Positions 1-64,000 of a stretch of DNA of 64,000 nucleotides are shown here, one piece after another. Each line of letters opens with the position of its first letter. Position 1 is the first letter of the stretch. The DNA is from a virus: the IMG/VR virus record IMGVR_UViG_3300045988_122545, positions 31,662-95,661 of that record. The stretch is one strand, 5' to 3'. The notes below the pieces were generated by a model that was not told the DNA's origin, ran no database searches, and was given only the letters and a program-made list of their open reading frames with translations. The position numbers were made by a program, and so were the translations under genes.

Positions 1-702
1 TTTATCGCTAATAACAAATGCAACTTCACCGAAATTACCAATGGTTGCACAAACTACTCCGTTATTATTAAGTGCTTTCTTTTTTACTATAATAGTATAA
101 TCGGATAAAGAAGGGGCACTACGATTAACACCATAATCATCAACTCCGTCAAATACAAGAGCATCTGGATAATTGGGTATCATTTCTAATACAATATTAC
201 AAGGGGCATCAGTAGTATCAGTTCCTGCTGAACGCATGCTTATTCCCACAGAAGTAGTTGATGTTGTGGGGTCTATATCATAGAACCCATCTTCCTTGAT
301 TTCTATGTATTGCTTTATACCCCCATCTTTTCTATGGTATCTAATTTGAACATAATTACCTGTTTTTGTGTAAAAGTCAGTTATCCCAGATATATTAAAG
401 GTCAAATTACCATTTATTGGAGTCGTATTAAAAAAATAGACTTCATAAGCATTCATTGTTCTTAATTCCCATTTGCCTTTCCCATAATTATATCCACCAT
501 ATCCGCTCATTTCTGAAAAAGAAAAACCATTAAGTGTTATATCATGTCCATTACCAGTCAAATCTTTAAGTATTGCTTTATCTTTATCATCATTAGTCTT
601 GCCTTTTGCTGACCAAGCGGCAATAAGCCCTGGGTAATTTATATTTCCGTCACTCCTTTTTAGAGCATTGGCTATCATAAGCCTTCGTCTGTACATACTC
701 AT
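1..702 (-). CDS. Tail fibre/receptor-binding protein, first 233 codons (C-terminus lies beyond the window edge); LamG/ConA-like lectin signature
   Basis: ATG at 700-702, 1 nt after the TGA (704-706) of the upstream gene. The frame stays open to position 1 with no TAA/TGA/TAG. Motif DLTGNGHDITLNGFSF resembles LamG-type fibre domains. Absent from the ORF track because it runs off the edge. Confidence 0.6.
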   Translation of the reverse strand, partial: MSMYRRRLMIANALKRSDGNINYPGLIAAWSAKGKTNDDKDKAILKDLTGNGHDITLNGFSFSEMSGYGGYNYGKGKWELRTMNAYEVYFFNTTPINGNLTFNISGITDFYTKTGNYVQIRYHRKDGGIKQYIEIKEDGFYDIDPTTSTTSVGISMRSAGTDTTDAPCNIVLEMIPNYPDALVFDGVDDYGVNRSAPSLSDYTIIVKKKALNNNGVVCATIGNFGEVAFVISDK

Positions 703-703
703 A

Positions 704-1153
704 TCAAGCCCCTCCCAATACAGCTATATTGTTTACGATAGATACTTGATAGGTCTTGCTTGCTTCAATGGTATTGCTACCTATCCACTTTACGCTTTCA
801 GGTAGTGTCAAAGTAGTAGGAGTTGTTCCAGAAGTAAATTCAAACATATATTCATACAATTTATTTTCTTCTCCTGCTGCTAAAGTCAAAGTGAGTGTTT
901 CCATCTCACCGAAGATGTAATATTCATTCGGTTGTAATTCCTTTGTATTCTCTGATACATTTTCTACAGATACTTTATCAGCTTTTGAAGATAATTCTGT
1001 TTTAGTTGCTAACTATCCTACATCGGGAATATTATCTGCATTTGTGTTAACCCCATCGACTAGTTCGTCAATCTTCTGACTTATCTGATTCATTTCAGTA
1101 GCTTGTAATACTTGTTCTGAAATGAAAGTTTTATTTAATTTATTTATTGCCAT
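704..1153 (-). CDS. Tail-fibre-module protein (149 codons, 1 in-frame TAG)
   Basis: ORF 704..904 extends upstream in frame through TAG 1013..1015 to ATG 1151-1153 (MAINKLNKTFISEQ...). Ends on TGA. Confidence 0.55.
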
Positions 1154-1154
1154 A

Positions 1155-1532
1155 TTATCTTATTTTATCAATGTTTAGTTTACCTATATCTAATTTTAAA
1201 TACTATTCGATTGGAGAAGTTTCAAATAATATTGTAACTTTATCTCCTGACTGATTTAATTCAAATGTATCAGGATTAATATTATTGTCTGAATTTAGAT
1301 AAAATTCTCCTAATACACAGTTACCATCTATAGAATACAAATCAAGATGTAATATATAATCATTACTAGTTTTTAATAATTTACCTTCTATTCTACCAGT
1401 AGTATTAACTTTAAAACTATATGAATCTTCAGTAAAATCAAATGGTGTAGCCATTTGTATATATGATAATTCAGGTATAGTTAAGTATGCTTGTGGATTT
1501 ACGAATAAAGGTCTTGTAAATATTGATTTCAT
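1155..1532 (-). CDS. Hypothetical tail-module protein
   Basis: ORF 1203..1532 ends on TAG (1203..1205). Read-through adds 15 codons and stops at TAA 1155-1157, 1 nt before the next ATG (1153). Its ATG overlaps the TGA of the fibre gene (ATGA). Confidence 0.5.
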
Positions 1533-4396
1533 TTCTATATTAATTTTTCAAGTTCTACAATTCGATTCTATAGTTCTGCTATTTTTGCACATATTGCTTC
1601 ATTGTAATTAAGCATTTTGTGCTATCCATTATCAGATACCATTTCAGGATATATCTATTCCACTTCTTGTGCAATAAAACCATAAGAATGTCTTCCTGTA
1701 TTTTTCCAATCAAATTCTACTAACCTTAATTCTCCTTTTGGTTTTAAATCAATTATATTATCTTTTAAATTAATATCAGATGAATTTTGTACCCCATCTC
1801 TAGTTACTACAAACGCATTGCTTCTTGAAGTATGACTTGTTCCATTACCAACAACAAACAAATTATTAGTATCCGATGAATAATCATTAAATGAACCTAC
1901 TACAAATTCCTAATCATTTTTAGCAACGTTACCTTGTCCATTAGACATGCTCTATAAACCTAAAGCAAGGTTGTTTTTACCAGTTACCATAGATTGTTTT
2001 GCAAAAGCAACATGTATTGAATCGTTCTACTAATTATAAGTAGATTCATATAATTGTAATAATGATTTGGAACTATTAGGATAATCTATACTTAAAATTA
2101 TTCCGCCGCCACCAAATGCTACTGTAGCATTACCGTAAGATGTACAATTATAGCCTACTGCAATAGATTGACTTTCGTGTATAGTATTATATAAACCAAC
2201 ACAAATTGAATTATTACTATAATTTTCATTTAGATTGTTATAGTCACCAACGGTTATAGAATTTTTACCAGAAACATTATTGAATTCACCAATAATTAAA
2301 TAATTAACTGTTCCAGATTGATGGTTATTAGTAATTTTATTATGACCACGAGAAGTAATAATTAATCCTTCGGACGCATTATCTATACTATTTGTAGTAT
2401 AAATACCAATAGTAATATTATTACCCGATATTAACTTATCAGAAACTGTAATACTATATGTCTTAATATGATTAGCGGTTGTTACTCCATCATTGCTCAC
2501 TGATAAAGCATTCATTCTTCCTTTATACCAATCACTACCGTAACCTATTTGAAATAAAGCATCTTCTTCATATAAATTATATTTTCCAAATACTGTTTGC
2601 CCATCACCAGCAATTAGATTTTCTCCGTGAACAAACGAATTATTACCTGTAGCCTAACATCCATTACCACCTGTATGAGAATTCACACCATAAGCACAGT
2701 TATTTGTACCTTCGTGATGAGATGCAATACCAATAGCTGCTCCAAGTTTTGTTACAGGTTCTATTGTTATTTCTGTTGGAGTGATATGACTATCAGATAT
2801 TTCTATATTATCTGCAATATTTGGAGAAGTAGAAAAAAGTCTATCAACATGATCTACCTTTGTTACTTTGTATATAACGTCGTTACATTTAAATAACTCT
2901 CCTGCTGATAATACAAATTGAGATTCCGTAGAATCAAATATATATTGAACACAATAACTATTATAACTACATATTTTTAACTTGCGAGTTCTTAAAAAAA
3001 ATGGAGCTTCTACTTTTAAATCAACTTTACCTTCTGCGTGTGAACATTCACCTATTGCTTGGGTCAAATAACCTTCTACGTGTGATCTAGCCCCACTTGC
3101 TACCGTACTATCACCTTCTGCGTGAGATTTATTACCTGATGCAGAAGTATGATAATTTTCAGCATGTGAATAGATTCCTGTAGCATAATTGTTATCATAA
3201 TTATTAAATATTTCTCCTGTTCCGTTAGAATTTGGGTCTACTTCACCAACATTACTACTACCAGATATGGTTAAATCTCCTTCACCTAAAATCGACTAAC
3301 CATTTATGGTCTTAATATTAGTACCACTTACAAGTGTATTTTGTTTATTATCTAAAGCAATTTGTACCACATTAGATATTGGTTTATTGATATCTGATGT
3401 ATTATCAACATTTTCTAAACCTATCTAAGCTTTAGTTACATTATGTGGATTTAAAGTATTTCCAATATGAGAATCAGTTTTATTTTCCAAAGCTTTACCT
3501 CTAGCACCATCAAAGGCAGTACCTGTTACTTCTCCAATAACTGTAGGAGCTCCTACAACAGTAAATTGTGTACCAGTCCATCTAAATTGATACGCACTAT
3601 CACTACCAGTAATATCAACATAAATCTTTCCAGATTCTCCAGTTATCGCATTTTGATGTTCCGCATCAGAATATAATTTGATATTAGATAAAGTACCATC
3701 TTCTTCTTTAGAATACGTAGCATAACAATCTATTACATCATCTACATACGATGGTAATTGATTAGAAGGTATTAATCCTTGTTCATTCAGCGTGGCTATA
3801 CCGTTTGCAGTACCCATTTCTGAACGTTTTACTTGAGCGTCATTTGTTACATTAGAAAGACCTACTTGTTGTTTTGTAACATTATGAGGATTGTTTTTAT
3901 TATTTATATGCGATGTTAAATTACTTTCTATTTCAGTTATATTCTAACTTATCTTATTTTTTAAATCAGATAGAATAGATTGTAATGTATCAGTATCCTC
4001 ATAACCAGTTAAGAAATTTAAAATTTCATTATATTTGTCAATAAATTCTGAAGCACTTTCACCAAGTAATGTCTCTAGACTAGCATTAATATTTTCTATC
4101 TATTCGTTTATTGTATTTAAACTAGAATTTGTTTCATTCTTGTATTCTTCAAAATCTTCTTTATGTTGTAATAAATCATTTTCACATTCTTGTATTTCTA
4201 TAAGTAGTTCATCTAACTTATGCTTAAAACTAATGATTTCGTCATAAGTACGCTAATCGATTCTTTCCCATTCAACGCCATTATAGCATTTTATTACACA
4301 ACCGTATCTGTCTTCACTTAAATCAATCCAATATTCTATTTCTTCTGGTTTTGGAGCGATTGTTGAAGCTAAAAATCTAATTCTACCTATTACCAT
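1529..4396 (-). CDS. Long tail fibre with C-terminal peptidase-S74-type intramolecular chaperone domain (955 codons, 14 in-frame TAG)
   Basis: ORF fragments 1655..1861, 2030..2515, 2654..3067 and 3425..3817 share one frame and are separated only by TAG. ATG 4394-4396 lies 4 nt after the upstream TAA. Stop is TGA 1529-1531. In-frame TAG codons start at 4253, 4100, 3944, 3425, 3296, 2654, 2030, 2027, 1952, 1910, 1655, 1622, 1568 and 1535. Motifs: NPHNVTK.QVGL.NV fibre repeats, GNGTS...RSNAF, GFIAQEVE..YPE...LNYN (S74 chaperone). Confidence 0.8.
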
Positions 4397-4400
4397 ATTA

Positions 4401-4859
4401 TTAACCGTTAAATTCTACTAATTTTGTTTTATTATCCGTAGTATAAGCATCAACGTGAACCCAAGTTACATCTCGTTCCAATCTTATCGGATATTCAAAT
4501 TTATCAATATTAGAACGTATAAGATTTTTCACTTCTTCTGCAGACATATCATTAACAGTAAAGTCAATAGCTTTTCCTAATGAGTGCGAGCTTACATATA
4601 CCTTATTAGAATTAGTTTTATCTTTGCATAACTAACATATATTACATCTTAATCCTCTTTGTGTTAGATTATTATCATAAGAATTAATAATCATTGGTTT
4701 TTTGATTATTTGAGTACGTAATGTATAAATAATGCTCAGTAGTTCAGTTGAAATGAACTACCAAGCATTATCTCCAAAAGTATTAACACAATGAGGACAA
4801 ACTAATTCTTTCAACTAAAAATACTTTTTAACTTCTTTAATTAATTCGTCTCTTTCCAT
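4401..4859 (-). CDS. Zn-dependent cell-wall peptidase, M15 (VanY / L-Ala-D-Glu peptidase-like) family; 3 in-frame TAG
   Basis: ATG 4857-4859 to TAA 4401-4403 with TAG at 4815, 4758 and 4632. Motifs SSHSLGKAIDF (H..G.A.D) and WVHVD. No ORF-track entry because it is split into pieces shorter than 60 aa. Confidence 0.7.
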
Positions 4860-4863
4860 AATA

Positions 4864-5148
4864 TTATTCTTTTATTTCTTCTGCTGTTGGTTTATTTTCA
4901 TTAACAGTATCTTCAAATGCCTTTTGAACAAATGCTTTAAAACCTTTCTTAAGAATATCTTTTATTCTTTCAATCTGTTCATCTGTTAATTCAACTTCAC
5001 CGTTTTTATAAATATCTTGAGCTAAAATTAAATCTTCAAGATTTTGTGTTTCGCTATAAATAAAATTAGCTACTTGCTTAGAACAATCTAAAGGTAATTT
5101 ATTACCTTCAAGATCTGTCATCATTAACTGTTTAAAATTTATTTTCAT
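4864..5148 (-). CDS. Hypothetical protein (94 aa)
   Basis: Intact ATG..TAA ORF, tightly packed between neighbours. No TAG. Confidence 0.6.
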   Translation of the reverse strand: MKINFKQLMMTDLEGNKLPLDCSKQVANFIYSETQNLEDLILAQDIYKNGEVELTDEQIERIKDILKKGFKAFVQKAFEDTVNENKPTAEEIKE

Positions 5149-5161
5149 CGTTTCTTAATTT

Positions 5162-7282
5162 TTAACCAAAGTAATTAAAATACCATATTCCTTTTTTACC
5201 AGAACCTTGCGTTAATACTTCACTATAAACAAAAAATCCAGCCTCTCTACCACCAAATTGTACCTATGTAGCAAAATCACCGTCGCTAGCTCCTTCATTA
5301 ATACATATTGTAGTATTTCCTTTTGCTCTGACATATATCACACCGTGATAATTACCTTTTCTCACAATATACATTTGTCCTTCTTGAGGATTAGTTGGAA
5401 GATTTACACCAGTTATTGAATTACTTGTTACGTATACAAAAGTATCAGCATCGGTCATATTATAATATCCTTCACTATCTTTTTCACCACTTTGTAAATT
5501 ATATGTTGTCTTTACGTTAAATCGTAATCCTCGTATAAAACCAGATTCTATGTTTATAGCTATATTACCACTATAAGCAACATTGCTATATTTACGTCCT
5601 CCATTACAAGATATAAACAATCCAACGTTTTCATTCCAAGTAGCTGAAGAGTTAGATATATTTCTATATATACCTATAGGCATAGACATTCCTAAACTAC
5701 CTGGTAATACTCCTGAGCCGTCTGCTCCAAAACTAGCACGTATATCTCTATTACCTATATTTGATCTAAAATATAAACTGGATGATGATAATCGCATATA
5801 ATTACCAGATCCATTTGAACCAGAACTTAAACTACCAGATATATTAAACGCTCCTATATTACCAGAATTAATTGTTACATTATAAAATGTACCAGATGTT
5901 GCATTAACAACTCCTGTTATATTTGCATTCTTTGCAGTCATTGTTCCATCTGAAGTTACTGTAAAATTGTTACCCACCTATATCTGATTTGTCCATATAC
6001 CAATATCAGCTATAACTTTATCTACGTCAATCAGATTAGTTTTTATTTTACCACCTTCTATCAAAGTAACATCACCATCATCTGATTCTACTATAAGTTT
6101 AGCTTTTACTGTTAATAATCCTTTACCGCCATCTTCAGTAGGATCATATTTTACATATGATGTTGATTTATCTTTAGTACCTACATACATTCTACCATAC
6201 ACATTCATATATGCTTGTTGCTATGATTGAGTAGTATCGTAAGCCATTTCTATAATTGCTTTTCCGTCGGTACTATAATTATTTATTCCTTGATACATTT
6301 GTATTGCAGGAGCATTATCAGCGTAAGTAGTTAAAGATATAATATTCTATCTTTTTACATCATTCTTATTACCATACTATATTAATGTATCTCCCTCTAC
6401 AGGTTGTGTATTTGTACTAGGATCTACATCAGTTTTTGATAAATCTATATAATCTTCTCCAACGCCTAATACTTTACCCCAATAATATCTATTTTTAGCC
6501 CCTTCGTTTACTCCTTCAGCAACATTGAATTGTTGTATTTTAGCTAAGTCTCCAGCTTGAAAATCAGTTTTAATCTATTCTGTATTACCACCATCTTTTT
6601 CATCTTTATTTTTAAAATAACAACGATATACAGATTGATATTCATCTTCATATAACTGTGTAGTCTCTTCTACACGAATTATGTTATTACTTGCTGGGGA
6701 GATAACTAAATTTCCACCAATAGATGTAATTTTTTTGATTTCTAGAGTATTAAACATGGCTGCACCTCTAACAGCCAAATCATCCACCTCTATGTAAGAT
6801 TTACCGCTAGATTTTATTTTACATATAAAACCGCTACCTAAATCAGTACCTTCAGATGCATTTCTAGATTGAATATTATCGATGTATATAGTTTTCCCTT
6901 TATTGAATGTCAAACTTCCTTCAACAACATCATCATTTTTGGATGATACCCAATCTTCAATTGTTCTAGCTGCAGAATATACATTTTCATTAGTAGGACT
7001 AGTATCGTCGCCTATACCTATCACATATACATTAGATTCACCGCCTTCACCTGGCTAAAGTCCAATTTCATCATATTGGGCATTTTTCCATTTACCTGTT
7101 TTATCATAAACTAGTACGTCGTTTTCGGCAGGATACTATACACTAACATCTAATAAACGTGTAAGATATTTTGTGTTTTCAACTTTTGTATCTACACGAG
7201 CAATAGAGTCGGCAAGAGTATCCGTTTTTTCAGTAAGTTGCTAAACGGTATTTACTAAATCATTATATTCATCTTGTGTCAT
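5162..7282 (-). CDS. Tail spike/fibre-like structural protein (706 codons, 9 in-frame TAG)
   Basis: ORFs 5264..5977, 5978..6208 and 6575..7024 are in one frame and joined by TAG (7241, 7136, 7055, 6575, 6377, 6347, 6221, 5978, 5264). ATG 7280-7282 overlaps the upstream TGA (ATGA). True stop is TAA 5162-5164. Gly/Asn/Ser-rich beta-type sequence. Confidence 0.7.
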
Positions 7283-7512
7283 TTGTTTATATTTTTTATA
7301 AGTTTTTGAACTATATGCTGTTGTTCTTTAGTAAGTGATGCGTATTCCATAAACCACTGACAAAACGATGTACAGACATAATTTAAAATCTCTTCCGAAT
7401 TATAATTAATATTGTATTTTACAATTTGATTTAATTTCTTACCATAATTGTATAATTGCTCATCTTTTGTTGTATACACATGTCCCATTTTTGCAAGTAT
7501 TACATTCAACAT
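7279..7512 (-). CDS. Hypothetical protein (77 aa)
   Basis: ATG..TGA ORF. An in-frame TAA lies 9 nt upstream of the ATG. Stop overlaps the next start. Confidence 0.45.
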   Translation of the reverse strand: MLNVILAKMGHVYTTKDEQLYNYGKKLNQIVKYNINYNSEEILNYVCTSFCQWFMEYASLTKEQQHIVQKLIKNINK

Positions 7513-7984
7513 TTTGATTGTTTATATGACACGGACCATCCAATAATCTCATCAAATCTACATAACTACTTACTATTTCTTCTATACTATTATAGAACGA
7601 TAAAGCGTTATAAAATAAACTTAATCTAAATGAACACATCATAATTCGTTCTTTCTGAAGTTTATCTAAACATGTATTACAATAAAATTTTAATAATTTA
7701 TAAACATCTTCATCTAATTTTTTAGAATCATATGCGAAATGATGATTATTGTTTTCAGTAAAAATTATAGCACTTATCTCTAAATCAGATATATCTATAC
7801 TATATCCGTATTCTTCCTTCTAAAAGTCTTCGAATGTTATTACTTTAGTATGATTGGATGCTTCTTCAGAATGTACATTATCGATATTGCATACTTTATC
7901 TAAGAACATTGTCTATGCAATTTCTTCACTAGAAGTAATTATAATCAACTTTTGATTTTCTATATAAATATATTTAATTTCCAT
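7460..7984 (-). CDS. Hypothetical Cys-rich protein (174 codons, 2 in-frame TAG)
   Basis: ATG 7982-7984 reads through TAG 7913 and 7820 into ORF 7460..7642. CxxC-type pairs (CNTC...CHIN...CNTCKNGTC). Confidence 0.5.
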
Positions 7985-7995
7985 AATTAATAAAT

Positions 7996-8033
7996 TAAAA
8001 AAGGCGAAGCCGAGGATTACCCTCAACCTCGCC
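7996..8033 (-). terminator. Rho-independent terminator after the 8058..9044 gene
   Basis: Minus-strand RNA GGCGAGG-UUGAGGGUAAUCCUCGG-CUUCGCC (7-bp outer stem including one G-U, plus an inner GAGG/CCUC stem) followed by U6. Confidence 0.7.
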
Positions 8034-8057
8034 AGAGTTATAAAGAAACTTTGAAAA

Positions 8058-9044
8058 TTATTTTTCTGCAGTACCTGAAATAAAGCTCTTTAAGTTCTTA
8101 TAGAATCGTGAACTTGACAAAGAACCTGATTTAACGTATACTTCAGTAGTAAGAGGAGTAGACTTAACATACTGATTATCACAGCTCAAGTAAGCATTAT
8201 CATTTTCAATAGTAAGATAATCATATGTAGTACCTTCCTGTACATTACGTTTCTGTTCAATTACTGGATAAGCATCAGTAAATACATGACCTTTATAACC
8301 CATGCAACGCATTTCACGGTCACGCACTTGCTTCCAATAACCTTTACCAGGATTACCATCAGTCTTAGTCATCGTCATACCAGGAACAGTTGCAGGAACG
8401 TTAGATAACAATGCACCAGGAATAGTTACATAGATAGAAGCTTCCATGCATACTACTGTATATTCATTAATAGAATATAATCCTTCATTATCATCTTTTT
8501 CCAAAGCTGTCAAAGTTAATTTCTTACTTAAACTAGTAACAGATACACGACGATTCTTATGAGCATTGATCTGTTTAGCAAAAGCATCACACAAATCCTG
8601 AGGAGTTTCTGTCTGAGCAATTACTTCATAAGTATGAGTAAACTGACCCGGAGCTTCATACAAATCTTTATAAACAATGCGTAATACATATCTATGACCA
8701 ATAACAATTTCTGCACTAGCCATATTGAACTCAATCTTTTCCTGAACAGGAGCAGAATAAGCCTGCATTACACTATTCAAATTTTTACCTTTTTGGATTT
8801 CATTAGAAAATTCGATTTCTTTCTTATCTTCCAATGCACCAGTTTGAGGGTTAACTACTTTCATAGTACCTTTGCAAACACCTACATAAACAGAGTTTGC
8901 AGCTGCTGATTTTGCACCATCAGTAAGGATATTTTTATTTTCATCAAACAATGCTACTTCACCTACATTCAAAGCATCTGCTGTAGAATAACTAGCTGGG
9001 CAAGCAGCATTTGCGATCATTACACTATCAACTCTTGTAATCAT
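8058..9044 (-). CDS. Probably abundant virion structural protein (328 aa), function unknown
   Basis: Intact ATG..TAA ORF with no TAG. GC-richer, biased codon usage. Followed by a strong terminator. Confidence 0.6.
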   Translation of the reverse strand: MITRVDSVMIANAACPASYSTADALNVGEVALFDENKNILTDGAKSAAANSVYVGVCKGTMKVVNPQTGALEDKKEIEFSNEIQKGKNLNSVMQAYSAPVQEKIEFNMASAEIVIGHRYVLRIVYKDLYEAPGQFTHTYEVIAQTETPQDLCDAFAKQINAHKNRRVSVTSLSKKLTLTALEKDDNEGLYSINEYTVVCMEASIYVTIPGALLSNVPATVPGMTMTKTDGNPGKGYWKQVRDREMRCMGYKGHVFTDAYPVIEQKRNVQEGTTYDYLTIENDNAYLSCDNQYVKSTPLTTEVYVKSGSLSSSRFYKNLKSFISGTAEK

Positions 9045-9152
9045 TTTTTAATTTATTAATTTGTTAGACTTCGCGCCAGTCTTCGCTCTATTCTTCTACT
9101 TTCCTATTTACTAAGTAAATTAATTTCCACGTCGAATAAGCGCATTAATTTA

Positions 9153-9881
9153 TTATTCCATTACTTGCGTTTCCTAAGCAAGTAAATTATAATTCTGTGT
9201 TGGTTTATTTGCCGCATATAATCTGACTGCTAATTTAACAATCTCCATATGCGTATGTGATGGCAATTCTGTATATTCCTAAGATAAATCATCATTAGTA
9301 AATATACCTTTAGGTTTGCTTAAATATACTAAATTATATTCTGCAACTTTATAATTACCATCTGTATATAAAACAATGTTGTTACCTTGAATCAATTTTA
9401 AAGGTCTTGCATAACAATGTTTTAATTTGTGTTCAGATAAAGAATTAGATAATTGTCTATCTATGGTTTCAATAGTTGATTCTAAAGTATCTACATTTTT
9501 CACTATATAATTGTTGTCAGAATCTTTCTTCCAGCAATCATTAATAATACCATCTGCAGGACTTATTCCAGCTGTATCTCCAAGTAAAAGAGTGTAATCT
9601 TCTGGAAGTTCTACAATATATTTAGGATTATTATTAATTATTTCTGTAGTATACTTTTTATTTCTAACTAAAGTACGTAAATCATCTATTCTCTTCTGTG
9701 ATTGTTCAAATCCTTCTTGTTTAGTATTTAAACCAGAATATCTTGTTTTCCAAAAAAGATCAATAGCTTCATTTAATATAGAAAACAACTAATCAGATGT
9801 TAACTTATTTTCAGCTACTAATTTAGCGTCATTCAATTGGAGTCTACGTTCCAATTCAATCTACATTTCACGTTTTGTCAT
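9153..9881 (-). CDS. Structural protein, connector-like paralog A (242 codons, 4 in-frame TAG)
   Basis: ATG 9879-9881 lies just after the upstream TGA (9883-9885). TAG at 9861, 9789, 9279 and 9174. Stop is TAA 9153-9155. The post-TAG tail ELPSHTHMEIVKLAVRLY is homologous to the C-terminus of the neighbouring gene. Confidence 0.6.
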
Positions 9882-9882
9882 A

Positions 9883-10590
9883 TCATTCCTCCATTTGAAT
9901 TAATTGACTCTTTGTTGAAAATCTTTGTGATTCTATATTTTCTAAAGCTAATTGTACTGCTCTATTAACAACTTCGTACCATGTTTGATCTGGTAATTCA
10001 CTTAAACCTAAATCAGATGGTAGATTGTTAATCAAACACGGATGTTTAACGTACGTTAAATCTAATCGATATTCATCCGCATTCATTGATATCGGATCAT
10101 AATATATTTTTAAAGTATTATTTTCAATAACACCAACTGGATTATCTATCCAAGGGATATTATTATTGGTCTTTATAAAATTCTTTATCTATGTATGATC
10201 CAATAATTTTACAGTAGCACAATTATCTTTTCCATCTTTAATCCAGTGAAATACAGAAGATACATAAAACATTCTTCCTCTATTGTTAGTCTATCTGTTT
10301 AAAAGATTTACTAATGACGCACAGTTCGTATTTTCACTAGCATTTAGTTTTAAAGACTCATCTGTTCTAATAAGTCTATCAAAATCAGAGATACGTTTTA
10401 CATCACCTTCAAATTTTACTTCGTTTTCAGTACCACCTGTAAACTTTGTCATAAGTAATGCATAGTATCCTTTATTTATCCAATAATCTATTTCAGCGTC
10501 AATAAATGCAGGTACACCACCGTATGCTACACTATTAGAATTTTTGTCTAATTCTACTTTAAAGGCTATATGTAATTCGTCTCTATTCAT
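9883..10590 (-). CDS. Structural protein, connector-like paralog B (235 codons, 2 in-frame TAG)
   Basis: ORFs 10291..10590 and 9883..10086 are in frame and joined through TAG 10291 and 10189. C-terminus is LSELPDQTWYEVVNRAVQLALEN. Confidence 0.6.
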
Positions 10591-10592
10591 TA

Positions 10593-11345
10593 TTACTTAG
10601 ATTTAATTTCTTTAAGTATCGCTAAATAAATATCTTGGTTCTTCTTATCTTTAAGATAAGCAATAACGTCATCAACACCATTACCGATAACATCTGTACC
10701 AAAATAATAAGTAGCTCTATTCTTTCTAATAATATTTTTACTCAAAGCTTCTTCAATTACAAAACTGTATTCTTTATCAGGATTTTCAATCCAAATACTG
10801 ATAAATTTGGCAGGATTCTTTTCTACGTTTTCTGTAAGTTTAGCTTCTACTACTTCATTAGACAAAGTATCTGATTTAACACCGAACAGACGTAAACATT
10901 TACGCATATCATCCAATGTCATCTTATCCAAAGCACGATAAGCTTCACGTTTAGTTTTATTATATTTATTCTGTTCTGTAGCTTCAAGATCTTTATCTAC
11001 GATTACATAATCTGTTTTAGGACTAATCTTACTTACTCCATCTGCAACGTGTTTATGATTCTTTAGAAACAAATATTGTAATTCACCTTCAGGAGTATCG
11101 GTGTTTATAATAAGTTCTTTTCTACCAATTTTAACAGCAAAAGTATCCCAGAAAGAACTATCTGGATCTAAATGACCCAACGGTAATCTCATTTTTTCTT
11201 CTAATTCTCTTGCTTTCTACGTAGTTAAACCTGTATATCTACTACCTGATCTAGTCCAATATGAACTAATAAAATCGAAGCATTTATCCCATTTAATCAA
11301 TCCTGTCCAAGGATTTGTTTTTGTCATTCTAACGATTACTTCCAT
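10593..11345 (-). CDS. Hypothetical structural-module protein (250 codons, 1 in-frame TAG)
   Basis: ORF 10593..11192 extends through TAG 11217..11219 to ATG 11343-11345. Ends on TAA. Confidence 0.55.
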
Positions 11346-11370
11346 AATTATATTTAATTAGATTATCTAG

Positions 11371-12453
11371 TTAGTTATTAATAATTTCTTTTACCCAGTA
11401 ACCAGTAGGCATTTCTCCGCCTAAGTATTTTTTAATGGTTCTGAAGTCAGATCTTAAATATTTTTCTAAAGCCCTAATACCTTCTATTCTGATAGGAGTA
11501 TCAGAAAGTGTAGTATTGTGAACTTCAAATATTCTGATTCTTTTTGTTGCAATAATATCTCTTAATTCTTTATAGTCTATTACTTTTCTATCTTCTTCTT
11601 TACCGTACTTCCAATTAAATCTTCTACGGATTGCCGGAACTTTATTTATATACTCTGGGTCATTAATATATTTTCGTATAGTACAACCAGAAATACCTGA
11701 TGCTTTGGATGCGTCTGAAATACTACCATATTTTGCAATTAAATTACCTTTTAAATCATATTGTTCTACGGGAGTAGATAAACCATTCATGTCACCATTT
11801 TCGACTATTCTTAAAGCTCGTTTGCGTTTGAATTCTTCAGATTGTTTGGGAACATAATTTAAATTCATGTAATAGTCTTTTATATTTATTTGTAATTTGA
11901 TATCTTCTCTGTTATCTGGAGATAATATCCAAACATAAGGATTCTTTTTAGATGGTTTCATCGCTTGTTTACGAAGTATTCTGTAAATAGACGTTTTAGA
12001 TATGCCAGTATCTTCGGATGCTGCTTCTATACTAGGATATTCTTTAACAAATATACCATTTACGTCATATTGAAGTATAGGCTTTCTGTTTTCTGAAATT
12101 TTTCCTCTATGAAGAATACCTATTTTTTCTTTAGTTTCATCTGATTGAAATCTAACTCCTCCGCCTAGCTTGTTGTTATATCCTATTTCAGGATTGGTTG
12201 CACCAAGTAAAACTATCCAATAATTCTCACGCTCGTTCATATGAGCTAAATCTTTGCATAGTTCAATAGTTTCTATTTTAAAATTATTTTCGCCATACTC
12301 TCGTATTGCATTGCAGATAGCCGTTGTGCCACCACCATTTGCTTTAATTACGTGTCTTCTAAATCTGTATGACGCGCCTTCAGTAGTGGCACCAACGTAT
12401 ATCTTGTTATTAACCAAATTAGTCAATTTATAAATTTCGTAGATCTTTTCCAT
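11371..12453 (-). CDS. Free-standing GIY-YIG homing endonuclease with repeated HTH (NUMOD/IENR-like) DNA-binding modules
   Basis: IYKLTN..KIYVG...YRF..H...NYW motifs. Two repeats, S(I/E)xAS..TGIS..(S/T)I.R. 360 aa without any TAG. Confidence 0.8.
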   Translation of the reverse strand: MEKIYEIYKLTNLVNNKIYVGATTEGASYRFRRHVIKANGGGTTAICNAIREYGENNFKIETIELCKDLAHMNERENYWIVLLGATNPEIGYNNKLGGGVRFQSDETKEKIGILHRGKISENRKPILQYDVNGIFVKEYPSIEAASEDTGISKTSIYRILRKQAMKPSKKNPYVWILSPDNREDIKLQINIKDYYMNLNYVPKQSEEFKRKRALRIVENGDMNGLSTPVEQYDLKGNLIAKYGSISDASKASGISGCTIRKYINDPEYINKVPAIRRRFNWKYGKEEDRKVIDYKELRDIIATKRIRIFEVHNTTLSDTPIRIEGIRALEKYLRSDFRTIKKYLGGEMPTGYWVKEIINN

Positions 12454-12524
12454 AATTAATATTTTAGTTATACTTTATATAACGTCAAAATATTAATTAT
12501 GTTGATATTTTACCTAGAAAAAAT

Positions 12525-13991
12525 TTACTCGCTTAGCATGATAAGTTCTCCGCAAGCTCTAGGATCTCTAAGCATTATACCCATTTCACCTAAGAAATGA
12601 ACAGAATAGCCATCCTTAGCATTACTACGAACTTCAGTATTAGAATGAGCGTAACCTGCAGGAGTTACAGAACCAGCCGTACACCAGTTAACGAATTCAC
12701 GGTCTTTACGAACAACCTTAACAATGTTAGCTTCACCATCACGACGACCAAGGTCAAGGAATGTCATACGATATGATTCCAACGGTTTCAAAGTAATCGG
12801 ATGCAACTGACGGTTGTAAGTAGTATTGTCATACAACGGGAAATACTTCAAAGTAAGTTCAATACCGTTAGACATCTTATAAGTCTTGAACTGACCACCA
12901 AATGTCAAATTGTCACCAGAACCAGTTACGAATACAGTATCGATAAGATTCATGTTAGCCATCTTTTCTTTCAATACTCTATCGAACTCACGCATACCCA
13001 TTTCACCAGTCAATGCAACAAACTTACGTTCGTTAGTACCAAGTACATTGTATGACAAGTCTGACAAGAAATCTTCGAGCAATTCAGCAGTCAAACGAGT
13101 ATAGAAACGTCTGTTAGACGGAGCAATCTGTTCGAGCAAACCAGCACCGATAAATACCGGACGACCGTTAGCACCTTTCAGATTACAAGAACCATCACGG
13201 TTAACATTACTTACATTATAAACTAAAGCACGTTCAATACGCTTATACCATTCACGCATAGCAACCCATTCCTGGAATGTAGACCACAAATAAGAAGTCT
13301 TACCTGATTTAGGATCTTTCAAAGCAACTGCCATTACAGTAGAATAAGCTGAACCAGTAATATCATAAGAAAGACGTACTGTCGTAAGATAGTTACGCAT
13401 CTTGAAATGAGTATTATAGTTCAGGATATCAGCCTGTTCACTATATTCTTCGTATGCAGAAGCAAGACGAGATACCTGACAACCTGGTTTTAAAACAGAC
13501 GGATCAATATAAGATGCAGGATTACCATTAGAAACAAATACAGTATAAACATACAAGCTACCATCCTGATACGGAGCATCTGATACACGTACCTGGCTCT
13601 TGTCATCAAGTTCCAAAGTAGCACCCGGACCAAACCAGTTATCTTCCAACCACAACTGAATCGGAGTGTTGTTCAAACCAGCAGTAGTAGTATCTGAAAT
13701 GGTTGCGCCATTCCATTTTGCATCACGGATTGTAACTGCACGATCCTGATCAATCATTACACCCCATTCGAAAGAAGGCTGATCGATAACCATTACGTTA
13801 CCAAGACCACCAGTAAGCATATCCAAAGATGTTGTGTAACCATTATCTTTTGTACCAAATACGTATGATAAAATAGTTGATACTTCATACGGTCTCTACT
13901 GTGAAGCGATTGAAATTTTATTAGTATCAATCAAATCACTAAACCATTTTCCTTTATAGAGGACTAAATTATTTAGAATATTGTTATCCAT
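12525..13991 (-). CDS. Major capsid protein (HK97-fold type, 488 codons, 1 in-frame TAG)
   Basis: ORF 12525..13826 begins at an internal TTG. The frame continues through TAG 13896..13898 to ATG 13989-13991. Size, strong codon bias and position (scaffold-like gene upstream) fit a crAss-type MCP. Ends on TAA. Confidence 0.7.
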
Positions 13992-14036
13992 AATATTTTA
14001 TTAATATTTCAATATTGAATTTTTAATTATTTTAAA

Positions 14037-15194
14037 TTAAGATATACGCAATCTTCTTGTAAAACTATCCCATATAGTATCACTATTTGAATCTCTTCCG
14101 GAGGTGTTTCTAGATTTTGAATTAACCGTAGTATTTTTTAAGCTATCTTTAAACTTATTAATTGCGGTATTATTTCCTTCTCTTTTAGCAGCATTTATTA
14201 ATTTATCAGCATTCATTGTGAAATATGCAGATTCGATTAAGTTCTTTACGCCACCTTTAGCATAATCCTTCTGATATTTTGTTTTACCATCAGAATCAGG
14301 TTTAAGGATATAATCCATCAAAACCTTCTTATCCTTTTCTGGGATTGCGATTCCGCGTATATTTTTTAAGTTCTTTATTTCCGTGACAACGTTATCACAG
14401 AAATCCTGTTGTCTTTGACGATACTGCTCATAAGCTCTTTTCTGTTCTGCCAATAGCTGTTCTTTCTTCTGTTCTTTAATCTCTTTTAAATCTTCTATGG
14501 CATCTTGGGCTTCATCTTCGAGAAGTCCGGCGTCGATATACTTAGATATCTTCTTGTCGATTTGTTTTTCATTAAAACCTTTTTCTCTAAGTAATGACTT
14601 AACTACAAGCTTCTGGTTAGTTTCATCGTCTAAATCTATTTCATCTAAATCTAATTCTGCATCAATCTGTAAATATTTAGCTAAATCTCCACCCTGTTTA
14701 ACATAATTATCAAGAGCTTCAATTTCTTCACTAGCGTACTGAGGTTTACTGTCTTCTTCGATTACTTTACTAAAATAGTTAATCAGATCTTCTACATTCT
14801 TTGGCTTTTCTTCATCAGTTACATCTGCCCATTCTAACTTTTCAGCAATAGCATCGAAGAAGTTAGTCACCATCTCTGTTTCGTTGCTATCAAAATTGAT
14901 TTGATTTTTAGGTTCATCAACATCTTTATCTGGTTCATCTTGCTTCGGATCAACAACATTATCATTGTCATCATCCTTATCAGGATCTTGTTCTTCAGAA
15001 GTTGTTTTGATTTTACCTTCTTTCTTCATCTTAGCGACAATAGGATCTTCTACTTTCTTGTTTTCGTCATCATCGTCGTCATCATTAACTTTATTTTCAA
15101 AGTTCTCTAACTCAAGTTCTTGTTCTGTTTTAGGGATAAAGCTATCAATAATTGTTTCAAATCCACCTAAAACATTTGTTTCTTTTTTTTCCAT
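14037..15194 (-). CDS. Acidic coiled-coil protein, possible scaffolding protein
   Basis: ATG 15192-15194 (MEKKETNV...) sits 10 nt after the upstream TAA. Poly-D/E N-terminal half and K/E/Q coiled-coil C-terminal half. Lies between portal-side genes and the MCP. No TAG. Confidence 0.5.
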   Translation of the reverse strand: MEKKETNVLGGFETIIDSFIPKTEQELELENFENKVNDDDDDDENKKVEDPIVAKMKKEGKIKTTSEEQDPDKDDDNDNVVDPKQDEPDKDVDEPKNQINFDSNETEMVTNFFDAIAEKLEWADVTDEEKPKNVEDLINYFSKVIEEDSKPQYASEEIEALDNYVKQGGDLAKYLQIDAELDLDEIDLDDETNQKLVVKSLLREKGFNEKQIDKKISKYIDAGLLEDEAQDAIEDLKEIKEQKKEQLLAEQKRAYEQYRQRQQDFCDNVVTEIKNLKNIRGIAIPEKDKKVLMDYILKPDSDGKTKYQKDYAKGGVKNLIESAYFTMNADKLINAAKREGNNTAINKFKDSLKNTTVNSKSRNTSGRDSNSDTIWDSFTRRLRIS

Positions 15195-15204
15195 AATTAA
15201 CATA

Positions 15205-16665
15205 TTAATTAGATTCGTTATTATTCTCAAAATACATTGCAGCTCCAGGTATACTCAACAAAGGTATCTTATTAAACCATTTGGTGTATTCTCCAGGACT
15301 ATTAAATTGTAAGTATGCTGCTCGAACAGCATTCATTTCTGACGGTAAAGAGTTTATTGCTCTTTTAATAGTTTTAGTTGTTACTTTCTATCCTGGTCTA
15401 TCCATTAATCCTATTGACTACACATAACTACGTAATGTATTCATATAAGATTTCTATTCAGTTCCTTGTCTAAAGTAATCTGTTTTATCAGGATATAAAG
15501 GATTACTATCTGTAGATAAATCTCTACGTAATGCACTAAACATATTATTGTTATAATCAGCATTAGCGTTTTGAGACAGATTAAAATCTACATAATGACC
15601 TAATTCATGCTATGCAGTAGGTCTATCAATCCTATCCAAATGAGGAGATATATTATACTCAAAATCAGTATATCCTGCAGGTATCTTATTCATTCTAAAT
15701 CTTTCCATAGCATCTTTTCTAGCTGCCATTTCAGCTTTAGCATCACCAAAGAACTATTTAGCTTTCGGTTCAGGTAAACCTGTATATTTATTTTCATAAG
15801 TATCCAGAACGCCTTTATATATTTTAGTGTAATCGTCTCCGTATTGTTCATTTATTGCTCTAGCACGATCCCAATAATCCTGATCAGTATATAAATCTTC
15901 TATTACTCTATTTCTCTGATTTATTGCATCAGTATAAACATCTCTGCTTAACCCATTTGGTCTTACTTCTCTTCCTAATACTTTATTTATTTTATCACTA
16001 AAATATTTAGGATTAACAGAAGGTATTTCCCTAACAATCTTTTTTAATGGCTTCGATATTGCACCAGGTAATAATGCTGCTGCACCAATCAAACCAGCTG
16101 TAATATAATCTCCTTGACTAGCACTCTGATATACATCATTTGCTGTTATAGCATTTCCAACAGGAGTAAGATTAGCAGCATCTTGAATAGATACTACTGG
16201 TTTTAAGAATCCTGCTCCAGGATTATATCCGTAATTCCATTTACCATTTGAATATGTTACTGGTATTTCTGATGTATTTGATTGAATACCGTCTGTACCA
16301 TTTGCGTATCCACTTATATCTCCAGTAGGACTATATGTTTTAGTATAAGTTACCCCATTCTTTTCATACGGAAAATATCCTGCAGCTGCATCATTCTATA
16401 TAGCTTTATTATAAGTAGAATGAGATTTCGGTTTTAGAATTTCACCTGTATATGGGTTTCTGCTACCTAAATGATAATATCCATCTTCATTCAATTCTGG
16501 TTTCAATCCTCCAGTATAAGCTCCAAAATTATTGTATTGCCAATCTGGAGTATGAGCTAAATTATCTGGAAGAGAATTCTTCCATTCCCAGTAACTCAGC
16601 TAGGGATTAGATTCCCTAGCTTGTTTGAACTGGTCCATTCTCTATCTAAATTCACTTCTTTCCAT
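15205..16665 (-). CDS. Virion-module protein with HExxH (HELGH) zincin motif (about 486 codons, 8 in-frame TAG)
   Basis: ORF 15754..16092 extends both ways through TAG (16642, 16600, 16396, 15754, 15610, 15454, 15418, 15388) to TAA 15205-15207. Start is ATG 16663-16665 or 16636-16638. HELGHY lies just after TAG 15610. Confidence 0.55.
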
Positions 16666-16828
16666 AACCACCATTTAATAATCTATCTGCTAAAATATTT
16701 GCGACAATGTTCATAGTAAAATCATTAGCGTTTTCTTCTGGTGAATTTAAACGTCTTGATATTTGAGTAAGAATTATATATATTTGTTCTAATAATTCTC
16801 TATCACTTAATTGGCTTAGGTTTACCAT
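16652..16828 (-). CDS. Hypothetical small protein (58 aa)
   Basis: ATG 16826-16828 (MVNLSQLSD...) lies within ORF 16652..16837. Ends on TGA. Confidence 0.4.
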   Translation of the reverse strand: MVNLSQLSDRELLEQIYIILTQISRRLNSPEENANDFTMNIVANILADRLLNGGYGKK

Positions 16829-17153
16829 AACTTCCAATCTTTATATATTTTAGCCATGAATAATGCTTTCGTTCTTTGATATAGTTTAGATTGTCATCAT
16901 TATCGTAAGCTTCACGTTCAAATGATATATTACGATAAGCATTACCTTTCATAAATAATCTTATGACCCATTCTATTATATACCATATATAAAATAATAT
17001 ATAAAGCATTTCTTTCATCTATGCGGTATGAATAGATTCATGATTAATTGTTTTATCATCTATTTTACTACCTTTTCTAGCAAACAATACACCAAATAGA
17101 TTTATTGCTTTAAAACCTGGGAATGGTATTATACTGTTAAATATTACTTTCAT
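16803..17153 (-). CDS. Small HExxH zincin-like protein (116 codons, 1 in-frame TAG)
   Basis: ORFs 17019..17240 and 16803..17018 abut in frame across TAG 17019..17021. ATG 17151-17153 is preceded by AGGAGG at an 8-nt spacing. Motif NHESIHTA*M. Confidence 0.55.
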
Positions 17154-17229
17154 ATTATTTACCTCCTTTACCTTTTCCGCCTTTTCCTTTTTTAGAACCA
17201 CCTTTACATGCCATATTATTACACCTCCT

Positions 17230-19725
17230 TTACTTCTCACCTGCGACCTTATTCTTGATTGCGGTACGAGCTTTTAATTTTTCACGTTCCATTGCAGCAT
17301 CATTATTCATCTTTTGAAGTTGAGTTTCATGCTTCATACGGTCACGTTCCAACTACATCTTTTTATTTTCAATTTGTTTCTTATTCTCTGAATCTCTTAA
17401 TTTAGCATTAAGCTCCATTTGTTTTGCAGATTCGTCTGCAATTTGTTTTCTTTCAGCCAATGCTTGTTGTGCAATTTCCATTACATCAGGAATACCATTA
17501 TCATTCTGATCTAAGTCTTGTAAACCTTTATATGCATTTAATTGTGCAACAGTAATCTTAGTTTGAGAATCTGTATCAATCTTATACTTTTCTAATTCGA
17601 GTTCTGCTTCTTTAAGCATAAGTTCTTCTTCTTTAACTCTATTCTGTTCAGCAATCAATTGTTGTTGAGCTTCCTGCTCAGCTTGTTGTTGCTGTTGCAT
17701 TTGTTCCATACGTTTCTGTTCAATATCTTCAAGTCTATCTTTAATCATATTAATGTTATCCATTGTAATAATTTCTGCGATATCTAACAGGCTTGCTCCA
17801 TTTTGCATAGCAGGTTGTAACAACTGTTTTAACTGATCTAAGTCTTGTCTATTCTTTGTACTATCTTCTACAAACACATCCATATCTGAATAGAAGAAAT
17901 CATCTGATAAAGTAATGAAAGCTCTAGTAGCATCATCTAAGATATAGTTAAGACATGTTTTATTATCTTTCCATGCTACCTTAGCGGTATCCAATAACAT
18001 TGTTAAAACTTCTTTTTTGACCTGATTGTGTGTCCAAAACCACGGTTCGGTAATATGATACGACTGAGTAATAGCTTGTGTGGTATTACCTACCAATTCG
18101 CTTGCCGCAATGGATCCTTGTCTCTGTGGAGTAATACCAGTCAATTTGGCTACCATATCTTCAATCTTAGCCATAAGATTAACATACTGATCAATTATAT
18201 TAGCCATACTTAAATCCCATGACTGGAACTGATTAAATGCTGCTGGTCTACCACCTTCTCTACCCGGAACATCCCATCCTTCTTCATAAGGATTGATAAA
18301 TGCTACACCTAATGCTCCTAAGTAATGCATCCATTTGTTTACATCAATACCCATAGATTTCGGTATCTGAGTAACATCTACTACAGGTACTTTACCTTTA
18401 TCTCTGGACATAGCCAATTCTAATCGATACCAAACTACAATATACATATACTGTAACGGTTTCATCATACTGACCAAAGATCTAGGTTTACTATTAGTAT
18501 TATTATAAAGTACACCAGTATACGGTAATTTTGATGAATTAGGATTATCTGCAGATATGTGTTGATATTCCAAAGGTTGAATTCCGATATATAAATCATC
18601 ACCAATTCTATAACCTTCCCATACTTCTATAATCCATTTCCAATCAACAGATTCTTCTTCACCAGTTACTTTGTAATCTTCATCTACTTGATATTCTTCT
18701 ACTTCTCCAGTTTCTTCATTTATCAAAGTAACAAATCCAATCTTCTTAAAAGATTTCCAACAACAATGATAAACTGTAATTTGATCGGTATCAAATGGAT
18801 TATCAGTAAAACTATTCAATTTATGAAGTTTTACGTGATTATAATCCAATTCGGATTTACCTACTTGAGGAGTCATACCTGAACCTGGTTTTTCATCGAT
18901 TAATTCAAGTAACTCGTTTAATTGTTTTTCTGACATCTTATCATAGAAGCGATCATATATTTCTGTTGCAGACATAATCATCTTTCTACAACACCATGCT
19001 GCATCGTGAATATATTCCAAATCTACAGATTTTTCATAGTCGAAATACATCGGATTAACTCTTTCTACATAAGGTTGTCCGTTACGAATACCAACATAAT
19101 ATATTTCCTCGCCACCGATTAAAGCATCTTTCCATCCTTTATAAAATTCGTGAGGAAGATTCAATTTACGTTTCAAATACTATAATGTATGATAAGCTGT
19201 TCGTTCTGCGATATCTTTGTAATCTTTAGTTAAATACTTCTGTATTGCTTCTGGTTGCATTACTTCACCAGTTTGTAAAGCGTCTTGATATCTTTGAGCA
19301 TTCTCTGGACTCAATTTAGCCATTATACTAGACTGTATATAGTCCATTAACATTTGTTTAGCTTTCTCTTGCAATTCACTAGTAGCTTCATCACTAGTTC
19401 TACATACTTGAAAATTAAATGAACGTTTTGTTTCTTCACCTAATAATTGGTCGATATAAGGTTTAATTATATTATAATCTTGAGCTGTTGCTGGAAATCC
19501 ATCTTGTTGTTTAAACGGATTAGTAACATATTTCAAATCTCTTTCATCATATATACTATTATAAAGATCATAATATGTTTGCATTTCCGAAGCTCTCTCG
19601 CTATTAAAACCACTATGACCAGTATTACCAGATCCTGCTATATAATCAACACAAGCTTCTTTCCAATCCTAATTCTTCTTAGACATTGGTAATTTTTGTG
19701 GTGGAAATGATTTTAAATCTTTCAT
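17230..19725 (-). CDS. Portal protein (831 codons, 3 in-frame TAG)
   Basis: ATG 19723-19725 lies 2 nt after the terL TAA. ORFs 19180..19584 and 17353..19176 are joined through TAG 19669, 19180 and 17353. True stop is TAA 17230-17232. Size, position after terL and a Q/E-rich C-terminal coiled coil fit a portal. Confidence 0.7.
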
Positions 19726-19727
19726 AA

Positions 19728-22700
19728 TTAATTAGTAAATGTATATACATTATCATCGTCAAACTTTACTGGACTTTCGTCATCAAACCAATTTTGCGCA
19801 AATATTGGTCCATCAAAAAGTAAACGACTCTTATTTTCTTTTTCTTTTTCTTTTACTACTACATTAAATAATTGTTCACGATAAATCATTACCTACATCA
19901 GAGCCATGACTCTATCGGTATTTATTATATCGTTGTATGCAATTAATTCCTCTAGTAATGGTTCAGATAATATGTTGTATAAGTTCTTTTTGCCATCAGC
20001 ATTTATATCATTCAACCAGTCTTTTATTAATCCTTCACCCCAAGCTTTAATTGATTTATTCATATGGCAACCTTTCTTTCTCTGTACTTTAGAATTACCA
20101 ACAATATCATTGATTATATCTGGTTGATCTGCTAGTAAATAATCACAATGTTTGTTAGCAAAGTAAACGAATAAGCCTTTATTCTGATTTTCATACATTG
20201 CTCTGGCATTATAGTATATCAACAACTTACGAACATTTTCGTAGAAATCATCTGCTGCTTGAGGTCTACCAGTATATTCTGCAACAATTATATCTGAATA
20301 AGATTCTATATTCTATATTCTTTTATATATGATACACGAACCTAATGAATTTGTTCCTGACTAATCATGGTCATATGGGTCAATTCCTGCAATATATAAA
20401 CCAAATGGTGCATCTTTCATAGGATGTTCCCATATAACTATAGAACCAGTAGGATCATCATCTTTATTTAGAGGATAATGTGTAATATCTCCTGTCTTTT
20501 TAATTACCCAACTAATATTTCCATCAGGTGTTTGTACTAAATCACCTATTTGTTTATGATTCTATAGCTGTTTATTTGTACGTATTCTAGCCAACTATTC
20601 CTATAGCTCTTTCTTAGGAAATATGTTTCCTCCAAATTCCAAACAAGCTTCTGCTGGAGTAATACATCTTTCACAAACATACCTATCTACTGCTACTGAA
20701 TTAGTAGCATTTTGTATCATTTCTTTACGTTGCTCCAATATAAAATCTAGAGAAGGTTTACGTAATGTATTACCATCATTATCCATATAAATACGATTAC
20801 ATTTATCATCTCTAATATCCATATTAGCGTACTATGGTATAAAGAATCCACACGTACTAGTTACTGCATTTTCATCCCATATATTCTATAATTCTACACA
20901 GTTATATCCTTTTGGTTTATAGAACATATCTTTCAATGTAGCAAAGTTTGATTCTTCATCTCCACCAGTATTATGTGTTACAATACCATTTACAATATAA
21001 TTATGCTGTTCTTTAGCAGTAATGTTATATATATCTTGTATACCGATATCTGTTATATTTGTGATTTTATCTGCAACTATTCCACAAAGATATTTATTAT
21101 ATTTTGGTAACTCGGACTGAATAAATAAATAAATTAAATCCAGTGCTGCTGATTTTCTAGAAACTGTTAATTTTATATGTTGAGAAAATCTACCTAGACT
21201 TACCACATCAGCAATTTCTAATCGATATTCGCCGTTTTTATCAGAAATAAAATGATCCTTGTATTTCCTAATTCTATTAGTAGGTTTAATATAACGAATA
21301 ATCCCATGTATACCAAAATGCAACAACGCTTCTTGTACCTAAAGTAATATGTCTTTCTAACACTACGTTAATACTATTCTGGCTCGTTTTTTACTAAAGT
21401 GTATGTACCCATCAGTATCGTATAATCCGCCAATTAATTCACTTATTGTATATTCATCATAACTATTGAAATCTATAGGCAGACGTTTATTACCTTTAGT
21501 TTGTCCATATATACCTAATTTTCTTAGCTATTTGCATATTCCTTTTATACGGATTTCTTGATAATTCTTATTATCTTTAGTAGTATATTGTTTTTCAATA
21601 ACTGTATCGAAATGAGAATGAACATAATCTAATATTTCCTATTCGCAATTACTTAGTATGGGCGTTTTATTATTTCCATAGCTTCCGTCGCCTATTAACC
21701 ATCCTATAAATCTAGGTTCCCACATTACGTTTTTGCCAAATATAGGGATCTAATCTATCAAACCTACTTGGTCTCCTATTTTACATTTTTGTGCTTCGTG
21801 CCATAACCAAGACTTCATACGTTCGTTTTCAAATCTTTTTCCAGAAACACGTTTTGTCCTACCAGGAGTAGACCATAATAAAGGATGGTCTTTACTACAT
21901 CTTATTGTTCTACCCGATTGTAATTCTATTTGAACACATTCTTTCTATGATATCGGATTAATGTTTTCTATGTTTTGTATAGACGCCTGATAGGTATCCC
22001 ATCCAATTATACCATCTTCTTGTTTTAAATTCTCTATATTAATACAATTACCGTCTGATGTCCATACTCTAGATCCTTTGCACACACATCCAAATGCTAT
22101 CATGGTACCAAATGCTACACCATCAACTTCAACAGACGGTCTAGCAATTTGCCATGCTGCACCTAATTCTTTAAATGAACCAGCTTCTTCGAATAAGATT
22201 AGTTTTGCTTTCTTACCACGGACTATATCAGGATTATCCTTAAGAGTAACACCAATTATTTCTGATTTATAACCTAATTCTACTTCATTACCAAATTCAT
22301 CTTTAGTAAAGAATCCAGCTCTTTTACGCATTGCTGTATTAACAGATCTTTTCTTACCCCATGCAGTATTCTTATCGATAAAGTCCATGTAATCCCACGC
22401 TTTAGTAAGAATACCATCATCTGTTAAGTATTGTTTATTTGAAGCATATACATAGGATTTAGAATTAGGAATAAGGTAGTAATTACGACATAACATAGAA
22501 CCACCTTTATAACTATTATGAGTGGGTATAAAATCTTTTGTTATATATAAATGATTTTCGTTATCGATGCATAAGCATCGTTGTTTTTCAAATTTGCCAG
22601 TTCTACGAATTGCTTTTATTCCGATACCATTATAATTATACTTTCTATCTTTACGAATTTTCTCCAATTTTCTAGGAAGTTTAAAGATATCTTCTTGTGT

Positions 22701-23948
22701 AGTAATACACAATTCCCAATGAGGTAAAGTATTAGATTTGCAACCGTTATTAAATTCTACTCCAAATCTACCTTCTATTTCTTTAGATTTGTGACATCTT
22801 ATACCGAGACTTCTTAATACAAATTGTAAATCATCAATTAATTGTTCTGAAGTTGATACGAACGTAGAAGCGCCATTTGTAATGCTACCGTCAGTATCCA
22901 TTAAACCTCGTACCAATTCAAATCGATTTTCAACAGAAGTGTATTTGTAATTTTCAGGAATAAATTTTTTATTTGCTTTTACTTTTATTCCTAATTTTTT
23001 TAATTCTCTATTTAAATTATTATGTTTTTTATCTTTTGATATTATTACGTAAGCATATTTATCGGATTCTATTTTTTTAATAATATAATCTGGTAATCTA
23101 CGTGATAACTCTTCTACGATAAATTGATCGGCTGTAGAAAATCTAACTTGTGATCCACATATGTATCCATCTCCTAGTAATACACCTAATACATAAGGAT
23201 CAATGTGTATTGGTTTTTCATCAAATCGTAAAGGATTTATAGCAGGTACTTTATAAGGATAATGCTCTTTTCCTTTTGAACCTTGTGTTAATTTGCGTTT
23301 AGCATATTCTTTAGTAGGCATTATATAAAATTTCTTACCGTTTCTGCACGTAGCCCATAAATGATTAGCTCCGCATCTAACAACACGACCATCTTGAAAT
23401 TCAACTTCGTATACTTCTTGAATACCTTGTTCTACAATATCTCCAATTTTAACAGGACTACCGTTAGGATTCATTACCATATCACCAACTTTTAAAGATC
23501 CCATTTGAACAAAACCGTTCGGCGTTAATACTTCTTCAGAATAAGGTTGTTCATATCCTTTACGTCTACTTTTAAGTACGCATAAATGCTTACCTGATTC
23601 CTCAGCATCCTAGATGGTTTGAAAATAAAAATAGTCGTAATCCCAGAAATCAGGGAATGCGACTTCCTAGACAGTCACGATTTTATCTTTACCATGTCTG
23701 TCTTTTATCTTCTTATTTACAGATCTATTAATAGGACAAAAGTTTAAATAGAAATAATTATAACCACTAATCCAATCTCCATCTTCTGCTGTATATCCTT
23801 CCAAACATCTACGTTTCTATTCATCCCAGTAAGAGAAATATTCTGAAGTATTAGATGCATAATTACAGTATTTACCTGTCTATTCAAACGTAATAGCTGG
23901 TTCTCTGAATTTATTACTATTTGCTATTTTTTTATTAAAGTCTACCAT
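19728..23948 (-). CDS. terL: Terminase large subunit interrupted by two inteins (1406 codons; about 690 extein codons; 19 in-frame TAG)
   Basis: ATG 23946-23948 to TAA 19728-19730. One frame links ORFs 21945..23504, 20886..21326, 20601..20822 and 19893..20225 with only TAG between them. Extein motifs: VLKSRRKG (P-loop region), LILFEEAGSF (Walker-B-like), and MIAFG/TGGDEE restored on removing intein 2. Confidence 0.8.
20970..22088 (-). mobile_element. terL intein 2 (373 codons), class-1 with LAGLIDADG endonuclease; contains 7 in-frame TAG
   Basis: Starts at Cys (CVCKGSRVWTSDG) right after MIAFG and ends ...GIVTHN followed by T(GGDEE). LAGLIDADG motifs FIGWLIGDGSY and LIGGLYDTDGYI. TAG at 21945, 21750, 21639, 21528, 21363, 21357 and 21339. 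Confidence 0.75.
22515..23552 (-). mobile_element. terL intein 1 (about 346 codons) with LAGLIDADG endonuclease; class-3-like; no TAG
   Basis: Ends ...DFIPTHN followed by S(YKGGSM). N-terminal block EQPYSEEVLTPNG aligns with the canonical C.SYETEILT..G block but lacks Cys1, so the boundary is uncertain by a few codons. LAGLIDADG motifs VLGVLLGDGYI and LVRGLMDTDGSI. Confidence 0.65.
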
Positions 23949-23963
23949 TACTGCGCGCTTATT

Positions 23964-23998
23964 AAAAAACTCCCTACCGATAAAGGAAGGGAGTTTTT
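23964..23998 (-). terminator. Bidirectional rho-independent terminator between the tRNA genes and terL
   Basis: 8-bp stem AACTCCCT/AGGGAGTT (23968..23995), flanked by an A-run (a U6 tail on the minus-strand RNA) and by T5 on the plus strand. Confidence 0.65.
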
Positions 23999-24077
23999 GT
24001 GAGTATTTATTTTCTTATCTAAAAATTTACACTATGAAAGTTTTGATAACTTTTTAAATTTTTCATTTAACTTGTAG

Positions 24078-24145
24078 TTCCACAGGTTGGGCTTGAACCA
24101 ACATCACCGTTCCCTATGGACGTGACTTACTTAGTCGACTGTGGA
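24078..24145 (-). ncRNA. tRNA-like gene (68 nt) with an aberrant anticodon arm
   Basis: Perfect 7-bp acceptor stem (TCCACAG/CTGTGGA) and T arm GTTGG-TTCAAGC-CCAAC. Short D arm GACT-AAGTA-AGTC. The anticodon region CGTCC-ATAG-GGAACG cannot form a 5-bp stem with a 7-nt loop. Confidence 0.4.
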
Positions 24146-24215
24146 TAATAGAATATGTTGATTAATTTTTATTTTTTATGACAAAAACTTTTTTCAAAAA
24201 ATTTTATATTTTTTG

Positions 24216-24303
24216 TCGCGGTGGTAGGAGTCAAACCCACCCGGTCGGCTTCAGAAGCCACACTGTTTTAGAGACAGTCCATGCAATCGTACATCACACC
24301 GCG
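24216..24303 (-). tRNA. Amber suppressor tRNA, anticodon CUA, 88 nt with long (about 21 nt) variable arm
   Basis: Acceptor CGCGGTG/CACCGCG. Anticodon arm ACTGT-CTCTAAA-ACAGT (U33, CTA at 34-36 = plus-strand 24269..24271, A37). Variable arm GGCTT-CTG-AAGCC. T arm GTGGG-TTTGACT-CCTAC. Discriminator A. No encoded CCA. Confidence 0.8.
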
Positions 24304-24429
24304 TAACCGGAGTTCTTTAAAGTCTACTCCGAAAAGACTATTTTAACCCATAACCAAAAAATACCTAGTTTATGAAAACTATTTCATTTATAACGTTAAA
24401 AAAGTGTATCGACAATCGTCGAAAATTAA

Positions 24430-24576
24430 TTAAAGACCTAACATGCGTTTAAACCAGTTCTTCTTAGGTAAACCAAGTTGTTTACGCGCATTCAAATCTG
24501 CTTCAATAGCAGCATTAATTTCCCAAACTGTAACGCAATTTGTCAAATCCAAAATATAAGTATCATTCTTTTTCAT
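24430..24576 (-). CDS. Hypothetical small protein (48 aa)
   Basis: ATG 24574-24576 to TAA 24430-24432 (MKKNDTYILDLTNC...). Below the track cutoff. Last gene of the middle block. Confidence 0.4.
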   Translation of the reverse strand: MKKNDTYILDLTNCVTVWEINAAIEADLNARKQLGLPKKNWFKRMLGL

Positions 24577-24638
24577 AGTTTCTTTATTATTTTTTATTTT
24601 AAAAACGTTTTGTTAAAAGTATGTTTCAGTATGTTGTA

Positions 24639-25166
24639 TTATCTATCCAACTCGTATGCATTTATCTGAGCATTACCTCTAACTTTAGTATTCTCTAACT
24701 CTTCAGCTTTAACAGCTTTCTCAAGAAAATCTACTGTTTGAAATACAGCTTTAACCTTTTCCATACCAGCTAGCAATACTTGAATCTTCTTTTCATCCAA
24801 CTCTTCACTAAGAGATTCTTCATAATATGTACTGATTGTATCAATCTTATTACGCATTGCTTCCAGCATCTTCAAATTACGAGTATTAGATAATTCTTTA
24901 TATTCGTCTCTACAAGCTTGTTCTTCTGGAGTAAGAGTATAATTAGAATCACCAAATATCTTAATCTTTAAAGTGTTCTCTCTTATTTCTTTAACCATAC
25001 TTTTAACATATGGACTATTCCAGTAATCACAAAGTATAATAAAAGAAAGTACGTTATTCGCATGATTTTTATCTTTAGTAGATTCCCAATATTTTTTAAA
25101 AGGAGGTAAAGCAAGCATATCTGCATGTATAGTTACTTTACCACCAAGTATATCAAACAGCTTCAT
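24639..25166 (-). CDS. Hypothetical protein (175 aa)
   Basis: Intact ATG..TAA ORF. Start abuts the stop of the upstream gene. Confidence 0.6.
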   Translation of the reverse strand: MKLFDILGGKVTIHADMLALPPFKKYWESTKDKNHANNVLSFIILCDYWNSPYVKSMVKEIRENTLKIKIFGDSNYTLTPEEQACRDEYKELSNTRNLKMLEAMRNKIDTISTYYEESLSEELDEKKIQVLLAGMEKVKAVFQTVDFLEKAVKAEELENTKVRGNAQINAYELDR

Positions 25167-25513
25167 TATTTACAAGCTTTTATACATGAATCTGAACAGC
25201 AGTTACAATCACAACATTTTTCATGCTTTTCTTTTTCCTTATCAATGTTTTCTTTTAGAGCTTTATAGTAATTCTTCAATTGTTCATCTTTAATTACCAG
25301 TATTTCTCTATTGCTAATATCACCATTATTACCATACATTCTGATGATGATATCTCCAGCATTAACATGAATGTCATTCAACGTACCTTCTTCATCAGCT
25401 ATCCACATATAGTCAATGTTAGTACCAAAGTTATCTAACATTTTAATTTCATCATTTTCTTTATCAAACTTAATAAGATTGTATCCAGTTTTTGCATCAA
25501 TATATGTTATCAT
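25166..25513 (-). CDS. Hypothetical protein with Cys-rich C-terminus (115 aa)
   Basis: Intact ORF. C-terminal CCDCNCCSDSCIKACK. Confidence 0.55.
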   Translation of the reverse strand: MITYIDAKTGYNLIKFDKENDEIKMLDNFGTNIDYMWIADEEGTLNDIHVNAGDIIIRMYGNNGDISNREILVIKDEQLKNYYKALKENIDKEKEKHEKCCDCNCCSDSCIKACK

Positions 25514-25520
25514 AGTTTCT

Positions 25521-25691
25521 TTATTTTAATGTTTCACAATACTTTTCATTATAATATTTCAATCTTTCTTCAGCTTCTTCCCAACTAACTTCTTGATCTC
25601 TGTAATTAGGATACTGTCTATAATTGTATAAAATCCCTTGATAATATTTTATCAATTCGATTAGTTCTTGCTTATAATCTTCATTTGTCAT
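25521..25691 (-). CDS. Hypothetical small protein (56 aa)
   Basis: ATG 25689-25691 overlaps the end of the upstream gene. Ends on TAA 25521-25523. Fills an otherwise empty gap. Confidence 0.4.
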   Translation of the reverse strand: MTNEDYKQELIELIKYYQGILYNYRQYPNYRDQEVSWEEAEERLKYYNEKYCETLK

Positions 25692-26007
25692 TGTCTATAT
25701 CTTTTTCTTCTATAGTAACACCTTTACCGTTATGGTAACCCCAACTTAAAAACATCGCATTACACAATACGTGATCGATATGTGGAAGACCAGATTCTGG
25801 ATCATTCATTTCACCTTTACTTATTGCTGTTAAATGTCTCAATAATGCCCCTTTATAACGATTCCAGAAATTAGGTAACTCTTGCCAACTGTTATCAGAA
25901 TATTTTTTTGCTCCAAAAGTAAGAATTTTAGCAACTGATTCAATGGTTGACATCGGTACCAATTCCATTCTAACTTTATCATTATCGTATTTCTTTGCTT
26001 CGTTCAT
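25681..26007 (-). CDS. dATP/dGTP diphosphohydrolase-like protein (DUF5664-type N-terminal domain)
   Basis: KYDNDKVRMELVP....A.ILTFGAKKY..NSW......RY.GALLRHL.A...GE..DPESGLPHIDHV..N..FL matches my memory of that family's signature. Confidence 0.55.
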   Translation of the reverse strand: MNEAKKYDNDKVRMELVPMSTIESVAKILTFGAKKYSDNSWQELPNFWNRYKGALLRHLTAISKGEMNDPESGLPHIDHVLCNAMFLSWGYHNGKGVTIEEKDIDNDK

Positions 26008-26266
26008 CTTTAATCTTTTTAAAATGTTCTAATACTGTAGAATACATGTCCTGTATTTGCTGTTTACGTTCATCGATATCATCTGTTTCAGACATATTAT
26101 ACATCTGCTCCATAATTATATCGATGAAGTCTTGATATAATATCGTATCAGAGTTAATTAGTTCATCTACTAATTTAAACAATTCTTCAGCTACTTCTGT
26201 TTTAGCTACTTTATCAAAACCGTCTTTCTCTAATTTCCATAGTGTTTTAGATTCTTCGTATGTCAT
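25982..26266 (-). CDS. Hypothetical acidic protein (94 aa)
   Basis: ATG 26264-26266 (MTYEESK...) lies within ORF 25982..26287, directly after the TGA of the upstream small ORF. Confidence 0.5.
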   Translation of the reverse strand: MTYEESKTLWKLEKDGFDKVAKTEVAEELFKLVDELINSDTILYQDFIDIIMEQMYNMSETDDIDERKQQIQDMYSTVLEHFKKIKDERSKEIR

Positions 26267-26267
26267 A

Positions 26268-26399
26268 TCAAAATAATCTTTTATCAAAGTAAGCTACCGT
26301 GAACATTATATTCTGTTGTAATTGAAAATCGATTGGTATCGTCTTTAACCATTGAAACTGATATAAAGGCGCTAAACATTCTTCTATAAACTGTTGCAT
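26268..26399 (-). CDS. Hypothetical small protein (43 aa)
   Basis: ATG 26397-26399, 1 nt after the thyX TAA, to TGA 26268-26270 (MQQFIEECLAPLYQFQW...). Confidence 0.35.
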   Translation of the reverse strand: MQQFIEECLAPLYQFQWLKTIPIDFQLQQNIMFTVAYFDKRLF

Positions 26400-26400
26400 A

Positions 26401-28302
26401 TTATTTTATTTTATCTTTAATTTTATCATATAATTTATCAGCTAAGTAAGCAGCATCAGGATGTACTCCAGTGGCACCATATTTAGGACTACGTAACTTA
26501 AAGAATCCTTTCCAATCTGATTCAAATCCTGTCATTACTAATTCCGTTTTTAAAGCATTTGGTAATACTTGTCTAGCTTGTTGAGGCTTCCAACTTTCAC
26601 TAAGTAATGTAAAATACATAGATTCAGCAAATTCTAAAGATTGTTTGAAATAGTAGAAACACTCATTATCATCGGCTACTATTTCTCCAAACTTATTTAC
26701 TTCTGCCCAACTTGGTATAATAAATGTAATTTCATTATTAAACTTACTCTTACTATAATTACAGTATCTAGTAGATTCCATAGCAAAACTAAATACACGA
26801 TGTCTTACAAATTCATGTGATACACCTCTATCGCAAGTCCATTTAACGGTAATACGTTTTTCATGATATTCAGTTGGTTCACAGATATATTGTAAATCAT
26901 CTAACCAATTGTTTTCAACAAGTACACGTAGATTGGTTGTTACATAGTTATGAAACATTCCGTTTTCTTCAATCACTGCTAGTCTCGAATACTTATTCAT
27001 AGCATAGTCTTCTACAGCACAAAAATCTCTAGCGGAATTTGGTAAATCCAAGTAAACAGTACCATGTTCAAGCATAGCTCCATGACCAGATTTAATCATT
27101 CTATCAACAAATGCCTTAGCACTATCTTCAGTAATCTTATCTTCGGATTTATAACAATTACCAATCCAGCATGTCTTGCCGTTAAACCGTATACATATTA
27201 TACCATTATTTGTTTGTGTGCAATAAACGGTTGTAACAAGATGTGTTGTGCGAATATGTTTTCTAGAATCTATTATCCAAGAATCTCGCATATGTTCTTG
27301 TATATAACATTTTTGTGATATTTCTGGATCATAACTTATTGTCGCATTTCTTCCTTTTAAGATGAATAGTTCCTGTATTTCGTTTAGTAAACGTATACTT
27401 ACAGATAAATATCTATTAATTCTAGTTTTATTATGAGATCCATCACCTAAATATAGTATACGCAGAAAATGATCGATTTGTCTAACAGATAAATTTCGAA
27501 ACCATTCTGGTAAATGTTTGTTCTGTGAATATCTTCCACACATTTCTTCGAACCATTCTACATAACATTGATTTCCAAACTTTATCCATTTTATATTTGG
27601 TTTCCGTCTATCGAAATCAATATAATAATGTATATGTTCGTTTTTCAATGCGTTTATTACTAATTCGTATAACTCATTATTTTCATCTTGAGTTATACAT
27701 ATATAACTACCGGAATTATATTTTTCTCCATGAAATGTATGTCCTTCAGTTATATAAGCCGCAAGTATAGTTAATATATCGTCGTTTACATTAAAACTTT
27801 CTGTGGTATTATATTCTCTATTTCCACCATTCATTTTCTTAGTATACACGATATGTTCTTCAAAATCATTAATTTTGTATACTGCTCCATTAAAATATTT
27901 AGGTATTCTAAATCTATTTCTTTTTCCTGGATTATGTCCATATACTAATTGTTTAGCGTTTAGAAAAGTATATTGTCTTGCATTAACTGGAGATTGATAA
28001 ATACGATGATCTTCTGTTACAAGAAAATTTATATTTGCGTGAGTACATTCTACTCCGTCATTATCATAAGGTTTACTAAATATATTTGGTGCTTCATATT
28101 CCAATATATTTTTATCAGGATTATAAGTTAATACTCTATCTTTATTATTATCTATTTCATCAATATATATAAAACCTCTATCAGTTAATACTTCAGTATC
28201 TTCTGTAAAGCATGTTCGACCAGCTAATTCTATTTGTTTATACATACCTTCTAATCCAGGTTGCTGTTCAATTATTTCTACGTTTGGTTTTATCAATTTC
28301 AT
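26401..28302 (-). CDS. thyX: FAD-dependent thymidylate synthase ThyX (or a ThyX-family pyrimidine-modifying enzyme) interrupted by an intein
   Basis: Exteins give ...IELAGRT/CYKSEDK...GHGAMLEH...HEFVRHRVFSFAMESTRY (the ThyX RHR..S....S.RY motif). Confidence 0.8.
   Translation of the reverse strand: MKLIKPNVEIIEQQPGLEGMYKQIELAGRTCFTEDTEVLTDRGFIYIDEIDNNKDRVLTYNPDKNILEYEAPNIFSKPYDNDGVECTHANINFLVTEDHRIYQSPVNARQYTFLNAKQLVYGHNPGKRNRFRIPKYFNGAVYKINDFEEHIVYTKKMNGGNREYNTTESFNVNDDILTILAAYITEGHTFHGEKYNSGSYICITQDENNELYELVINALKNEHIHYYIDFDRRKPNIKWIKFGNQCYVEWFEEMCGRYSQNKHLPEWFRNLSVRQIDHFLRILYLGDGSHNKTRINRYLSVSIRLLNEIQELFILKGRNATISYDPEISQKCYIQEHMRDSWIIDSRKHIRTTHLVTTVYCTQTNNGIICIRFNGKTCWIGNCYKSEDKITEDSAKAFVDRMIKSGHGAMLEHGTVYLDLPNSARDFCAVEDYAMNKYSRLAVIEENGMFHNYVTTNLRVLVENNWLDDLQYICEPTEYHEKRITVKWTCDRGVSHEFVRHRVFSFAMESTRYCNYSKSKFNNEITFIIPSWAEVNKFGEIVADDNECFYYFKQSLEFAESMYFTLLSESWKPQQARQVLPNALKTELVMTGFESDWKGFFKLRSPKYGATGVHPDAAYLADKLYDKIKDKIK
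27157..28212 (-). mobile_element. thyX intein (352 codons) with LAGLIDADG-type endonuclease
   Basis: Starts CFTEDTEVLTDRGF after AGRT and ends ...TCWIGN followed by C(YKS). Motifs LAAYITEGH and ILYLGDGSH. Penultimate residue is Gly, not His. No TAG. Confidence 0.75.
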
Positions 28303-28303
28303 C

Positions 28304-28585
28304 TTAATTATTTTTAATTTTGTTAGTTTTATCTTTTTCTAATTTTAAGTGTTCTATAAAATCTGAAATTACATTTTCCAAACGTTGTAATTTATCTATA
28401 AAATCTTCTATTGTATCGTAATTTGCGATATGCAATTTTACTGTCTTACTACAATCACTTATTTTTAAAAACGTACTTCGATAAGTATCACCTACAATAT
28501 AATCTTTAACCATTCCATCAAATGCTACAACATTACTAGTAGATGGATTATTTTCTTTATTTAACCATATTTGTTTTTTATACAT
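28304..28585 (-). CDS. Hypothetical protein (93 aa)
   Basis: Intact ATG..TAA ORF packed against thyX. Confidence 0.55.
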   Translation of the reverse strand: MYKKQIWLNKENNPSTSNVVAFDGMVKDYIVGDTYRSTFLKISDCSKTVKLHIANYDTIEDFIDKLQRLENVISDFIEHLKLEKDKTNKIKNN

Positions 28586-28596
28586 AATAATATAAT

Positions 28597-28977
28597 TTAA
28601 TTATTGTTTTCAACACCATCAGGTTGAGGCATTTCTTGAATTCTTATTGCTTTTATTGTACTTTTACCATAAACTAAAGCTTTTACTATTCTATGCCAAC
28701 CATCTGCAATATAACCGTGATCATCTAGTATAACAGGATAATCCAAATTAGCTGATTGTACTCTTTTAAAATGATTAGCTATCTGTTTTACGTTACTCAA
28801 GCTAGTCCATGGAGAATAACTTAAATCTATACCAGCTAAAGGTAAATCGAATGTAGGATATTCTTTTTCTTTACACCATTGAATCAGATTAGATGCTGAC
28901 CATATATTATTATCAGAGCGATATGTATTTTCAGCAAGACCCTGTGTCTGTAGTTCTACTATCGGTGGATTGTTCAT
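28597..28977 (-). CDS. ParB-like nuclease-domain protein
   Basis: PVILDDHGYIADGWHRIVKA matches the ParB/Srx DGhHR core. Adjacent to a methyltransferase. Confidence 0.6.
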   Translation of the reverse strand: MNNPPIVELQTQGLAENTYRSDNNIWSASNLIQWCKEKEYPTFDLPLAGIDLSYSPWTSLSNVKQIANHFKRVQSANLDYPVILDDHGYIADGWHRIVKALVYGKSTIKAIRIQEMPQPDGVENNN

Positions 28978-29416
28978 TTTCTTCTTTATTGTTTTTAAAG
29001 ATTACTATCATACTTGGAAAAGGAGCTGGATAAAAAGCTTCACCATTTAAAGAAAATTTTAGTCTTCCTTTTATAAATCTTATTTCAGCTTTACCGTATA
29101 TAAATTTATGAAAATATCTTGTATCGGTTCTAGCCGGAATTAACATTACTACAGTAGCTCCGTTTTTTGCTTCATTACTGCATTTTTCAACCCATTGACT
29201 TATTTCCTTACCATAAGGAGGATTACAAAATACTATTTCATTTTCCCACGACTTACTTAAACCGTCATCTTCTTTAGTATAGAATTTTTCACATTTTGCA
29301 GTCTCTTTGGTACAGCATGGATCTAAAGTAAAATGAAATTCTGCATTTAATTTATCAAATAGTTTTTGTGGAGTTTCCCACTCCATCTTTTGCGATGATA
29401 GAAGAGCTTTGTTCAT
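28931..29416 (-). CDS. dam: Phage-type DNA N6-adenine methyltransferase (Dam family)
   Basis: FTLDPC...(catalytic) FCNPPYG...VVMLIPARTDT. Confidence 0.75.
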   Translation of the reverse strand: MNKALLSSQKMEWETPQKLFDKLNAEFHFTLDPCCTKETAKCEKFYTKEDDGLSKSWENEIVFCNPPYGKEISQWVEKCSNEAKNGATVVMLIPARTDTRYFHKFIYGKAEIRFIKGRLKFSLNGEAFYPAPFPSMIVIFKNNKEENEQSTDSRTTDTGSC

Positions 29417-29603
29417 ACTTTTTCTTTAATTTAAACTTAAATAAGTAAGCAAACATGATAGATTTCATATTATCATCGTCTGCTATTTTTTCTTTTGCAA
29501 ATTTAAATGGACTATTACAAATAACCTCTATTACTGGTATTGGTAAATTATATTTCTTAGCAAGAACTGAATATATGTTATTTTGCTTTTGTAACATCGT
29601 CAC
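29355..29603 (-). CDS. Hypothetical protein (82 aa)
   Basis: Intact ORF, overlapping its neighbours as in the rest of the operon. Confidence 0.45.
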   Translation of the reverse strand: MTMLQKQNNIYSVLAKKYNLPIPVIEVICNSPFKFAKEKIADDDNMKSIMFAYLFKFKLKKKYEQSSSIIAKDGVGNSTKTI

Positions 29604-30006
29604 TTATATTTATATCTTGAAAAGGTTCTTGTTCTAAATATACTTTCTTATAATTAGTATTATTTCTAAGATTATCTAGATTTGTAGCATCTACTGAATC
29701 AGGTCTAACAATATTAATTGCTATTAGATAATCTTCTATACTTTCACAAGACTTTATCAAGCTTCTTAATAATACTATTTCTTTTCTAGTATAAGGTTTG
29801 ATAGGTATGAATAAATGATAATCATATTTGAACTTATTCATTTTAGTTATTCCTATGCAACTCTCCTTAGTAAGGATAAATAAGGAATTATAAGGTTTCC
29901 TCCCTTTCTTAAATAACCATAAGAATCTTTTCCACAAACTGTATTTCTTTACTACAATCAAAGATCCTGCTGGGTATTTTTTATATGATTTTAAATATCT
30001 TCCCAT
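29578..30006 (-). CDS. Hypothetical protein (142 aa)
   Basis: Intact ATG..TAA ORF. Confidence 0.55.
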   Translation of the reverse strand: MGRYLKSYKKYPAGSLIVVKKYSLWKRFLWLFKKGRKPYNSLFILTKESCIGITKMNKFKYDYHLFIPIKPYTRKEIVLLRSLIKSCESIEDYLIAINIVRPDSVDATNLDNLRNNTNYKKVYLEQEPFQDINISDDVTKAK

Positions 30007-30368
30007 TATATCTTGAATATTAAAGTAAGTTGTACTCTATCTTTTATTATCTCTGGTATCAAAGCTTTATTTACAAAAAGCTCATCATCTGCTTTTCCTT
30101 TTACTAAGATACCTTTTTCTTTAAATTTTGTTATATATCGGCTTAAATTATCAGGTGTTATACCTAATTCTTGCTTGATAATCTTTCTATTCTTAGTAGA
30201 ACATACATTCTTACTTTCTCCGGAAGTTGGATCATATTTCATATCCAACTCCACTAGTTTAGAAAGTAATTCTAGTTCTCTATCTGTTATATCAAGTATG
30301 CCGTTTAGAGATTTTAAAAATTCATAGATTAAAGTATCTTTAGTAACAGTCTTTACTAATTTATTCAT
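30006..30368 (-). CDS. Winged-helix/HTH DNA-binding protein (MarR-like)
   Basis: NRKIIKQELGITPDNLSRYITKFKEKGILV is an HTH-like segment. Confidence 0.5.
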   Translation of the reverse strand: MNKLVKTVTKDTLIYEFLKSLNGILDITDRELELLSKLVELDMKYDPTSGESKNVCSTKNRKIIKQELGITPDNLSRYITKFKEKGILVKGKADDELFVNKALIPEIIKDRVQLTLIFKI

Positions 30369-30768
30369 TAATCTTGTTTTTAATACTGTTTAAAACTTTA
30401 ATCATGTTATAGTATACTGTTTCAGCTTCAACTTTTACACATGGCTGTACATCACCATTATGGAAGCTTTCAATCATATCTCTATAACTATTTTCGTATG
30501 TATCAATCAGTTCATCTACGTAATCTGCGATATCGTTTACCTTCTGTTCATAGATATCAGATGCTTCTTCTTCAACTTCTATCATGAATTCTTTTTCTAC
30601 GAATTCGTCAATTACGTCTTGTGACATTTCCATTTGTACTTTTGATATTGATGCACCATTCTTGTGTTCATCAGTACGATCCATAGAGTATATACCATCT
30701 TCGTTTAATTCAAAGATATCACCCTTTTTTGCTATACCAAATGATTTAATTACTTTATAAGTTCTCAT
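30361..30768 (-). CDS. Hypothetical acidic protein (135 aa)
   Basis: Intact ORF. First gene after a terminator and intergenic gap. Confidence 0.55.
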   Translation of the reverse strand: MRTYKVIKSFGIAKKGDIFELNEDGIYSMDRTDEHKNGASISKVQMEMSQDVIDEFVEKEFMIEVEEEASDIYEQKVNDIADYVDELIDTYENSYRDMIESFHNGDVQPCVKVEAETVYYNMIKVLNSIKNKINE

Positions 30769-30931
30769 CTTTATATCTATTTTTAAAATTGTTTTTCTTT
30801 TTATTATTACCGTAATTATTGCATTTATATGCTATATATAAAACAATAAACGCTATTATTAACATTTCCATGTATAATAAAACGCATATTTTGCGTGTTG
30901 TTAATATTTTTAACACTTTTTAATATCTAAT

Positions 30932-30956
30932 AAAAAAGCCCCGCTAAAAGCGAGGC
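30932..30956 (-). terminator. Rho-independent terminator after the GroES-like gene
   Basis: Minus-strand RNA GCCUCGC-UUUUA-GCGGGGC followed by U6. Confidence 0.65.
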
Positions 30957-30984
30957 TCAATTATATTGTAATATGATTATTAAA

Positions 30985-31338
30985 TTATTTCTTTTCGATA
31001 GCAACGATATCGTATGACTTTACTAATTTCGAGTCTTTGAACAAGTCAAATTCTTTCGCAAACTTTTTAGGGTACACCACGGTATCACCACAAGTAATGC
31101 TACCATCATATACAGTAGGAATAGCAATAACAATACCCTTTTCAAAATCGGATTCTTCTTCCTTAACAACTTCTTTTGTATCGTATAGATTATTTCCTTC
31201 TTCATCTTTCTTACCATTAGGTATTTGTTCAGTATACTTTCTCTTAATCATTGTAGGTTCTAATGGCTTAACTAAGAAGTCTTTCTCAAAAGTAAACTTG
31301 ACACTACTTACTACTGTTTCTAATACTTTATCTTCCAT
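30985..31338 (-). CDS. GroES/Hsp10-like co-chaperonin
   Basis: N-terminal VKPL....I...., central mobile-loop-like K/E segment, then GIVIAIP.....I..GD.V.Y.K......F......LV...DIVAI, as in GroES/gp31-type proteins. Confidence 0.45.
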   Translation of the reverse strand: MEDKVLETVVSSVKFTFEKDFLVKPLEPTMIKRKYTEQIPNGKKDEEGNNLYDTKEVVKEEESDFEKGIVIAIPTVYDGSITCGDTVVYPKKFAKEFDLFKDSKLVKSYDIVAIEKK

Positions 31339-31346
31339 ATTCTAAA

Positions 31347-31541
31347 TTATTTTTCGTGAGGGAAACGACGCATGAATATTTTATGTTCTTTTGTACAAAT
31401 TTGGGTTTTTCCTAAAGCTGCACAATCCATTCTATCATAGAATGCACATCCTTGACAACCGCCTCTATTTATTTCATCTTCTAAAGTATATTCTTTACCG
31501 TGAAATTTATATATCTTCTTACCATTTTCATTCTTATTCAT
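31347..31541 (-). CDS. Hypothetical Cys-rich small protein (64 aa)
   Basis: Intact ORF. CQGCAFY...C...C pattern. Confidence 0.5.
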   Translation of the reverse strand: MNKNENGKKIYKFHGKEYTLEDEINRGGCQGCAFYDRMDCAALGKTQICTKEHKIFMRRFPHEK

Positions 31542-31709
31542 AATTATAAAATTTTGAGGGTTAACAATATTGTTAATAACTACTTTTTATAATACCCCCA
31601 GAAGTAGTTGAAACTGTGCTAGCCTACGATCTAGACCATCATTAGCTGTATTAATCAGTACATATCGTATCTTAAAAGATCTCAGTTTGTATTTTATCTG
31701 ATTAGTGAC

Positions 31710-31934
31710 TTAGGCGTCTTCGTTCCGCGGATCCTTACGGCTTGTATCTCCATTAATATTTTTATTTGCGTCATTGTATCCTCGTTTGTATCCAACGTAT
31801 CCAACAAGTAAACCAGTAACTATGAATAATAATACATACAATTTTTCAGTTGTGCTCATGTTATCAAACATTAAGCCGTATATAAATCCTAATAGTAGGA
31901 TTATTCTACAAACCCAGTCAATTATTTTTTCCAT
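31710..31934 (-). CDS. Small membrane protein (74 aa, 2 predicted TM segments)
   Basis: Two hydrophobic stretches followed by a basic/acidic tail. Confidence 0.5.
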   Translation of the reverse strand: MEKIIDWVCRIILLLGFIYGLMFDNMSTTEKLYVLLFIVTGLLVGYVGYKRGYNDANKNINGDTSRKDPRNEDA

Positions 31935-32167
31935 AACTCTTCTTGTCTATACTTAAGTAAGTCATCATATAGTTGTAAATATAATTCATCAGATAATCTG
32001 TATTCTATTTCATCTCTTACTATTACTCTGGAATTACAATCATCTAAGATTATTTTACTATTTCTATCAGGTCCTTTTTCAAAGAAGTCTTTTTCGTATT
32101 GTTTAGCTATCCATAAACAATTACCATATTGTTGATCTTCTTTGCTTTTTATTTTATAATAATTCAT
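31922..32167 (-). CDS. Hypothetical protein (81 aa); first gene of the minus-strand middle block
   Basis: Intact ATG..TAA ORF adjacent to the divergent intergenic region. Confidence 0.55.
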   Translation of the reverse strand: MNYYKIKSKEDQQYGNCLWIAKQYEKDFFEKGPDRNSKIILDDCNSRVIVRDEIEYRLSDELYLQLYDDLLKYRQEELWKK

Positions 32168-32535
32168 ATTATTGCTTTTTAATAAATTCTGTTATCTTAA
32201 GTATAGCCATCTACATAGCAATTAATATAATTATTATTAATAGTAATTCTTTCATAGTATTTATTATTGTATTAGTATCAATACTAACGTATAATAGTAT
32301 TATTTTGTTTCTATCTATGTTAATTATTTAACAAATATTAGTATAGTTTATTTTTATTTATATTGCGGTTTTTAACAAAAATTATATAAAAATTTTTAAT
32401 GAGAAAATTTTTGTGAACGTGAACTAGCAACAATTCATACCCCTAGATTTATTATCGGCAGGAAATACCCCCGTATGGGGTTGTGGACTGTTCGGTAAAA
32501 ATTCTCAAACTCTTAATTCTCAAAAATTCAAAGTT
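32168..32535. promoter_or_regulatory. Divergent intergenic control region between the minus-strand middle block and the plus-strand early/replication block
   Basis: 368 nt with no ORF and very AT-rich. Contains tandem GTGAAC-GTGAAC (32413..32424), hairpin ACCCC-CGTA-TGGGG(T) and two AATTCTCAAA repeats just before the first plus-strand ATG. Confidence 0.5.
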
Positions 32536-33117
32536 ATGATTTGTACAATTACAGAAGTTAACACGTATGAACGCGAAAATGAAGTTGGTTACGTGGTTAT
32601 TAAAGCCAGAGGACAGCAAGGAGATGAAAACGCAAATGTTTTAGACGAAAATGGGTTTATTAATCCGCTTGCGTGCATGAGTCGAGTATACAACTTTACT
32701 AAGACGTTATTCCCGTCTACGCAAGCGCAATTTAAAGCAATGTCTGAAAATGTAGTAGAGGGTGTTAATATTCGTCTTGAATTGATTCGCAAAGCGTCTC
32801 CTAAACCGTTTCATATTGTGAAGGACTTAAATGCAGACGCGGTGGAAGATAGATACTACTGTGAGGAAGTTTTTGAAAATGCCGTAAATGATACGAAGAA
32901 AAATCTTGTCATTGACGGCAAGGTTATCAAACCAAATGAAGTTTATCCGGCAAAAGTATTTAAACCGCGTGTTTTCAATGAAATTACCCTAACTGTTTTC
33001 ACCAAATTAGATGAAAATGGAAAAGAAGTATGTGCGGAAGGTGACGAACAAACACTACTGGAGAACGCTTGGCAAAGAGGCGTCACAAATGGTGTGTATG
33101 AAATTGTTAGTGAATGA
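32536..33117 (+). CDS. Hypothetical early protein (193 aa)
   Basis: Intact ATG..TGA ORF with GC-richer codon usage, followed by a hairpin. Confidence 0.6.
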   Translation: MICTITEVNTYERENEVGYVVIKARGQQGDENANVLDENGFINPLACMSRVYNFTKTLFPSTQAQFKAMSENVVEGVNIRLELIRKASPKPFHIVKDLNADAVEDRYYCEEVFENAVNDTKKNLVIDGKVIKPNEVYPAKVFKPRVFNEITLTVFTKLDENGKEVCAEGDEQTLLENAWQRGVTNGVYEIVSE

Positions 33118-33140
33118 GGTGTGTAAACACCTCATTTGTT
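33116..33140 (+). terminator. Probable terminator hairpin
   Basis: GAGGTGT-GTAA-ACACCTC followed by ATTTGTT. Confidence 0.5.
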
Positions 33141-33466
33141 AGCTAACCGTAATTAAGAGTTTCAAATAGCAGAAAATAAACAACATAAAGTATCCAATAT
33201 GCATTAATGGTTTAAGGAAAGTATAAAAAATCGACCTACAAACGCTATTAAATGTTCAAACTCGTTAGATTGAGTGTTGGTATGAGTGATAGATTTTAGC
33301 CACGGAGGCTATATTTTATGTTGTTTAAAATCTTTAATATATAATATATAGCGTAACTTTAAAAATTAAACAATTATGCTTATTTATAATGGTAACAAAC
33401 TAAAATTTACATCCTATTCCAAAATAGAAAATTCTAATCCTGAATGGATTGGACAAACAGTAATGG

Positions 33467-33682
33467 ATGAGTTTAGTAAGAGAGACATTAAATCTTGGCG
33501 TACAAGAAGCTAAAGATTTAGTAGATTCTTATCCAGTAAAAATTGATTTATCAGAATATTCAAATTCAATTAAACCTGAAGAATATAAAAACTTTGCAAA
33601 GATGCTAGAAGAAAAAGGAGCAATCGTAACTCTAGAACAAAAAAGAGCAATAAATAGAAGACCGTTATCAATACGTCGTTAA
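33467..33682 (+). CDS. Ribosomal protein bL12 (L7/L12) C-terminal-domain-like protein (71 aa)
   Basis: VRETLNLGVQEAKDLVDSYP......(E)EYKNFAKMLEEKGAIVTLE parallels the bL12 CTD consensus (V)RE.TGLGLKEAKDLVE.AP......EEAE..KKKLEEAGA.V.L. Confidence 0.55.
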   Translation: MSLVRETLNLGVQEAKDLVDSYPVKIDLSEYSNSIKPEEYKNFAKMLEEKGAIVTLEQKRAINRRPLSIRR

Positions 33683-34370
33683 ATTGGTTGCTCAATTAAA
33701 AAACTAATAATTTTCCAAGTTGTTGAGGACACCAGTTTCTTATATTTTTAATTCCCCTTAAATTCTGTTTATAAATATAATCATAACCATAACAGCCATG
33801 AATACAGATAATAAGGTCGCAATAGCGTAATTAGAAATTAAAACTCAATATAAGTTTTAGGTGTAAAACATGTGTTTAAAAAATAACCACAACCTAAAGA
33901 TGATCACTTTACTGGTGAAAAGCTTGAGAATATATGGATTACATTTGGATGCCAAATATATTCAACATAGTATAATAAGCCTAATCAGCTTTGCGGTTAT
34001 TATTACTTTTTATTTTTCTATTTTATAAATCTTTACTTAAAGTAAACGTACAGTCGCACGTTAGTGGATTACAGTTCGTATTCTTATCAAGAATATTGTA
34101 TTACCGAAAACTGGGGTTATGTGATAAATGCGTAGGTTCCGTACACATAGAAAAGCAACTAATCGAAAGTAAGCATAGAGAATTTATACAATAGTAACAT
34201 TATTTAAATTAATAATGATTACTACCACATGAGTTTGTGGTGCTTAACAGTATAACACTAACTGAACAATAAGTGTTAAAACTTTTAAACAAAAATCAAG
34301 AGAAGCATTAATAGCATAACCAAGAATATATTATACTAAAGTATAGACATATAAATGCGCTTGATTTTAT

Positions 34371-34456
34371 GCTCGAATGGCGAAATAGGTAGACGCGTCA
34401 GACTTAAAATCTGATGAGCAGTAATGTTCGTGCGGGTTCAACTCCCGCTTCGAGTA
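34371..34456 (+). tRNA. tRNA-Leu (anticodon UAA), type II
   Basis: Acceptor GCTCGAA/TTCGAGT. D arm GCG-AAATAGGTAGA-CGC. Anticodon arm TCAGA-CTTAAAA-TCTGA. Long variable arm. T arm GCGGG-TTCAACT-CCCGC. Discriminator A. Confidence 0.85.
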
Positions 34457-34551
34457 CAATTCTAAATCCATACTTATAGCAAATAACACCATCTGTGAAG
34501 ACCGTGTTATTCATTCAAAAATATCTACACTGTGTGAATCAGTGTCAACTT

Positions 34552-34681
34552 TGTGGGGCTTATATCTAAAGAGCGCACTTAAATAGAGCTATTATCAATA
34601 GAAGGAGCGTTAGTTGCAAATAACAAACCGGAAATTCTTTTTAGTTAAGTTTAAGCTTTAGTATTAGTGCAGAGTAATATC
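34552..34681 (+). ncRNA. Candidate structured RNA module, copy 1 (TGTGGGG ... TAGTGCAGAGTAATATC)
   Basis: Shares 5' and 3' boxes with copies at 34826 and 36693. The closing stem 34562-71/34656-64 covaries with copy 2. Confidence 0.4.
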
Positions 34682-34825
34682 AAAGACAGAGTATATACCT
34701 GTAGTTATACTCAAGTAAACTACTAACTACAGAACTGGTCATCCTGGTACAGGGAAGGCAGACCAGAGAGAGGTTTCGGAAGTAGTACCTCTCTCGCTCT
34801 TTATGGTGAGAATCCATAACAAGCA

Positions 34826-34917
34826 TGTGGGGCTTATGTCTAATCAGATCAGAGGGCATTATTAATGTCGTTTAATGGTAGGTGGAGGAGATTAGCATTA
34901 GTGCAGACGTTAAAATC
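34826..34917 (+). ncRNA. Candidate structured RNA module, copy 2
   Basis: TGTGGGGCTT... stem 34836-45/34890-98 ...TAGTGCAGACGTTAAAATC. Confidence 0.4.
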
Positions 34918-35118
34918 ATGCAAAAAGATAGTGTTATGTTCAGTCTTATTCTACAATCTTTTAGTAAATCGGTACTATCTTTTTATTTTACCCAAGCGTG
35001 GGTCGTCCTTATTCATTGACCCTTGAATAGATGAAAATTCTGAACATCTGTAAAGTATAATGGCTTGTGAAAGTCGTTATACTTTTTTAATTAGAATAAT
35101 CAAAGCGTTGATTAGACG

Positions 35119-35179
35119 CTCTTATACTATATAAATGATTTTTCGTATGAATCTATTCTGATTTATACAAAATTAACCT
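35119..35179 (+). repeat. Conserved ~60-nt non-coding element, copy 1 (partner at 46037..46094)
   Basis: CTCT.AT....TATA.A.ATGATTTT..GTAT.AATCTAT..TG...A.A...TTAACCT is shared between two ORF-free tracts 11 kb apart. Confidence 0.5.
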
Positions 35180-35312
35180 CTTGCGTTGTGAAACGCCTTT
35201 CCACTTGACAAATAAATATAAGTATATAGTCTTGGTAGGTCCATGTAAATAGCACTTAACTGATGCAGTCTATATTACTTATTTAACTGATTATTCATTA
35301 AAAACAATATAT

Positions 35313-35450
35313 ATGGAAATATTTATGCAAGCAGTTGCCGCATTATTATTAATTATTGTAGTATTATTTGTCTTTGCAATGGTAGCAATATCAATAAAAA
35401 ACAATAAAAATAATAATAATGACGATAATGATTTTATGATGCAATGTTAA
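35313..35450 (+). CDS. Small membrane protein (45 aa)
   Basis: ATG..TAA. One hydrophobic helix (AVAALLLIIVVLFVFAMVAI), then an N/D-rich tail. Confidence 0.4.
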   Translation: MEIFMQAVAALLLIIVVLFVFAMVAISIKNNKNNNNDDNDFMMQC

Positions 35451-35646
35451 TTAGATTTATAACCTAGCCACAGACAGTTACAAGCCTGTAAATCGTTTTT
35501 GAATAGGGAGTAATAAATCTACGTAGAAACTCAAGGATAAGAGTATAAAAATATCCAAATTTTTAACAATAGTTTAAATCCTCACACAAGATTACAGCAT
35601 CAAAAGATGTAGCGTATGAGTGTGAGGATTTCAAAAAACATTTAAT

Positions 35647-35820
35647 ATGCTAAATATTATATTATTAATAAATTTAATATTATTGATATTTTCTTTAATA
35701 TTAAATATGATTACATCGTTTTACAATCATTACAAATTATCAATAATATCGGAATTATTAATAATGTTTAATATATTTATCGAAATAATTTCCGTTATAA
35801 TAATATTTATAATTCTGTAA
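35647..35820 (+). CDS. Small membrane protein (57 aa)
   Basis: ATG..TAA. Two hydrophobic stretches. Extremely AT-rich, so it may be spurious. Confidence 0.3.
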   Translation: MLNIILLINLILLIFSLILNMITSFYNHYKLSIISELLIMFNIFIEIISVIIIFIIL

Positions 35821-35873
35821 AAGCGATATAAACAAAAAATAAATTTAGTGTTTAACCATTAAAAAACAAAAAA

Positions 35874-36170
35874 GTGAAAATTTTTAAACTTATCACAAGC
35901 TACATTATTGGATTTGTAATCAGTGTATGGATTATTATCCTTTGGTTACTTTTAGTAAATCCATACTGTGATACTACAAATTTAGTTACTTCTGTCTTAC
36001 CAAAAAATGTAAAAGTTTTCTTAGAAACAGATACTGGATTTACAGTATTACAATTGCTATTTTTAGCAATGTTGTTTGTCATACTTATCCTATTTTATTT
36101 ACAAGGATATAAAGAAGGAAAAGAAAAGTATGATGTAACAAAAAATATTAACGAAAGTAATAACAATTAA
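35874..36170 (+). CDS. Membrane protein (98 aa, 2 TM)
   Basis: GTG start. Two clear hydrophobic helices. Confidence 0.5.
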   Translation: MKIFKLITSYIIGFVISVWIIILWLLLVNPYCDTTNLVTSVLPKNVKVFLETDTGFTVLQLLFLAMLFVILILFYLQGYKEGKEKYDVTKNINESNNN

Positions 36171-36186
36171 AAAACTTATCAAAAGT

Positions 36187-36612
36187 ATGAAACATTACAA
36201 TTTAACCATTTGTTTATTGATAATTTTACTCATGTGTGTAACAATGTGTTGTAATAGACACAATCCGCATGCACAACAGATTACTACCGAACAGGTAGAT
36301 TCAGTTGACACAATCAAAATGACTCCTATGGAGTCCGTAAACATGATGCTTGACATTCGTAAAGAGATGATCGAAAGTCATCATGTAGATTCAGTATACA
36401 TGACTATGCCGGAAGATATCATAACTCTAATTGTCTTTGACAATCCTGATTGTGATATTTCCTGGGTAGTAAAACATTATGAGGAAAACATTGATTATTA
36501 TACGGACGTGTTGAAACAAAAACAAAAGATAGAAAATTATAAAAAACAACAATCTGAACCTGACACACTTCCAAATAAACCACATCCTGACATTAGTATA
36601 CGAGAATTATAA
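36187..36612 (+). CDS. Secreted or lipoprotein-like protein (141 aa)
   Basis: N-terminal signal-like LTICLLIILLMCVTMCC. Confidence 0.55.
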   Translation: MKHYNLTICLLIILLMCVTMCCNRHNPHAQQITTEQVDSVDTIKMTPMESVNMMLDIRKEMIESHHVDSVYMTMPEDIITLIVFDNPDCDISWVVKHYEENIDYYTDVLKQKQKIENYKKQQSEPDTLPNKPHPDISIREL

Positions 36613-36628
36613 TCATATTTTAGTCATT

Positions 36629-36658
36629 ATTACACCGATTCGTGAGAGTCGGTGTAAT
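36629..36658 (+). terminator. 10-bp hairpin after 36187..36612 (terminator-like, no U-run)
   Basis: ATTACACCGA-TTCGTGAGAG-TCGGTGTAAT. Confidence 0.4.
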
Positions 36659-36692
36659 ATAAAATAAAAACGTCATCAGAAAATGACAAACA

Positions 36693-36796
36693 TGTGGGGT
36701 GTAAGTAATATTTTACATTTTATAAAGAAAAAGTGGATTGTAAAGCTTTATAAAATGCGTATCCATAAATATTATGATCATGCGGACGTTAAAATC
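36693..36796 (+). ncRNA. Candidate structured RNA module, copy 3
   Basis: TGTGGGGTGT... stem 36706-12/36768-74 ...ATGCGGACGTTAAAATC. Confidence 0.4.
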
Positions 36797-37003
36797 ATGT
36801 ACTCCAATAAGATTGGTTTGACAGCCTTTCTGCTTATGAGTTAAAACTATAGTGAGAGTCATAAAACCTAATCTAAAAAAGCAATAAAAATAAAGGTGTA
36901 GAAGTCTAACTAAAACAGTATGGTGTAACAAATAAACAAATCCCTGCCATACCAGGGTCGTCGTCAACCAATTTATTAACCAAAACTTTAAAATTATGTA
37001 AGA

Positions 37004-37252
37004 ATGAAACGATTACTTAGGTCAATTTGCTTTTGGATTTTAGATAAAACCAAGAGTAAAAAGAAGAATTCACCAATATCTCAGATATTGGCTGAACAAG
37101 AATGTGTAGCAAATGGACATATTTGGAAATCAAAACTTCATAGAAATGAAGGTCCATATGAAGTAAAAACAAAAGATCGTGTATATTGTGTACGTTGTGG
37201 ACAAAAATACCATGAACACGTATACGATAACTCAGTAAAAATAACCGATTAA
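37004..37252 (+). CDS. Small zinc-ribbon-like protein (82 aa)
   Basis: C..NGH ... CVRCG..YH pattern. Confidence 0.5.
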   Translation: MKRLLRSICFWILDKTKSKKKNSPISQILAEQECVANGHIWKSKLHRNEGPYEVKTKDRVYCVRCGQKYHEHVYDNSVKITD

Positions 37253-37275
37253 TAAACAATAAAATCATTATCAAA

Positions 37276-37677
37276 ATGGAAAAAATTATTATCTTCTCAG
37301 TACCATCTGATGCAGTAGATAACTGTACACTTGTCTCAAAACTCGATGAATTAATGAGTGAATTAGGTATTCATTCACACGTAATCATTTTAAATAAAGA
37401 AGATTTAGCATGTAATGCTAGACAAATTCATCCGACAATAGTAATATTAAAAGATATTATTAAAACCTGTGGAACAGGTAAAAATCGTATCAATTTCAAC
37501 GTAAATTTCTATCAAGCTCTTGCAAATGGATTTTATACATCTACTAAAGATGTAAAAATTATTCTCAATGAGATCATTAAAGGTAAAAATATTCCAGAAA
37601 TTATGGAATTTGCAAAAGCAAATGATATTTCATTTATTTTTAAACTCGCCGAAGAAGCACTTGGAATGATGCGATAA
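37276..37677 (+). CDS. Hypothetical protein (133 aa)
   Basis: Intact ATG..TAA ORF. Confidence 0.55.
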   Translation: MEKIIIFSVPSDAVDNCTLVSKLDELMSELGIHSHVIILNKEDLACNARQIHPTIVILKDIIKTCGTGKNRINFNVNFYQALANGFYTSTKDVKIILNEIIKGKNIPEIMEFAKANDISFIFKLAEEALGMMR

Positions 37678-37798
37678 CTATGGGAAAAACGTACAAAGAA
37701 ACTTCATGGAAGTCTAAAGACTTTGAAAAGAATCAAGCCATAAAAAAGAAACCGAAACATCGTAAGATGGATCCGTATAACAGAAAAAGAGTACAAAC

Positions 37799-38263
37799 AT
37801 GTTAAAAATCAATCAAAGAGTATTCTGTCCTTTACATGAAACAATTGGAACGGTTTCGTGGATAGGAGAAGAAAATGGTGAATACCATGGAGATGTCTGT
37901 ATCAAAACAGACAAAGGTTACAACGTATGGGTAGATACTGAAGGTAATATACCTCATACTAATGTATCTCTTGTAGAGAAATTACCTTTCGTATTGAATG
38001 AAAGAGTAATTGTAAGATTCAAAAACAAATCTCTACATTTTGGACAAGTAATAGATTTAATACCGAATAAAGAAGGCTTACGCTACAAAATCAAAGCTGA
38101 AAATGGTGATGTAATTGAAAAAATGCCTGAAGATATTCTGTCAATGGAATCTTTACTTGATATAGCAATAACAAAACATAAAATGAATTACAATGATGGT
38201 TTAACTGAAACTATTATTGAAATTAAAAGTTGTATTGCTAACGAAGAAGAAAACAAAGATTAA
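37799..38263 (+). CDS. Hypothetical protein (154 aa)
   Basis: Intact ATG..TAA ORF. Confidence 0.55.
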   Translation: MLKINQRVFCPLHETIGTVSWIGEENGEYHGDVCIKTDKGYNVWVDTEGNIPHTNVSLVEKLPFVLNERVIVRFKNKSLHFGQVIDLIPNKEGLRYKIKAENGDVIEKMPEDILSMESLLDIAITKHKMNYNDGLTETIIEIKSCIANEEENKD

Positions 38264-38346
38264 TTACTTGCCAGGTAATAAATAATGGTGGAACAAGCCT
38301 AAAGTAGGGAGTGAAATATCTCCCTACAAATTTAAAAAAAACAAAA

Positions 38347-38511
38347 ATGAAAAAGAAAGACATTAAAAAATTAGTAGGTATTTATCGGCAATGCGTCGAT
38401 GTACTAAAACTTGAAACAAGAACAAATCATTATTCTAACACAATTAAAAAGAAAATCAATAAATTGTGTAAAGATTATGAATTAACGCAACGTAGAGTTG
38501 CAATTGTGTAA
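38347..38511 (+). CDS. Hypothetical small basic protein (54 aa)
   Basis: ATG 38347 lies within ORF 38311..38511 (the track start is a GTG). Confidence 0.4.
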   Translation: MKKKDIKKLVGIYRQCVDVLKLETRTNHYSNTIKKKINKLCKDYELTQRRVAIV

Positions 38512-38566
38512 AAAACAATTTCGTGTTAAATATCAAATTTTATTAACTTTTTAAATTATCAAAATT

Positions 38567-39034
38567 ATGAAAAATTTTATGAACAACTTCGGAATGATTG
38601 TAGGAACAATGTGTATGATGGCAGCAGAAGATGATGCTTGTGCATCAGTAGACAGCTTCTCTCGTCCTAACAAGGAAATTATGGAACAGATTAAGAAAGA
38701 AGAAGAAGAACGTCTGTTCAACGAAAAGAAGAATGCTGCAAAGAATCAGATGGCAGAAGATGATTGCCGCCAGAAATACGAAGCAATTGATCTTCGTAAG
38801 AAACGTGCATATGCCAGAGCACAGGAAGATCGTCTGAAGAAACGTACCGAAGAAAACAGAAAATATCAGGAAGGTGAACTCGACACTGAAGTACATCGTC
38901 AGAATCTTGAAAAGATTCAGAATGAATACGAAGAAGCAATTCGTATTGCAGATCGTGAATTCAACAAAGCTTGTGACAATTTGGAAACAGCTGCCGGTCC
39001 TGCCATGTATCGTAAAGTTACCAGAGGTTGGTAA
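38567..39034 (+). CDS. Hypothetical coiled-coil protein (155 aa), probably highly expressed
   Basis: Intact ORF. Markedly GC-richer codon usage than its neighbours. N-terminal hydrophobic segment, then an E/K/R-rich helix. Confidence 0.6.
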   Translation: MKNFMNNFGMIVGTMCMMAAEDDACASVDSFSRPNKEIMEQIKKEEEERLFNEKKNAAKNQMAEDDCRQKYEAIDLRKKRAYARAQEDRLKKRTEENRKYQEGELDTEVHRQNLEKIQNEYEEAIRIADREFNKACDNLETAAGPAMYRKVTRGW

Positions 39035-39789
39035 TCTACGAACTATCCTAGAACAATGATTAATTCTACGTTCTAAAAGTAAGTGATTCTTATCATATGA
39101 GTGCGGTTTAGCGACCTAGAAAATATTCCGGAATCACTTATTTAAGATGAATTGACATCAACTATCCGTACTTTTATGTCAGTATAGTGGATAAAATTTA
39201 TGCCAGACCAATGCTTTAAAGGTCATGTTAGAGCATCTCGTATCTTTGTATCAATGATGTAAGGCGTTATAGAATGATTGCCTTTCTAACTAGTCTCGTA
39301 GACGAAAAACCTTTAAACAATCAATGTAATCAATGAATGCTTTATGCTTATAGTTCAATTGAGTCCCAATAATGGTGAGCACTTGCTATACATTGATAGT
39401 TATCAAGGCACTTCTTTTATAATTCTAAAGTAATGAAAGTGCTTTTATGCCAAATAATTAAAGTTTTAATAATAAAAGTGAACCGTAAATCGAATATTAT
39501 TTAAATATATCGTAAGACCGTTGTATCCAAAAAATATTATTATTATTTTAGTTATTGTAATATTATTATAAAACTTTATATAAAATTAAAGTTAGTTTAT
39601 ATACCGTAGGAATACGAATTGATAATATTATACATTACTTTAGAATTTCTATTTATTTAAATAGTTATGCCATGATTCGTTCTGGTAGATATAGATTAAT
39701 AAGGGATGTTGCTGAACGTAGTACCAACTAAACTTATCATAACTATTTTTAAGTATAGTATCTTTGATCGGATACTATACTACTATATG

Positions 39790-39844
39790 ACTGTTAGGTC
39801 ATTATACAGTTGTTAAGACGAGGGTTCGACTCCCTCTAGCTCCA
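39790..39844 (+). other. Orphan tRNA 3' module (anticodon-like arm + T arm + 3' acceptor strand) with no matching 5' acceptor strand
   Basis: ACTGT-(11-nt loop)-ACAGT, then GAGGG-TTCGACT-CCCTC-TAGCTCC-A. No GGAGCTA-type partner within about 800 nt upstream. Preceded by a 10-bp hairpin at 39753..39780. Confidence 0.35.
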
Positions 39845-40033
39845 CATTTTGATAACGTTATGCGGTAATTTACCTAAAAAGTAGCAAGCAAAAAACTAAT
39901 GGACCTGTATAAAAACGTTGCCACAATGCTAGTTTTTACAACTTATTTGGTTTTATCTTCAACGTGGATTCTGTATAACAGGTGCTAATACTCAAACTAT
40001 AGAGTAATACTTTGTGAGAGTATTAGCAGTAAT

Positions 40034-40159
40034 GGGATATTAGTTTAACGGTAGAACAAAGCGTTTCGAAAGAATCGATGATTATGAATAACATTAAATT
40101 CAGCAAGAACGAAGTTATTATAATCCGCTTGAGCATGGGTTCGATTCCCATATATTCCA
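40034..40159 (+). tRNA. tRNA-Arg(UCG)-like gene carrying a ~55-nt insertion in the anticodon arm
   Basis: Acceptor GGGATAT/ATATTCC. D arm GTTT-AACGGTA-GAAC. Anticodon stem AAGCG (40059-63) pairs with CGCTT (40126-30). TTTCGAA follows the 5' strand. 40071..40125 is extra and folds as a 12-13-bp helix. T arm ATGGG-TTCGATT-CCCAT. Confidence 0.5.
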
Positions 40160-40457
40160 CGTCCATAATACAATACAGTTGTTATGGTTTTGTAGTGATT
40201 TTAAAATGTTTCACGTTTGCACCATGTAAAAATAAACGTGACTATACTATCCGAACCGAAGGGGACAAAAAATCAGAGTAGTGGTGGAGATGGGCTACTC
40301 AATTGGGGCTATACGGTTTTGATTAGCAATAAGATGTAATGAATAGGTCATATAAATTGTCTAAATGGCAATAAATTTGTAACAGACTATACTCGTATCG
40401 CAGCGTGATATGGGTAAGTGAGGTGTTTCACTACCAAGAAACAGAAAAGTGACTTTG

Positions 40458-40525
40458 AGTAGAATCGACTAATGGATAAGTCGTCTCCAAAGGAGAAAAT
40501 GCGGGTTCGAATCCCGCTACTACTC
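40458..40525 (+). ncRNA. tRNA-like gene (68 nt) with a 13-nt anticodon arm
   Basis: Acceptor AGTAGAA/TACTACT (1 mismatch). D arm GACT-AATGGATA-AGTC with GG. T arm GCGGG-TTCGAAT-CCCGC. The anticodon region is TCTCC-AAA-GGAGA only. Confidence 0.4.
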
Positions 40526-40550
40526 CAAAATTAACTTAGTTATCATAATT

Positions 40551-40847
40551 ATGAATCGTGGAAGACATAAAATCAAAAAATATCCAAAAAAATGCTATGA
40601 TCTAGAATATTTTAATATATTCAAAAAAGTATTCACTCCAAAAGAAGCAGAACTATTAATCCAAAGAATAAAAGAATATTCTGAACAATACGGATGGTCT
40701 CATCAAAGAGGAATAGTAAATCTAAAAGCATGGGAAAGAGATCCAACATCTAACATTGCAACAATAGGATTTGATTGGGCTGCTTCAAAAGAAAGACATT
40801 CATATTGGGCTCAAAAAATATTTAAATTTATAGAATTAAAATCATGA
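40551..40847 (+). CDS. Hypothetical protein (98 aa)
   Basis: Intact ATG..TGA ORF. Confidence 0.55.
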   Translation: MNRGRHKIKKYPKKCYDLEYFNIFKKVFTPKEAELLIQRIKEYSEQYGWSHQRGIVNLKAWERDPTSNIATIGFDWAASKERHSYWAQKIFKFIELKS

Positions 40848-40850
40848 AAA

Positions 40851-41156
40851 ATGAACGGTCTTAGATTAGCAATCAAAAACAATCTTCCAGAATCATGGGA
40901 GAAAGTATTACGAAAGCATCATATGCTTCAGAAATTTGTTGAATACGCCTACCTTTCATTACCAGATTATATGAAAGGGTCTAGAAAACAGTATGCCACT
41001 GTTCGAAATTGGAAATTAGGACTAAATCGAATGCAACATTTATATAGAAATGCACCGATTTATAATTGTTTCCAAGGACAATATCTTAACATAGACGGTA
41101 TTGATTGGACGCAATTGTGGGAAGAAATCAAACAATACGAAGAAAACTGTAGATAA
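40851..41156 (+). CDS. Hypothetical protein (101 aa)
   Basis: Intact ATG..TAA ORF, 3 nt after the previous stop. Confidence 0.55.
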   Translation: MNGLRLAIKNNLPESWEKVLRKHHMLQKFVEYAYLSLPDYMKGSRKQYATVRNWKLGLNRMQHLYRNAPIYNCFQGQYLNIDGIDWTQLWEEIKQYEENCR

Positions 41157-41157
41157 T

Positions 41158-41346
41158 ATGGAAATAATTCAGTATGTAAAATGGACCAAATCTGGAGAAA
41201 AAGATGAATTTCTTAGATTAGCAAAACAATATCCTGACAACAATGAGTTTATTCCTATTGCTGCAGAACATTTTCAAGTAGACAAAATGGATATTCGTGT
41301 AGCTTTGCTACGATATAAAGAAGAAATCCAAAAAATTCGTAACTAA
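41158..41346 (+). CDS. Hypothetical small protein (62 aa)
   Basis: ATG 41158 (MEIIQYVKW...) is in frame within track ORF 41101..41346, 1 nt after the previous stop. Confidence 0.5.
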   Translation: MEIIQYVKWTKSGEKDEFLRLAKQYPDNNEFIPIAAEHFQVDKMDIRVALLRYKEEIQKIRN

Positions 41347-41359
41347 AAACTATCACAGT

Positions 41360-41830
41360 ATGCAAAAACAAAATTTAACAGCCGGAATGTTTATTGCACG
41401 AGGTCCGGAAGTAAACATCTTAATTCGATTAGTCGGTAAAGAACCAATGCTAGAAGTAAAAAGTGCAATTGATTTGAATAAATTCTATAACGAAGGAAAA
41501 GTTATAGAATTGAAAAGAGATTCAATTGAAATTATTGACATTATGTCATATCCTGAAAAGTACGATTTTGAATCGCCATCAACAACCGCAACAATCTTTA
41601 ACGAAAAAGGAATCGATTGCGATGTAGATCGTGATGAAGAATCTATTACTGAAGAATTTACTGATACTTGCGTAAACAAGTTAAAATCATTCATTAATCT
41701 TACAATGGATACCGAACAAGCCGAAAATAAATTGGTTATCTGGCTTAAGAGAGAACATGCTTATTCGATCACCCAAGGCAGAGCTATCTTGAAAAAAGTA
41801 AAAGAAAAAATGATGCCAAATATAAAGTAA
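41360..41830 (+). CDS. Hypothetical protein (156 aa)
   Basis: Intact ATG..TAA ORF. Confidence 0.55.
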   Translation: MQKQNLTAGMFIARGPEVNILIRLVGKEPMLEVKSAIDLNKFYNEGKVIELKRDSIEIIDIMSYPEKYDFESPSTTATIFNEKGIDCDVDRDEESITEEFTDTCVNKLKSFINLTMDTEQAENKLVIWLKREHAYSITQGRAILKKVKEKMMPNIK

Positions 41831-41833
41831 GAT

Positions 41834-42292
41834 ATGAACAGCTTAATTGATCTTGTTAATGAACTTAACAAACAATTACCAAAAGAATATCAATTTGTTT
41901 TAACCATGATTCATAGTACACCTCCAAAAGAAGATGGAACCTATATACTTGAATTCTTAGGATGGGCAAATGATATTCAGAAAGATTATAAAGTTTATCC
42001 TGTGAATTTATATCATTTGTATAATAGACATATACAAATGAGAAATGTATGTCGCTGGATAAATAATAAACTCTTCACATCAAGTTTAAATCAATTATTA
42101 AATGGCAGAAATCCGTTAAGAACAACAGAATTAGTCAGATTAAGAATTGCAACAAATTTAATCTTTAAACTTGATTTTTTAACAAAAGAAGAGAAAGAAG
42201 AATGGATGCAACATTTACACATTTTGTATTACAATCGTCACAAAGCAATTAGTGATTATTATTTACAACGTATTGCACAATTACCATTCTGA
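41834..42292 (+). CDS. Hypothetical protein (152 aa)
   Basis: Intact ATG..TGA ORF. Confidence 0.55.
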   Translation: MNSLIDLVNELNKQLPKEYQFVLTMIHSTPPKEDGTYILEFLGWANDIQKDYKVYPVNLYHLYNRHIQMRNVCRWINNKLFTSSLNQLLNGRNPLRTTELVRLRIATNLIFKLDFLTKEEKEEWMQHLHILYYNRHKAISDYYLQRIAQLPF

Positions 42293-42297
42293 TTAGG

Positions 42298-42323
42298 TCT
42301 ACGGTCATTGGGTTGACCGTAGA
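42298..42323 (+). promoter_or_regulatory. 9-bp hairpin with G-rich loop ATTGGGTT immediately upstream of the sigma-factor gene
   Basis: TCTACGGTC-ATTGGGTT-GACCGTAGA with no U-run. The loop resembles the GGTTGGGT loops at 48184..48263. Confidence 0.4.
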
Positions 42324-42341
42324 TCACTAAAATAAAAGCCT

Positions 42342-42893
42342 ATGGATGCAGCAATAATTAAATTAGTAGACCAGGCAAAAGAAGGCAATAACACAGCCTT
42401 CACTAAGCTTTATAACAAATATAAACAAAATATTTGGTATACGATATTAAATATCGTAAAAAATACCGATATTGCAGATGATTTATTATCTGTTGTATTT
42501 ACTAAAGCTTATGTTAAGTTGCAATCGTATATAAATCATATTTCATTTGAAATGTGGCTAAAAACCATAGCTGTTAATACAGCAATTGATTATATACGTA
42601 AATATAAAAATGAGCAATTAAATAATTATATGGATGATGAGGATTGCAAAATGCAACTAGAGGGGTTAGAAAAGAGTCCTGAAGAAAAAATGATATTACA
42701 GGAAAAGATTAAAATCGTAAACAAAGTAATCCCAACCCTCAAAAAGAAGTATAGAGATTTAATTGAAGCTCGTATTTCAGGCATGACTTATAAAGAAATG
42801 GCTGAAAAATTCAATCTTACGGAGTTATCTGTAAAAAGCCTTCTAAACAAGGCTCGCCAGAAGCTCAAAACAAAATTTAACAAAATTGTTTAA
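42342..42893 (+). CDS. ECF-type (group 4) sigma-70 family RNA polymerase sigma factor
   Basis: Region 2: DIADDLLSVVFTKAYVKL...SFEMWLKTIAVNTAIDYIRKYK. Region 4: RDLIEARISGMTYKEMAEKFNLTELSVKSLLNKARQKLK. Confidence 0.8.
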   Translation: MDAAIIKLVDQAKEGNNTAFTKLYNKYKQNIWYTILNIVKNTDIADDLLSVVFTKAYVKLQSYINHISFEMWLKTIAVNTAIDYIRKYKNEQLNNYMDDEDCKMQLEGLEKSPEEKMILQEKIKIVNKVIPTLKKKYRDLIEARISGMTYKEMAEKFNLTELSVKSLLNKARQKLKTKFNKIV

Positions 42894-42911
42894 CTTAAAA
42901 AACCAAAACTA

Positions 42912-43247
42912 ATGCAAAGTGCAATCTTAATTTCAATCGTAGCTGTGATTCTCTTTATTTACGCGCGCATTATGAGAGATCATAGAATCTACAACAGACT
43001 TATTGTCTGTGCAGCACTCGCATTTGTTGTAGGTTCTTGCATTAAGAGTAAATCTCTTCATGCAGAAGTTACTAAGTCTGAGGTAATTACTACTTCTAAT
43101 CCCACATTACACACAGATTCTACTGCATTTGTACCGCAGTCATGTAAGCCAGTAATGAGTCAGGAAAAGGAGAGTGACATAGTAATTCCGAAGACTGAAG
43201 GACTCAAGAACCTTCCAACAGACGTGGAGATTGAGGACGATAGTTGA
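42912..43247 (+). CDS. Membrane protein (111 aa, 2 TM) downstream of the sigma factor; possible anti-sigma or partner
   Basis: Two N-terminal hydrophobic helices. The function is suggested by position only. Confidence 0.5.
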   Translation: MQSAILISIVAVILFIYARIMRDHRIYNRLIVCAALAFVVGSCIKSKSLHAEVTKSEVITTSNPTLHTDSTAFVPQSCKPVMSQEKESDIVIPKTEGLKNLPTDVEIEDDS

Positions 43248-43327
43248 AGAGATTAATCTTTTGTTTATATCGCCCTTTATTTATTAACCAATTAACCAAG
43301 TAATTAACATTTAAAACCATTATCAAA

Positions 43328-44704
43328 ATGAGTAAGAAAACAAAAAGCGCAGCTACATTAGCTGACAAGAAAAAGAACAATAAAACAGTTAAAGAAACAA
43401 CAGCAACAACAGTAGAAAATCCAACTCCAGCTCCAGCTCAGGCTCCAGAACCAAAACCTGAAGAAAAACCAGCTAACAAACTTGCAGAAAAGCAGACTAA
43501 GAAGAAACCTGAAAAGGAATCTGAAAAGGAAGTAGAAACTATTATTCCAGAAGTAATTGCTCCAAAACCTTCTGAAAAGAAGAATTCAGCTACACAGCTT
43601 GCAAAAGCATTTAACGTAGCAGCAATGAATGCACTTGCAAACGGTGATCGTATCAGTGCTGATCAAGGTATCACATTGATGAATTTGATTCATCAGCGTT
43701 ATCTTAATAATCCTGATACACCAGCAGATGCTAAAGAATTTATGTCCAAACAGTTTAATGCAATGGCTCTTCGCAACATCATTCTCTGGAATGCTCAGAC
43801 AAAGGAAGAATTAGGCAATGCCGGTTTGAAAGTAAACGAAGAAATGTTCAATGCCATCAACGAAGGACTCGCTTTATACTATGGTATTGAAGCAAAAGCA
43901 CTTCCGTCACCAGATGGTGATGGTCAGCTTCAGTTACAGTTTGAAGCTCCGCAAGAAGTAGAAAAACAAGCAAAAGAAAGTAAAGAAGCTGAAAAGCAGG
44001 AAATCTCTATAGAATACAAAGAAGGAATGTCTGAAGAAGAAATCCAGAATGCATTGGCAAAGATTCTTAATCAATCCGGTGCAGGAATGGATAATAATTT
44101 AAAGAATGCAATTGCTTTTGCAAAGAAAGCATATTCTTTAACAACAGATGATCCGTCTGAAGTAGTTGCTGCGATTATTCAGAAATTGCCAAAAGGACAA
44201 CTTCTGTTGGAAGGATTTGGTCGTATGATTTACGGCTCATATACCACAAATGATGGTCCGTTTACAGCACATGCAATTCTTAAAAGTCGCTTGAAATCGC
44301 TAAATTATTCGGACAATCAGCTCGCGAAACTCGTGCAGTTATTCTTTGTACTTGGTGCAAGAGTAAACTACGAGAAAGTAAAATCTGAAACAGCATCGTT
44401 CGCAGATTATGTAGAACCTTGGAACTTGTTGACCAAAGCACTCAATGATCAGATCATCATTGATATCATTGGTACACAGAAGAATCCTACAAGTTTTGTA
44501 GAGGTTCCGAAGATTACCGGATTGTCTACTGGTAAATTCAACTGTCCAAAGATTTTGCATCAATTGAAAGATGCATATGGTACAAACCTCAATGATTCAC
44601 AACTGAAAAAACAGATGCAAATCATTCTATCTTTGTATCAGAAAGAAGAGATGAATCCGATGGCAGATTATATCGAAAAGTCAATCTATGCCACAAGTAA
44701 ATAA
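43328..44704 (+). CDS. Hypothetical abundant early protein (458 aa) with K/E/P-rich disordered N-terminus
   Basis: Intact ORF with GC-richer, biased codon usage. Confidence 0.6.
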   Translation: MSKKTKSAATLADKKKNNKTVKETTATTVENPTPAPAQAPEPKPEEKPANKLAEKQTKKKPEKESEKEVETIIPEVIAPKPSEKKNSATQLAKAFNVAAMNALANGDRISADQGITLMNLIHQRYLNNPDTPADAKEFMSKQFNAMALRNIILWNAQTKEELGNAGLKVNEEMFNAINEGLALYYGIEAKALPSPDGDGQLQLQFEAPQEVEKQAKESKEAEKQEISIEYKEGMSEEEIQNALAKILNQSGAGMDNNLKNAIAFAKKAYSLTTDDPSEVVAAIIQKLPKGQLLLEGFGRMIYGSYTTNDGPFTAHAILKSRLKSLNYSDNQLAKLVQLFFVLGARVNYEKVKSETASFADYVEPWNLLTKALNDQIIIDIIGTQKNPTSFVEVPKITGLSTGKFNCPKILHQLKDAYGTNLNDSQLKKQMQIILSLYQKEEMNPMADYIEKSIYATSK

Positions 44705-44729
44705 CTTTTAAAAAGGAGGAATTATAAAA

Positions 44730-45104
44730 ATGAAACGTATTAACGGAATCATCACGATTCTGACAATTGCAATCAGCGGCTATATTGGGTATTCTACAAA
44801 TTTTGTAAATACTGCAACAGCAACCGCAGTTCCGGTAGAAAGTAAGATTATCTTACCAGAACTACCGAAAACAGGCTTTAATTTGAATATTGATATGAAT
44901 ACTGGAAAAGTAGTTGCAAATGCTTCCCAAAATATTCGTGTAGATATTCAGAAAAAAGACTCTATCGTTACTCGATGGAAAACTAAAATCGTAGAAAAAC
45001 CAATTTATATTCGAGTAAGAGAACTTCCTCGGCTTAAAAGAGAAAGAACAATTGTAAGTTCTTTTGTAAACACCGAAGAACTTTATAACTTACATTGTAA
45101 GTAA
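44730..45104 (+). CDS. Signal-anchored protein (124 aa)
   Basis: AGGAGG lies 10 nt upstream of the ATG. N-terminal hydrophobic helix. Confidence 0.55.
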   Translation: MKRINGIITILTIAISGYIGYSTNFVNTATATAVPVESKIILPELPKTGFNLNIDMNTGKVVANASQNIRVDIQKKDSIVTRWKTKIVEKPIYIRVRELPRLKRERTIVSSFVNTEELYNLHCK

Positions 45105-47052
45105 GCAAAATAAAATTCGTGCTAGCGTATCTAGTAAACTCGCCAAGATATCTAAATCTTAATGAGTAGTGATTAAATGTAGGAGATTTATCACAAACAG
45201 TACAGGATATTGAGTAAATATAGTCGGTTTATCTGTCTAATAAATCGCATCGAGAAGTAATAACATCTCAATCTAATGGCTACCACCATTGGTTATATTG
45301 AAAAATATGATAACTCTATATGTCGAATTTACTGTTTAAGACTGAAAAGTTATAGAGAAAATGGGAGAGCGTTTCACAACCCATAAGTGAGAACCGAACT
45401 GGTGACTAAAAGACGCAATTAGAGAATCAGCAGATTCAATAATTAAACGATAGAAAAAATCCTGAAATGGCTAGGTATCGTAAACCTAACATCCGCGTAT
45501 CAATCAAGGTATGAATCAAGAAGGGATGTAAACACGAGTTGCAAACTCGAAAAAGGTTCGAGTATAAAGAACTATTAAGACTTCCAACCTCTTAATACTT
45601 TTATAGTAGGATTGATTAACATCCTAGGTGGGCTCCAAACCTTCCTTGCGGTTTGTAAACGCTAAAATAATACCAAACATAGTGTTCTATACGTCAACCT
45701 CTGGAAGTTGGCTCAGAAGAGTTTAAAAACGTATATATGAAGGTGTTTGTTTTATTTATATAGCATTATTGATTGCAGTGAGTTAGTAAATTACGTATTC
45801 ATGGAATTGTAGATAAAACGTTCGTTGTAAGAATGAAATATTAGCGTAATGTCATATTAACCAGTATATGACTAATCTGAACAAGTAAGTTGCAAGACTT
45901 AATCCTCCGTTGAAGGGAGATGTGTGAATTCAAGTATAAATAAAACGAAAGTGGTCGATGTCATTATATCACTATAATTTCTAACGTGCTTTGCACTAGA
46001 TTATGACAATGACTTTGCGGATGAAGAGCGCAATAACTCTATTTCGGTATATAGATGATTTTGGTATAAATCTATATTGTAAATAAGTTAACCTGGACTA
46101 GAACTGGATGACAAATTCTAGACAAGGTGGGACAGCAATCCTTATCGCTGTATCTGAAAACAATCGATACACATTCCAGTGTATACGAAAGGGCTTAGAT
46201 TAGTACCGGAGAACATTGTTCCTTATTTAGGTAGCATAAGTAATAGATGTTATTACTTTTGAAAGTAAATCCTAGATAACAGGTATAATTAATTATATGT
46301 TTAATCTTTTAAAAAATGTGGAAGTCCAATGGAATGTATTTAAGAAGTAAGCATTTAGCTAAAACTAATACTCTCCACCCACGACTGTATAAAATAATTT
46401 GCAGTAAAACGAAAGTCATGAGCAGCAACTCATGTTAGTAGGTTCGCTGATTCCTTCATTAAGGATGATAGGTGGAAATCCTAGGATTATATGCAGGATA
46501 AGAACAAAATCGTAAGTACACGTAGGATACACAAAGGACCCTTAAAGCAGAGTGGGTGTTTTGAAACATAAACAGCTCTTGCATAGTTTTTGGTAACGTT
46601 TTTCAACAAAAACGACCGGTGAAACTACGACATAGTCTAAAGCTGGTTAACAGCTATACCAACAACAAGCACGTCGAAATTTGATTCTGTTAGGCTTGTA
46701 AAATAATCAGAGTCCCGTACTCCTTACGTTAACAGGAAAATCGCTTTAATACATATTTCATTATGGGTATATATCTCCTACCGTTGGAGTCCCGTTATAT
46801 TATTTTAATAGTATAACTAATTTAATATGTTTAAAGTAAAACATATATTACCAGATAATATCATCAAAAATAACAGATTTATATATCAGTTTTTATATTG
46901 GTGAGAACTCAAAATGTTATTGAATTAACTAATCCTTTTTAAGTTTTTTAAAACGATAAGATATTAGACGCTTATGGATTACGAGAAAAAGAGTTCTCAA
47001 GAACTTTAGAGTTTATTAAAATCATTTTACTAATTTAAAAATCAAGAAAACT
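45105..47052 (+). ncRNA. 1.95-kb ORF-free, hairpin-dense tract: candidate large structured non-coding RNA(s); strand unknown
   Basis: Stops in all six frames (no ORF of 60 aa or more). Visibly GC-richer than flanking genes. Many 5-9-bp hairpins, several with GGG-containing loops. Confidence 0.35.
46037..46094 (+). repeat. Conserved ~60-nt non-coding element, copy 2 (partner at 35119..35179)
   Basis: See copy 1. This copy contains the hairpin TATAGAT-(13 nt)-ATCTATA. Confidence 0.5.
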
Positions 47053-47616
47053 ATGGATAAAAATAATTTTGGTTTGGCTAAATTTACCGAACAAGAAACA
47101 CGGAATTACGCACCTATGATGCGGGCATATAATGGAGTAATTGGTATGAAGATTTGTTGCATCAAATCTGACAATATCGATTTGAAATATAAAGAAAAGA
47201 AGAATGCAAATACTATTGCATCTTTGTGTACTAACATTCCAGTCAAAAAGTATTTCGTAGAATCATTTACTGTATTGAGTATTGCTCTCGATAAAGCAGC
47301 AAATGGTAGTCCGGTAATCAACTTCAATGGTCAATCCGAACTTACATTTCCACTGTCTCCAGATACAACAGACAGTCTTTTGAACGCAACTCGGGCTTCT
47401 ATTAATGATGCAATTACCGAGTTCGAAGCAACTGGTAAAGTTAAATTCTTTACTGATATCGCTCTGTGTACTCAGGTAGCACAGGAGTTGAACGACATGA
47501 ACGCCGATGCAATTGATAAGTTCGTAGAAAGTCTGATGAATCAGGCAAGCTCATTACGGACTCTTAACAAGACCATGGGCTCAGAATTAGATGAATATAC
47601 TAAGTCTCTTGAATAA
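47053..47616 (+). CDS. Hypothetical protein (187 aa), probably highly expressed
   Basis: Intact ORF with GC-richer codon usage. Confidence 0.6.
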   Translation: MDKNNFGLAKFTEQETRNYAPMMRAYNGVIGMKICCIKSDNIDLKYKEKKNANTIASLCTNIPVKKYFVESFTVLSIALDKAANGSPVINFNGQSELTFPLSPDTTDSLLNATRASINDAITEFEATGKVKFFTDIALCTQVAQELNDMNADAIDKFVESLMNQASSLRTLNKTMGSELDEYTKSLE

Positions 47617-47627
47617 TCTTTGTAATT

Positions 47628-48134
47628 ATGGACGCAATACATATTGAAAAACTGCGTCTTTTAATAAACGATCCTATCGTACGTGAACAGCTGACAGTGG
47701 ATGGAGTTACAGCTGGTAAAGTACGTATAGAAGAAAATGGAGATATCGTATTAGGAAGAAGTTCTAATGGTTGGGTGAACTTTCTTTTTAATTCGAATTA
47801 TCGAATCAGTTTCTTTGAATTGTCTATAAAGATTGCAAAGATTTATATTGGCACAATTAATAATGAGGGTTTGGTTGGGTTCCTTAAAGAATTGTGCGAA
47901 AATAAAATTAAAAGAGATAATCGAGAAGAAATCGTAGATTTACTTCTCATGTATGCAATGTTATTCGTCAAAAATAGTATTCTTAAATCACAATATATTA
48001 AGGATAATGATTTAGACGAATATCCAAAGGACCCACGCTTACGGCGTTTTAAATTAGGCGGTAAAGCAACCGCATTTGTAAAATTAGGAGGACAAGATTT
48101 TCCTATATCTTTTGATATTATAGAAGATGCTTAA
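47628..48134 (+). CDS. Hypothetical protein (168 aa)
   Basis: Intact ATG..TAA ORF. Its 3' half carries two GGTTGGGT octamers. Confidence 0.55.
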   Translation: MDAIHIEKLRLLINDPIVREQLTVDGVTAGKVRIEENGDIVLGRSSNGWVNFLFNSNYRISFFELSIKIAKIYIGTINNEGLVGFLKELCENKIKRDNREEIVDLLLMYAMLFVKNSILKSQYIKDNDLDEYPKDPRLRRFKLGGKATAFVKLGGQDFPISFDIIEDA

Positions 48135-48263
48135 AATATTGGTTGGGTAATTTTAAGTTATTCTAAATAAAAAGAACAAACACATCGGTCATTGGTTGGG
48201 TAGACCGATTTAACCTTTTAATTAGCACGTTGGTTGGGTTTGTGCAATGGTGCTTGGTTGGGT
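47769..48263 (+). repeat. Array of six same-strand GGTTGGGT octamers (47769, 47873, 48141, 48194, 48232, 48256)
   Basis: Four copies are the extended TTGGTTGGGT in the 300-nt intergenic gap. The last three sit in loops of short hairpins (ATCGGTC/GACCGAT, GCAC/GTGC, GTGC/GCAC). Confidence 0.6.
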
Positions 48264-48434
48264 ATGCACTATCTGCCTCTGATACGTATGCTGTAATTGG
48301 CATATAATAAATGAAATCCTATAGAAGAAGATTAGGATGCGTGTTTCGATACCGACAGAGGCACACAGGTAAATGATTTCATACATGGTTTTAAAGTAAA
48401 TTCATTTTATTAACATTTAAAATCAAAAGAAACA

Positions 48435-48935
48435 ATGAAATCAACAGCAAAAAATATTCTATCAAAACGTGATAACTTAAGTAATGAAATTTCTAAGTAT
48501 TGGAATATCATTTATGTAGAAAACGTAGTTAATCGTAATTATAAACGTAATTATGATTTAAAAGCGTTGTACGAAACTATTTTGGATTTAGCTGAACAAC
48601 GTAGTTTAACTAAATTCAAAGCTTTGTGTATCAATATGGGAATCTTTAAATTCTCAGAAGTACCTATGGATAATATCCAATTAGATATTTTCCGTCTAGC
48701 AGAAATGAAGGAAATTAAAGTAAAGCTAGGAAAGATTCGTACAATTAATCCTAAGTTAAAAGCTGCAAAAGGAAAGAAAGCTTTGAACAAAACAGAAGTT
48801 TTAACTTCTAATTGGATTAAAGCGCGTATTAAAGATATTGACTTAAAGATTACAGAAATTGAAAAGAAGATTTCTGACTTTAATGAATCGCATGAATTAG
48901 ATGAAGAAAAAGCACCAATGTCATTGGCTGCCTAA
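48435..48935 (+). CDS. Hypothetical protein (166 aa)
   Basis: Intact ATG..TAA ORF followed by a terminator. Confidence 0.55.
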   Translation: MKSTAKNILSKRDNLSNEISKYWNIIYVENVVNRNYKRNYDLKALYETILDLAEQRSLTKFKALCINMGIFKFSEVPMDNIQLDIFRLAEMKEIKVKLGKIRTINPKLKAAKGKKALNKTEVLTSNWIKARIKDIDLKITEIEKKISDFNESHELDEEKAPMSLAA

Positions 48936-48952
48936 TCGTGTGTCTATAAAAA

Positions 48953-48973
48953 AGGGGAGTATTCTCCCCTTTT
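48953..48973 (+). terminator. Rho-independent terminator
   Basis: AGGGGAG-TATT-CTCCCCT followed by TTTT. Confidence 0.65.
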
Positions 48974-49000
48974 AATGTTTAATCAATAAACTTTAATATT

Positions 49001-49576
49001 ATGTTTGGACATTATACTTATATCATTACTAAGAGAAATAATAAAATTGTATCTAGAAAAATTTGGTCTTACTCTTGGACAGTAAAAGCAAATTTAAAAC
49101 GTAAACGTTATCACGAAACTAAAAATGGTAAGTCTTATCTAAGATTACCTATCAAAAGTAAAGCGAAACCAAGTAAATTGGAATTGCTTAACGCACGTCC
49201 TTTTAGTGAATATCATTATAAGCTTATTGAACAAGCTTATTCACAAAAGAGTAAATCTATGCAAATTTTAAAAAATTATGCAGAGAACAATAAACATTTA
49301 GTAGACATAGAAAACATGTCTTATAAGCTAAAAGCTTATAAATCAAGCTTAAAGCTTAAAAATACTAAGAATATGTTGTATAGAATAGAAACTTATCATA
49401 CTGATGAAAAACAAAAAATAAAAACTACATCAGTTAAGTACGTTTCTAATTTACCAGAAGTTAATTATTTAGCTAGTCTAAATAGAACATTATCAAAAAA
49501 TTCTAATTATCATCACGTAAGTGTTAAGGATAAAAAAGATAATGTATTAATGATTATGGTAAATTGTGCAGCATAA
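49001..49576 (+). CDS. Hypothetical very basic protein (191 aa)
   Basis: Intact ORF, K/R/Y/N-rich. Confidence 0.5.
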   Translation: MFGHYTYIITKRNNKIVSRKIWSYSWTVKANLKRKRYHETKNGKSYLRLPIKSKAKPSKLELLNARPFSEYHYKLIEQAYSQKSKSMQILKNYAENNKHLVDIENMSYKLKAYKSSLKLKNTKNMLYRIETYHTDEKQKIKTTSVKYVSNLPEVNYLASLNRTLSKNSNYHHVSVKDKKDNVLMIMVNCAA

Positions 49577-49584
49577 ACTTATCG

Positions 49585-49655
49585 ACTTCTGTAGCTTAAC
49601 GGTAAAGCATTATTCTAACTAAATAAGATTATGGGTTCGAATCCCGTCAGAAGTC
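49585..49655 (+). tRNA. tRNA (71 nt) with atypical anticodon loop CTAACTA (nominal anticodon AAC, Val)
   Basis: Acceptor ACTTCTG/CAGAAGT. D arm GCTT-AACGGTA-AAGC. Anticodon arm TTATT-CTAACTA-AATAA. T arm ATGGG-TTCGAAT-CCCGT. U33 is present, but A34 and U37 are unusual. Confidence 0.6.
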
Positions 49656-49671
49656 CTAAATTAGGAATTAT

Positions 49672-51522
49672 ATGAAAATACGTAATAACACAGCATATGT
49701 ATACGATATAGAAGTATTTAAAAATGTATTTCATTGTACACTATTAAATACTGAAACAGAAGAATTAATAAAATTCGAATGCTCTATACGTAAAAATGAA
49801 ATAGAAGAAATGTGTAAATTCTTCTTACAACCAGATATATGTTTAGTTGGATATAATAATATACATTATGATAATCCAATAATAAATTACTGTATTGAAT
49901 ATTTTTCTAATTCTAAATATACATATGATAAAATTTGTATATCTATCTTTAATTTATCAACTATTATTACACAAGACAAAGAGAACATTGATAAATGGAA
50001 AAGATGGAAATATGCGAATAATTTTTATACATTAGATTTACTTACTATGTTATATAGTCAAGCATTAAGAGTATCTTTAAAAGAGATGCAAGTAACTATG
50101 ATGTATAAAAATGTTCAAGAATTCAATTGCAATTGGCAAATTCCTTTAGCAACAACAGAAATAGATTCTATGATAGATTATAATATCAATGATGTTATGT
50201 CTACTTATGAATTACTTAAACGCTGTGAAAAAGATATAAAACTTCGTTTAGATATTGAAGATCAATATAACATTAAATGTCTTAGTAAAGACGGTGTTAA
50301 TATTGGTATGCAAATATTAGCTGAAGAATATATGCGTAAAACAGGTATATCCTGGAATATATTAAAAGATTTACGTTCTCCAGCAGATACTATAAATCTA
50401 AACGAAATTATTCTTCCATTTATAAAGTATGATACAAAAATCCTTCAAGATTTACTTACTGAAATGAAATCATTAACTGTTTCTCCTGGAAGAAAAAGTT
50501 ATGAAAAGAAATTTCTATTAGGAGATAGAGTAATATCAGTAGGAGTAGGAGGAATTCATACTATAAATGAATCAGAAATAATTATTCCAAACGAAAATGA
50601 AATTCTTGTAGATTTAGATGTTGCATCACTATATCCAAGTATGTTACTTAATTTCGATTTTTATCCTAGACATTTAGGAAAAGAATTTAAAGAAGTATAT
50701 GCAGATATTCGAGAAAGACGAATAAAAGCAAAACATGCAAAAGATAAAGTTACAGACGCTACATTAAAATTAGCTTTAAACGGCTTATCGGGAAATTTAC
50801 AAAACGAATTCAGTTGGTGTTATGATCCAAAAGCAGTAATGGGAATTAGAATTAACGGTCAATTACTATTATTAATGTTAACAGAAAAACTGATGACATT
50901 AGGCGTTACACCAATTCAATTAAATACAGATGGTATATTTGTTAAAATGCCTAAATCTGTATATTCTAAAGCAATAAAAATTTGTAAAGAATGGGAAAAT
51001 TTAACTGGTTTAATATTAGAAGAAGATCGATTTAAAGCTTTTTATCAATTGGCTGTTAATGATTATTTTGGAGTATTTGAAAATAATTTAATAAAAGAAA
51101 AAGGATGTTTTATTACATCTGTAATTCAAGGCAAAGGTCTAACTCCAAAAATAATACCAAAAGCAGTTGAAAAATATTTTCTAGAAGGTATTAAACCTGA
51201 AGAATTTATTAAACAACATACAGATATAAAAGATTTTCTAATGTCTGAAAAGACTGGAAAACAATGGACCGTTGAATACAATGGTCAAACTCAACAAAGA
51301 ACAAATCGTTTTTATGCTTCAACCGATGGCTGTTTTCTATATAAATGGAAAATAGATAATGGAGTAAAGAAATATCAAAATATGCTTACAGCATCTGGTG
51401 TTACTTTACTTAATAATTTTGATAATTTAAAAGAAAATCCAAAAATAAATTATCAATATTATATCACTGAAGCAAACAAAATAATAAATCAATTGAAAAC
51501 TAAACAACTATCGTTGTTTTAA
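49672..51522 (+). CDS. polB: Family-B DNA polymerase (616 aa)
   Basis: Exo motifs YDIEVF, GYNNIHYDNPII and YNINDV. Polymerase motif A DVASLYPS, motif B-like KLALNGLSGNL, motif C LNTDGIFV. Confidence 0.8.
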   Translation: MKIRNNTAYVYDIEVFKNVFHCTLLNTETEELIKFECSIRKNEIEEMCKFFLQPDICLVGYNNIHYDNPIINYCIEYFSNSKYTYDKICISIFNLSTIITQDKENIDKWKRWKYANNFYTLDLLTMLYSQALRVSLKEMQVTMMYKNVQEFNCNWQIPLATTEIDSMIDYNINDVMSTYELLKRCEKDIKLRLDIEDQYNIKCLSKDGVNIGMQILAEEYMRKTGISWNILKDLRSPADTINLNEIILPFIKYDTKILQDLLTEMKSLTVSPGRKSYEKKFLLGDRVISVGVGGIHTINESEIIIPNENEILVDLDVASLYPSMLLNFDFYPRHLGKEFKEVYADIRERRIKAKHAKDKVTDATLKLALNGLSGNLQNEFSWCYDPKAVMGIRINGQLLLLMLTEKLMTLGVTPIQLNTDGIFVKMPKSVYSKAIKICKEWENLTGLILEEDRFKAFYQLAVNDYFGVFENNLIKEKGCFITSVIQGKGLTPKIIPKAVEKYFLEGIKPEEFIKQHTDIKDFLMSEKTGKQWTVEYNGQTQQRTNRFYASTDGCFLYKWKIDNGVKKYQNMLTASGVTLLNNFDNLKENPKINYQYYITEANKIINQLKTKQLSLF

Positions 51523-51574
51523 CAGAAAATATCAGTTGTATCATATTTTGATAGTTGTAAGTAAATTTATACTT

Positions 51575-52135
51575 ATGATATTAGAATTAGATACATCACT
51601 ATTCAATATAGGGGAAATATCAATTAATCAACTAGTATTTTTAACTTTGTGTTTGAACGAAAAGCATCAAGCGAATCATCAAGACGTTCACCAGTTTCTC
51701 AGCCGAATTAGTGAAACAGAAATACAAAGTTTAATCGACCAAAATCTTGTCTCTTATACTACTGAAGATGACAATAAAATTTATAAACCTACTGAAAAAC
51801 TATTATCTTTTACTAAAAATAAGAGTGATTGGTTTGATGAGTTTTATGAAGTATTTCCAGTGTATGTTACTAGACCAGACGGTACTAAAGGTTTTTTACG
51901 TTCAAATCTAAACAAATGTCGTAAAGAATACAATAGAATCATAGGAAAATCTAGAGCAATGCACGAACATCTTTTAAATTGTCTTAATTGGGAAATCAAT
52001 AATAAAATGATGACCGGTAAATTAGGATATATGAAAACGATGTGGAAATGGCTCACTCAACAAGAGTGGGAGAGCTTGGAAGAACAAATGCAATATGAAC
52101 AGGAAGGAGGATCTTATGGATACCAACTCCGTTAA
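51575..52135 (+). CDS. Hypothetical replication-module protein (186 aa)
   Basis: ATG 51575 is in frame within track ORF 51536..52135 (the track start is a TTG). Lies between polB and the helicase. Confidence 0.5.
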   Translation: MILELDTSLFNIGEISINQLVFLTLCLNEKHQANHQDVHQFLSRISETEIQSLIDQNLVSYTTEDDNKIYKPTEKLLSFTKNKSDWFDEFYEVFPVYVTRPDGTKGFLRSNLNKCRKEYNRIIGKSRAMHEHLLNCLNWEINNKMMTGKLGYMKTMWKWLTQQEWESLEEQMQYEQEGGSYGYQLR

Positions 52136-53075
52136 ACCAATTATTGGTAAATCTATTGCAGAAGTAAGCAAAGAAACTATATCATATATCAATGCAAGAA
52201 GAAAGCATGAAATTATTTCATTAAAAACAAGATGGAATAAATTTAATGATGTATGTTTTATTGAACCTAATATGATTTATACCATAGCAGGTACTTCTGG
52301 AACAGGTAAAAGTGCATTTGTAAATACGATAACAAATGATTTAATTGATCTTAATCCAACTCAGGAGATAGTTATTCTAAATTTATCTTTTGAAATGTTA
52401 AGCTATAGAAACGTTGGTAGATTACTTAGTAATAAACTAAGAATGACAACTAACGAACTATATAGTGCTAATAAAGATATTTCAGAAGAAGAATTTCAAC
52501 AGATAGAACAAACGGCAAAAGCTCTATCAAATAAAGAAATCTATTATGTAGATACTCCTTTAGATGTTGAAAAAATAGAAGAAACTATTAAGTATTATAA
52601 AGAACATATTGCTACTGGAAACAAATGGTTAATAGTTGTGCTAGATCATACTCTATTAGTCGAAGGAGATGGTAGTGAAAGATCAATATTAGTTGATTTA
52701 CAGAAAATGTTTATACGAATGAAAAAATTACATAAAACTAGTATAATACAAATTTCACAGATGAATCGTAATATTGAAACCCCTGAAAGAATTAATAACC
52801 CTGTAACTCACTTCCCAATGCGAAGTGATTTATCAGCTTCTGATGCAATATTTCAAGCAAGCGATTACGTAATGGCTCTACATAGACCAGAAATTTTAAA
52901 TTTGGCTTTCTATGGAGTAAATCGTTTACCTGTAAAAAACAAAGTCTATCTTCATCTCTTAAAAGTAAGAGAAGGAGAACCATGTATAATTCCATTTGAA
53001 AGTGAATTAAAATACGGTAACTTGATTGAAACTAGTTTAGAAGCAAACCAAACAAAAGTAGTATTTAACAAATAA
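52095..53075 (+). CDS. DnaB-like replicative helicase (RecA-type C-terminal domain)
   Basis: Walker A AGTSGTGKSAF. Walker B VVLDHTLL. SQMNR arginine-finger region. Confidence 0.7.
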   Translation: MNRKEDLMDTNSVKPIIGKSIAEVSKETISYINARRKHEIISLKTRWNKFNDVCFIEPNMIYTIAGTSGTGKSAFVNTITNDLIDLNPTQEIVILNLSFEMLSYRNVGRLLSNKLRMTTNELYSANKDISEEEFQQIEQTAKALSNKEIYYVDTPLDVEKIEETIKYYKEHIATGNKWLIVVLDHTLLVEGDGSERSILVDLQKMFIRMKKLHKTSIIQISQMNRNIETPERINNPVTHFPMRSDLSASDAIFQASDYVMALHRPEILNLAFYGVNRLPVKNKVYLHLLKVREGEPCIIPFESELKYGNLIETSLEANQTKVVFNK

Positions 53076-53090
53076 AAAAGGCTGAAAATT

Positions 53091-53654
53091 ATGAAACGTT
53101 TTACTATAGGACTCCCGAATTTTAGTATTGATAACAAAGGTACATTCAAAAGTAAGATTTTGAATAAAGTTGCAGAACAATTTCCATTCTTTAATTGGAA
53201 TAAGAACAATGATGAACCAGTATATAATATTGAACATGCTGGTCCGAGTGATCGTTTAGTATTCGAAATTGGAAACTTCGATGAAAAACCACAGTTCTAT
53301 GCATTTAACCGTCGATTCTGGAATCCGATTAAAACAAATCCGTTGTATTATAACGGTAAGAAGTTAACCGAAGTTGAACATTATTCTATTGCAGACTTGC
53401 ATCGTGCGATGTATAAGTTGCATAAATATGCAGAGGCATATAATGATTATCTGAAGGATCCTGGTTACGATTATGTAACAGAATACGGAGAACCTGTTCG
53501 TATTTATCAGAATTTCATTCAGATTGGGGATCATATTATTCCGTTTAAGGGATATAACACATATTTCCTAAATCCGACAAAAACCGTTAAGAAAGATATT
53601 AACATTATTATGAATATTGTTAACAATATTGAAATTAACAATATCGCAGCATAA
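53091..53654 (+). CDS. Hypothetical protein (187 aa)
   Basis: Intact ATG..TAA ORF. Confidence 0.55.
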   Translation: MKRFTIGLPNFSIDNKGTFKSKILNKVAEQFPFFNWNKNNDEPVYNIEHAGPSDRLVFEIGNFDEKPQFYAFNRRFWNPIKTNPLYYNGKKLTEVEHYSIADLHRAMYKLHKYAEAYNDYLKDPGYDYVTEYGEPVRIYQNFIQIGDHIIPFKGYNTYFLNPTKTVKKDINIIMNIVNNIEINNIAA

Positions 53655-53734
53655 ACGTTTAATTTTTCTTTACTAACAATACCAGAAAATATCAGAAAAT
53701 ATCAGACTTTAGTAAAGTATTAGAATTTTTTATT

Positions 53735-54478
53735 ATGATAATACTACCTAAAGAAAAAACAATTCCGGTAAAAAATTCCATGAGATTTGTAATCTTCTTT
53801 GGAAAACCGAAAGCAGGTAAATCAAGTGCTATGGCTGCACTCGAAAATAACCTTATCATCGATCTTGAAGATGGATATAAAGGATTATCTGCGTTAGTTG
53901 TTCAAGCAAGAAATATAAATGACTTTGGAGACATTTGTAGAGCGCTACAAGAAGAAATTAAAAACAATGATGGTAAATATCCTTATAAGTATATTACTAT
54001 TGATAATGCAACCAGATTGGAAGAAATGTGTATGGGATACGCAATTACCCTATACAGGCAGACTACAATGGGAAAAAATTATCAAGGTACAGACATCAGA
54101 ACCTTACCAAACGGTTCAGGATACTTATACATTCGTCAAGCAGTTAAAAAAGTAATTGATATGTTTAGAGGTCTATGTGAAACTTTAATATTAGTAGCAC
54201 ATACGAAAGATAAACAAATTAACTTTGAAGGTCAGGAAGTTAACGAAATGACTCTTGACCTAACTGGACGATTAGGTGATATACTTTGTGGAGAAGCTGA
54301 TGCAATTGGATATGTCTATCGTAAAAAGAATGAAACTATCATATCTTTTGAAGGTGGAGAAAATTCAGTTCGTGAAGCAAGACCAATACATTTACGTGGT
54401 CAAAAAATTGTAATTGCAGAAAGCGATGAAAATAACAATCTTACTTTTCATTGGAATAAAATATTTTTACCAGAATAA
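53735..54478 (+). CDS. Sak4-like / AAA_24-type RecA-fold ATPase (recombination mediator)
   Basis: Walker A FFGKPKAGKSS. ITIDNATRLEE. LILVAHTKD. Confidence 0.6.
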   Translation: MIILPKEKTIPVKNSMRFVIFFGKPKAGKSSAMAALENNLIIDLEDGYKGLSALVVQARNINDFGDICRALQEEIKNNDGKYPYKYITIDNATRLEEMCMGYAITLYRQTTMGKNYQGTDIRTLPNGSGYLYIRQAVKKVIDMFRGLCETLILVAHTKDKQINFEGQEVNEMTLDLTGRLGDILCGEADAIGYVYRKKNETIISFEGGENSVREARPIHLRGQKIVIAESDENNNLTFHWNKIFLPE

Positions 54479-54502
54479 TAACCTTAAACAAAATAAACAA
54501 TT

Positions 54503-55120
54503 ATGGGATACAGTAAAGAAAAAGCCGTTAAAATTGAAGATTTTAAGTCAGCATATATGCCTGCAGGTATTAATGAAAATTGCGTATTGAAAGAAGCAGT
54601 ATTGAAAGAATCACCTACAGGTAAACCTATTCTCGAAATTACTTTTGAAAACGAAGAAAGTCAAACAGTACATCATACTGAATGGGAACCTAAAATGGCA
54701 GTTTGGATGAAGTCTCAAGAAGATCTTGAAGATTCAATGAATAAGCAATATAAGCGTATGTTGCAAATCCTATTATGCTATTATAAGGATGAAGAAATCG
54801 ATTTTAATGGTGATAATTTCCGTGAATTTGCAAAATATATTGTAGATAAACTGGAAAATGCTGATAAAACATTGAAAGTACGTCTAAAAGTCGTATATAA
54901 CAAAGACGGATATACAACATTGCCAAATTCAGTAAGTCGTAAATTTATTGAGCCAATGTCTATATCTAAGGAAGATAGCGAAATTAAAATCGATCCTAAA
55001 TATGATATCATCATTAGACCTATTATTGCTAATAAAGAAACAGTAGTAAATAACCCTTTTAGTTCTGAAAACGTAACTACTACTCAGAACGTAAATCCTA
55101 GCGATGATTTACCATTTTAA
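54503..55120 (+). CDS. ssb: Single-stranded DNA-binding protein (T7 gp2.5-like class)
   Basis: Acidic C-terminal tip ...NPSDDLPF. Lies next to the Sak4-like ATPase. Confidence 0.5.
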   Translation: MGYSKEKAVKIEDFKSAYMPAGINENCVLKEAVLKESPTGKPILEITFENEESQTVHHTEWEPKMAVWMKSQEDLEDSMNKQYKRMLQILLCYYKDEEIDFNGDNFREFAKYIVDKLENADKTLKVRLKVVYNKDGYTTLPNSVSRKFIEPMSISKEDSEIKIDPKYDIIIRPIIANKETVVNNPFSSENVTTTQNVNPSDDLPF

Positions 55121-55168
55121 ACAGAACGTTAACTAAAAGCCTACATCAGGCGTAGTATGATGATACGA

Positions 55169-55206
55169 GGAGTATATCGATTATATTCGAATACTCCCCG
55201 TTTTTT
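55169..55206 (+). terminator. Rho-independent terminator
   Basis: GGAGTAT-(15 nt)-ATACTCC, then CCG and T6. Confidence 0.6.
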
Positions 55207-55214
55207 ATCTCATT

Positions 55215-55478
55215 ATGAAATCAGAATTTAATGTTGGAGATAAAGTAAAAGTAATAAAAAGTATTTGTGGTTATTGCAATTTTAAAGCTATAATAAAAAA
55301 AGTAGATAATCCTAATGGTTATCGACCATATTATTGTCATATATTAGATAATGAAAATAATGTAATAGATAATTTATGGCTTTCAAAAGAAGATTTAATA
55401 CCATTAAAAAATTCTGAAAAATATTTTACAATCTCCATAAGAAAACATAAACGAATTCATTTATCGTTTATAATATAA
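55215..55478 (+). CDS. Small protein, tandem paralog 1 (87 aa)
   Basis: Shares (F/K).(V/I)GD.V......(Y/C)..(Y/F)........V and the C-terminus EKYFTISIRKHKRIHLSF with the next gene. Confidence 0.55.
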   Translation: MKSEFNVGDKVKVIKSICGYCNFKAIIKKVDNPNGYRPYYCHILDNENNVIDNLWLSKEDLIPLKNSEKYFTISIRKHKRIHLSFII

Positions 55479-55496
55479 TTCATATTTTAATAAAAT

Positions 55497-55778
55497 ATGG
55501 AACCAAAATTTAAAATAGGAGATGAAGTAATATGCAAAAAGCATTATTTTGAATATTATAATAAGCATTTAAAAATAATAGATGTAGGACATTATTGGAA
55601 TTATAAAGGTGATCTTACATATTCTTATTGTTGTGAAGTATTAAAAAATTTAGATAATAAAAATACTATAATCTGGTTAAACGAATCAGAATTACAACCA
55701 ACTAAAAAATTGCAAAAAGAATATTTTACAATCTCCTTAAAAAAACACAAACGTATTAATTTAAAATTTACACTATGA
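55497..55778 (+). CDS. Small protein, tandem paralog 2 (93 aa)
   Basis: C-terminus KEYFTISLKKHKRINLKF. See the previous gene. Confidence 0.55.
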   Translation: MEPKFKIGDEVICKKHYFEYYNKHLKIIDVGHYWNYKGDLTYSYCCEVLKNLDNKNTIIWLNESELQPTKKLQKEYFTISLKKHKRINLKFTL

Positions 55779-56095
55779 AATTAAGTCGATTATTAGGATA
55801 TCTTAAAGGTAAACTTACAGAAATAATGATGACAACTCGTGAAAGAAAAATTAAAGCTGCATTGGAATCAGCTAAAGTAAACGCTGAAGAAGAAAAAGTA
55901 AATGCAGAATTAAAACTTGAAGAATTGTCTCAACAACTCGCAACAACTGATAATGTAACAGATATTATTGAACGGATGTCTAACGCATTTGATGATAAGA
56001 AAGACGCAGAGCTTAAATTAGAACGTATTGAACAAATCAAAAATTATCTTGAAGAAGAAGTAGAGATAGAAGAAGAAACTAAGGCTGCAACATAA
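55775..56095 (+). CDS. Hypothetical coiled-coil protein (106 aa)
   Basis: ATGA overlap with the previous gene. E/K-rich heptads. Confidence 0.5.
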   Translation: MKLSRLLGYLKGKLTEIMMTTRERKIKAALESAKVNAEEEKVNAELKLEELSQQLATTDNVTDIIERMSNAFDDKKDAELKLERIEQIKNYLEEEVEIEEETKAAT

Positions 56096-56193
56096 TACAG
56101 CCACATGGACTAATAAAGCGATATTGATAGAACTTGAAATATAGTGTGAGAGGGAGTCGCGTCCCTCTAGTCCACAAACCAAATTATTTAGTC

Positions 56194-57162
56194 ATGTACT
56201 CGCGAGAACAAACTAAACAACCAGAAATTACATTAGATTGGATACTATCTAAAGTAACAGAGTATGAAATATATGCTAAATATATTGGAGAATTCAAAGT
56301 TGGAATGATTTATAATAGTCCTTTTAGAAAAGATAAAAATCCATCATTCGGTATTTTTTATAGTAAAAGAACACATCAATTACTATTTAAAGACCATGGT
56401 ACAGGAGAATGTGGTAATATAATTAAATTTGTACAATTATATACTGGTAAAACAGAATATAAAGATATATTAAAAGATATAGTCAGCAGATTAAATATTA
56501 CAAATAACACAAAATTAGATCATTCTAAAGAATATAAACAACCAACAGAGACAATTATAGGTGTTGTAAGACAAGATTTTACAGAAGCCGATAAACAATA
56601 TTGGTCGCAATTTAATATTGACTTAGAAACACTTAAAAAGTACGACGTAAATAGTATTAAATACTATCTATGTAACGGTATTGTAAAAGGTATTTATAAA
56701 CCTGAAAATCCAATGTATGCATATAAAGTTTATAATAATTTTAAAATATATAGACCCTTAGCAGATAAGTATCATAAATGGAGAAATAATTTAACAGAAT
56801 ACGATATCCAAGGTTATAAACAATTACCAGAAAAAGGTGATGTCTTAATCATAACAAAATCTTTAAAAGATGTTATGTGTTTATATAAAATGGGTATACC
56901 TGCAATTTCTCCAGCATCAGAAAGTACATTTATTCCTAACATAGCTCTAGAAGAGCTTAAGAAGCGTTTTAAACGTATTATTATACTTTTTGATAGAGAT
57001 AAAGCTGGTTGTAAATATCTTCGTAAAATAAGCCAAGAAACAGGCTTAGAACCGATGTTAATCCATAAAAAATTTCAAGCAAAAGATATATCTGATGCTA
57101 TTAAATTAAATGGATTTGAAACAATAAAAAATTGGATTAAAAAAGAAATACAAAAAATATGA
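56194..57162 (+). CDS. DnaG-type primase (TOPRIM) with a degenerate zinc ribbon
   Basis: SPFRKDKNPSFGIF.......LFKDHGTGECGNIIKFV parallels CPFH.EKTPSF.V......F.CFGCG..GD.I.F. TOPRIM-like IITKSLKDV...ILFDRDKAG. ATG 56194 is in frame within track ORF 56134..57162. Confidence 0.65.
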   Translation: MYSREQTKQPEITLDWILSKVTEYEIYAKYIGEFKVGMIYNSPFRKDKNPSFGIFYSKRTHQLLFKDHGTGECGNIIKFVQLYTGKTEYKDILKDIVSRLNITNNTKLDHSKEYKQPTETIIGVVRQDFTEADKQYWSQFNIDLETLKKYDVNSIKYYLCNGIVKGIYKPENPMYAYKVYNNFKIYRPLADKYHKWRNNLTEYDIQGYKQLPEKGDVLIITKSLKDVMCLYKMGIPAISPASESTFIPNIALEELKKRFKRIIILFDRDKAGCKYLRKISQETGLEPMLIHKKFQAKDISDAIKLNGFETIKNWIKKEIQKI

Positions 57163-57524
57163 AAAAACTATTAGACTTAGGAAAATCCTTTTTAAAAGGA
57201 TTTATTTCAATACTTCGAATATTTATGTATTTGATAACTATTATTTTTCTATTACCAGCTACATTGATTACAACAATCGATAAAATATGTTCTGGAGAAT
57301 GGAATGAAGTAAAGTTAAGACATAAATTTTTAAAAGAAGCAGTAAAATTTATTTTTAATAATATTGATAATCCAATATTAATTACAAATATAACTGAATT
57401 AAAATCTACTAAAACAGTAGAAGGACAAACAGAAACAAATATACTAAGCTATGTTAAAATAGGACCATTCGGTAGCAAAAAAGAAACAACTCTTAACTAC
57501 GAAAACAAAATCGAAGAAGAGTAA
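57159..57524 (+). CDS. Membrane protein (121 aa)
   Basis: ATGA overlap with the primase stop. One long hydrophobic helix. Confidence 0.5.
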   Translation: MKKLLDLGKSFLKGFISILRIFMYLITIIFLLPATLITTIDKICSGEWNEVKLRHKFLKEAVKFIFNNIDNPILITNITELKSTKTVEGQTETNILSYVKIGPFGSKKETTLNYENKIEEE

Positions 57525-57882
57525 AGTTAAAAATGCTACTCCAAATATATACGACGGAATTAAATTTCGTAGTAAGCTAGAAACTTATACTTATAAAAAA
57601 CTAAAAGAAGCAAATATATTTGCTGAATATGAGTCAACTCATTTTGAGTTAATACCCAAATTTGAGTATCAAGGAGAAAAAGTAAGAGCAATGACATACT
57701 TACCAGACTTCGTAGGTAAAGACTTTATAATTGAATGTAAAGGACTCATGGGAGATTCCTTTCCTTTAAGATGGAAAATCTTTAAATATACTTTGATGAA
57801 AAATAATTCTAATTATAAGTTATATTTAGTAAGGAATCAAAAGCAAGTTGATGCTTTAATTCAACAATTAAAACAAAAATAA
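57451..57882 (+). CDS. PD-(D/E)xK nuclease-like protein (DUF1064 / resolvase-like); start unresolved
   Basis: The homology-like region (NIYDGIKFRSKLE...YLPDF....IIECKG) begins about 150 nt upstream of the only downstream ATG (57691). The only upstream in-frame ATG (57451) is followed by an in-frame TAG (57460..57462). Confidence 0.4.
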
Positions 57883-57883
57883 T

Positions 57884-58648
57884 ATGAGCCAATTTGTAAA
57901 AGTAGGAAATGCAATTGTACCAAAACCCAAAGGTTTTGATTATGATTTAGTACTTGGTAAAATATATGATTTAAGTGATTACTATGCACCACGATTAAAA
58001 GAGAATGGTGATTTTAATTTACCAGAAAAAATTTACGAATCGGAAAAAGATAAACGATTTAAAAATATTGTATTAAATCATTTTAAAAACACATCTCAAC
58101 AAACAACTGGCGTATTATTAGCAGGTGAAAAAGGTACAGGTAAATCAATTCAAGCAAAACTAATTGCAAAAGCATCAGGTTTACCAATTATTAATGTATC
58201 TCAAGAAATTCAACGTAATGCAATGATCGAATTCTTCAAAAATTTTGATGAACCAGTATGTCTAATTTTTGATGAATTTGATAAATATTTTAATTCAGAA
58301 GATTTGTTATGTTTATTAGATGGAATAGAAAAAACAACAAAAATGTTAATTATATTCACGTGTAATGATACAGACAAATTGTCTGAATATTTAAAAGATC
58401 GTTGTTCACGAATACGTTATATTCGTAAATTTACAAGTAAAGACAATGCTTCTTTTATTCCAGAACTTATTGATGAATTAGGTTTAGAGAATAAAGAAGA
58501 TTTAATTACTTTTTGTGAAAATTCCATTAAATATCCAACGGTAGATAACGTTAAAGCTTTCTTAACAGAATATAAATCTCTTAAAGAAGAAAAGAACGAT
58601 ATTACGCCTACTGAAGCAGTTGAATTTCTTAATATTACTTTAGTATGA
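57884..58648 (+). CDS. AAA+ ATPase
   Basis: Walker A LAGEKGTGKS. Walker B CLIFDEFD. Confidence 0.65.
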   Translation: MSQFVKVGNAIVPKPKGFDYDLVLGKIYDLSDYYAPRLKENGDFNLPEKIYESEKDKRFKNIVLNHFKNTSQQTTGVLLAGEKGTGKSIQAKLIAKASGLPIINVSQEIQRNAMIEFFKNFDEPVCLIFDEFDKYFNSEDLLCLLDGIEKTTKMLIIFTCNDTDKLSEYLKDRCSRIRYIRKFTSKDNASFIPELIDELGLENKEDLITFCENSIKYPTVDNVKAFLTEYKSLKEEKNDITPTEAVEFLNITLV

Positions 58649-59520
58649 AAATTTGTGGAATAAGTGATATTCATGGTAATTTATTAGAAAACGTCCCTGA
58701 ATGCGATGTATTATGCATCGCAGGGGACGTAATTACCTTAAACGCTCAAAGAAATTTTGATGCATCGGAATATTGGTGGAAAAACCGATTTATTCCATGG
58801 GTAATGCAATTACCATGTAAAAAAGTAATAATTGTTCCTGGAAATCATGATTTCTATCTTGAAAATCTATATACAACAAATAGATGGGAAGAATTTTGTG
58901 ATTACATGGCAATAAATACTGAAGGAAAATTATATTTCCTTATTGATCAATCATTTGAATACGAAGGAATAAAATTCTATGGTACTCCATGGATTAATCC
59001 TATCGATTTTCAAAGAAACAAATGGGCTTTCGAGAGTTATGAATGTAACGATGATAACCCATATTCAAAAATACCAGAATGCGATGTTCTTATTACTCAT
59101 GATTCTCCGATTGAAAATGAATTACTTAATATAGAAAGTTGGTATAAATGTAAATATCATTTCTATGGTCATTGGCATGATGGAGAAAGTAAACCAAGTG
59201 AAGGAAAATACAATTGTTCTAGGTTAAACGATTACTATAGTTTCAAAAAGAATTTTGAATTTCCTACAATAAACATTAATACAACTATGGAAAAAACCAA
59301 ATATGAATTATTACAAGAATATATAGAAACGCTCAAAAATAATCTAATTATTAGTAATGAAGCTGATAAACAGCGAGTTATTAGTCAAATAGATGAAACT
59401 TTTATTAAATTCTTGGATAATCCACAAGATAAAGAAGATGAAATTATTTGGACTGGATCTTCAATAATTACTGACATGGATGGAAATAATGAGGAGAGTA
59501 TAGAAGATGAATACAAATAA
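58645..59520 (+). CDS. Calcineurin-like metallophosphoesterase
   Basis: SDIHG, AGDV, PGNHD, THDSP and GHWH motifs in canonical order. Confidence 0.75.
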   Translation: MKICGISDIHGNLLENVPECDVLCIAGDVITLNAQRNFDASEYWWKNRFIPWVMQLPCKKVIIVPGNHDFYLENLYTTNRWEEFCDYMAINTEGKLYFLIDQSFEYEGIKFYGTPWINPIDFQRNKWAFESYECNDDNPYSKIPECDVLITHDSPIENELLNIESWYKCKYHFYGHWHDGESKPSEGKYNCSRLNDYYSFKKNFEFPTININTTMEKTKYELLQEYIETLKNNLIISNEADKQRVISQIDETFIKFLDNPQDKEDEIIWTGSSIITDMDGNNEESIEDEYK

Positions 59521-60517
59521 AATGGATATTTCAATTCCATATTACGAAGATAATTCGCGTATTTCTAACTCTGCCTTAGGTTGGTTTATTAAATATGGAC
59601 CACAATATCTTCGTAACATGTTAGATGGAAAAGAAGAAGGTTTAAAAGGTTCTTTCCTTGAAAAAGGTACCATGATTCATGAATATATTCTTCAACCAGA
59701 TGAATTCTGGAAAGATTATATAATTCTTGATTTTGAAGTACCTAAAGTAAAACAACAAAAAGATTTATGTGAATGTTATGCACATTTAATCGAAGTAGAA
59801 CCTTTAGAGTCTAAAGAAACTTTAGCTTTAAAAGCGTATCGTCAATCTTATTCTAATAATAAGAAAGATGATGTAGTAAAAGAAGAAGCTTTAAAAATAA
59901 TAGATACTTATTCTCAGTATATAGAATATTGTAAGAATAAGGATACTAAAAAAGTAATATCTTTTGCTGATTTGAATACACTTAAAAAAATTAAAGATAA
60001 CATCAAAGAACACAAAAAGGCAAATGAATTATTATTCAATCTACCTGACACATTTAAAGCATATAATGAATTCCATATAAATTGGGAAGTACCGAAATAC
60101 GATAACATAAAATGTAAATCTCTACTTGATAGAGTATGTTTTGACCACGTTAATAAGAAAATTATCTTAATTGACTTAAAAACAACACAAAATGTCTATA
60201 ATTTCGCACATTCTGTAGAAGAATATGATTATTTTAGACAAATTGCATTTTATGGACTTGCAATACAGTGGTATATGCAAGAGGTTTTAAATCTTAATTC
60301 TGAAGATTATGATTTTGAAGCCTATATTATTGCTATTGGAAAAAATAGTAATAATGAAATTAGAGTTTTTAATATGAACAAACAAGAGATATTGAGTCAA
60401 AAAGTAGACCAAATATCAGAAACTCTCAAAGAAATATCATATCATATCAATTCAGGAAATTGGACTCATACTCGTAATTATTATGAGAATGATGGAACTG
60501 AAGAATTATATAGCTAA
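59507..60517 (+). CDS. PD-(D/E)xK exonuclease (RecE/RecB-family, recombination)
   Basis: D(RV)...ILIDLKTT...Y..Q.A.Y arrangement. Lies in a module with the SSB and the Sak4-like ATPase. Confidence 0.55.
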   Translation: MNTNKMDISIPYYEDNSRISNSALGWFIKYGPQYLRNMLDGKEEGLKGSFLEKGTMIHEYILQPDEFWKDYIILDFEVPKVKQQKDLCECYAHLIEVEPLESKETLALKAYRQSYSNNKKDDVVKEEALKIIDTYSQYIEYCKNKDTKKVISFADLNTLKKIKDNIKEHKKANELLFNLPDTFKAYNEFHINWEVPKYDNIKCKSLLDRVCFDHVNKKIILIDLKTTQNVYNFAHSVEEYDYFRQIAFYGLAIQWYMQEVLNLNSEDYDFEAYIIAIGKNSNNEIRVFNMNKQEILSQKVDQISETLKEISYHINSGNWTHTRNYYENDGTEELYS

Positions 60518-60653
60518 AAAAGAAAACGATTTATTAATCGAACTTATGGTAAATAATTGTGTTATTGAAGAACCTATCGAAAGCCTTATGCTCGATAGAG
60601 CAGAAGAACAGGTAATTTGTACTGAAGATTTAGTACAAAATGTTGAGAATTGA
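60483..60653 (+). CDS. Hypothetical small protein (56 aa)
   Basis: ATG 60483 to TGA 60651-60653, overlapping the exonuclease 3' end. Last ORF before the terminator. Confidence 0.35.
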   Translation: MRMMELKNYIAKKENDLLIELMVNNCVIEEPIESLMLDRAEEQVICTEDLVQNVEN

Positions 60654-60661
60654 GAGAAGAA

Positions 60662-60690
60662 AAGGGTGGCTGATATATGCCACCCTTTTT
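60662..60690 (+). terminator. Rho-independent terminator closing the plus-strand block
   Basis: AAGGGTGGC-TGATATAT-GCCACCCTT followed by TTT. Confidence 0.7.
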
Positions 60691-61104
60691 AATTTACCTG
60701 TAAAACAAATAAATAACGATTCTAATTTTATTGATATTTATACATCTTTATCTGATAATATTTTTAATACATCATATAAAGGTATATATTTATTATATAA
60801 AAATTATAATAAAAACATAGAATATGTTTTTTTAAAAAATCGTTTTTATTTTGATAAAAAAACAATAATTTTAAATAATACTTTATATACTATTTATTTT
60901 TTTCGAATAATTAATAAATACGATTCGATAAATAAAATTAATATATCCGATTCTTTATTAGAACAATATTATATTTATAGTTTAAAATTTAATGTAAATA
61001 CAACTTTATTATATTATAAAAATAAAATAATTGAAAATTGTTGTAAAATAAATTACTATGATTATAATATTTTATTACAACAAGATGGATATGAGAATAT
61101 ATTA

Positions 61105-61138
61105 AAAATAAAGGGCTAGTTAAATCTAGCCCTTTTTT
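61105..61138. terminator. Bidirectional terminator at the convergent junction
   Basis: AAGGGCTAG-TTAAAT-CTAGCCCTT, with T6 on the plus side and an A-rich run on the other side. Lies 2 nt downstream of the TAA of the minus-strand giant gene. Confidence 0.7.
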
Positions 61139-61139
61139 A

Positions 61140-64000
61140 TTAATTATCTTCATTCATAATTTGTGTTTTATAATATCGTATCTTACTATCTATATCCATA
61201 TATTGCTCGTATGGATTTTTAAGAGGAGTAAGTTTAAATAAATTTCTCTAAGTTTTATTCCAATCTTTATATGCTCCTCTAGATACAACATTATCATCTT
61301 CTGATGTAGTCCAACCTAGAAAATCAAATAATTGTTTAGTTGATGATATTAAACTAGCTTTAAAATTATCAATTAAACCAAATAATGGTGTAGGATTTTT
61401 AATTGTATTTACAATATCTAACAAATTATATGGAGATTTAGATTCAAATTCTACTCTCATTGCAATATATGCTAAGAATTTTGCCCACCAACTATCATCA
61501 TTTTCGTCAGCATTTGCTAACATAAAAGATGTTATTTGTGGTAATACACCTAATAATAGAGTAAGTTCAGTAATTCCCTACTTTATACTTGCTCTTGTAG
61601 CATTATCTCTATTGAACTCTTTATAGTTTCTAATAGCAGAATTTAATAATCCGTAAATATTCCTGTCTTGATATACTTTTTGAATGTATCTCCAAATAGT
61701 AGATACCACTGCTTCACGATATCTATCTAAATTTGGATCGTATTGATAACTCATAAAATATCTTTCTGATAAAACGACAGGTATATATTGTCTATGCATC
61801 ATTGCTAATCCACCAAAAGCATTTTGAGTAAACTATGCTTTTTGTAATATGGTTAATTGACCATCGGCAGAAGCAGACAAAGCTCTAGCTGTATTATATA
61901 TTTTAAATTTAGCTTTTTTCCAAGACTCTTGTTTTGAAGGATCTTTTGTCTACAATTTACCATTTTTAAATTCTATGCAATCCATTGCAGATTCAAAGCT
62001 TCTCCATTTATGTCTAGTAGATTCAGTACTACCGTATTTGTCTAGATAATCTTCTTTACATATGAATTCACCATTTACATATTTAAAATTATACATTACC
62101 GCATCTAAAATCTATCCTTTTACACAGTAATCAACTACAGACATACCCCAAAATCCTAGTTTACGTAAAATAGTCATTAAAGGACCATAATGATTACTAT
62201 TTTGCCATCTGCTTCTTAGTTCCGAACCAATTTCTGCTTCATCCATTAAAGCCAGCTATTTACTTTTGTAGTTTCTATTACCTATATTTCTTATACCAGA
62301 CCAAAAAGAATCAGTAACAAAAAAAGTTAATGCTCTACGTGTATCATCCCAATCATAATATCTACCAACAATAGTCTGAACTAACATTTGATAAGCACCT
62401 GTAATACCACCGGTTGCAGCAACAGCCCAGTTTCCAGCTAAGTTTACATATGTACCAATCGTTCTAAAAGTATTTACTAATTTGGTAATATTGAATTCTT
62501 TACCAAAAAGCTCAACTTTTATAAGAGAATTCATTCTATCATATAATTGCATATCTGTAAAAGTATCAGCCATTTTATAAATTTGTGTTTGCACACCTTC
62601 AACCTCCTATTTCTTTTTACTGAATCTAGAAGTTTTTGTATAAGCTCTTCTACCTAATACAGATTTTATTGTTTCAACTTTTGCTTTAATTTTAGTTTTT
62701 TCATCAAAATTTACAGCAGCATCATAATATTCCATTATAATTCCTATGAGATCTGCACTTATTATAGAAGGATCTTCCAATCTTTTAGTGTAATATTGCG
62801 GAATTAGATTTAATTTCTATTTGTCAGGAGATTGAACTGCTTTTTCTTTCATCTAAGTATCTTCATTTGTTTTAACAAATCCAGATAAAATTTTAGATGC
62901 AAAACCTTTTAATAATCCTTTATACTTCATATATCGATATGTAGAACCTTCTATCTACGGCAACATATAATTATTATTAAATTTTCTATTATAATAATAA
63001 TCGTTTGCTTCTTTCATAGTAGAAACTAATTCATTATAAAAGTCTCTATTTTCTTTATTCTACATTACCTTTTTAAATTGCTAAGAATTATCATAAAGAA
63101 CATCTCCTTTTCTTATTTGTTTACCGTTTTCATCAATGAAATCTTCTGTTGCAAAAGCTTTCGGTTGATAGTATTCATTAGAAGTATGATCGAAGTTTTT
63201 ATTATAAAATTTTGATTCAGGTGATAGTACATTAAAATTATCATTTGGAACTCTTTCAATGTATTTATCATCAGCAGGAACTAATTTCAAATAATAAGAA
63301 TTTGGCTACCAGCCCGTATTTGTTCTATGAGACGTTTGCATATAGAAAATAGTTTCGAATATCATTTCATCAAATGATCCATTAATTACTGCTTCCTACA
63401 TAGCTTTATCACGTAAATCAAAATATTCCTAAGTTGGAACCATTTTAAATAAACCACTAGTATCTACTTTCTTACCTTTATATTTTTTACGTTCGTTAGA
63501 CATCAATCTTTCCAAACGGTCTAAGTAATATTTGGTATTTGCTGGTATCTTACTTGCTAAGATTTCATTTGTTCTAGAATCTCTATAAGGAGCTAATATT
63601 TCATTACGTATATTTTGTAATCTTATATATTCTTCTCCATATCTAGTTTTGTCTAATTTTTCTAATTCTTTTCTAAATTCTTCTGTGTATTGTAATTTAG
63701 TATTAGACTCATACCATTTATTATATTCTTCTTCTGTAAGTTCTTGTTGTTTTTGTTTTCTTATTTTTTCAAATCGTGCAGTATCTTTTACAGTAATATA
63801 ATCTTCACCTAATATTTTTGACACTCTTTGTAAATCTTCAGCTATTTGTAAATCAATACCTGTTTTAGGAGTACCATCAGTATAATATCTGCATTTTAAT
63901 AATTTTTTTTGAATTTCTAAAGTTTGAAGTTTATCTCTATCTTCATTATTCATTTTTGACTCATCGATATATCCAGAATTATCTCTGTATTTATCTTTTA
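61140..64000 (-). CDS. Very large virion-associated protein, C-terminal 953 codons (N-terminus lies beyond the window); 15 in-frame TAG
   Basis: ORFs 61248..61523, 61578..61802, 62256..62594, 63081..63290 and 63429..63953 all share one frame and are separated only by TAG (61248, 61578, 61833, 61950, 62112, 62256, 62607, 62817, 62853, 62955, 63060, 63081, 63306, 63396, 63429). The frame is still open at 64000. True stop is TAA 61140-61142. Confidence 0.7.

Follow-up and report, generated by a model that had tools for sequence, protein, structure and literature searches.

The locus and its coding capacity

The window, that is, the whole 64,000-nucleotide stretch of phage DNA that was analysed, contains a gene-free tract at 45105..47052 within its early gene block. 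Every gene between 32.5 and 61 kb lies on the + strand, and a gene for an ECF-type sigma factor is found 2.2 kb upstream of the conserved RNA core described below. The ORF upstream of the tract terminates with a stop codon, and the downstream ORF opens with a conserved ATGGA(A/T)AA start. Searches of the neighbouring proteins against PHROGs and Pfam returned nothing except the sigma factor. The 458-aa neighbour, a Lys-rich protein, was modelled with AlphaFold (pLDDT 65.8); the model is without a fold relative in the PDB, and its matches in BFVD are uncharacterised crAss proteins only. With its tRNAs (Table 1) and Hatchet ribozymes, the early block of this phage is a region of RNA genes and RNA processing. 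The Hatchets, three in the window with 69-94 bits in the Rfam cmscan, all lie outside the tract. An earlier note on this DNA had put the non-coding share of the block at ~5.8 kb (~20%), an arithmetic that holds; the gaps other than the tract are partly accounted for by the tRNAs and the three Hatchets. Elsewhere in the window, a suppressor tRNA lies at 24215-24303, and the late genes of this phage recode TAG.

Within the tract, ORFs that have a start codon reach 41 aa at most, the maximum stop-free run over six frames is 51 codons, and all three stop codons occur in each of the six frames, 6-33 of each. Recoding TAG alone raises the maximum to 78 codons and recoding TGA alone to 64 codons. Neither single- nor double-stop reassignment yields a credible ORF, and a recoded gene was rejected. 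The claims of the earlier note that the tract holds no ORF and that no recoding rescues one are thereby confirmed.

The cues that had drawn attention to the tract, namely GC content, hairpin density and GGG loops, are mostly invalid. The tract was said to be visibly richer in GC than the surrounding coding DNA, but its GC content is 32.4%, against 32-37% in the adjoining ORFs (30.2% in the window and 29.7% in the early block). Helix packing beyond chance was not borne out either: the mean folding energy z-score (300-nt, window sequence alone) is -1.1 for the tract, compared with -2.1 for the coding DNA on either side. Since the tract does not surpass coding DNA by this measure, single-sequence thermodynamics is uninformative for it. 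No prominent sigma-70-like promoter or terminator was found in the 5' flank (45105..45274).

Distribution and conservation among relatives

A gene-free tract of 1.7-2.25 kb occupies the same syntenic position in every relative examined, a set of >100 metagenomic loci and RefSeq genomes in which all five Suoliviridae subfamilies are represented. RefSeq genomes with the tract belong to Bearivirinae, Uncouvirinae, Loutivirinae, Boorivirinae and Oafivirinae. The shared order is ECF-type sigma factor, small gene, ~460-aa gene, small gene, tract and two small genes. Complete loci are without an ORF in the tract in 53/53 and 44/44 cases, and so are 6/6 loci in which genes were called independently. 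The conserved blocks of the tract keep a collinear order and a constant number in every lineage, and its total length stays within 1.9-2.2 kb. Some RefSeq records annotate CDSs over it, the translations of which are junk with internal stops, and the minus-strand ORFs occasionally called there by gene callers are junk as well.

With nhmmer, homologs were detected at E = 8e-26 in cr10_1 and at 1e-16 to 1e-18 in cr113_1/cr56_1. The iterated profile did not reach the Oafivirinae, for which homology rests on collinear motifs and hairpins in a forced alignment, and it found no paralogous pieces in the window outside the tract. A motif of domain D4 used as query retrieved 85 loci, retrieval by the protein of the 187-aa gene returned identical contigs only, and a metagenome scan for further loci added no new lineages. 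Carriers are crAss-size phage contigs only; among 185,579 species genomes searched, the tract was found only in 2 contaminant-like contigs. The cultured Bacteroides phage BS162P1, which shares just a remote sigma factor, is without the tract. The RNA core is restricted to Suoliviridae phages, for which Prevotella/Segatella are suggested as hosts (PMC12697116 and a 2026 preprint).

Nucleotide identity is 0.60-0.80 in the core and 0.33-0.66 in both flanking genes. In pairs of genomes in which the upstream protein is 80/57/43/45/45% identical, the tract retains 92/84/76/75/70% nucleotide identity. As judged from these values, purifying selection acts more strongly on the RNA core than on the neighbouring proteins. 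Conservation is continuous from 45300 to 46800, without low-identity spacers between units. The RNA core is non-coding: identity by codon position is flat in the tract (0.727/0.730/0.740), whereas it is 0.59/0.67/0.51 and 0.61/0.70/0.42 in genes; 30/292 indels in the tract but 33/43 in genes are divisible by three; and no conserved small ORF was found across the tract homologs. The degraded gene remnant considered in the earlier note is excluded by these three observations.

It is hardly credible that the tract is a decayed or recoded protein gene, or else a cis-acting DNA element such as a replication origin, packaging site or promoter array. It is indeed AT-rich, non-coding and positionally conserved, and TAG is recoded in late genes of this phage. 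However, stops saturate all six frames, codon periodicity is absent, 90% of the indels shift the frame, and the tract is more conserved than real genes, which is the opposite of a pseudogene. Regarding a DNA element, the cumulative GC skew turns at ~32 kb, away from the tract, and the dozens of compensatory double substitutions described below, at sites <=400 nt apart, are unexpected for duplex DNA.

Consensus structure and strand

In an alignment of 18 sequences, RNAalifold predicts 237 pairs, 143 of which show compensatory changes. Twenty-eight helices, some of them long-range, are well supported in this alignment, together with an H-type pseudoknot. They fall into domains D1-D5 (Table 1).

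Table 1. Features of the tract and tRNAs of its surroundings (window coordinates; sequences as RNA).
Feature	Position	Strand	Remarks
tRNAs in or near the early block	34371, 40034, 40458, 49585		Rfam scan
5' flank or leader	45105..45274	+	from stop codon of 124-aa gene to first family-wide helix
Domain D1	45275..45563	+	covarying helices
D1 hairpin	45275-79/45286-90	+	loop GCUACCAC
D1 helices	45314-20/45351-57; 45361-65/45380-84 (GGG/CCC)	+	
D1 long-range helix	45369-72/45413-16	+	GCGU with ACGC, variants GUGU/ACAC, GGGU/ACCC; encloses invariant GAGAACC (45389-95)
D1 CC/GG hairpin	45394-95/45401-02	+	inside GCGU/ACGC helix
D1 helices	45386-88/45405-07; 45489-94/45524-29	+	
D1 hairpin	45545-45551/45557-45563	+	ACUCGAA/UUCGAGU; covaries in 5/7 pairs
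Domain D2	45600..45949	+	covarying helices
D2 helix	45608-12/45621-25	+	
D2 hairpin	45626-45647	+	conserved loop CUCCAAA (45633-39); covarying inner stem contains GGG
D2 helices	45676-79/45744-47; 45688-94/45729-35	+	flank invariant UAGUGUUC (45680-87) and UAUGAAGG
D2 13-bp long-range helix	45749-61/45934-46	+	encloses variable ~170-nt subdomain
D2 variable subdomain helices	45790-95/45845-50; 45851-56/45867-72	+	
Long-range closing helix	45670-74/46063-67	+	AUACC with GGUAU, variants AUACU/AGUAU, AUGUC/GACAU, AUAUU/AAUAU; brackets ~400 nt: D2 and first part of D3
Domain D3	45950..46200	+	covarying helices
D3 helices	45950-55/45968-73; 46025-28/46037-40	+	
D3 helices	45980-82/45998-46000; 45986-89/45993-96	+	GUGCUUUGCAC
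D3 pseudoknot (H-type), stem A	46124-27/46140-43	+	AAGG/CCUU; AAAG/CUUU in Uncouvirinae
D3 pseudoknot, stem B	46132-36/46147-51	+	ACAGC/GCUGU; variants ACAAC/GUUGU, ACGCG/UGCGU, ACACG/UGUGU, ACCGU/ACGGU, AUACUC/GAGUAU, ACCUU/AAGGU
D3 hairpin	46167-72/46179-84	+	
Domain D4	46300..46620	+	covarying helices
D4 helices	46318-21/46379-82; 46331-33/46374-76	+	around conserved GGAAGUYCAAUGG and CCACCCNCGACUGU
D4 long-range helix	46385-91/46490-96	+	
D4 hairpin	46417-22/46429-34	+	
D4 junction hairpin	46452-56/46461-65	+	
D4 hairpin	46469-72/46480-83	+	conserved loop UGGAAAU (46473-79)
D4 near-invariant segment	46499-46523 region	+	AUAAGAACAAAGUCGUAAGUACACG
D4 hairpin	46549-53/46575-79 plus 46557-63/46567-74	+	GAAACAU loop
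Domain D5, 3' end of conserved core	46640..46817	+	helices
D5 helix	46666-72/46693-98	+	
D5 hairpin	46775-78/46786-89	+	CUCC-UACCGUU-GGAG; Oafivirinae AUCC-UACCGUU-GGAU
D5 terminal hairpin	46794-99/46812-17	+	GUUAUA/UAUAAC; also GCUGCA/UGCAGC, GUUACA/UGUAAC
AT-rich spacer	46818..47052	+	precedes 187-aa gene; outside conserved RNA core

The 5' flank has a pairwise identity of 0.42-0.57, below that of the core, although a block ACAGUACAG.AUA around 45196-45208 is kept in 10/10 representatives. At the other end, conservation drops from 0.79 to 0.49 at ~46800, and the spacer that follows (GC 24-29%, identity 0.44-0.67) holds one conserved block at ~46900-46950. In most relatives, the spacer interval carries an extra conserved 3' module of ~55 nt that has been lost from the window; its pattern AGTAAAGTCCTACGGGGAATGC is present in 85 relatives and absent from the window. 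The loops CUCCAAA and UGGAAAU, both invariant, contain the complementary sequences UCCA and UGGA.

Two overlapping hairpins had been proposed in the earlier note at 45534..45562. ACUCGAA/UUCGAGU stands, with coordinates one base off, whereas CGAGUU/AACUCG has comparative support in 0/6 pairs. Hairpins likewise exist near 45625, 46125 and 46468, where stem-loops with GGG-containing loops had been described, but the description of the loops is wrong: at 45626-45647 the GGG belongs to the inner stem, 46124-46151 is the pseudoknot, and the loop of 46469-46483 reads UGGAAAU.

The statistical alignments (D1, D2, D4 and a 21-sequence D1 core) were made with MAFFT only; they are conservative and under-count variable hairpins. 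In all four control alignments, the fraction paired, the compensatory cells and the covariation score were equalled in 0/500 shuffles, and 90-94% of the cells were paired, compared with 28-55% when the partners were slid. The D1 alignment (A4) contains 26 pairs, 20 with double-sided changes, and is paired in 93.6% of cells versus 28-51% with partners slid (0/500 shuffles). For D2 (A6), 32 of the 39 pairs show double-sided changes, compensatory cells number 106 against 35.6 +/- 4.8, and 89.9% are paired versus 34-55% after sliding (0/500). D4 (A5) has 31 pairs, 15 of them with double-sided changes, with 92.6% paired versus 34-48% slid and all five measures at 0/500. The D1 core (A10; 21 sequences from all 5 subfamilies) is paired in 93.8% versus 37-55%, and its compensatory cells number 51 against 16.6 +/- 3.6; in this test, two measures out of five are not extreme (17/500 and 33/500). 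In D3 (A7), 10 of 12 pairs carry double-sided changes. The adjacent coding gene of the same genomes, used as a negative control, gave 0 predicted pairs.

Subfamilies outside the prediction set keep 72-75% canonical pairs versus 31-50% and bring new compensatory variants, such as UGUUUUG/CAAAACA to CCAUACU/AGAAUGG and UAGG/CCUA to GAGG/CCUC in D4. Taken together, the alignments show that selection preserves pairing in at least 28 helices, among them some with spans of ~45 to ~400 nt, and in at least one pseudoknot. The closing helix at 45670-74/46063-67 has 89% canonical cells, and 2/5 of its pairs covary in the 18-sequence alignment, the MFE structure of which does not choose it; in a 13-sequence set, the pair 45673/46064 is CG in 7 and UA in 6.

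The longest supported helix spans ~400 nt, and none ties the whole 1.55 kb together, so several adjacent RNAs may lie here. The tract would then be a tandem cluster of independent structured RNAs of ~100-400 nt (sRNAs, ribozymes or protein-binding decoys), separately transcribed or cut from a precursor. This arrangement is unlikely. The division into domains fits it, as does the fact that the early block contains tRNAs and, in the three Hatchets, ribozymes that process RNA. The loss of the 3' module from the window, where it is dispensable, and the relocation of the GAAACAU hairpin in one relative (L060) point to some modular independence. However, the collinear blocks and the stable total length in every lineage, and the unbroken conservation of 45300-46800, speak for one unit. 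Conserved internal promoter- or terminator-like sites were sought within the tract and not found, and no self-cleaving model matches there. Long-range helices nested in one another (45670/46067 around 45749/45946) typically belong to one large fold.

Regarding the strand, the alifold energy is -225 on the + strand and -213 on the - strand. In strand-specific predictions, the counts of G-U and A-C cells are mirror images (240:81 vs 88:226) and, being symmetric, are useless for assigning the strand. When G-U pairs are disabled during prediction, the ratio of G-U to A-C is 78:56 in pairs and 145:107 at stacked neighbours, an asymmetry of ~1.4 that weakly suggests an RNA from the + strand. A functional RNA encoded on the minus strand, and so antisense to the genes of the block, appears quite improbable. 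In its favour, Watson-Crick covariation is strand-symmetric, the strand-specific counts mirror each other, the energies with G-U disabled are -165 on + and -170 on -, and minus-strand ORFs are occasionally called in the tract. Those calls are junk, however, and the orientation of the surrounding genes and the unbiased G-U excess favour the + strand. Invariant or nearly invariant G-U pairs on the + strand (e.g., U-G in 13/13) would also become A-C mismatches on the other.

A putative large RNA and its relation to known RNAs

The region ~45275-46817 probably encodes a large multi-domain structured ncRNA, a vertically inherited hallmark of the Suoliviridae (delta-group crAss-like phages), with a core of ~1.55 kb in the window phage and ~1.6-1.9 kb in relatives. 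The suggestion of the earlier note that the tract specifies a large structured RNA of phages, comparable to GOLLD and ROOL, draws its support from the comparative evidence: in relatives, the tract is syntenic, ORF-free, better conserved than the flanking genes and rich in compensatory changes.

The RNA core belongs to no Rfam family. The 4227 families of Rfam 15 were run with cmscan at the gathering threshold on the window and the loci of 7 relatives, and at E <= 10 with permissive filters on the tracts of the window, cr6_1 (NC_055894, locus at 45.8-47.9 kb) and cr115_1. Since three Hatchets were detected elsewhere in the window, the scan works for this genome. Within the tract, it gave chance-level matches only (SpR08, snoRNA, miRNA and lncRNA models, 15-25 bits). 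GOLLD, ROOL, OLE, HEARO, raiA and similar models were unmatched in both scans, in agreement with the earlier note, which could not match the tract to GOLLD or ROOL. RNase P RNA, tmRNA (including ARAGORN) and rRNA fragments were also unmatched in the tract, and at E <= 10 it contained no self-cleaving ribozyme (Hatchet, hammerhead, twister, pistol, HDV-like). Identities noticed by eye between AAGUCGUAA, GAGCGCAA or AAAGUCC and RNase P, tmRNA or rRNA were dismissed as chance-level (own estimate) and non-collinear. Likenesses to 16S rRNA, RNase P CR-I, k-turn/C-D box and hammerhead cores were dismissed as short, non-collinear and without covariance-model support. Literature searches did not retrieve a description of the RNA; Yutin et al., 2021 only note regions in which short ORFs differ in polarity.

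An ORF-less self-splicing intron (group I/II), or another mobile ribozyme splitting the flanking small ORFs, is very improbable, even though delta-group crAss-like phages have group I introns in core genes (PMC7886860) and the tract resembles an intron in size and helix richness. Intron_gpI (P3-P9 core), group II (domain V/VI and D1-D4) and ribozyme models remained unmatched at E <= 10 in the three divergent homologs. The flanking ORFs have a conserved stop and start of their own, and ~235 nt of unconserved AT-rich spacer precede the downstream start. Neither a homing endonuclease nor a reverse transcriptase, the usual companion of group II introns, is present, and the occurrence of the tract in 100% of the relatives at one site implies vertical inheritance rather than mobility.

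For the structured RNA, the following course may be envisaged. It would be transcribed rightward (+) within the early/middle gene block and then trimmed to a stable species acting as RNA. The best guess is that, like GOLLD or ROOL, it would work as an architectural RNA or as an RNP particle, and conserved loops, CUCCAAA and UGGAAAU among them, may let it self-associate. It may have a role during host takeover, plausibly in the translation- and tRNA-centred programme of the gene block. More tentatively, with a likelihood somewhat short of even, it could be the first representative of a novel class of giant ornate RNAs: one folded unit of ~1.5-2 kb, forming an RNA-only or RNP nano-assembly, or else serving as a large ribozyme or a scaffold through which host translation or tRNA metabolism is reprogrammed during infection.

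RNAs that are both large and intricately folded are rare, and historically they have turned out to be ribozymes or core machines of the cell, such as rRNA, RNase P and group I/II introns. The orphan classes GOLLD, ROOL and OLE were recently proved to form unprecedented RNA-only assemblies. If it is one folded unit, the Suoliviridae RNA would exceed in size every other structured non-ribosomal RNA known from a phage. Its carriers form a whole family of crAss-like phages, which rank with the most abundant human-gut viruses. As a new class about twice the size of the orphan RNAs, it would lend itself especially well to RNA structural biology and to the search for ribozymes. It would explain a ~2% "non-coding" share of each Suoliviridae genome and would serve as a highly conserved nucleotide marker for the family; the spurious CDSs over the tract in RefSeq are mis-annotations. 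Whether viruses of the human gut take over their hosts by means of RNA would also become a testable question.

With GOLLD (about 800 nt) and ROOL (about 580 nt), the predicted RNA shares a length of >500 nt, extensive covariation, a phage-borne location and a tRNA neighbourhood. GOLLD is a large structured ncRNA of phages and prophages, often near tRNA genes, with covarying helices and pseudoknots; further common points are multiple domains and conserved apical loops, which in the tract RNA are candidates for RNA-RNA contacts. The tract RNA differs in being ~2x the size and in its host range (Suoliviridae of Bacteroidota). ROOL resembles it in its gut and rumen occurrence, its association with phages and prophages, its frequent position beside tRNAs and its large ornate fold. 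ROOL is scattered, whereas the tract RNA is ~3x longer and confined to a single fixed syntenic site in one phage family. Cryo-EM has been reported to show homo-oligomeric RNA-only assemblies for GOLLD and ROOL (PMC12286853), with cage-like multimers in the case of ROOL (PMC12286853; PMC5737381). OLE, HEARO and raiA were likewise found by comparative genomics alone, as long conserved intergenic regions with covariation, but they are cellular or transposon-associated and have characteristic protein partners or contexts. The Hatchet ribozymes and tRNA arrays lie in the same early block of the same phage, and Hatchet is reported as mostly limited to Crassvirales; it is, however, a self-cleaver of ~130 nt, whereas the tract matches no self-cleaving model.

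The non-coding tract and its constraint

The locus is family-wide, vertically inherited and non-coding, and both its sequence and its base-pairing are under strong purifying selection. As the earlier note had claimed from stop-saturated frames, the tract holds no credible ORF under any coding scheme: start-codon ORFs do not exceed 41 aa, no frame stays open for more than 51 codons, each frame contains all three stops (6-33 times), and reassigning TAG or TGA extends the longest frame to only 78 or 64 codons. Its elevated GC content and dense hairpins were not borne out. The tract (32.4% GC) is richer than the window (30.2%) but no local island, the neighbouring ORFs having 32-37%, and single-sequence hairpin density does not exceed background, the mean folding-energy z-score in 300-nt windows being -1.1 in the tract versus -2.1 in flanking coding DNA.

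In the nine lineages nearest the window, pairwise identity averages 0.60-0.80 over 45300-46800 versus 0.33-0.66 in the two flanking genes; it falls sharply at ~46800 and more gradually 5' of ~45300. Nucleotide identity of the tract to the window is 92, 84, 76, 75 and 70% in the related lineages L193, L195, L197, L196 and L198, and amino-acid identity of the upstream protein is 80, 57, 43, 45 and 45%, respectively. The genes show the classic pattern of conservation across codon positions (0.59/0.67/0.51 and 0.61/0.70/0.42); in the tract the three positions score alike (0.727/0.730/0.740). Pairwise indels are divisible by three in 30 of 292 cases in the tract versus 33 of 43 in the genes, and each small ORF of the window is disrupted by a stop or frameshift in at least one of the five closest relatives. 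The tract is non-coding yet more strongly constrained than its neighbours.

"Hypothetical protein" CDSs are annotated on the locus in NC_055897 (gp096), NC_055900 (gp066), NC_055875 (gp22), NC_055896 (gp20), NC_055895 (gp52) and PV686213 (ECCNAKDA_00150). These were rejected as real genes: some calls are short, others translate the minus strand and run into internal stops. The minus-strand translations are not protein-like, and the CDSs of the relatives cr7_1 and cr113_1 contain 2 and 4 internal stops in the standard code. These CDSs are probable mis-annotations.

Coordinates and properties of the features (window positions unless a related locus is named; pair counts from 13 lineages)
Feature	Position	Strand	Remarks
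tRNA, anticodon CTA ("Pyl")	24215-24303	-	amber suppressor; ARAGORN; in minus-strand late-gene block
tRNA-Leu(taa)	34371-34457		two Hatchets directly 3'
Hatchet ribozymes (three)	34523-34685, 34797-34921, 36672-36800	+	69-94 bits
Rfam tRNA matches	40034-40159, 40458-40525	+	within 39035-40550 gap; no ARAGORN call
458-aa protein gene	43328-44704	+	always precedes tract
124-aa ORF	44730-45104	+	upstream of tract
Tract	45105-47052		between 124-aa and 187-aa ORFs
D1	45275-45563		26 predicted pairs, 20 with double-sided compensatory change
D2	45600-45949		39 predicted pairs, 32 with double-sided compensatory change
D3	45950-46200		12 predicted pairs, 10 with double-sided compensatory change
D4	46300-46620		31 predicted pairs, 15 with double-sided compensatory change
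Near-invariant loop CUCCAAA	45633-45639		holds UCCA, perfectly complementary to UGGA
Closing helix	45670-74/46063-67		encloses ~400 nt
13-bp helix	45749-61/45934-46		9 covarying pairs
H-type pseudoknot	46124-46151		both stems covary; stem A AAGG/CCUU becomes AAAG/CUUU in Uncouvirinae
Helix	46385-91/46490-96		notable element of 18-sequence analysis
Near-invariant loop UGGAAAU	46473-46479		holds UGGA
Terminal hairpin of conserved core	46794-99/46812-17
3' spacer	46818-47052		~235 nt, AT-rich, poorly conserved
187-aa ORF	47053-47616	+	downstream of tract
~55-nt module	L001 ~4400-4470; L002 ~5750-5810		GAAGAACRGCUGACUCAUCUGUCUAAUGAGUAAAGUCCUACGGGGAAUGCYGAG

Conserved base-pairing

The comparative covariation analysis proposed in the earlier note found base-pairing to be preserved. 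For the domain statistics, 13 lineages were aligned with MAFFT only, with no structure fitting. In D1, D2 and D4, 93.6, 89.9 and 92.6% of alignment cells are paired, versus 28-55% in controls that slide the 3' partners over 1-3 columns, and 57, 106 and 37 cells carry compensatory changes, versus 17.4, 35.6 and 10.8 in column shuffles. None of 500 shuffles reached the number of pairs changed on both sides, a measure that, according to the tool documentation, phylogeny alone rarely exceeds. The identical pipeline, given the initial 420 nt of the gene next to the tract in the same 13 genomes, predicted zero pairs.

From an 18-sequence alignment come 237 consensus pairs, of which 143 are compensatory. 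Across 45275-46817 it supports 28 helices, a supported helix having 3 or more bp, 2 or more covarying pairs and canonical pairing in no fewer than 85% of cells. Several hairpins combine covarying stems with invariant loops (GCUACCAC, CUCCAAA, UGGAAAU and GAAACAU). Out of sample, in Loutivirinae and Boorivirinae, the supported helices are 72-75% canonical versus 31-50% when slid, and wholly new compensatory versions occur. Across 21 sequences from five subfamilies, the D1 core is 93.8% paired versus 37-55% slid, with 51 compensatory cells versus 16.6 +/- 3.6; two of the five measures in this test were less extreme (17/500 and 33/500). The central pair of a long-range GCGU/ACGC helix occurs in three Watson-Crick states (C-G 15, U-A 4, G-C 1). 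Covariation and conservation above that of real genes rule out a DNA element or pseudogene, including the degraded gene remnant that the earlier note had considered.

The complementary UCCA/UGGA loop sequences could form a candidate kissing-loop contact, either intramolecular (D2-D4) or intermolecular. In the related locus L060 (reverse strand, ~4400-4480, aligned to window 46457-46470), the GAAACAU module is inserted into a junction hairpin, ~100 nt upstream of its usual place (window 46549-46579), from which it is missing; in this lineage a domain has been transposed naturally inside the RNA.

Strand-specific structure predictions are mirror images and uninformative on strand. With G-U pairs disabled in the prediction, G-U cells outnumber A-C cells by 78:56 at pairs and 145:107 at stacked neighbours, and several G-U pairs on the plus strand are invariant or nearly so. 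Since every gene between 32.5 and 61 kb is likewise on the plus strand, the RNA is assigned to it with moderate confidence. Its 5' end lies between 45105 and 45275. In most relatives a conserved ~55-nt module, which has no Rfam match, follows 100-250 nt 3' of the core, and its stems covary (CGGC/GCCG with CAGU/GCUG; ACUCAU/AUGAGU with ACUUAU/AUAAGU). This module may act as a small ribozyme or as a processing signal. It has been lost from the window phage: no copy was found in the window, where 46860-46930 is degenerate.

Distribution and gene neighbourhood

By blastn, the window belongs to a crAss-like phage of the family Suoliviridae (cr6_1, cr115_1, cr114_1). In cr6_1 and cr115_1, an ECF-type sigma factor gene, a small gene, a ~460-570-aa gene and a small gene precede an unannotated 2.08-2.2 kb gap, followed by two small genes. 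The gap is homologous to the tract in collinear order: about ten short blocks are invariant, and the stretches between them vary. Searching with three conserved blocks as DNA patterns retrieved ~110 loci on viral contigs, which are all 50-148 kb long; wherever the flank suffices, an interval of 1.7-2.25 kb is free of ATG-ORFs of 80 aa or longer. A metagenome scan added 74 loci, with the gap in 44/44 complete ones; their contig names, where informative, indicate human-gut metagenomes. Among prokaryotes (one genome per species, 185,579 species), just two short, low-coverage or binned contigs matched. Six more lineages, found through homologs of the 458-aa protein, have gene-free gaps of 1.89-1.98 kb by independent gene calls.

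The earlier note would have abandoned an RNA had relatives lacked the tract or its conservation; a syntenic tract is present in all five Suoliviridae subfamilies. Beyond Bearivirinae and Uncouvirinae, anchoring on the sigma-factor gene located this gene order in Loutivirinae (cr113_1, cr56_1), Boorivirinae (cr10_1) and Oafivirinae (cr130_1 from macaque, cr7_1, Bohxovirus). An nhmmer profile matched cr10_1 in D1 (E = 8e-26) and cr113_1/cr56_1 in D1 and D3/D4 (E = 1e-16 to 1e-22); in Oafivirinae, homology rests on collinear core motifs and hairpins in direct alignment. The tract is absent from a Bacteroides phage in culture whose sigma factor is remotely similar, and the rest of the window contains no paralogous pieces.

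The window also encodes an amber-suppressor-type tRNA, other tRNAs and three Hatchet ribozymes, a class reported as largely confined to Crassvirales (2026 preprint). The Hatchets account for a portion of the other non-coding gaps listed in the earlier note, and the position of two of them directly 3' of tRNA-Leu(taa) suggests that they process a tRNA-containing transcript. The match at 40034-40159, being 126 nt long, may be an intron-containing or unusual tRNA-like element. The ~300-nt gene-free gap at 48135-48434, between 168-aa and 166-aa genes, recurs at the same site in every relative inspected (200-350 nt) and may be a further small conserved RNA or regulatory region. A 360-450-nt "tmRNA" is annotated at a syntenic site upstream of the sigma-factor gene in cr114_1, cr125_1, cr10_1, cr130_1 and cr7_1; the relatives' neighbourhood also includes a ribosomal-protein-like gene. 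ORFs of the minus-strand late block appear fragmented under the standard code; together with the CTA tRNA, this is consistent with the late-gene TAG recoding described for delta-group crAss-like phages (PMC7886860).

The proteins adjoining the tract give no functional clue. In the 458-aa protein the N-terminal ~90 residues are Lys-rich and predicted to be disordered, and the body is all-alpha; Pfam, PHROGs and the PDB contain no relative of this protein, and homologs are confined to crAss-like phages. It is a candidate RNA-binding partner of the tract RNA.

Identity and possible role

With Rfam 15 at E <= 10, no family matched the tracts of the window, cr6_1 or cr115_1. The scan covers GOLLD, ROOL and the group I/II introns, whose models the earlier note had proposed to run, as well as OLE, HEARO, raiA, RNase P, tmRNA, rRNAs and all small self-cleavers, and in other parts of the window it picks up the Hatchets and tRNAs. 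An intron is rejected, since conserved stop and start codons of their own delimit the ORFs on either side. The literature searched contains no description of the RNA, which, with no homolog there or in Rfam, is new at the RNA-family level and, in size, about double the largest orphan classes of bacterial or phage RNA.

The tract would be transcribed together with the early/middle gene block, and we infer that the transcript matures into a stable, compactly folded molecule that acts as RNA. The main rival is a cluster of smaller RNAs, against which stand the collinearity of the tract across relatives, its continuous conservation and the nested long-range helices. The favoured role in host takeover is that of an architectural RNA or RNP, possibly centred on translation or tRNA. 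This preference draws on the neighbouring tRNAs, Hatchet ribozymes and phage sigma factor, on the tmRNA annotation and ribosomal-protein-like gene near the locus in relatives, and on the analogy with GOLLD and ROOL. Since large ornate phage RNAs of unknown function are already a precedent, the novelty lies in the RNA class and not in the idea of phages carrying big RNAs. GOLLD and ROOL are the sole comparable phage-borne RNAs, and they form RNA-only multimeric assemblies (PMC12286853).
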